A stretch of DNA of 29,224 nucleotides from a virus (taxonomy: Duplodnaviria; Caudoviricetes), in the IMG/VR virus record IMGVR_UViG_3300037876_000121, positions 1 to 29,224 of that record. One strand, 5' to 3'. Shown here one piece after another: positions 1 to 29,224 of the stretch. The notes under the pieces are model-generated. The model was not told the origin of the DNA. It saw only the letters and a list, made by a program, of their open reading frames with translations, and ran no database searches. The position numbers were made by a program, and so were the translations under genes. Numbering within the stretch: the first letter of the stretch is position 1; every line of letters begins with the position of its first letter.

Positions 1-45
1 GAAGATGCTGACTTAACAAATATCCGTAAGTTAGCGGGTATATAA
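1..45 (+). CDS. 3' end of upstream gene, probably prohead core/scaffold protein (partial)
   Basis: Frame 1 reads EDADLTNIRKLAGI* ending at TAA 43-45, directly upstream of the major capsid gene. This is the usual position of the scaffold gene in T4-like phages; function is inferred from synteny only. Confidence 0.6.
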   Translation, partial: EDADLTNIRKLAGI

Positions 46-70
46 CAACTAAACTAAAGGAAGATTACAA

Positions 71-1246
71 ATGTCAGATATATTTGAATCAAAATGGGGC
101 GAAACTAAAGCCGCTCTTACAGAAGGTTTAGCAGGCAACAAAAAGAAGACTATGGACGTTATCTTAGAAAACACAAAAAGATATTTGTCAGAGCAGTCTA
201 CAGCAGGTGCTACTAGCGCCGGTAACGTTGCTACGTTAAACAGAGTGATCCTACCAGTAATCAGAAGGGTAATGCCTACTGTTATTGCGAACGAGATCGT
301 TGGTGTACAACCAATGACTGGTCCAGTTGGTCAGATCCACACACTAAGAATAAGATATGCAGACACAGTTGCGTCAAACACGACTGCAGGTGAAGAAGCA
401 TTATCTCCATTCAAAATTGCGAAAGCATACTCTGGTAACCAGAACAACTCTACTCCAAAAGCGGCATCAACAGCCTCTTTAGAGGGAACACCTGGTAAGA
501 GATTATCAATCCAGATCTTGAAACAACCGGTTGAAGCGAAGTCTAGAAAATTAAGTGCTAGATGGACGTTTGAAGCGGCTCAAGATGCACAGGCACAACA
601 AGGTATCGATGTTGAAGCGGAAATCATGGCGGCGTTAGCTCAAGAGATTACTGCTGAGATCGACCAAGAAGTAATTGGTTCATTAAGAACATTAGCCGGT
701 TCGGCTTCTGAGACTTTTGACCAAGCGGCTGTGTCAGGTACTGCAACATTCGTTGGTGATGAACACGCGGCATTGGCTGTTCTTATCAACAGAGTTGCTA
801 ACCAAATCGCTACAAGAACAAGAAGGGGTGCTGGAAACTACGCTGTAGTTTCTCCAACTGCTCTTACAGTTCTTCAATCAGCATCAACTTCAGCGTTCGC
901 AAGAACAACTGAAGGTACTTTCGAAGCACCTACTAACACTAAATTTGTTGGTACATTAAACGGCGCTATGAGAGTTTACGTTGACGCTTACGCTTCAGAC
1001 GGTACAGACGTACTAGTAGGTTACAAAGGAGCAAGTGAGGCAGACGCACCAGCGTTCTATTGTCCTTACATTCCTTTAATGTCTTCTGGTGTTGTACTAG
1101 ATCCGGCTACATTCGAACCAGTTGTTGGTTTCCTAACAAGATACGGTTACGTTGAATTAACGAACACTGCATCTTCACTAGGTAACGCGGCAGACTACGT
1201 AGGATTAGTAGGAATGAACAGCGGAACAAACTTAAAATTCAAATAA
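71..1246 (+). CDS. gp23: Major capsid protein, T4 gp23-like (391 aa)
   Basis: gp23-family motifs: LPVIRRVMPTVIANEIVGVQPMTGPVGQIHTLR, VEAKSRKLSARWTFEAAQD, AEIDQE, IATRTRRGAGNY, FYCPYIPL, DPATFEPVVGFLTRYG. Purine-rich RBS (AAAGGAAG) upstream. Confidence 0.97.
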   Translation: MSDIFESKWGETKAALTEGLAGNKKKTMDVILENTKRYLSEQSTAGATSAGNVATLNRVILPVIRRVMPTVIANEIVGVQPMTGPVGQIHTLRIRYADTVASNTTAGEEALSPFKIAKAYSGNQNNSTPKAASTASLEGTPGKRLSIQILKQPVEAKSRKLSARWTFEAAQDAQAQQGIDVEAEIMAALAQEITAEIDQEVIGSLRTLAGSASETFDQAAVSGTATFVGDEHAALAVLINRVANQIATRTRRGAGNYAVVSPTALTVLQSASTSAFARTTEGTFEAPTNTKFVGTLNGAMRVYVDAYASDGTDVLVGYKGASEADAPAFYCPYIPLMSSGVVLDPATFEPVVGFLTRYGYVELTNTASSLGNAADYVGLVGMNSGTNLKFK

Positions 1247-1267
1247 GCCAAGGTTTATTTTTATTTC

Positions 1268-1300
1268 AAAAAGGGCGGTATTTTATATCGCCCTTTTTTT
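1268..1300 (+). terminator. Rho-independent terminator after the capsid gene (possibly bidirectional)
   Basis: AAAAAGGGCGGTA-tttta-TATCGCCCTTTTTTT: GC stem with one G-U pair, U tract, and an A tract on the 5' side. Confidence 0.9.
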
Positions 1301-1398
1301 GTGACTGACTGATCATTAACCACACACTTATCAATCTTTTTCCATACTCGTACCAGTCGCAGACCAAATGTGGTAGTTTTATCATGACTGTATACTTC

Positions 1399-1440
1399 TA
1401 AATAATTCAGTTCCGAAAGGAACTTTAAATCAAAGGGAGG
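1399..1440 (+). promoter_or_regulatory. Late promoter core TAAATA, 5' GAAA-tetraloop hairpin and strong SD
   Basis: TAAATA 1399-1404; AGTTCC-GAAA-GGAACT 1409-1424; GGGAGG 1435-1440, 8 nt before ATG 1449. Confidence 0.75.
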
Positions 1441-1448
1441 TCCAAAAA

Positions 1449-1682
1449 ATGGATATCGCAATGAAGATAAAAGGATGGGCAAAAGGTCTTGCTGATGTAG
1501 GTGTTTCACTTATAGCATTAGGAATCGTTTTAGAAATCCTTTTCAAAGGGCAGAACGTTCCGTTCTGGCCAAACGTTTCTGTAATAGGAAACATACAAGG
1601 CATATTGCAAGGCTTTTCAGACCAAGGTCTGATCGGTTTAGTGGCAGTATGGATTTTATATCATATCTACAACAGAAAATAA
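1449..1682 (+). CDS. Small membrane protein with two hydrophobic segments (77 aa), function unknown
   Basis: Strong SD, own promoter and terminator. Hydrophobic stretches VGVSLIALGIVLEILF and GLIGLVAVWILYHIY, basic C-terminus. Confidence 0.85.
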   Translation: MDIAMKIKGWAKGLADVGVSLIALGIVLEILFKGQNVPFWPNVSVIGNIQGILQGFSDQGLIGLVAVWILYHIYNRK

Positions 1683-1709
1683 TATAGAACTTACATAACG
1701 TAACCTCAC

Positions 1710-1757
1710 AGGGTGGTGCGATTAATTTTTGGATTGTTTTGCACCGCCCTTTTTTTT
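1710..1757 (+). terminator. Rho-independent terminator
   Basis: AGGGTGGTGC ... GCACCGCCCT stem (one G-U pair) followed by a T tract; large loop. Confidence 0.8.
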
Positions 1758-1761
1758 CTAT

Positions 1762-1767
1762 TAAATA
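1762..1767 (+). promoter_or_regulatory. Late promoter core TAAATA (leaderless start)
   Basis: TAAATA 6 nt before ATG 1774, no SD between. Confidence 0.65.
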
Positions 1768-1773
1768 TCCACA

Positions 1774-2070
1774 ATGCCAAAAATTATCATAGCAGGAGAT
1801 AGTTGGGGAGCCCACAGTTACGAAAGTGGTTATCATTACCCGGAACTGTATGGGTTCAAGTGGAAACACAAAGAGAAACGTAAGTATGTTCTGTATCCAG
1901 GTCCTGGCCTTTATTCAGATGATGACTTCTACAAACAAGGCGTCATCAAGTCTGCAGACAAGATTGAATATTGGAAAAAGAAATCTGAATACCACCGGAA
2001 CCACCCTACAGTGGCCACAAACAAAAGAATAGCACAGCGATTGTACGATTATATTCAGGGCACTTTATAA
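1774..2070 (+). pseudogene. Probable internally deleted SGNH/GDSL hydrolase-like gene (98 aa, ORF still open)
   Basis: N-terminal IIIAGDSW (SGNH block I) and C-terminal NHPTVATNKRIAQRLYDYI (block V His-Pro plus final helix). Only 98 aa, with no blocks II/III. Confidence 0.55.
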
Positions 2071-2084
2071 TTCTCAAAAAATAA

Positions 2085-2090
2085 TAAATA
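2085..2090 (+). promoter_or_regulatory. Late promoter core TAAATA
   Basis: ATAATAAATA immediately before the structured leader at 2095. Confidence 0.7.
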
Positions 2091-2094
2091 CACA

Positions 2095-2185
2095 TAGTTC
2101 AAACGTGCTTTTGCACAAAGCAAAAGACTTATGCGGATAACCACCGCGTACCTAGGAGAACTAGGATTGGACTCCTTTAAAGGAG
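2095..2185 (+). ncRNA. Candidate structured cis-regulatory 5' leader RNA
   Basis: P1 TAGTTC 2095-2100/GAACTA 2158-2163 encloses P2 CTTTTGC 2108-2114/GCAAAAG 2120-2126 and P3 TATGCGG 2130-2136/CCGCGTA 2144-2150. The palindrome CTCCTTTAAAGGAG 2172-2185 covers the SD. Confidence 0.6.
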
Positions 2186-2193
2186 AAAACAAA

Positions 2194-2628
2194 ATGGGAA
2201 GACCAGTAAAAAAAAGTAGATTTGGTAGTACAGCAGGTGACTTCGAAGTCACAGGTGCGTTCTCTACAGAATCAATACAACCAGACGGATCTGGTGCAGA
2301 GGCAGTATCAACTGTTTCAGGAAACTACATCGAAGCTCAGAGATCAAGTACGAGATTCAAAGTTAATTTCCTATCAGCGGATGGATCAACAAGATTATCA
2401 CAAATCTTAGATCTAAAACCGGTAGCAACAGGTTCACTTACAGCAGGCCAGTTCTGTATACAGATCATCTTAGATGACTCTACAGTGGCTTACGCGGCTA
2501 AGATCTTCAACAGAACAGTACACTACAAAACAGCAGGTGGTGTGACCGGTTCAGTGAAGTACTCATTGAGCTCAGAGGGTGCTGACGAAGCCAAAGTCAC
2601 AGGCGTTGGTTCTATCGACACTATCTAA
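2194..2628 (+). CDS. Putative virion structural/decoration protein (144 aa, MGRPVKKSRFG...)
   Basis: SD AAGGAG 8 nt before ATG 2194, preferred over the track start at 2131. Codon style resembles the capsid gene; followed by a hairpin. Function inferred from context. Confidence 0.75.
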   Translation: MGRPVKKSRFGSTAGDFEVTGAFSTESIQPDGSGAEAVSTVSGNYIEAQRSSTRFKVNFLSADGSTRLSQILDLKPVATGSLTAGQFCIQIILDDSTVAYAAKIFNRTVHYKTAGGVTGSVKYSLSSEGADEAKVTGVGSIDTI

Positions 2629-2646
2629 TACTTTATACGTGCTTTT

Positions 2647-2673
2647 ATGGGGGAGTTACACGCTCCCCCATTT
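2647..2673 (+). terminator. GC-rich hairpin, probable terminator
   Basis: ATGGGGGAG-ttacacg-CTCCCCCAT followed by a short T run. Confidence 0.7.
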
Positions 2674-2679
2674 ACAACA

Positions 2680-2685
2680 TAAATA
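2680..2685 (+). promoter_or_regulatory. Late promoter core TAAATA (leaderless start)
   Basis: CATAAATA, 7 nt before ATG 2693, no SD. Confidence 0.7.
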
Positions 2686-2692
2686 ATAGCAA

Positions 2693-3535
2693 ATGGCAAA
2701 GAACATACGTACATCAGGAAATTACACCATCAGATCGGGTACAGGATCCTCGGGTACTACTATCCTAAATCTCGCCGCAGGAACCATAGATCTAGATTCA
2801 AACACACTTAGAGTAAGGGGCAACTTACAAGTGGACGGGACACAGACAGTTGTCAATTCACAGACATTAGAGATCGAAGATGCTGTATTGGTTCTGGCCA
2901 GAAATAACTCAGGCACAGACATAGATTCAGGTATCAAAATTGACAGGGGTGGACAGGGCAATGATGCTTTGTTCTACTGGAACGAAGGCGACGACACATT
3001 TAAAGCAGTAACTTCTGCCACACAATCAGCAACAGCAGTGACAGACACTGCATTGGCCAACATCATGGCGGCAACACCTACAGCAGACAATCACGTGGCC
3101 ACGAGAGCTTACGTTCTAAGCACTGCATCAAACAAAATAGCAGGTGATGATTCTAGTGTAGTCACAGTAGGTGCAGGCGACACTACAAAGTTTGCAGGAA
3201 CAGGTGGAATCACAACAGCGGCCACAGAACCAGACACACTGACAATAAGTTTGGGTAACAATTTAACAGGAATAAACTCAATTGATACAGGATCATCAAA
3301 TGGAGATATAATATTAAGAGCCAACGGAACTGGTAATGTAGTTGTTGACGATACATTAACATTTTCTGCCATGGCCTCTGATCCGACAGCAACAGCACAA
3401 ACAATATTATACAACAAAACAGCAGGCGGTGGGGGTACGGGACTGTACTTCAGGAACTCAAACATAGGTTCTGGCGCCGTAGGCGAACTGATAAGTAAGA
3501 GTAAGGCAACTGCATTAGCGATTGCACTAGGATAA
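2693..3535 (+). CDS. Fibre-like virion structural protein (280 aa)
   Basis: G/T/S/A-rich. Contains the GNLQVDGTQTVVNSQTLEIED...FYWNE module, ATRAYV and NGDIILRANGTGNV; C-terminus ALAIALG. Confidence 0.8.
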   Translation: MAKNIRTSGNYTIRSGTGSSGTTILNLAAGTIDLDSNTLRVRGNLQVDGTQTVVNSQTLEIEDAVLVLARNNSGTDIDSGIKIDRGGQGNDALFYWNEGDDTFKAVTSATQSATAVTDTALANIMAATPTADNHVATRAYVLSTASNKIAGDDSSVVTVGAGDTTKFAGTGGITTAATEPDTLTISLGNNLTGINSIDTGSSNGDIILRANGTGNVVVDDTLTFSAMASDPTATAQTILYNKTAGGGGTGLYFRNSNIGSGAVGELISKSKATALAIALG

Positions 3536-3538
3536 CAT

Positions 3539-3853
3539 ATGGCAATAACAAATTTTCAAGTGGCAACAACAACCGGTTCAGCGGCATTTACTGCATCTGC
3601 GGACACGGCTGTGACAGTAATATACATCACAAATAAATCAAACACAGACGGAACCGTTGATGTATACGTCACACCAAATGGTGCATCAGTAAGTGAGAAT
3701 CATTTGGTATATACACAACTTTCAGTTAAAGCAAGAGACACTTACATCATAGACACAGAGAAAATGATTTTAGAGACAGGCGCAAAGATATACGTAGTGG
3801 CTCCAGACTCAGCGGCACAATTCAACGCCACTATATCAACTATAGGATTATAA
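3539..3853 (+). CDS. Small beta-rich virion structural protein (104 aa)
   Basis: Starts 3 nt after the previous stop; alternating hydrophobic/polar beta pattern; lies in the structural operon. Confidence 0.75.
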   Translation: MAITNFQVATTTGSAAFTASADTAVTVIYITNKSNTDGTVDVYVTPNGASVSENHLVYTQLSVKARDTYIIDTEKMILETGAKIYVVAPDSAAQFNATISTIGL

Positions 3854-3858
3854 TAATC

Positions 3859-4338
3859 ATGGGTAGATTTGTAAAAAACCCAGAGATAGGAGACAATGCT
3901 TCGGCTGTCAAAATTCCTAACGTGACGACTGCACAAAGACCGTCAGGGATCAATGGACAAATAATTTTCAACACAACAACATCAACTTATCAAGCATACA
4001 ACGGTTCGGCATGGTACAATATTTCGGAAGCATCGAGACAGAAAACTATCACAATCGATAGATTCCAAGGTGATGGTACAACAGTGACTTTTGGAAACGG
4101 TGCGGGAAATACAGTAGACGGTTCAACAGCGGCAACATTCTCGATTGGTGTGAGTGATGCCACAGACATCATGGTGTTCGTTGGTGGTGTGTACCAGGTT
4201 CCAACAACAAACTACTCAGTTTCAGGATCTGGAACTTCTGCAACAATTACATTTGGTTCTGCTCCTCCGGCAAATGACGGATCAACAGGTGGACACATCA
4301 TCTCAGTAGTCCATGGACTTGCTAAACTAGGCGAGTAA
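3859..4338 (+). CDS. Virion structural protein (159 aa)
   Basis: IPNVTTAQRP...GQIIFNT...YNGSAW module plus GDGTTVTF...VFVGGVYQVPTTNYS module, both shared with other fibre genes in the window. Confidence 0.8.
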   Translation: MGRFVKNPEIGDNASAVKIPNVTTAQRPSGINGQIIFNTTTSTYQAYNGSAWYNISEASRQKTITIDRFQGDGTTVTFGNGAGNTVDGSTAATFSIGVSDATDIMVFVGGVYQVPTTNYSVSGSGTSATITFGSAPPANDGSTGGHIISVVHGLAKLGE

Positions 4339-4350
4339 TAAAAAATATTT

Positions 4351-5217
4351 TTAGTAAATTAAACCAAAAGGTCGCCAATTTCCTGGCTTACCACCTTTGA
4401 GGCATACCCAACCTACCGGTTGGTTCAATGCAGGATTCTGATTCCAGATAACAGATCCAGTGTCCCATCGCCCTTCTCGTGGTTCCTGTTCGCCTGCCGC
4501 GAATGTTCTTTCTGCAAATTTGATGTTTCCATCCACATGTAAGGTCTCTTGTGGGTACTTCACATTGATGCCTACCTGTCCATATACGTTCATGTTCACA
4601 GGTCTTCCGAGCTCGGTGCCTATGACCACATCACCGTTCGCTCGACATGTGAGCCTTGGTGTGTTGTCGGTTCCTATTGCGAATGCTACGTGTGTATGTG
4701 TACCAACAAATGCGTTTGATTCTTGCATTGTTGTCAGTATTTCATACCCGCCTGAGTTAACAGAAAAGTCTGCACTCGGTGCCGTTGTGTTGATCCCTAC
4801 CCTACCATCTGCTACGTAAAAAGTATTTCTTACCTGTAAATTTTTAAGTATGCCTAGCTCTGTTAGGTTACTTTTTGTCACACTCTTTCCCAGTCTGTCC
4901 TTCCAAAGTACTTCGTTGTGATTAACCATGACTGCCTCAACAACATTCAGTTTGGGTACCTGTGCTTGTACGTACTCCAAGTTCTCAACCCTCACAGTAC
5001 CTTTTACATTGAGATCTGTCTCTACATCTATCGAATCGTTTTTTACAACAAGATTGATGGAATCTGATGTATCTTTTATGCCTGATGAATTAAAATTTGT
5101 TATTGTTCCGCCGTCTATGAGATCACCACTCAATGCGTTCTTGTGTAGATCGATCTGCTGTACAGAGATCCTGGACTTACTAACTTTCTCAGGTTTATTG
5201 ATAGGTAATAGTGCCAT
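4351..5217 (-). CDS. Putative fibre-associated structural protein (288 aa)
   Basis: Long ORF with its own TAAATA. Fibre-type motifs GRVGINTTAP and GQVGINVKYPQETLHVDGNIK; C-terminal W.TGSVIWN...PVGWVC..GG.PG.W.PFG domain. Confidence 0.8.
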   Translation of the reverse strand: MALLPINKPEKVSKSRISVQQIDLHKNALSGDLIDGGTITNFNSSGIKDTSDSINLVVKNDSIDVETDLNVKGTVRVENLEYVQAQVPKLNVVEAVMVNHNEVLWKDRLGKSVTKSNLTELGILKNLQVRNTFYVADGRVGINTTAPSADFSVNSGGYEILTTMQESNAFVGTHTHVAFAIGTDNTPRLTCRANGDVVIGTELGRPVNMNVYGQVGINVKYPQETLHVDGNIKFAERTFAAGEQEPREGRWDTGSVIWNQNPALNQPVGWVCLKGGKPGNWRPFGLIY

Positions 5218-5225
5218 ATAATGAT

Positions 5226-5267
5226 TATTTAGTGTGTGTTTCCAACCGTAAGACTTATTGGTAAATA
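5226..5267. promoter_or_regulatory. Back-to-back late promoter cores
   Basis: TATTTA 5226-5231 (TAAATA on minus, 8 nt before ATG 5217) and TAAATA 5262-5267 (plus, 13 nt before ATG 5281). Confidence 0.75.
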
Positions 5268-5280
5268 TTAAAGTAGTATT

Positions 5281-8200
5281 ATGGCAATAAACAAGATAGC
5301 AGGCGAAACCTTAGAATCGAACCTTATTCGTAGCACGGATCTGTCGTTCAACGACACCCTCCTACACCTTGACGTTTCTAATGGCAGGATAGGTATAGGA
5401 ACAGCAAGTCCCGGGAATTTCAAACTGGATGTAACGGGTAATGCCAGGATATCAGGTAACCAGACCATCACAGGCGACCTAGTAGTCCAAGGTACAACAA
5501 CAACCATAGACTCACAGAATTTAGTAGTAGAAGACAACATAATCACCATCAATGAGAACGCTTCCGGTGCCACAGATGCTGGTATAATGATCAATAGGAC
5601 AGCGGAAAACAATGCCCTATTCATCTGGGACGAGACTGCTGACAAGTTTAGATTTGGAACTACAACACAGGATGGATCAACAGTCACAGATTATTCGAAT
5701 CTAACATTAGCGAATGTCCAAGTCGCAACACCGTCGGCCAATGACGACGCGGCCACAAAGGCGTATGTGGACAACGAGATAGGCGGTATACCCAGCAGTG
5801 ACGGTGCCGGCACAAATTTAGGTACACCAGAAGACTCAACATTTGGTGATGGGTCGTTCACACAACTCACATCGACTACTAAGGTCACAGATGCTATTGA
5901 TTCATTGAACGAGACCATGGAGAACATCAGAAATAATACATACGTAAAAAGTGTTGACTTCACGGCGAGTGATCAAACAATTTCATCAGGGGTAACAATT
6001 ACATTAAACATCACAGCAGTAGGCAATGCCACTAGGTTTGACATCACTTGGGGAGATGGCAACACTGAAACTGTTTCAACGACAAGTCCAACACACCAGT
6101 ACAACAACACAGGATTACAGACAGTAACAGTTAGAGCATACAACAACACAGCGGCAGTTTCGGGATCTGCAGGTTCTGAAGCAACTACTACAAAAGCAAA
6201 TCATATTGCCATAGCCACAGCGGCACCGGTAGTTCAGTTTGAAATGTATGCGGCCTCGTCGGGAGGGTCGGCAATAACAAAAACAGATAACGGAGCCACT
6301 GTGTATCTACAAAATAATACTACAAACACGGCGTCAACAAACACATTTGACGTGGACTGGGGAGACGGATCTGAAAACACAATAGCAAACAATACCGCGG
6401 CTGGTGGACAAGGCGGAGCAAGGTTGTCACACACATACACAAACTCTGCTGGTGATGATGGTTCAACAGTGGCAGGTACAGGCACAGGTGATACCAAGTA
6501 CGCAATCAAGTTAAGATTGCTGACACACCCAACAGCAGACTCATCAACGTTCCCACAGACTGCGACAAACAATTTTGAAGTTTACTCAACACATACACCA
6601 TTGTACTCCACTGCTAATTCTACTATTAGAGGCATCAATGAAGAGAGCACATCAGGCTTCGCTGTTACATTCACCAATGACACCACTACAAATCCTGGAG
6701 CAAATTCAAGTTTTTCAGCCACACAACAGTACACTTGGAATTTTGATGAAGGATCAACAACAGCAGTTGCAGTTGGTTCAGGCAGTTCAGGTGACACAGG
6801 TAACACAATCAACAACACATTTAATCTAAGTGGATCACAACAAAGCAACGGTACAACAGTGACTTACAATACTACATTATCATTGGCTACAGGACACACA
6901 TCCACACCATTCACCACTGGCTTGAACATTATTGTGGAACCAGACGTGCGGGCCAACATAGCCGGTACGGCTGTAACAGTTAACACAGGTTCAGGCGACA
7001 ACAGTCTATCATTGTATGATGTTGTTGACCTTGACGGCACAGACAGGGCCATAGCAAGATTTACCAACACTTCACAGAATGCAGACAACTACGAGTATGA
7101 TTTCTTCGATGATTCCAGTTCTATAGTTACTGTTGGCGAAGATGGCTCAACTGCAGGTACTATAGGTGCAACACTAGACAAAGACTACTCAGGCACATCA
7201 GCAGGAAACATCAACTTCAGATTCAGGGCGTCGGGAACGCCAGACACATTCTTCCAAGATGACGAAGAAACCATCACATTTGCAATGAAATCAACACCAA
7301 GTGCACCAAACGGATTGAGCAGTTTCAGTTTAGCGTTGTCAGACTCCGCACAAGGAACATCACCCAAGTTGTGTGCAAGTTTCACTGACAACACCAGCAC
7401 GGCAGACACATTAGCGGCGGGAACTTCATTGAGCTCAAGCACTGCCAGAAGGTACACAAGTACATCAACTATTGATACAACCGTCATGAACGGTTTCTTA
7501 GTAAATGATGCCAACGGCACGGGTTCAACTGTCAACCAAACAGTGACAGCATCAATCAACGCCAGTGCCAGCGGCGCTAGGACTTTCACAACATCAGAGG
7601 GCGGATCAAACAACGGAACATTTACCAAACTGATAACATCAGACCACAAGGACTATGACACAGTCAACAGTGCATATCCTCAGAGATTATATTTGGTCGC
7701 TGATGCCAAGATCACACAGGACTTAGCAGACTACTCGGTTGGATTGAGTGCCCAGAGATTAGAAAGCAGTGCAGGTGGTAACACAGGATATGTTCACGTG
7801 TTACGAGATGATATTACAGCAACTCCTACCACAGCAATAGGTACTGTGGCGCAAGGAACCGCTGGAACACAGCGTTATGTTTCGGGAATACCTTATTACA
7901 ATTCAGGATCACCAACAGTGACAGTCACTGGCACAACTATTGCAAACTTTACAGGACAGGCATACCAAGACACCACGTCACCACACGAAGTTGATAACGA
8001 CACCAACCAAGAGTCAACGTCAGGTGATGTGATAACTGATTCAAATTTCACATACGCACAAGTAGATGGTGCTTCGACAATGCTGTCATCTAGCGTACCT
8101 GTGACAGACACAGGTGTTGCAAGTGCATACACCATAGGAGCGGTCACGGTTCCCATAACAAGTTCAAGTGTGAGATCAATTAAAACAATCAAAGCAAGAA

Positions 8201-8949
8201 GTAAGAATGCAAATGGTACAGGTTCTTACAACAGTTCTTCAACAAAAATTCAAGTGTATACCAACTCGTTACTCACTTTAGATAACGAAGCGGGTGGTAT
8301 CACTGTATCAGATTCTCTCGGCGCCGGCTTTGATGACGACGCTGTAAGGATAAGTGGATTTGGATCCCTGTCAAGTGACACACCGGCATTGTTCGATTCT
8401 TCAAATGCCAACTACTACACAGACTCAGCATGGTCGGGTGCAGTCACAGTGGCGGGGACCAATGAAGCAATATCAAGATTTGGAACGATCACACACTTCA
8501 CAACAGACTTGAGTTCGGGATACCTACCTGTAGGGCCTGACTTGAACACAGGTAGAGATGGCGGAGAGGCACAGTACTACACATTCGCTTTCAGGAGGAC
8601 GACAATGGCCAACTTCAACTTGACCATGTCAGGTAAAGTTTCAGGAATGTTCATAGCCGCACCGGGCACAGCCATAGATAGTTCCTCTGGCTTGAACGGG
8701 TGGTTAGATTGTTCTTCAACGTATGGTGGTTCAGGTATTCCAGGATCAGACACAGGCAACGGTGGTAACGGATCCAACGGTTGTGCTTTCAACTCTGGAG
8801 ACAGGGTCGTGGACAACACTACATACAGTGGACAGGAATTCACGTTCACACTGGGTACAGAGAATGCGACCAACGCCACAGGTAATGTGATATTGGTTAG
8901 AATAAAATTAAATTCAGGAGACAGTGTTACAGCACTGGCAATAGACTAA
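5281..8949 (+). CDS. Large virion fibre/adhesin protein with PKD/Ig-like domains (1222 aa)
   Basis: N-terminal MAI..I.G..L.SNL.R module shared with 10948 and 15971. PKD-like motifs FDITWGDGNTETV...PTHQY, FDVDWGDGS...SHTY and YTWNFDEG; very Ser/Thr-rich. Confidence 0.85.
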   Translation: MAINKIAGETLESNLIRSTDLSFNDTLLHLDVSNGRIGIGTASPGNFKLDVTGNARISGNQTITGDLVVQGTTTTIDSQNLVVEDNIITINENASGATDAGIMINRTAENNALFIWDETADKFRFGTTTQDGSTVTDYSNLTLANVQVATPSANDDAATKAYVDNEIGGIPSSDGAGTNLGTPEDSTFGDGSFTQLTSTTKVTDAIDSLNETMENIRNNTYVKSVDFTASDQTISSGVTITLNITAVGNATRFDITWGDGNTETVSTTSPTHQYNNTGLQTVTVRAYNNTAAVSGSAGSEATTTKANHIAIATAAPVVQFEMYAASSGGSAITKTDNGATVYLQNNTTNTASTNTFDVDWGDGSENTIANNTAAGGQGGARLSHTYTNSAGDDGSTVAGTGTGDTKYAIKLRLLTHPTADSSTFPQTATNNFEVYSTHTPLYSTANSTIRGINEESTSGFAVTFTNDTTTNPGANSSFSATQQYTWNFDEGSTTAVAVGSGSSGDTGNTINNTFNLSGSQQSNGTTVTYNTTLSLATGHTSTPFTTGLNIIVEPDVRANIAGTAVTVNTGSGDNSLSLYDVVDLDGTDRAIARFTNTSQNADNYEYDFFDDSSSIVTVGEDGSTAGTIGATLDKDYSGTSAGNINFRFRASGTPDTFFQDDEETITFAMKSTPSAPNGLSSFSLALSDSAQGTSPKLCASFTDNTSTADTLAAGTSLSSSTARRYTSTSTIDTTVMNGFLVNDANGTGSTVNQTVTASINASASGARTFTTSEGGSNNGTFTKLITSDHKDYDTVNSAYPQRLYLVADAKITQDLADYSVGLSAQRLESSAGGNTGYVHVLRDDITATPTTAIGTVAQGTAGTQRYVSGIPYYNSGSPTVTVTGTTIANFTGQAYQDTTSPHEVDNDTNQESTSGDVITDSNFTYAQVDGASTMLSSSVPVTDTGVASAYTIGAVTVPITSSSVRSIKTIKARSKNANGTGSYNSSSTKIQVYTNSLLTLDNEAGGITVSDSLGAGFDDDAVRISGFGSLSSDTPALFDSSNANYYTDSAWSGAVTVAGTNEAISRFGTITHFTTDLSSGYLPVGPDLNTGRDGGEAQYYTFAFRRTTMANFNLTMSGKVSGMFIAAPGTAIDSSSGLNGWLDCSSTYGGSGIPGSDTGNGGNGSNGCAFNSGDRVVDNTTYSGQEFTFTLGTENATNATGNVILVRIKLNSGDSVTALAID

Positions 8950-9965
8950 TGGCAATAACTGATGCAAAAAAAGTAGATTATCTTTGGAAAAAGGTTGGTT
9001 ACGGTGCCACGAAGACAGACACCAACGCGGCCAAGAAAGCACCCAACGAAGCCATAGCATCACCTTTACTATTAAGGGGTGATAAAGTTTGGAACCAGGC
9101 AAGTCTTATCCCTGCTACAATGCCGGGATCAACCACAGGAGTTACAACAGTCTATCCAACAGGTACACCAGATGAGACAACAGCAGACGGAACATCAACT
9201 ACGAACAGGACTTGGAAGACAGGGTTGACTGATTGGATTCCGCCAGAGTTTGGTTCAACATATCAAGTAAAAGTTTACATACACACCGCAAGTGACGCCG
9301 GCAATGCCGCTTCAGGTGGTGATCAAGTTTTTGCCACAGGTTCGGGTAACAACGACGAATGGTTCTTTGACTACCAGTCTGGCGTGTTACACTTTATTGG
9401 TGCAAACTTACCCAATGGTATAAGTTTCACAGGCAAATCAGTTTACATATCGGGTGCAAGATACTCTGGAACTTTAGGATTGCAAAATTTCAGCACAGCA
9501 TCAACTGGTGACATTACATTTACAGGGTCAACAATAAGTGCGCCATCAAACGCAGACATGACGTTTGACAATTCAGGAACAGGCGGCTACATATTTGAGG
9601 GCACCACAAGTGTTACACTACCAAAAGGCAACACAGCACAAAGGCCAACAGCAGAAGAAGGTGTAATTAGATTTAACACAGAGACCGGCAAGTACGAGGT
9701 ATCACAGGATGGTTCAACTTACACAAATCTAAGAACTGATGTCGATGCCGGCACAGTTACCAAAGATATATTCTCAGGTGATGGTTCAACACAACAGTTT
9801 ACAATGAGCATTACACCATCTGACGAAAACACTATAGTCGTCTATGTGGACGGGGTCATGCAGGAACCGGATCAGAACTATTCTATATCAGGCACTACCA
9901 TAGACTTTGGTGAGGCCGCACACGCCGGCGCCAGGATATCTGTGTTACACGGATTTGCTGATTAA
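8949..9965 (+). CDS. Virion structural protein (338 aa)
   Basis: TAATG overlap with the upstream gene (translational coupling). C-terminal LPKGNTAQRP...IRFNT and GDGSTQQF...VYVDGVMQEP..NYS modules. Confidence 0.85.
   Translation: MAITDAKKVDYLWKKVGYGATKTDTNAAKKAPNEAIASPLLLRGDKVWNQASLIPATMPGSTTGVTTVYPTGTPDETTADGTSTTNRTWKTGLTDWIPPEFGSTYQVKVYIHTASDAGNAASGGDQVFATGSGNNDEWFFDYQSGVLHFIGANLPNGISFTGKSVYISGARYSGTLGLQNFSTASTGDITFTGSTISAPSNADMTFDNSGTGGYIFEGTTSVTLPKGNTAQRPTAEEGVIRFNTETGKYEVSQDGSTYTNLRTDVDAGTVTKDIFSGDGSTQQFTMSITPSDENTIVVYVDGVMQEPDQNYSISGTTIDFGEAAHAGARISVLHGFAD
9537..9601 (+). repeat. 65-nt dispersed repeat, copy 1 (copy 2 at 16781-16845)
   Basis: 60/65 identical by eye, including the exact 29-mer CCATCAAACGCAGACATGACGTTTGACAA. 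Encodes SAPSNADMTFDNSGTGGYIFEG in both genes. Confidence 0.9.
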
Positions 9966-10327
9966 TCTATTGTGACACCTGTTGGTGTGTACACTATCTC
10001 AAATGTCTGTAGTTGACTTGTTATGGGATTCATTACAGAAAGTTCAGGTTGCACTTCCCACTCAAACTCCGGTTGACGTATTATAAAATCATAACAATCC
10101 TGTCCAGACTCAAACCATAATCTCACGCCTGACATCATGTATGTTGCGTCTACTTGATAGTGTTTCCTGCAAACCAGTCTGAGGACATTTTCAACTTTTA
10201 TCCGAAACTTGTTCATCTGGTCAACAAGATCTGGCCTATCTTTCAGTATCTCCACACTACGGTTACGGCACATGGCAGGCCACATCAGTTTGACACTGTA
10301 TTTGTATACTATTGCTTTATCCTGCAT
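9962..10327 (-). CDS. Hypothetical protein (121 aa)
   Basis: ORF fills the gap, overlaps the upstream minus-strand gene by 11 nt, and shares a TTAA stop with the convergent gene. Confidence 0.7.
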   Translation of the reverse strand: MQDKAIVYKYSVKLMWPAMCRNRSVEILKDRPDLVDQMNKFRIKVENVLRLVCRKHYQVDATYMMSGVRLWFESGQDCYDFIIRQPEFEWEVQPELSVMNPITSQLQTFEIVYTPTGVTID

Positions 10328-10856
10328 TGTCGATCAACTCCTGGAATTTTATAAAATTGTCACAGAACCCATTGTCGAGGTCGTCCAATTGATATGTCCT
10401 CGGTGGATCACATATGTACATGAACTTGGTTGTGGGATTTGCCAACATAATACTCTTCAATCTTGTCAATTCTGTAGGATTTGATATATCATACCCCACC
10501 AAGAACACCATGGTCTGCCTCAGATACACTGCCAACATCAAGCTCAAGGTCTGTGTAGAACATTTCTCAGGATCAATGTCGTAACTTTTCAACCCAGGGA
10601 AGTCTGGCAGACACGTCACGCCATCGAAAAACACATATTTCTTGAAAAGTTGTTCCGGGGCCAACAGTTCTGTGTTACGAAAATTGGCAGAATTGAGGAT
10701 ATCTTGCAGTGTCATTTCAGTGTTTACTGTAGCATAATCAAACTCCATGCTTTTATTAGAATTGGCAGATGCGATAACAGGTCCCAACTTCTTAGCCTGA
10801 TCTATATCGAACCTAACGGGTAGGTTTCCAATCACTGTTATGTACGCACTTTTCAT
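10317..10856 (-). CDS. Hypothetical protein, possibly a degenerate Rossmann-like (GT29/Maf-like) fold (179 aa)
   Basis: ITVIGN at the N-terminus and VFLVGYD later echo the 'VIGNG.SR ... IYLIGFD' pattern recalled from T4-like phage proteins. Own TAAATA 9 nt upstream. The fold call is weak. Confidence 0.6.
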   Translation of the reverse strand: MKSAYITVIGNLPVRFDIDQAKKLGPVIASANSNKSMEFDYATVNTEMTLQDILNSANFRNTELLAPEQLFKKYVFFDGVTCLPDFPGLKSYDIDPEKCSTQTLSLMLAVYLRQTMVFLVGYDISNPTELTRLKSIMLANPTTKFMYICDPPRTYQLDDLDNGFCDNFIKFQELIDNAG

Positions 10857-10865
10857 GTCTTACGG

Positions 10866-10902
10866 TATTTAACTCCTTCATAATCGCTGTTTTAAATAAA
10901 TA
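10866..10902. promoter_or_regulatory. Back-to-back late promoter cores
   Basis: TATTTA 10866-10871 (minus) and overlapping TAAATAAATA 10893-10902 (plus). SD AAGGGGA before ATG 10948. Confidence 0.75.
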
Positions 10903-10947
10903 CCTACAGTTTTGCAAGACAACAATTATCGATAAGGGGATATTACA

Positions 10948-13131
10948 ATGGCAATAGGACGAATAACAGGACAGATGTTATCTACCAACCTGGCAAGATC
11001 AGGTACAGATTTAACATTCGAGACAAATTTATTAGCGTTAGATGTAACTAATAGCAGAGTGGGTATTGGAACGGCTTCGCCGGCAACAACACTACACATA
11101 TCTGCCACAGATGCACTAAGATTACCATCAGGTACATCAGCACAGAGACCGGGCTCAGCGGCCAATGGTGACATCAGGTACAACAGTACGACTTCACAGT
11201 TGGAAGGTTATGCGGGTGCTTGGAAAAACTTGGCATCAGGTACAACAATTCAAGACACTGACGGAAATACACAAATCCAAGTAGAAGAAAGTTCAGACGA
11301 AGACATAATTAGATTTGATATAGCAGGAACTGAAAGAGCAAAGATCGAAGCGGCATCAATGACGCTTGGAGTAACTACCCTTTCAACAACTGCTTCAACT
11401 TTAACAGGTACAGTAAGTAACGGTGACATCCAAATCACTCCAAACGGAACAGGTTCAGTTGTTATTCCAAAAGCAGACATCAATGGCGGTGCCATTGATG
11501 CAGTAACGATCGGATCAAACTCAGCGGCAACGGCACTAGTTGTCAGTGGCGGCGTTAACATCGATGACGGTGGAGACGGTGCTATTGATGGTTGTGTGAT
11601 CGGAGCGGCTACGGCGGCGGCAGGATCATTCACAACTGTTGCGGCAAGTTCAAACTTGACAGTTGGCGGTAACGCTACTGTGACAGGTAACTTGACAGTA
11701 AACGGTTCAACAACAACTATCGATTCAACAACATTAACTATTGAAGATCCGATGATCACTTTAGCGAAGAACAACTCAGGTGGAGATGCTAACACATTTG
11801 ACCAAGGTCTATTCTTCAACAGGGGTTCATTGGCTAACGTTTCATTCTTATGGGACGAATCAACAGACCAATTTGCGATGGCAGTTACATCAGGAGAAGA
11901 TGGAACTACAGCAGGTAACGTAACAATCGACAGTTACGCGGCGATCAGAGCAGGTGTTACTACTGTTTCAGACTTAGAAACAGGATCAATATCATCAGCA
12001 GATGGTACGGCATCGGCGACTATTGCTAACTCAGGTGGAGTTATGACAATTGGAAGTTCGGTTTTGACTACTACAGACATAAACGGTGGTTCAGTTGATG
12101 GTGCTACAATTGGTGCGGCAAGTGCCAGTACTGGTGTTTTCACAACATTGACTGCGGCGAACACGCAAACTGGTACAGTTAAAGCGAATGACGGAACAGC
12201 GGCTATAACGGTTGCTGACTCAACAGGTGCAGTTAAAATCACAACTGCTTTTGAAGTTGACGGTGGAGGTTTCATCTTCAACGAGAGTTCAGCGTCAGTA
12301 GATGCTAGATTTGAATCAAATGGACACGCTCACGCATTGTTCATTGATGGTTCTGAGGATCACGTTGGTATCAAGACTGCCACTCCGGCATATGACTTAG
12401 ACATTTCAGGTTCAACTGATGCACTAAGATTGCCGAATGGATCAACAGGTCAGAGACCAACTGGTGCATTAGGTCTCATCAGATTCAACACAACGACTGG
12501 AAAATACGAGGGTTGTCAGGATGGTTCAACTTACGTAGACTTTGCGACGGCCGGTGATGCACCGACTTTCACTAAAGAATCAGCAACAGGTGATGGATCA
12601 ACTACCACGTTCACTGGTTTCTTCAGCTCTGCTCCAGAATCAGCGAACAACGTTTTCGTTTACATCGACAACGTGTTCCAAGAGCCAACTGAAAACTACA
12701 GTGTATCAAGCACTAACATCACATTCACTTCTGCCCCACACAGTGCGGCAAGAATTTTTGCGATCACAGGTGCTGATAACAGTTCATTGGTCACAGGTGG
12801 TGTTGCTAGAACAGAGACAAGTTCAGTTAACTTTACATCAAGTGCTACAACTATTATGAGTTTCAACGCTTCAACATACAGAAGTGCTGAGATATTCATA
12901 CAGTTGACGGACACTGCTAACACAGAGTACGCGGCGTTGAAAGGTGTTGTAACACACAATGGTACGACTGCGTTTATCTCACTGTTCGGTGTAACGAACA
13001 CAGCAGGTGAAGGTTCGGACATGGCGACAATTACAGCGACGCATGACGGTTCAAGTACAGTGAACATTCAAGCAGTTAGTACAGGTGGCGTAACAGCGGC
13101 CAAGGTGCAATACTCACTTGTAACGGTCTAA
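10948..13131 (+). CDS. Fibre-like virion structural protein (727 aa)
   Basis: Shared N-terminal module; RVGIGTASP; two TDALRLP.G...QRP modules; INGG.IDG.TIG-type repeats; GDGSTTTF module; C-terminal TYRSAE...THNGTTAFI domain. Confidence 0.88.
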   Translation: MAIGRITGQMLSTNLARSGTDLTFETNLLALDVTNSRVGIGTASPATTLHISATDALRLPSGTSAQRPGSAANGDIRYNSTTSQLEGYAGAWKNLASGTTIQDTDGNTQIQVEESSDEDIIRFDIAGTERAKIEAASMTLGVTTLSTTASTLTGTVSNGDIQITPNGTGSVVIPKADINGGAIDAVTIGSNSAATALVVSGGVNIDDGGDGAIDGCVIGAATAAAGSFTTVAASSNLTVGGNATVTGNLTVNGSTTTIDSTTLTIEDPMITLAKNNSGGDANTFDQGLFFNRGSLANVSFLWDESTDQFAMAVTSGEDGTTAGNVTIDSYAAIRAGVTTVSDLETGSISSADGTASATIANSGGVMTIGSSVLTTTDINGGSVDGATIGAASASTGVFTTLTAANTQTGTVKANDGTAAITVADSTGAVKITTAFEVDGGGFIFNESSASVDARFESNGHAHALFIDGSEDHVGIKTATPAYDLDISGSTDALRLPNGSTGQRPTGALGLIRFNTTTGKYEGCQDGSTYVDFATAGDAPTFTKESATGDGSTTTFTGFFSSAPESANNVFVYIDNVFQEPTENYSVSSTNITFTSAPHSAARIFAITGADNSSLVTGGVARTETSSVNFTSSATTIMSFNASTYRSAEIFIQLTDTANTEYAALKGVVTHNGTTAFISLFGVTNTAGEGSDMATITATHDGSSTVNIQAVSTGGVTAAKVQYSLVTV

Positions 13132-13159
13132 GGCAAAACTTAACCTTAACGATAATTCT

Positions 13160-13200
13160 AAACGTCCCAATGGTAAATACTACTGTTGGGGCGTTTTTTT
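13160..13200 (+). terminator. Rho-independent terminator containing a TAAATA promoter core at its apex
   Basis: AAACGTCCCAA-tggTAAATActactg-TTGGGGCGTTT-TTTT; TAAATA at 13174-13179. Confidence 0.8.
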
Positions 13201-13247
13201 ACGGCTTGACTTTATATCAACATAACAATCATGAGGGATAATGAACC

Positions 13248-14426
13248 ATGACAACAAGAAACTTTAGAGTAAACAATGGTCTTTCGGTTGGTGATATTGT
13301 AATATCAGCAAGTGCTAATACCATAACAGGCGGAGCCACAGGCGCACCAAGTAGTGACGGTGACTTTGCAAACAAGAAATACGTCGACGACCAAAAAGAC
13401 ACATCGCTTACGTTAACAAACAAAACATTAACATCACCAGTATTGAACACAGGTGTAAGTGGTACAGCAATACTAGACGAAGACAACATGGCTACTAACA
13501 GTGCCACGCAATTGGCTACACAACAGTCGATCAAAGCATATGTTGACACTGAACTAGGTGCACTATCATCAACAACACTTACATCGGCAGACACGAACTC
13601 AACTTTCACTGTTACAAACACGGCTCAGACAGCAGTTGTAAACAGTGCTACACAGTTGACGATCACTCAAGGTACAGTGAGAGTACACGGAAACTTAACA
13701 GTAGATGGAACAGAGACTATTGTCAACACTGCAACACTATCAGTTGAAGACAACATCATTGAGGTTAACAGAAACGTATCTGCAAACTCAGGTATGCCTT
13801 CACTATCAGGAATGAAAGTAAACAGAGGTGAGGGTTCAACTGCAACAGAACAAGACCTTTATTGGGCTTGGGATGAAACATTCGCAGATGACGGAACAAC
13901 TATCCATGGAAACGCGGGTGGAGCCTGGACTGCTTTCAAAAGAGCACAAGGTGACTCATCTACTCCAGGAGCAGGTGACCTAGCAGACATCAGAGCAAAC
14001 GTGATACACGCACTATCAACTTCGGCACAATACGCGGACGTTGCCGAGCGTTTCGAAGCAGACGCTCCAATGACAGCAGGTGCAGTAGTAGAAGTAGGTG
14101 GATCAGCAGAAATCACAGAATCAACTTCAGAAATGTCTGAAAACGTTTTTGGTGTTATCTCTGACATGCCAGCATACGCCATGAACGCGGCGGCAGGTAA
14201 CAACGACTCACACCCATTCGTAGCAATGACAGGTAGAACACCGGTTAGAGTTACAGGTGCTGTGACAAAAGGTCAAAGACTTGTTACTTCAAGTGTTAAA
14301 GGTTGTGCTAGAGCAGTAGCGTCAGGTGAGTCAATCTCTCCTTTCAACGTTATTGGTAGAGCATTAGAGAGCTCAACAGACGCAGGTATCAAATTGGTAA
14401 ACTGTGCAGTGAGAACTAACAACTAA
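13248..14426 (+). CDS. Fibre/spike protein with C-terminal peptidase-G2-like intramolecular chaperone domain (392 aa)
   Basis: SD GAGGGA. Fibre motifs ANKKYVDD, LTNKTLTSP, ATQQSIKAYVD. C-terminal AQYADVAERFEAD...GAVVEVGG...VFGVIS...VAMTGRTPVRVTG.V.KGQRLVTS resembles the ADxAE autocleavage domain. Confidence 0.8.
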   Translation: MTTRNFRVNNGLSVGDIVISASANTITGGATGAPSSDGDFANKKYVDDQKDTSLTLTNKTLTSPVLNTGVSGTAILDEDNMATNSATQLATQQSIKAYVDTELGALSSTTLTSADTNSTFTVTNTAQTAVVNSATQLTITQGTVRVHGNLTVDGTETIVNTATLSVEDNIIEVNRNVSANSGMPSLSGMKVNRGEGSTATEQDLYWAWDETFADDGTTIHGNAGGAWTAFKRAQGDSSTPGAGDLADIRANVIHALSTSAQYADVAERFEADAPMTAGAVVEVGGSAEITESTSEMSENVFGVISDMPAYAMNAAAGNNDSHPFVAMTGRTPVRVTGAVTKGQRLVTSSVKGCARAVASGESISPFNVIGRALESSTDAGIKLVNCAVRTNN

Positions 14427-14454
14427 TAAATAATTTTACTTTTTAGTAGAACAC

Positions 14455-14486
14455 AAAGGGCGGTGGCAACATCGCCCTTTTTTTTT
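14455..14486 (+). terminator. Rho-independent terminator
   Basis: AAAGGGCGGTG-GCAA-CATCGCCCTTT followed by a T tract; GNRA loop. Confidence 0.92.
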
Positions 14487-14492
14487 GCACGA

Positions 14493-14498
14493 TAAATA
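14493..14498 (+). promoter_or_regulatory. Late promoter core TAAATA
   Basis: GATAAATA, 10 nt before ATG 14509, no SD. Confidence 0.7.
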
Positions 14499-14508
14499 TT
14501 GGTACATT

Positions 14509-15111
14509 ATGCCACACAGTAAAAAAGCCGGAAAAGCAATCATAGTAGAGTGGGTTGAACAACTTAAAGCAGAAAATAAACTTGTCCATAAAGCGGCAAT
14601 GGATATTGGTCCAGGCGAAGGCGCATATCTAAATTGGCTCAAACACAAATATCAACCAGGCGGTGACAAGCACGAAACACTGAAACAGAATTGGTTGATC
14701 AACAGTGGTCCTTTAGCAGACAGTAAATGGACTGGTGTTGAGATATGGGCACCATATGTAGACGAGTTCAATCTCAGAGATAGGTACGACACAATCTTGA
14801 TTGAGGATGTACGTAAATTAAATTACTTAGAAATTGGCAAATTTGATGTCACCATAGCCGGAGACGTATTGGAACACATGACCAAGCAAGATGCCATAGA
14901 CGTAGTAAAAAATATCTTGGAAGTATCAACATACCTTTTCATCAGCATTCCAATCATACACTACCCACAAGGCGAGTCGCATGGTAACCCATACGAGGCA
15001 CATGTCAAAGATGATTGGAGCCATAAAGAAATGATGGGAACCTTCCCACAGATTATCAAACACAATGCCGGTAGACGTGTTGGCGTCTATATGCTAACAA
15101 AACAAAAATGA
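14509..15111 (+). CDS. Class I SAM-dependent methyltransferase (200 aa)
   Basis: Motif I MDIGPGEG, motif II WTGVEIW, EDVR, FDVTIAGDVLEHM. Start moved from the track TTG 14485 (inside the terminator) to ATG 14509. Confidence 0.85.
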   Translation: MPHSKKAGKAIIVEWVEQLKAENKLVHKAAMDIGPGEGAYLNWLKHKYQPGGDKHETLKQNWLINSGPLADSKWTGVEIWAPYVDEFNLRDRYDTILIEDVRKLNYLEIGKFDVTIAGDVLEHMTKQDAIDVVKNILEVSTYLFISIPIIHYPQGESHGNPYEAHVKDDWSHKEMMGTFPQIIKHNAGRRVGVYMLTKQK

Positions 15112-15881
15112 CCAAAAGATTAGTGGTATCAGGTTGCAGTTATGGAACTGTATATTCAGACATTTCTCAGGAACTGAAGGAACTTTTCGGGGTAGATGAA
15201 ATAATAAATCTATCAAATCTAGGAGGTTCGCCTGACCGTCAAATGAGGGTAGTAATAGAATGGATAGCACAGAACGGAAAACCAGACATGGTGATAATGC
15301 CTGTGAGTTATGCTTATAGATTTGATTTACCCATAGCGGAAAAACTGGATCCATTACACAACAAACACTACAGGTGTGTTTGGCACATGAATATAGGAAA
15401 AAATGTTGGCACTGCCAAACCCATGGATAAAAAATATGTACCAACACTTCAAAATTATCTCAAAGCAGGTGCTATTATACATGAAAACGAGTATCCTGCA
15501 CATGACAACCTGTTTACGAGATTGTTGACATTCCAAGCATATCTTGAATTACACAAAATAAGGCATCTAATTTTTGACACTGGCAATTACTACTCTGCCA
15601 CTTTAAAGGAAAATCAACCCGGAATGCAAAAAAAGGCACTAGTTGAAAAGTGCAAAGGCATTTATAAGTTTTTCACATTCTGCTCCAACGTTTGGATGTA
15701 TGAACAACTGTCGGAACAGGAAAAAATTGCCTACGTGCCATGGTACAAACCACAGAGAAATAAGCCAATAGGCAAGGTAATACCTCTCACAGAAGCGGCC
15801 ATCCTACACCACAACAAACATGAAGTGATCAAATTACTGCGGTATCTCAAAGATCAGGGCGCCGTATACGGTGGCACGTAA
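15108..15881 (+). CDS. SGNH-hydrolase-like protein, GCS variant (257 aa)
   Basis: LVVSGCSY (block I-like), INLSNLGGSPDRQMR (block II-like), PDMVIM...RFD, late LHHN. ATGA overlap with the methyltransferase. Confidence 0.65.
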   Translation: MTKRLVVSGCSYGTVYSDISQELKELFGVDEIINLSNLGGSPDRQMRVVIEWIAQNGKPDMVIMPVSYAYRFDLPIAEKLDPLHNKHYRCVWHMNIGKNVGTAKPMDKKYVPTLQNYLKAGAIIHENEYPAHDNLFTRLLTFQAYLELHKIRHLIFDTGNYYSATLKENQPGMQKKALVEKCKGIYKFFTFCSNVWMYEQLSEQEKIAYVPWYKPQRNKPIGKVIPLTEAAILHHNKHEVIKLLRYLKDQGAVYGGT

Positions 15882-15970
15882 TAAATACTAGCACTGCTGT
15901 CAGTCGGCAATGATAAAGAGACTGTGTATGGCATATGCTGTACTAACATTATTATAAGGAGTACCCTAGT
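15882..15970 (+). promoter_or_regulatory. Late promoter core, ~80-nt leader with irregular hairpin, and SD
   Basis: TAAATA 15882-15887. Pairings TAGCA/TGCTG, TGCTGT/ATGGCA and CAGTC/GACTG across 15889-15940. AAGGAG before ATG 15971. Confidence 0.6.
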
Positions 15971-18349
15971 ATGGCCATAGGTCGTATATCTGGGTCAGTA
16001 CTGAAGTCAAATTTGACTAGGAATGGTACAGACCTGGCATTTGAAACAAACCTGTTATACCTCGATGTAACAAACAGTCGTGTAGGTATTGGCACTTCGG
16101 AACCATCAACAACATTACAAGTAAACGGAACAATAACCACAACTGCATTAGCAGTATCAGGATCATCTGCATTAGATGGTGTGACTATTACAGATAATAT
16201 AATATCTACAAATTCATCAAACGCAAATTTAGAATTACGTGCAAACGGAACTGGAAATGTTGGAATAGGTACATCTACTCCACAAGGTAGATTATCTGTG
16301 TTGGCAGATGACTCAATAGCAACTCCTACAATGGTATTTCAAGCCGTAAATGGTGATGAATTGGCTCATGCTTCTATATCAACAACGGACGATAGTGGTG
16401 GTGTTGATGTTATGATTGGTTCTAATATATACATAGGAGTAAACGGTACTACCCAAAGATTTGATACTGGTAGAAGTGGTAGTAGTGTTATGTTTGGATA
16501 TACTGGAACTACAAAATTTTATGCAGGTAGCAGTAATAATGTTCCAACAGAAGTAGTGCGTATCAGTAATGCTGGAAATGTTGGAATAGGTACAACAAGT
16601 CCGTCGACGGCTTTAGAAGTAAGCGGAACAATTAGAGGATCAGGCATTAACGTCAATAATGCTTACACTCTTCCTACATCTGATGGATCAGCAGGACAGG
16701 TATTGACCACGGATGGTTCTGGAAACATAACTTTCCAAACAATGAGTGTGGGGGACTTCTCATTCGTTGGATCTACTATCAGTGCACCATCAAACGCAGA
16801 CATGACGTTTGACAACTCGGGAACAGGCGGATACATATTTGAAGGAACAACATCACTATCACTGCCTAATGGATCCACAGCACAGAGGCCAACAGGTTCT
16901 GAGGGAATGATCCGTTATAACTCAAGCACTGACACAATTGAAGGTTACACATCAGCGGGAGGATGGGCACAACTGGGTGCGACTAGTACTACGTCAGAGA
17001 ACACCGACGACACTGCTACAGATAGTGAGACAGCGATCAGTACCACTGAGAAAGTGATCAACCAATTCGTCACCGGAACTTATGACAGTGCATGGTACTT
17101 GGCAGTGACCAGGGACGAGATCAACGACGAGGTTGCTACTGCCAAGTACAGCCTGGTGCACAATAACACAAATGCGTTCGTGGCAGAATCACACGTCACA
17201 CAGTCAAATGTCAGCAACACCTATATCACGGCGACCGCGGACGTGGCGGGTGGCAACGCTAGATTAAAGACCACCGGTGGTAGTGTGGTCAATTCCGTGA
17301 GCTTCTACAGGATAGGATTAGGTGATAACACCTCGGCAGGTACGACGGGAAATGTCACTACCACAATAAACACAGATGTGGATAGTGCCGCAGAGAAGAT
17401 AGACGGTTGGGCACTGGCCAGTTACAGGGGTGCAAAATATTACATCTCCGTCAACAACACCACAACTGGCGAACTTTCAAACACGGAAGCACTGGTGGTG
17501 CACGATGGATCCACGGCATACATCACACAATACGGAAACGTCAACACCGGTAACAATGATCTAATTACACTGACCGCAGAAGTGGACAGCACGGAAGTTG
17601 TACTTAAAGCATCAGCACAGGCACCCAATTGCCGTGTGACGGCCTACAGGATTTTACTAGCGGACGATGAATCAGCGTCAACAGGTGATAACATTAACAT
17701 AGTAGAGGCAACTACCGTGAGTTCTGCCGCTACAACAGTGGATTCTTTCAACACATCAACGTACACAGGTGCGTTTTACGTGTTCACCGGATACAACTCT
17801 TCAGAAGGTGCGGCCAGCATATCAGAGGTCATGGTGGTTGCCAATGATGAAGCCTATGTGACACAGGGTCCATTGGTCAGTACAAAAGGCACAGACCAAT
17901 TGGCTGTAACTGCCAGCCTGTCAGGAAGCACGGTCACAGTCCAAGCGGCATCAACGTCAGGATCAAGCACCACAGTCAACGGATACAGGGTGCATATGCT
18001 AAGGGGAAGTGCAGGTGCATCAACGGCAGACACGGTATTGGTTTCAACAGAACAGACTATTTCGGGTGCCAAGACCTTCAGCAGTCCTATCGCACTAACA
18101 GTTGGAAGCGATCCGTCTGGTGTGGCTAACAACGCTCACATATATGCGAAGGACGAATCATCCAGTGCTGAAGTTTTTGTTAAGGATGAAGCAGGTAACG
18201 TTACCAAGATATCACCACACAACGAAGAGGGCGAATGGGAATACTATTCTAGGAACACAAAAACAGGTAAAACTGTGAGGGTAAACATGGAAGAGATGAT
18301 CCGTGATATTGAGAAACTCACAGGTAAATCTTATATCAAAAACAATTAA
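15971..18349 (+). CDS. Mosaic fibre-like virion structural protein (792 aa)
   Basis: Shared N-terminal module; three VGIGT motifs; YTLPTSDGSAGQVLTTDGSG; LPNGSTAQRP module; three tandem copies of a Y.(S/G)A.Y...(H)...A(Y/F) domain. Confidence 0.88.
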   Translation: MAIGRISGSVLKSNLTRNGTDLAFETNLLYLDVTNSRVGIGTSEPSTTLQVNGTITTTALAVSGSSALDGVTITDNIISTNSSNANLELRANGTGNVGIGTSTPQGRLSVLADDSIATPTMVFQAVNGDELAHASISTTDDSGGVDVMIGSNIYIGVNGTTQRFDTGRSGSSVMFGYTGTTKFYAGSSNNVPTEVVRISNAGNVGIGTTSPSTALEVSGTIRGSGINVNNAYTLPTSDGSAGQVLTTDGSGNITFQTMSVGDFSFVGSTISAPSNADMTFDNSGTGGYIFEGTTSLSLPNGSTAQRPTGSEGMIRYNSSTDTIEGYTSAGGWAQLGATSTTSENTDDTATDSETAISTTEKVINQFVTGTYDSAWYLAVTRDEINDEVATAKYSLVHNNTNAFVAESHVTQSNVSNTYITATADVAGGNARLKTTGGSVVNSVSFYRIGLGDNTSAGTTGNVTTTINTDVDSAAEKIDGWALASYRGAKYYISVNNTTTGELSNTEALVVHDGSTAYITQYGNVNTGNNDLITLTAEVDSTEVVLKASAQAPNCRVTAYRILLADDESASTGDNINIVEATTVSSAATTVDSFNTSTYTGAFYVFTGYNSSEGAASISEVMVVANDEAYVTQGPLVSTKGTDQLAVTASLSGSTVTVQAASTSGSSTTVNGYRVHMLRGSAGASTADTVLVSTEQTISGAKTFSSPIALTVGSDPSGVANNAHIYAKDESSSAEVFVKDEAGNVTKISPHNEEGEWEYYSRNTKTGKTVRVNMEEMIRDIEKLTGKSYIKNN
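16251..16594 (+). repeat. Perfect 23-nt direct repeats 321 nt apart (in frame)
   Basis: CTGGAAATGTTGGAATAGGTACA at 16251-16273 and 16572-16594, encoding GNVGIGT. Confidence 0.92.
16781..16845 (+). repeat. 65-nt dispersed repeat, copy 2 (copy 1 at 9537-9601)
   Basis: See copy 1; five mismatches, all at synonymous third positions. Confidence 0.9.
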
Positions 18350-18774
18350 ACTATTAGATCTAATATAGTCTGTAACTTACCTTTTATACTTTTATTATTC
18401 AGTGTATTTTTAAGACCCATGTGAAGGTTCTTGGGCCAACATTCAAACGCCGTCCAACAGTATCCTGAATGCTCTTCATTTAACTTGGGTATGAATTCTG
18501 CATCTATGGCCACGAGATATGTATGGAAGAAGAACTTCTGATCGTTTGATGTGAACATCTCCAATGGTATCACCTTCTTGAACTTGGGTAGACCGCCTGT
18601 CTCTTCCTCTATCTCACGCTTCAGTCCCTCGAAAGCGGACTCCGTGAATTTACTCTTGCCACCTACCAATCCCCACATGCCTTGTGTCTTGCGATCAGTC
18701 CTCTGTAGGAAAAGGAAACGTTTGGTGCTGGTGGCGTAGAACAGGGCACCTGAACATACTATATTTTCTTTCAT
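18346..18774 (-). CDS. Nudix hydrolase (142 aa)
   Basis: Nudix box GX5EX7REUXEEXG = GKSKFTESAFEGLKREIEEETG, preceded by WGLVG; also LNEEHSGYCW. Confidence 0.93.
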   Translation of the reverse strand: MKENIVCSGALFYATSTKRFLFLQRTDRKTQGMWGLVGGKSKFTESAFEGLKREIEEETGGLPKFKKVIPLEMFTSNDQKFFFHTYLVAIDAEFIPKLNEEHSGYCWTAFECWPKNLHMGLKNTLNNKSIKGKLQTILDLIV

Positions 18775-18779
18775 GCTAT

Positions 18780-18809
18780 ATTATAACAATTATGGAGTCG
18801 TGGCGTCAA
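18780..18809 (-). promoter_or_regulatory. sigma70-type promoter for the Nudix gene
   Basis: Minus strand TTGACG (18809-18804), 18-nt spacer ending TGT, TATAAT (18785-18780; extended -10 TGnTATAAT), ATG 5 nt later. Confidence 0.75.
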
Positions 18810-20232
18810 TTGATGAGTTATACCCTGTATCTGCTCCGCCGTCTAGTACTATGCTCCAATTACCTTGTGTGTACACACCCTCGTATGATTTGACCCATTC
18901 AGTGCCATTGAACCTGTACTGTATTCCTGTGTTAAGGTTGGTAACGTAGTGCTGTGTTGAATCTGGATTACTTGCGTCAAAGGCAATGTTCCACTTGCTT
19001 GTTGTACTGTTGTATTCTATAATATCACCGACACTGGCCACAAGTGTACCCCATATGCTACTTTGGAAACTGGCTGTGCTGTCTCCAACATCATTTATTA
19101 CCAAGTATCTGTCACCATTTGCAGGAGTACCTGGATCAAAAGTTGCAGGGTTTATGATTTTCTTGACTGCAGTCAGAGAGTTGCTTGGTATTGTGTCACC
19201 GTCTATTGTGAACAATAAGATTGTGTCGTCAAGTGTGGTGGTTGCGATTGTACCAATAATCTCATTGCCATTTGGTTGTGTCAATCTTATCTGTGATGTA
19301 CCGTTTGTTACTTTTCCGTACTGATCTAATAGAACTTTCCAGTTGACTGCTGGACCAAACGTTTCGAATGGATCAAAGTTGTTGGGTTCGTTGGCCCCTG
19401 TTTGGAATCCATCACCTCCTGATTTAACATTTACACCCGTTGTACCTAGCAATCTTAATTGATTTCCTGTGACCAATAATCCAAAATTGTTTGGGGTGAT
19501 GAAACTTTTTGACACTAATTCGCCATCTATTAATCCTTTGGCTATTCCGCCATCGTCGTCGTATATGCTCATTATGATCTTCTGCACTACACCTAGTTTT
19601 TTAACCTTGACCGGGGGTGATAACCATATTGGCATTGAAAAAGTCATAGTTGCAACATCGATCTCAGAGTCTGCACCCACAGGTATTGTTCTACTACTGA
19701 ATGTTGTGCCTGTCAGTTCCACGTAACTTAAACTCGTCCAATCAATATAGTTGTCAGTTTTCTGTATCTCAAAGTCAGGATTGAACAAGTATAATATCTG
19801 TTCCATTATCTGTAATTTTTGATCCGTGTTCGATGAGAAAATATCTGCTGTAACTTCTAATCTGAATGGCGAAGGCATAACTTTCTCAACTGTGTATCCT
19901 GCACCCATCTCATTGGTGTAGTTGCCGTCCGCATCTATGCCTCTTTCCCTCAGGTGTTGCTTTTCTATGTGATAAGGATTTTGCATCCTTTCCCTATCGT
20001 AATTCAATTCCCTTACGTAACACGCAATTTTAGGGGCATAGTTCAATGCATTTTCACTGTTGTTCCTTATGATGTTTGCTACCTGTCTTGTTGGGTCTCC
20101 GTATACAACAGGCACTGCCCTTAAACTTATAGAATCATCTTTACCCCTTCCTGTCTCAACAGAAAAATTACTCAAGATCCTAATGAATTGAGTGAGAAAT
20201 TTCCTAACCTGTCCTTCGTAAAAATGTAGCAT
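18790..20232 (-). CDS. gp15: Tail completion/sheath stabiliser, T4 gp15-like, with C-terminal extension (480 aa)
   Basis: HFYEGQVRKFLTQFIRILSNF, VPVVYGDP, LNYDRER, PSPFRLEV...QKLQIMEQILYLFNP, TMTFSMPIWLSPP match the gp15 pattern; adjacent to neck genes. Confidence 0.78.
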   Translation of the reverse strand: MLHFYEGQVRKFLTQFIRILSNFSVETGRGKDDSISLRAVPVVYGDPTRQVANIIRNNSENALNYAPKIACYVRELNYDRERMQNPYHIEKQHLRERGIDADGNYTNEMGAGYTVEKVMPSPFRLEVTADIFSSNTDQKLQIMEQILYLFNPDFEIQKTDNYIDWTSLSYVELTGTTFSSRTIPVGADSEIDVATMTFSMPIWLSPPVKVKKLGVVQKIIMSIYDDDGGIAKGLIDGELVSKSFITPNNFGLLVTGNQLRLLGTTGVNVKSGGDGFQTGANEPNNFDPFETFGPAVNWKVLLDQYGKVTNGTSQIRLTQPNGNEIIGTIATTTLDDTILLFTIDGDTIPSNSLTAVKKIINPATFDPGTPANGDRYLVINDVGDSTASFQSSIWGTLVASVGDIIEYNSTTSKWNIAFDASNPDSTQHYVTNLNTGIQYRFNGTEWVKSYEGVYTQGNWSIVLDGGADTGYNSSIDATTP

Positions 20233-21401
20233 TAATTGTCAGCCTTTGGTTTCAGAGCATCTGCCAATGACTGTCTTTGTGTAACTGTTAAACCATTTAT
20301 AGTTGATTCTGTTGTGTTGTTTACAAAACTTGTTTTGTAGTTGCTTCTAGAATCATTATTAGTTGTAGTTATTCTCACACTGTCCTCTATTTTCACCCAT
20401 CTGGCTCCATCATAACGGAATAATCTATTTGGTAAGAAGTCTGTCCTTAAGAAGTAGTCTCCTGTATCCACACCCGACGTTGGGAAAGATATTCCAAAAC
20501 CAGCCGGATTTCCGTTAGGTGCAACACCGTCGCCATCCAGATAGAATCCATAGTGAGAACTTGCCGGCGTATCTATTGTTGCATTTACAGTAGCATCACT
20601 GCTGGCTCTTTGATCTTCTGTGTTAACATTTTCGGTACGTATGTTTCCTCTTTCATCTATCGGTGCTACATAATATTGTTTGTAATTGAATCCTGCCTTA
20701 GGTGCATCTGCTTCTGCTTGAGCAACAACCTGATCATTGATTGTTTTTTCTCTGTTGTATGTACTCATATAACTGGCCACAGAACCTTCTGTTGTCGCGT
20801 CACCAATTACATCTCTAAATTCCTGAGAGTCGACTAGTGTTTTCATTTTTAATCTTAATAAGTGTGGCCACCAAGTCTGCGAGAATCCTTCTGCCGCTCT
20901 GTTTACATCTTCAACAACATAATATCTTTTCAGTGCTATAGGCACACTCTCATCTAACGAATAATCTTCCTTCATGTGCGGGAATTCTATAACATCACCA
21001 CTCATTGGCTTCCTTCCGATTCTTTCCACAATGTCATTTAAATGAACAGTCAAGAACAATGTGTCATTCTGTAAGAACATGCCAAACTGCGATAGATTAA
21101 AGTCTGCATCTTGCACGTTGTATATTCCTCTAACGACATAGACATCATCTGAATATTTCCTGTCTCTGTTTTCTAGAAATAACAAATCTTGTATGGTTCT
21201 CTCATTCAAACTATCACCAGAGTACTGAGGTTGTGTGGGAGATGCGGCTCCATCCTTGTTTGTGTCTCCCTGATCGTATGGTCCTAGATATTTGTGTAGG
21301 TGTAGATCAGTCCCACCCACTTGAAACATCTCTTTAATGTTTCTATCGAAGAACTTGTAGTCATTGCCCTTTTCAGGCTTAAAAATGGATAATCTTGGCA
21401 T
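20232..21401 (-). CDS. gp14: Neck/head-closure protein, T4 gp14-like (389 aa)
   Basis: DLLFLENRDRKY, FNLSQFGMFLQNDTLFLTVH, GRKPMSGDVIEFP resemble gp14. Start set at MPRLS (21401), 8 nt after TAAATA; coupled to the gp15-like gene by TAATG. Confidence 0.72.
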   Translation of the reverse strand: MPRLSIFKPEKGNDYKFFDRNIKEMFQVGGTDLHLHKYLGPYDQGDTNKDGAASPTQPQYSGDSLNERTIQDLLFLENRDRKYSDDVYVVRGIYNVQDADFNLSQFGMFLQNDTLFLTVHLNDIVERIGRKPMSGDVIEFPHMKEDYSLDESVPIALKRYYVVEDVNRAAEGFSQTWWPHLLRLKMKTLVDSQEFRDVIGDATTEGSVASYMSTYNREKTINDQVVAQAEADAPKAGFNYKQYYVAPIDERGNIRTENVNTEDQRASSDATVNATIDTPASSHYGFYLDGDGVAPNGNPAGFGISFPTSGVDTGDYFLRTDFLPNRLFRYDGARWVKIEDSVRITTTNNDSRSNYKTSFVNNTTESTINGLTVTQRQSLADALKPKADN

Positions 21402-21409
21402 ATCATACA

Positions 21410-21439
21410 TATTTATTGCACAGACAATGACTATAAATA
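21410..21439. promoter_or_regulatory. Back-to-back late promoters
   Basis: TATTTA 21410-21415 (minus) and the full T4 late consensus TATAAATA 21432-21439 (plus, 5 nt before ATG 21445). Confidence 0.82.
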
Positions 21440-21444
21440 TGAGT

Positions 21445-22206
21445 ATGTCAGAACTACAAACAGGACAACAGGAAATTTTCGATTACGTCAAGAACAGTCT
21501 CGGCGATGGGATGATTGACGTTGAATTAGACCCAAAACACTATCAAACGGCACTGGAGAGGGCTGTGAACAAATTCAGACAGCGATCTTCAAACGCGGTA
21601 GAGGAATCATACGCATTTCTTGAATTAAAGAAAAATCAAAACAGTTACATCCTGCCAGATGAAATCATAAACGTGAGAAATTTAAACAGGAGAACAGTTG
21701 GTTCACGAACCGAGGGTGGCGAAGGCGGAACTTTGTTTGAACCATTCAACCTTGCATACACAAACACATATCTTTTGAGAGCAGGTGCAACAGGTGGATT
21801 AGCAACTTACTATGCATTTGCTTCATATCAGGAAATGATTGGAAAAATGTTTGGTAGTTTCATTCAATTCCACTTTGATGTTGCTACAAAAAAATTGACT
21901 ATCACACAGAGACCAAGAGCAGACGACGAGACTGTTCTCATGCACACCGACAACTTCAGACCTGACATCACTTTGTTCAAAGATATCTACTCTAAACCAT
22001 GGATCAGAGATTACACACTTGCTGTGTCTAAAATAATGTTAGGTGAAGCGAGAGGCAAATTTAATACCATCGCAGGTCCACAGGGTGGTACAACACTGAA
22101 CGGTGATGCATTGAAGAACGAAGGCCAGGCAGAGATCGAAAGATTGGAAGCAGACATAGGAAACTTCCAAGAAGGCGGAACTCCACACAGTTTTGTTATT
22201 GGTTAA
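21445..22206 (+). CDS. gp13: Neck/head-tail adaptor protein, T4 gp13-like (253 aa)
   Basis: DYVKNSLGDGMIDVELD, WIRDYTLAVSKIMLGEARGKF..IAGPQGGTTLNG..LK.EG..EIERLE, F.IG C-terminus. Start moved from the track TTG 21364 to ATG 21445. Confidence 0.82.
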   Translation: MSELQTGQQEIFDYVKNSLGDGMIDVELDPKHYQTALERAVNKFRQRSSNAVEESYAFLELKKNQNSYILPDEIINVRNLNRRTVGSRTEGGEGGTLFEPFNLAYTNTYLLRAGATGGLATYYAFASYQEMIGKMFGSFIQFHFDVATKKLTITQRPRADDETVLMHTDNFRPDITLFKDIYSKPWIRDYTLAVSKIMLGEARGKFNTIAGPQGGTTLNGDALKNEGQAEIERLEADIGNFQEGGTPHSFVIG

Positions 22207-22236
22207 TTGACCACAAACTTCATTTAAATACCGTGC

Positions 22237-22419
22237 ATGAAAGACTCCCACCACAAAAATTATTCTGACCTATCACTGGATGAACTCGAAAATTTGGTAG
22301 AAGATTTGGAAACAATGAGCATAAAAGCGTTGAAAGAACGCAAGAAAACTCTGAGAGCATCAATATTGAGATCTGTAAAAAAAGCAATCAAAGAGATTGA
22401 AAAACGTCTAAAAAAATAG
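22237..22419 (+). CDS. Small coiled-coil hypothetical protein (60 aa)
   Basis: TAAATA 22225-22230 lies 6 nt before the ATG. Acidic-then-basic helical heptads (LSLDELENLVEDLE...KAIKEIEKRLKK). Confidence 0.65.
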   Translation: MKDSHHKNYSDLSLDELENLVEDLETMSIKALKERKKTLRASILRSVKKAIKEIEKRLKK

Positions 22420-22425
22420 TATAAT
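22397..22425 (+). promoter_or_regulatory. sigma70-type promoter for the dNMP kinase gene
   Basis: TTGAAA 22397-22402, 17-nt spacer, TATAAT 22420-22425, ATG 6 nt later, no SD. Confidence 0.75.
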
Positions 22426-22431
22426 AATCCT

Positions 22432-23085
22432 ATGTTGATAGGTGTAGTAGGTTTAATAGGTTCTGGAAAAGGCACAGTTGCGGATAGACTTGTAGAAAAA
22501 CATGGATATAAAAAAGATAGTTTTGCAAAGAGTCTAAAAGATGCTGTGGCATCAATGTTCAACTGGGATCGCAGTATGCTAGAAGGAGACACCGAATCAA
22601 GCCGGCACTGGAGAGAACAACCAGACAGATTTTGGAGTGAGAAATTTGGCAAACCCACAACTCCGAGATGGGTGTTACAGTACTTCGGCACAGAAGTCAT
22701 GCGTGGTCAAATGATCGACAGTATTTGGGTTGACAGTTGCATTGGAAGGTACAAAGGACAACACACAGTAATAGCAGATACCAGATTTCCCAACGAAGTG
22801 AAACAGATAAGGGCACATGGTGGTAAGATCATACTTGTAAAAAGAGGGCCTGATCCTGACTGGTTTGTAAACTACACTGAAGGCAACATAGAACCTAAAG
22901 GCATACACACGTCTGAATACGCCTGGGCCAAAGAAGAGTTTGATTTCGTCATAGAGAACAATGGCGCAAAAGAAGAATTATATGCTAAAATTGACGGCCT
23001 AATCGTCAGCGACGAGATCACCAACACGCCAACCCAATCTACGGGTACTGCCCAACCTTTGGCAATTGGCGCAAACAGTTTTTAG
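22432..23085 (+). CDS. Deoxynucleoside monophosphate kinase, T4 gp1-like (217 aa)
   Basis: P-loop GLIGSGKGT, SFAKSLKDA, PRWVLQYFGTEVMR, IADTRFPNE, HTSE. Confidence 0.93.
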   Translation: MLIGVVGLIGSGKGTVADRLVEKHGYKKDSFAKSLKDAVASMFNWDRSMLEGDTESSRHWREQPDRFWSEKFGKPTTPRWVLQYFGTEVMRGQMIDSIWVDSCIGRYKGQHTVIADTRFPNEVKQIRAHGGKIILVKRGPDPDWFVNYTEGNIEPKGIHTSEYAWAKEEFDFVIENNGAKEELYAKIDGLIVSDEITNTPTQSTGTAQPLAIGANSF

Positions 23086-23358
23086 ATTAGTAGCAACTGT
23101 ATTCCTCAAATTTCCATCTACAAATAGTACATCTAACTGGGATCTATGCTGTGCTTTGAATCCACACAGTTCACACTTCCGGTGTTTCTTGTATCCTGAT
23201 CTTTGTAGTGCAGTCACACCGCCAACTCTCTTGCCGGCTTTTTTCCTGATACAGGTGTCGCATCGGCTCCGCCAATACACCCTACCATATCTCTTGTAGG
23301 CATACGCCCTGGGTTTGGTCTTACACTCCGTACACAACGGTCTGTCTTTGTACTGCAT
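22999..23358 (-). CDS. Zn-finger/HNH-fold protein with degenerate active site (119 aa)
   Basis: Four CxxC pairs (CTEC, CDTC, CELC, CANC) and CELCGF...QLDVLFVDGNLRN....NLKTVCANC. Start set at MQYKD, 5 nt after TAAATA (23369-23364). Confidence 0.75.
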   Translation of the reverse strand: MQYKDRPLCTECKTKPRAYAYKRYGRVYWRSRCDTCIRKKAGKRVGGVTALQRSGYKKHRKCELCGFKAQHRSQLDVLFVDGNLRNTVATNLKTVCANCQRLGSTRRLGWRVGDLVADD

Positions 23359-23363
23359 GTGTG

Positions 23364-23464
23364 TATTTACGTCACCTATATAGGCACCAAGAAAACGGTA
23401 AATTATGTCAACAAAACCGTATGATTGAATAAATAGTTCTAGTATATACGTAACTTGCAAGGAG
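23364..23464. promoter_or_regulatory. Divergent late promoter cores and sheath SD
   Basis: TATTTA 23364-23369 (minus); TAAATA 23430-23435 (plus); AAGGAG 23459-23464. Confidence 0.72.
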
Positions 23465-23474
23465 AATACGAAAA

Positions 23475-26400
23475 ATGGCATTAACATCACCAGGAGTAGA
23501 AGTTTCAGTAATTAACGAGAGCTTTTATGTACCATCAGATGCGGGTACAACACCACTATTCATAGTAGCATCATCACAGGATAAGAACAACGGAGCGGGC
23601 GACGGCACTGCTGTAGGAACACAGACTGCAAACGCCAACACTGCTTATTTGATCTCATCTCAAAGAGAATTAACAGAGACTTTCGGAGATCCGAAATTCT
23701 ACACAGACGCATCAGGAAATTCATTAAACGGTTATGAGCTGAACGAGTATGGCTTACAAGCGGCTTACAGTTTTCTAGGAGTTGCCAACAGAGCATTTGT
23801 CCTAAGAGCGAATGTGGACACAGCAGGATTAGTTGGAAGTGCCGCGGCACCTACAGCAAACCCAACAGATGGAACATACTGGTTTGACCTTGCATCAAGC
23901 AGTTACGGTTTATTTGAGTGGTCTGCTACCAATCAATCATTCACAACAATTACTCCAACACTTATCACTTCAACAAGTGACCTAGTTGGCGGTGTTTCAA
24001 CTGGTGCACCAAAAACTTCAATTGGTGTAATTGGTGATTACGCAATCAACACGACACACGTTACTAACAAGATCTACAAGAAGACAGCAAGTAACACTTG
24101 GGTGCAGGTTGGAGCAGAAGCATGGCACACATCTTTACCGGTGGTGACAGTTGCTTCAGGTACAACAGTAACAAGTGGTCATAAAATGTCGATCAACGGA
24201 ATCGAAATCACAACAAGTGGTACAACATTATCTAACGTTGCATCAGTGATCGGATCAAATGTAACTAACGTGACAGCAAGTGTAAACGCTACAACAGGTA
24301 ACCTAGAAATCTTCCACAATGGTAAGGCACTGGGTGACTCAACAGCGGGTGCTAACACTATCAGATTTGAAGCAGTTTCAGGTACACTTTTAGCAGACCT
24401 TGGAATCACTGCTGGAACTTACAACGGTGTAAAATTATTACAAGACAAACACACTAACAGACCAACTTGGAAAACAGCAGACGAGAACAGACCCAACGGT
24501 TCGGTTTGGTTCAAAACAACTTCTGCAAATTCAGGTGCGGCTCTTGTTGCTAAACTTTACAGTTCAGCAAGTACAAGTTTCTCAACAGTTGCTAGTCCAC
24601 TTTATGCTACACACCACTCTGCGATCTATAACATAGATCCAGCGAACGGTGGAACTTCTTTATCAGCAGGTACAGTGTACGCACAGTACAATGTTACTGA
24701 GGAGTCAATGACAGCGGCAGATGCCAATGATTCAACTCCAAATGTTGCAGACTTCCAATTCTTCAGACACGAAGGTGGTGCCACTACTATAACAAGTAAC
24801 AGTACTTCACCAACTTTCACAAGTTCAGAAACTTTCTCAATACAAGAGTCAGTGAAGAACCAAGAAGCGTTAAACAGTGCAGTAACAGTAACACTAGGTG
24901 GTACTGATGCTGATGCCTTTATCGCGGCAGTGAACGGCGCAGGTTTGACTAATGTAAGTGCAAGTAAATTAAGCACAGGTGAGATTACTATAACACACAA
25001 ACTGGGCGGTGAGTTCAGAATGTTTGACACAAGTGGAACACCATTAGCAGACGCAGGTTTCAGTGCAACAACGGCACACGCTTACGGAACATTCACAGCG
25101 AACAGCTCAACATTGATCGACAACTTGTATGACTTACCAACAGGTGAAAGTCTTGACTCAAGTGCTAACACAGGTATCATGGCAAGTAACTGGAAGAGAT
25201 TAAGTTACACTGCTTCTACAAGTGCACCAAGCAACGAGCCAGCAGACGGTACATTATGGTACCATACTGCGACAGACGAAGCAGACATCATGGCACACAA
25301 TGGAACTACTTTCGTTGGATATGCAACAGCATACGCGAGTACAGATCCAAATGGTCCACAGTTCAAAGCAACAGCACCGACTACACAGTCAGACGGTACT
25401 GCACTTGTAACTAATGACTTATGGATTGACACAAGTGACCTTGAGAACTATCCAAAACTTTACAAGTACAACACATCAGCAACTCTAAGTTCTACAAACA
25501 CAGCAAACCAAGTGGCAGTTACCACTTCGGGTGCGGCATGGGAACTAGTTGACAAGGCAGACCAAACCACAGAAGACGGTATTGTGTTTGCGGATGCTAG
25601 ATTACACACAGCGGCCGACAAGGCAGATTCATTGTCAACAGGCGGTGCTGGAACTTCTAGTAGCATCAAAAATTTATTAAGCGATGGCTTCTTAGATCCA
25701 GATGCTCCAAATCCAGATCTTTACCCACAAGGTATATTGCTATGGAACACTAGAAGAAGTGGTTACAATGTTAAGGAATACAAAAACAATCACATCACAA
25801 CTGCAAAATATCCAGGAAGCGGATCAGCAGGTTTAGGTAACATCAGAGCAAGTAATGAGTCTGTAGCGACTTATTTCCCAGACAGATGGGTTACAAAATC
25901 AAGCAACAACGCAGACGGTTCTGGCTCTTTCGGTAGAAAAGCACAGAGGAAAGTGATTGTTGAACAACTTAAATCAGAGATAGATACTAACCAAGCAATC
26001 AGAGAAGACCAAAGAGGCTTCAACGTAATTGCTACACCTGGTTACCCTGAACTGATTCAAAACATGATCAACTTAAACACAGACAGAAACAACACAGCGT
26101 TTATAGTTGGTGACACACCTTTGAGATTAGAGGGCACGGCAACAGCAATACAAAACTACGCTAACAACACAGCCGGTGCATTAGACAACGGTGAGGATGG
26201 GTTAGTAAGTTCAAGTGATTACTTGGGTATGTTTTATCCATCAGGATCAACAACTGACAACACAGGCAAATCAATTGTTGTTCCACCATCACACATGATG
26301 TTAAGAACACTGGCAAACAACGACAACATCGCTTTTCCATGGTTTGCACCATCAGGAACAAGAAGAGGTGTAGTTGATAATGCCACATCGGTTGGTTACA

Positions 26401-26879
26401 TTAACACAGCAAGTGGAGAATTCGAAACAATATCTGTTACGGAGTCAGTGAGAGATTCAATGCATGAGGTAAAAGTGAACCCAATCACTTTCTTCTCAGG
26501 TGCAGGGATTGTTAACTTCGGTAACTTGACTAAAACATCGGCAAGTTCTGCATTAGACAGGATCAACGTTTCAAGATTAGCAGTTTACTTAAGAAGTCAA
26601 TTAGATGCTATTGCTAAACCATTTATCTTTGAACCAAATGATGAGTTGACGAGAAACGAGATCAAGGCGGCAATAGAATCATTCTTGTTAGAGTTAACAG
26701 GACAGAGAGCATTGTTTGACTTCCTAGTAGTTTGTGATGAGACGAACAACACACCTACAAGGATTGACAGAAATGAACTGTACGTGGATATAGCAATTGA
26801 GCCAATCAAATCAGTTGAATTCATCTACATACCGTTGAGAATCAAAAACACAGGAGAAATTGCAAAGTTAGGGAACTAA
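23475..26879 (+). CDS. gp18: Contractile tail sheath protein, T4 gp18-like (1134 aa)
   Basis: N-terminal LTSPGVEVSVINES and LTETFGDP; C-terminal PWFAPSGTRRG, KVNPI, SALDRINVSRL, FIFEPNDELTR, DFLVVCDETNNTP.RIDRNELYVDIAIEP.KSVEFIYIP. Confidence 0.96.
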   Translation: MALTSPGVEVSVINESFYVPSDAGTTPLFIVASSQDKNNGAGDGTAVGTQTANANTAYLISSQRELTETFGDPKFYTDASGNSLNGYELNEYGLQAAYSFLGVANRAFVLRANVDTAGLVGSAAAPTANPTDGTYWFDLASSSYGLFEWSATNQSFTTITPTLITSTSDLVGGVSTGAPKTSIGVIGDYAINTTHVTNKIYKKTASNTWVQVGAEAWHTSLPVVTVASGTTVTSGHKMSINGIEITTSGTTLSNVASVIGSNVTNVTASVNATTGNLEIFHNGKALGDSTAGANTIRFEAVSGTLLADLGITAGTYNGVKLLQDKHTNRPTWKTADENRPNGSVWFKTTSANSGAALVAKLYSSASTSFSTVASPLYATHHSAIYNIDPANGGTSLSAGTVYAQYNVTEESMTAADANDSTPNVADFQFFRHEGGATTITSNSTSPTFTSSETFSIQESVKNQEALNSAVTVTLGGTDADAFIAAVNGAGLTNVSASKLSTGEITITHKLGGEFRMFDTSGTPLADAGFSATTAHAYGTFTANSSTLIDNLYDLPTGESLDSSANTGIMASNWKRLSYTASTSAPSNEPADGTLWYHTATDEADIMAHNGTTFVGYATAYASTDPNGPQFKATAPTTQSDGTALVTNDLWIDTSDLENYPKLYKYNTSATLSSTNTANQVAVTTSGAAWELVDKADQTTEDGIVFADARLHTAADKADSLSTGGAGTSSSIKNLLSDGFLDPDAPNPDLYPQGILLWNTRRSGYNVKEYKNNHITTAKYPGSGSAGLGNIRASNESVATYFPDRWVTKSSNNADGSGSFGRKAQRKVIVEQLKSEIDTNQAIREDQRGFNVIATPGYPELIQNMINLNTDRNNTAFIVGDTPLRLEGTATAIQNYANNTAGALDNGEDGLVSSSDYLGMFYPSGSTTDNTGKSIVVPPSHMMLRTLANNDNIAFPWFAPSGTRRGVVDNATSVGYINTASGEFETISVTESVRDSMHEVKVNPITFFSGAGIVNFGNLTKTSASSALDRINVSRLAVYLRSQLDAIAKPFIFEPNDELTRNEIKAAIESFLLELTGQRALFDFLVVCDETNNTPTRIDRNELYVDIAIEPIKSVEFIYIPLRIKNTGEIAKLGN

Positions 26880-26902
26880 TTTTGAATAAATAGGAGAAAC
26901 AG

Positions 26903-27529
26903 ATGGCAATATCAACTTTATCAAAATTTACAGTACCACTAGCAAACGATCAGAGCTCAGCATCACAAGGTTTATTGATGCCAAAACTACAGTATCGTTT
27001 CAGAGCAATACTTGAAAATTTTGGAGTATCAACACCAAGATCAGAACTAACAAAACAAGTTATTGATATCACAAGACCTAACTTGACTTTTGACACAGTG
27101 ACACTAGATGTGTACAACTCAAAAGTTTATGTAGCAGGTAAACACACTTGGGATCCAATCACAATAACATTGAGAGATGATGTGAACAACTCAGTCACAA
27201 AACTAGTTGGTGAACAGATCCAGAAACAGTTTGATTTCTTTGAACAGAGTTCAGCGTCATCTGGTATTGATTACAAATTCACAACAAAAATTGAAATGCT
27301 TGATGGTGGTAACGGAGCGAGCACACCAAATGTGTTAGAAACATTTGAATTATACGGTGCGTACATTGAAAACGTTAACTACAACTCGTTAGCATACGCA
27401 ACGTCAGACCCAGCAACTATCACAATGTCAGTTAGATACGACAACGCAGTCCAAACTCCAACAGGAACAGGAATTGGAACAGCAGTGGCTAGAACGATCG
27501 GTACTCTAAGTACAGGTGGTGGACAGTAA
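26903..27529 (+). CDS. gp19: Tail tube protein, T4 gp19-like (208 aa)
   Basis: Directly after the sheath gene, SD AGGAG. Motifs PKLQYRFR, RPNLTF, YVAGKHTWDPITITLRDD, FELYGAY, ITMSVRYDNA. Confidence 0.88.
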   Translation: MAISTLSKFTVPLANDQSSASQGLLMPKLQYRFRAILENFGVSTPRSELTKQVIDITRPNLTFDTVTLDVYNSKVYVAGKHTWDPITITLRDDVNNSVTKLVGEQIQKQFDFFEQSSASSGIDYKFTTKIEMLDGGNGASTPNVLETFELYGAYIENVNYNSLAYATSDPATITMSVRYDNAVQTPTGTGIGTAVARTIGTLSTGGGQ

Positions 27530-27559
27530 TACAAAAATTAAGTAAGCAATTATAACATC

Positions 27560-27586
27560 AAAAGCGTCTTTATAGGCGCTTTTTTT
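27560..27586 (+). terminator. Rho-independent terminator
   Basis: AAAAGCGTCT-TTAT-AGGCGCTTTT-TTT. Confidence 0.85.
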
Positions 27587-27593
27587 GTGGCCA

Positions 27594-27599
27594 TAAATA
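27594..27599 (+). promoter_or_regulatory. Late promoter core TAAATA (leaderless start)
   Basis: CATAAATA, 5 nt before ATG 27605. Confidence 0.72.
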
Positions 27600-27604
27600 C
27601 GTGT

Positions 27605-28993
27605 ATGCCAAGCATAAACAACTTCCTAAAAGGTTTCCAAGACGGATTACCAGGTATGAAAGACTACCAACATGCATCGAGATTGTATATAGACGACAAT
27701 TTCAAATTGATGCCAAAACAGAAGTTTCTGTTCCATGTGGTTTTCAACACTGACGAAACATTGTTCGTGAACGGGTTCAACTCTAATGAGAGGTACCAAT
27801 TGAACATGTTGGTCAAGCAGTGCGACCTACCCAAGTACAACATGAGTTACGAGGAGAAGACACAGTACAACAAAAAGATGTATGCGGGCACTAGGATAGC
27901 GTATGAACCTGTAAACATCACATTCCACGATGATCACGCAGACACAGTGAACGCATTCTGGAAGAAGTACTACGAGTACAACATAGCAGATTCCATAGGC
28001 ATGAACAGTGACCTAACCATATCCAACACCAAGGACGACTATTATAATTTTGGCAGTGCAAGACAGACAACCAAATTTGGCATGGACACACCAAGACAAA
28101 GGCAGAAGCCATACCTCAAAGGCATAGAGATCTTTGTGTTACATAAACAGAGATTCACATCAATGACTCTAGTCAATCCTGTAATTGGTTCTTTCTCCCA
28201 CGACAGTCTAGACCAAGCAGACGGTCAAGGTATAATGAACAACACCATGCAGATACTATACGAGACAGTGATATATAAATCAGGTATTGTTAACAAGAAC
28301 AACGTACCTGGATTTGCAACAATAAATTACGACAACTCGCCTAGTCCTTTAACTGTACTAGGTGGCGGAACAAACAGTGTGTTTGGTCCTGGCGGAGTTG
28401 TGGATGGCATTGGCTCTGTGATCAGGAATGTGCAATCAGGAAACATATTAGGTGCAATACTAGGTGCATCCAACACCTACAATAATGCAAAGAAGATCAA
28501 GAAGTCAGCAGTGAAGGAAGAACTAAAGGGCATTGCCAAAGACGGAATACTGGAAGTTGGCAAACAGGCAGGTTCGATAACCAATCCTATCTCACAGTTT
28601 AGTGTGGGTGCGGCAGTAGTGGCGGGCGTTGCAATAGCATCATCCAGAGGTACAGCAGACAACAAGAATCAAGCCAATAACACAGTGATAATGAATGCCG
28701 AGATAGACACAGTAAACTTCCTGGGCACCAACGAATCATTTGATCTGGTCTCTAATAATACAAATGTCCGAGACGAAATAGCGGCTGGCATATACTACAA
28801 AGACATAGGTTCTCGTAATGGCCTGACAGTGGCACAATCAAACATAGAGTATGAAGGCTCATCAGATACCGTGAAGAATGTGTATACCAATAAAGCAATT
28901 ACTGATGTAAGGAAGTTGGTTACAGAAGGATACATCAAAATAGAAAGACAGACACAAGACGTTGAGATAGCAACAGAGAAAGCGACATTATAA
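27605..28993 (+). CDS. Tail-tube-fold protein, possible baseplate tube initiator (gp48/gp54-like) (462 aa)
   Basis: The N-half parallels the tube protein (PKQKFLFHV, VKQCDLPKY, YEPVNITFHDD, TLVNPVI..F.HD.LD, MQILYE). Start moved from the track GTG 27587 to ATG 27605. Confidence 0.7.
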   Translation: MPSINNFLKGFQDGLPGMKDYQHASRLYIDDNFKLMPKQKFLFHVVFNTDETLFVNGFNSNERYQLNMLVKQCDLPKYNMSYEEKTQYNKKMYAGTRIAYEPVNITFHDDHADTVNAFWKKYYEYNIADSIGMNSDLTISNTKDDYYNFGSARQTTKFGMDTPRQRQKPYLKGIEIFVLHKQRFTSMTLVNPVIGSFSHDSLDQADGQGIMNNTMQILYETVIYKSGIVNKNNVPGFATINYDNSPSPLTVLGGGTNSVFGPGGVVDGIGSVIRNVQSGNILGAILGASNTYNNAKKIKKSAVKEELKGIAKDGILEVGKQAGSITNPISQFSVGAAVVAGVAIASSRGTADNKNQANNTVIMNAEIDTVNFLGTNESFDLVSNNTNVRDEIAAGIYYKDIGSRNGLTVAQSNIEYEGSSDTVKNVYTNKAITDVRKLVTEGYIKIERQTQDVEIATEKATL

Positions 28994-29224
28994 TGGCTGA
29001 ATTCTACACAAACCTACCACGTAAAGACAGTGATGATCTGCAAAATACAGTAAACAAACTGACCACTACAAATTACGAAGGCAACTATGAGTTCAACGTT
29101 GGAGAGTATGACAGTACTATAGCATTCTTTGTCAAACGTAATTTCTCAAGAACAGCGGCAGAGTCAACAGCATACGCAATACTTTCACAGGCTAAAATTG
29201 ACAACATCAAACCACAACAAATAT
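28993..29224 (+). CDS. Hypothetical protein, 5' part only (runs off window)
   Basis: TAATG coupling; open frame MAEFYTNLPRKDSDDLQNTVNKL...FFVKRNFSRTAAESTAYAILSQAKIDNIKPQQ to the window end. Confidence 0.75.
   Translation, partial: MAEFYTNLPRKDSDDLQNTVNKLTTTNYEGNYEFNVGEYDSTIAFFVKRNFSRTAAESTAYAILSQAKIDNIKPQQI

Follow-up and report, generated by a model that had tools for sequence, protein, structure and literature searches.

The folded leader that heads a probable virion gene in this phage DNA is a new member of freshwater-2 (RF02980, Cis-reg), a motif that Rfam already lists. Comparison with the leaders of relatives showed that its conserved core is P3 plus P4, two adjacent hairpins, and that a closing helix and a hairpin masking the Shine-Dalgarno sequence (SD) are add-ons of the window's lineage, the window being the whole 29,224-nucleotide stretch that was analysed. 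We favour, at about an even chance, the reading that the leader is a protein-bound translational operator on that gene. This copy by itself is an ordinary member of freshwater-2. The analysis links the motif to genes of Rak2/PA5oct-like aquatic jumbo phages that are late and likely encode virion proteins, reduces it to a core of about 45 nt and allows candidate partners to be named. The features of the region are collected in Table 1.

Table 1. Features of the leader and its surroundings in the window
Feature	Position	Strand	Remarks
Major capsid protein gene, gp23 type	71..1246	+	PF07068, E 4e-99
TAAATA late-type promoter motif	2085..2090	+	Putative transcription start near 2096
Closing helix, 5' arm (pairs with 2167-2173; four-way junction)	2096..2102	+	Lineage-specific, outside the Rfam model; probabilities 0.10-0.57
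P2 hairpin, first Rfam stem	2108..2126	+	Variable; shortened or absent in relatives; minimal leaders are without P2
Freshwater-2 (RF02980) full-length match	2109..2196	+	Rfam, 78.6 bits; single copy in the contig
Invariant U and P3 hairpin (7 bp, conserved U-G pair), conserved core	2129..2150	+	
P4 hairpin, conserved core; 7-nt loop N(U/G)AGAAC at 2155-2161	2151..2165	+	
Closing helix, 3' arm; last 2 nt common to the anti-SD	2167..2173	+	
Anti-SD hairpin; Shine-Dalgarno AGGAG at 2181-2185	2172..2185	+	Pair probabilities 0.5-0.97
144-aa MGRP-family gene, likely virion protein	2194..2628	+	Family profile matches PA5oct gp383
GC-rich hairpin after the gene, weak U tract	2647..2671	+	Read from the sequence; possibly a terminator or 3' stabiliser

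Identification of the leader as freshwater-2

The Rfam scan of the whole window matched freshwater-2 over model positions 1-84 of 84, with an E value of 1.1e-10 and a score of 78.6 bits against a gathering cut-off of 49.9 bits. This was the sole match above its gathering cut-off, and a looser scan of the window gave only six further matches, all weak and below their own cut-offs. The leader has the three hairpins, the conserved UUAUG/CGUA stem base and the AGAAC loop of freshwater-2, and it lies directly upstream of the SD and of the AUG at 2194. An earlier note on this DNA could assign the leader to no known Rfam family, presented it as the best candidate for an undescribed element and proposed an Rfam scan as a check; that scan found freshwater-2, so the leader is not novel.

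The motif reportedly comes from a survey of 224 motifs. The word 'freshwater' is absent from the main text of that survey (PMC5737381). Literature searches on 'freshwater-2' (one unrelated fish paper) and on 'RF02980' (none) returned no paper on function.

This copy resembles the Rfam model over its full length, including the three hairpins, the SD and the AUG. By contrast, the model begins only at 2109 and covers neither the 5' closing helix nor the anti-SD hairpin, nor any pairing between P3 loop and start codon (loop-start pairing). Minimal members with two hairpins fall below the RF02980 cut-off or are missed; when 20 chosen variant loci were compared with RF02980, 8 were over the cut-off, 7 were under it and 5 were not reported. 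Among close relatives, the match was above the cut-off in 20 of the 20 loci tested (27 were fetched).

Predicted fold of this copy

The region 2085-2200 was predicted to fold at -30 kcal/mol (z -4.60), and none of 200 shuffles did as well. The letters of the helices listed in the earlier note are all present, and its hairpins P2 (2108-2114/2120-2126) and P3 (2130-2136/2144-2150) were borne out, with pair probabilities of about 0.98 for P2 in a transcript from 2096 (0.54-0.96 when the transcript starts at 2091 and runs to 2230) and of 0.85-1.0 for P3. The hairpin said to mask the SD is also predicted to form. The CCTAG/CTAGG hairpin forms as well (probability 0.99), but it is the covarying core stem P4 and not the competitor of other helices for which it had been taken.

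The remaining pairings of the proposed switch were not recovered. The helix P1 (2095-2100/2158-2163), which was to close a three-way junction, had a probability of 0.0 in each of the three folded spans and is 4 to 5 kcal/mol less favourable than folds that retain the CCTAG hairpin: the three-way junction with the SD hairpin reached -24.2 kcal/mol, while three hairpins with the SD hairpin reached -28.2 kcal/mol and a four-way junction with a shortened SD hairpin reached -29.1 kcal/mol. The 'ON' pairing of 2154-2158 with 2172-2176, which was to free the SD, also had a probability of 0.0, and that state reached -20.1 kcal/mol.

The favoured fold is the four-way junction closed by 2096-2102/2167-2173, with probabilities of 0.39-0.57 for the inner pairs and 0.10 for the outermost pair of this closing helix. 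In these predictions the real competitor of the anti-SD hairpin is the closing helix, with two bases common to both; the overlap is small, so that the two can also coexist. The four-way junction with the full closing helix and the SD open reached -26.9 kcal/mol. The SD-closed and SD-open folds are predicted to lie within about 2 kcal/mol of each other here, and the predicted cost of opening the ribosome-binding site (RBS) of this copy is 4.5 kcal/mol.

Conservation and covariation

Covariation among relatives had been named in the earlier note as a check, and the leader proved to be conserved and covarying in its P3-P4 core. For the window's own lineage, 45 sequences chosen by hand were aligned. 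Two-sided changes affected 4 of the 5 P4 pairs, with 98.2% of cells paired, and 6 of the 7 P2 pairs; the closing helix had 96.8% of cells paired with few two-sided changes. In the same alignment P1 was paired in 86.3% of cells and the ON pairing in 85.8%, the latter with no clear excess over shuffles; a P1 of at least 5 bp is possible in 47 of 203 leaders. The AGGAG at 2154-2158, on which the switch was to turn, is present in 28 of 203 leaders; it is part of the P4 stem-loop, which covaries. With P1 and the ON pairing both at a probability of 0.0 and P4 covarying, the mutually exclusive expression platform drawn in the note was not upheld.

A search by the first codons of the gene only, blind to the leader, gave 106 distinct upstream regions, from which the core was absent in L184, L221 and L264 only. 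When loci were pooled, with duplicates and loci with less than 125 nt upstream dropped, the core was present in 204 of 211 leaders, part of this pool having been selected by the core pattern, so that the invariance figures lean high; the other four leaders without the core belong to second, tandem MGRP paralogues (L161, L181, L186 and L210).

The order of the core is a U, then P3 (U-A, A-U, U-G, G-C, two variable pairs and G-C), then P4 with the loop N(U/G)AGAAC. The U before P3 was found in 204 of the 204 core-bearing leaders, the U-G pair in 203, and loop positions 3-7 of P4 were retained in 195-204 of them. Pair 6 of P3 was GC in 152 leaders, UA in 35 and AU in 17, with zero mismatches under a parser that demanded 6 of the 7 pairs. 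On a FastTree protein tree of 201 rows and only 114 columns, this pair had 31 changes at each of its two positions and 31 of the pair as a whole (31/31 coupled), and the P4 pairs behaved alike (26/27/28, 59/58/62 and 50/49/56). The window fell within a supported clade of 47 rows, 45 of which have its type of 3' extension.

The 5' part of the leader ranges across relatives from a few bases to a long hairpin, and the 5' segment folds by itself in 185 of 203 leaders. The distance from the end of P4 to the AUG is 12-31 nt. Despite its conservation, P4 is predicted to be unstable in most open-type leaders (probability above 0.5 in 20 of 126).

Possible masking of the initiation region

An anti-SD of at least 4 bp was found in 4 of 127 open-type leaders, 15 of 29 leaders of the second extended type and 47 of 48 window-type leaders. 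Loop-start pairing of at least 4 pairs was possible in 100, 24 and 1 of these leaders, respectively, while 51, 16 and 4 were expected from loop shuffles. A trade-off between the two was not significant in a tree-aware test (12 independent pairs, median p 1) and was rejected.

Outside the window's lineage, one register of the loop-start pairing was possible in 136 of 213 leaders, against 2 of 50 inside it (set of 263). In this copy the loop allows 3 pairs with the start codon, where at least 4 were taken to define an H-type pseudoknot. The partner of the U of the AUG is an A or a G in 194 of the 213 leaders outside the lineage, the second loop-start pair is mismatched in 55 of these 213, and one compensating change was seen with the Met-Ala gene at locus L362; covariation of this pairing is nearly untestable because the target codons are fixed. 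We offer a loop-start pseudoknot in most relatives as a suggestion. The anti-SD cannot covary since the SD is fixed, and 0 of its 5 pairs had a two-sided change. Folding without pseudoknots predicted the SD to be mostly unpaired in 103 of 126 open-type leaders, and masking of the initiation region by some route is possible in most leaders.

A pseudoknot between the 5' end and the P4 loop was also rejected, inspection of the few loop variants by eye having revealed no compensating change, as was translation from the AUG at 2131 inside P3, which is in frame here, whereas only 5 of 202 leaders have it in frame with no intervening stop.

Late-type promoter and putative transcription start

The leader had been placed right behind TAAATA, and a late-type promoter followed by a conserved leader was supported. 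According to a passage of PMC5259590, ATAAATA is the predicted late promoter of phage CBB and precedes structural genes. All 20 TAAATA sites of the window were intergenic in our own gene list (94% coding), and their count was not above that of shuffles (20 vs 17.6). The remark that neighbouring genes have almost no leader was largely right, as 12 of the 20 sites lie 5-13 nt before an ATG. Several lie only 5-6 nt before one, and these shortest gaps suggest that transcription starts about 6 nt past the motif, here near 2096.

Contigs of related strains from marine and freshwater RNA runs cover the leader and the gene; they give no start, strand or level, and two extend upstream of TAAATA, so that they are not evidence for the transcription start. 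Six supplementary files of PMC10690425, a part of the set, were searched and gave no hit. Many late genes likely use leaderless messages, given the 12 short gaps, which may hint at the host type. Two further late-type leaders, of 68 and 83 nt, lie at 13174-13247 and 15882-15970 of the window, with predicted hairpins of -11.3 and -15.9 kcal/mol, respectively.

The downstream gene and its family

The gene had been called a putative virion gene, which is supported as likely by its family: the MGRP family profile matched PA5oct gp383 (E 1.3e-11 at Z=1e6), a protein detected in virions by ESI-MS/MS with 11 peptides and 50.92% coverage (PMC7318152, supplement row). Starting from a divergent family member, homologues were found in Phosso, Atu_ph07 and the PA5oct group, and these were confirmed with the family profile. 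The mean column identity of the family is 22%, and the proteins are about 25% identical.

PA5oct gp383, Phosso gene 429 and Atu_ph07 AUZ95257 share with the 144-aa protein a homologous N-terminal domain and an MGRP start, have TAAATA upstream (about 30-35 nt before the AUG) and keep the basic N-terminus. They differ in being longer (234-326 aa) and in having short leaders with no RNA core. Rfam searches around the Phosso genes found nothing, and a blastn search of low sensitivity for a cultured carrier of the RNA, with two leader types against 50,697 phage records, returned only short chance pieces.

The 144-aa protein had no Pfam, PHROG, PDB sequence or ESM Atlas match. Its structure model is confident (pLDDT 90.5) and resembles proteins of uncultured phages and of Atu_ph07; its likeness to 'possible surface proteins' of fHe-Yen9 phages is weaker. 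Foldseek gave no PDB match at E 0.001, and the best VIA match, to SH3/KOW-like barrels (rmsd 2.1, 46 residues aligned), had a Z of 4.4, below significance, with none at a Z of at least 5. These blank annotation searches do not show a new fold. From the resemblances of the model and the position of the gene next to the capsid gene, we infer a capsid-surface role.

Distribution of the core

Scans with the core-only pattern gave lists drawn from an estimated ~4000 viral and ~1100 cellular matches. Among the viral matches listed, an MGR start follows in 113 of 122 loci and a similar start in 4, of which 2 match the family profile; the remaining 5 look like chance. Among the cellular matches listed (120 of ~1100), none had pairing, promoter and gene together, and all look like chance. 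Of 143 untruncated matches, 142 precede an MGR start. The leader structure thus adjoins the initiation region and is tied to one gene, the placement of an operator; the metabolite-linked genes expected downstream of a riboswitch were not found, nearly all being of the MGRP family, which has a virion member. Of 131 core-bearing loci with sufficient flanking sequence, 101 have the capsid gene at most 1.4 kb upstream.

Some loci depart from the common arrangement. At L076:1155-1242 (-), the ORF behind a full freshwater-2 leader (72.2 bits) encodes 239 aa and is unrelated; the leader lies directly after a terminator-like hairpin and has its own short anti-SD hairpin. L283 and L284, 1.7 kb apart on one contig, are two MGRP-type paralogues, each with TAAATA and a freshwater-2 core. 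At L142:62-115 (+), a glutamine riboswitch match (RF01739, 49 bits, cut-off 35) lies behind TAAATA and before a short ORF, 150 nt upstream of the freshwater-2 copy.

A proposed translational operator

In the operator that we favour, the freshwater-2 RNA would likely be the entire 5' leader of a late phage message. A conserved late protein, either the unassembled MGRP protein or the capsid protein to which it would attach, may bind P3-P4 and so keep the initiation region closed whenever there is a surplus of subunits. In the window's lineage the closed state would consist of the anti-SD hairpin, and in most relatives of the pseudoknot between P3 loop and start codon; the variable 5' hairpin would serve mainly to protect the message end. 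Both the identity of the partner and the sense of the control are inferred.

The P4 loop and some paired positions keep invariant letters while neighbouring pairs covary freely, which suggests that a partner recognises the core and that stability is not the whole reason, and a P4 that is conserved yet predicted unstable is as expected if a partner or a tertiary contact stabilises it. The invariant letters, the fixed site by the RBS and the link to one gene family fit a protein-bound operator best, and the gene context favours a protein over a metabolite as the partner. The MGRP protein is divergent (22%) whereas the RNA core is nearly invariant, so that binding by the product itself fits poorly; a better conserved partner, for instance the capsid protein, may be involved. 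Against the operator stand the L076 leader before an unrelated ORF, the mostly unpaired SD of open-type leaders and the failure of the trade-off in the tree-aware test. The cultured homologues without the core indicate that in some lineages the gene does without the leader.

An operator of this kind has parallels in T4, where gp32 and gp43 repress their own translation via leader structures, as described in part of PMC3014915. The likeness lies in a structured phage leader by the RBS and in feedback by a phage protein, which here is proposed; the pseudoknot that the same part describes for gene 32 resembles the one proposed for freshwater-2 relatives. There, gp32 and gp43 are nucleic-acid-binding replication proteins with proven binding, whereas here the product is a likely virion protein with no recognised RNA-binding fold and binding is proposed; the two T4 operators also have no sequence relation to the freshwater-2 leader. 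In T4 gene e, a hairpin likewise masks the RBS of a late gene, but its late promoter lies within the structure, so that late messages are without the 5' arm (PMC3014915, in part); here the whole structure is downstream of TAAATA and would be in the late message.

Feedback control of a virion protein by its leader RNA would usefully extend phage biology. A more elaborate version is unlikely as a whole: that freshwater-2 is a translational switch found only in phages, pseudoknotted in most lineages and rebuilt here with a four-way junction and an anti-SD hairpin, which sets the dose of a virion surface protein in response to a metabolite or to unassembled parts of the capsid. If true, freshwater-2 would be a class of regulatory RNA that serves only jumbo-phage morphogenesis, and perhaps a riboswitch that arose in phages.

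Alternative explanations

It is unlikely that the structure only stabilises the message and fixes the translation rate of an abundant virion protein, with no regulated partner. Such a passive leader would leave the invariant U, the U-A, A-U, U-G and G-C pairs and the AGAAC loop unexplained across ~25%-identical proteins. It agrees with the neighbouring 77-aa gene, also headed by a 5'-terminal hairpin with conserved pairing and free sequence (25 of 26 relatives), with the independent folding of the 5' segment in 185 of 203 leaders and with homologues that work without the leader (the cultured homologues; 7 of 211 leaders).

We consider quite improbable a metabolite or ion riboswitch, in which P3-P4, with the start-codon pseudoknot in most relatives, would bind a ligand and gate translation. 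The compact invariant core adjoining the RBS, the H-type geometry of 136 of the 213 leaders from other lineages and the match at L142, on the evidence of which these phages do carry aptamers, speak for it. However, the downstream gene is a likely virion gene and not a metabolic one, no genuine copy was seen in the 120 cellular loci listed of ~1100, no riboswitch family matched the window in the Rfam scan, and the specific switch of the earlier note was supported by neither folding nor conservation.

There is little likelihood, too, of activation in trans, in which the leader would be shut by default until a phage small RNA or host translation factor that recognises the invariant core opens it. 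An invariant RNA before a divergent protein fits a conserved outside partner, and the RBS is predicted closed in the window's lineage, but most open-type leaders have a predicted accessible SD. A self-cleaving or packaged RNA, an upstream start codon or a DNA-level signal is very improbable despite the small invariant core and the conserved AUG within P3 (AUG 2131, in frame with the gene here), since that AUG is so rarely in frame without a stop (5 of 202 leaders), the conserved U-G pair (203/204) works only on the + strand as single-stranded nucleic acid, and no ribozyme family matched the window in the Rfam scan.

Genomic context of the window

The window, a 29-kb virus fragment, is estimated to cover 8% of the genome and carries genes for a gp23-type capsid, tail sheath, tail tube and neck. 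Its capsid protein shares 72.8% identity with that of Sinorhizobium phage Phosso and 69.4% with that of PA5oct, which places the source phage near Rak2-like jumbo phages. At 1399-1682 lies the 77-aa hydrophobic ORF, with no Pfam or PHROG match and its own TAAATA (1399); its 5'-terminal hairpin (1410-1423), of which the pairing and not the sequence is kept, is followed by a long SD, and the ORF often separates the capsid gene from the MGRP gene (38 loci). Upstream of the leader, a 98-aa ORF (1774-2070) with no family match is rare among relatives (2 upstream regions) and is probably a recent insertion.
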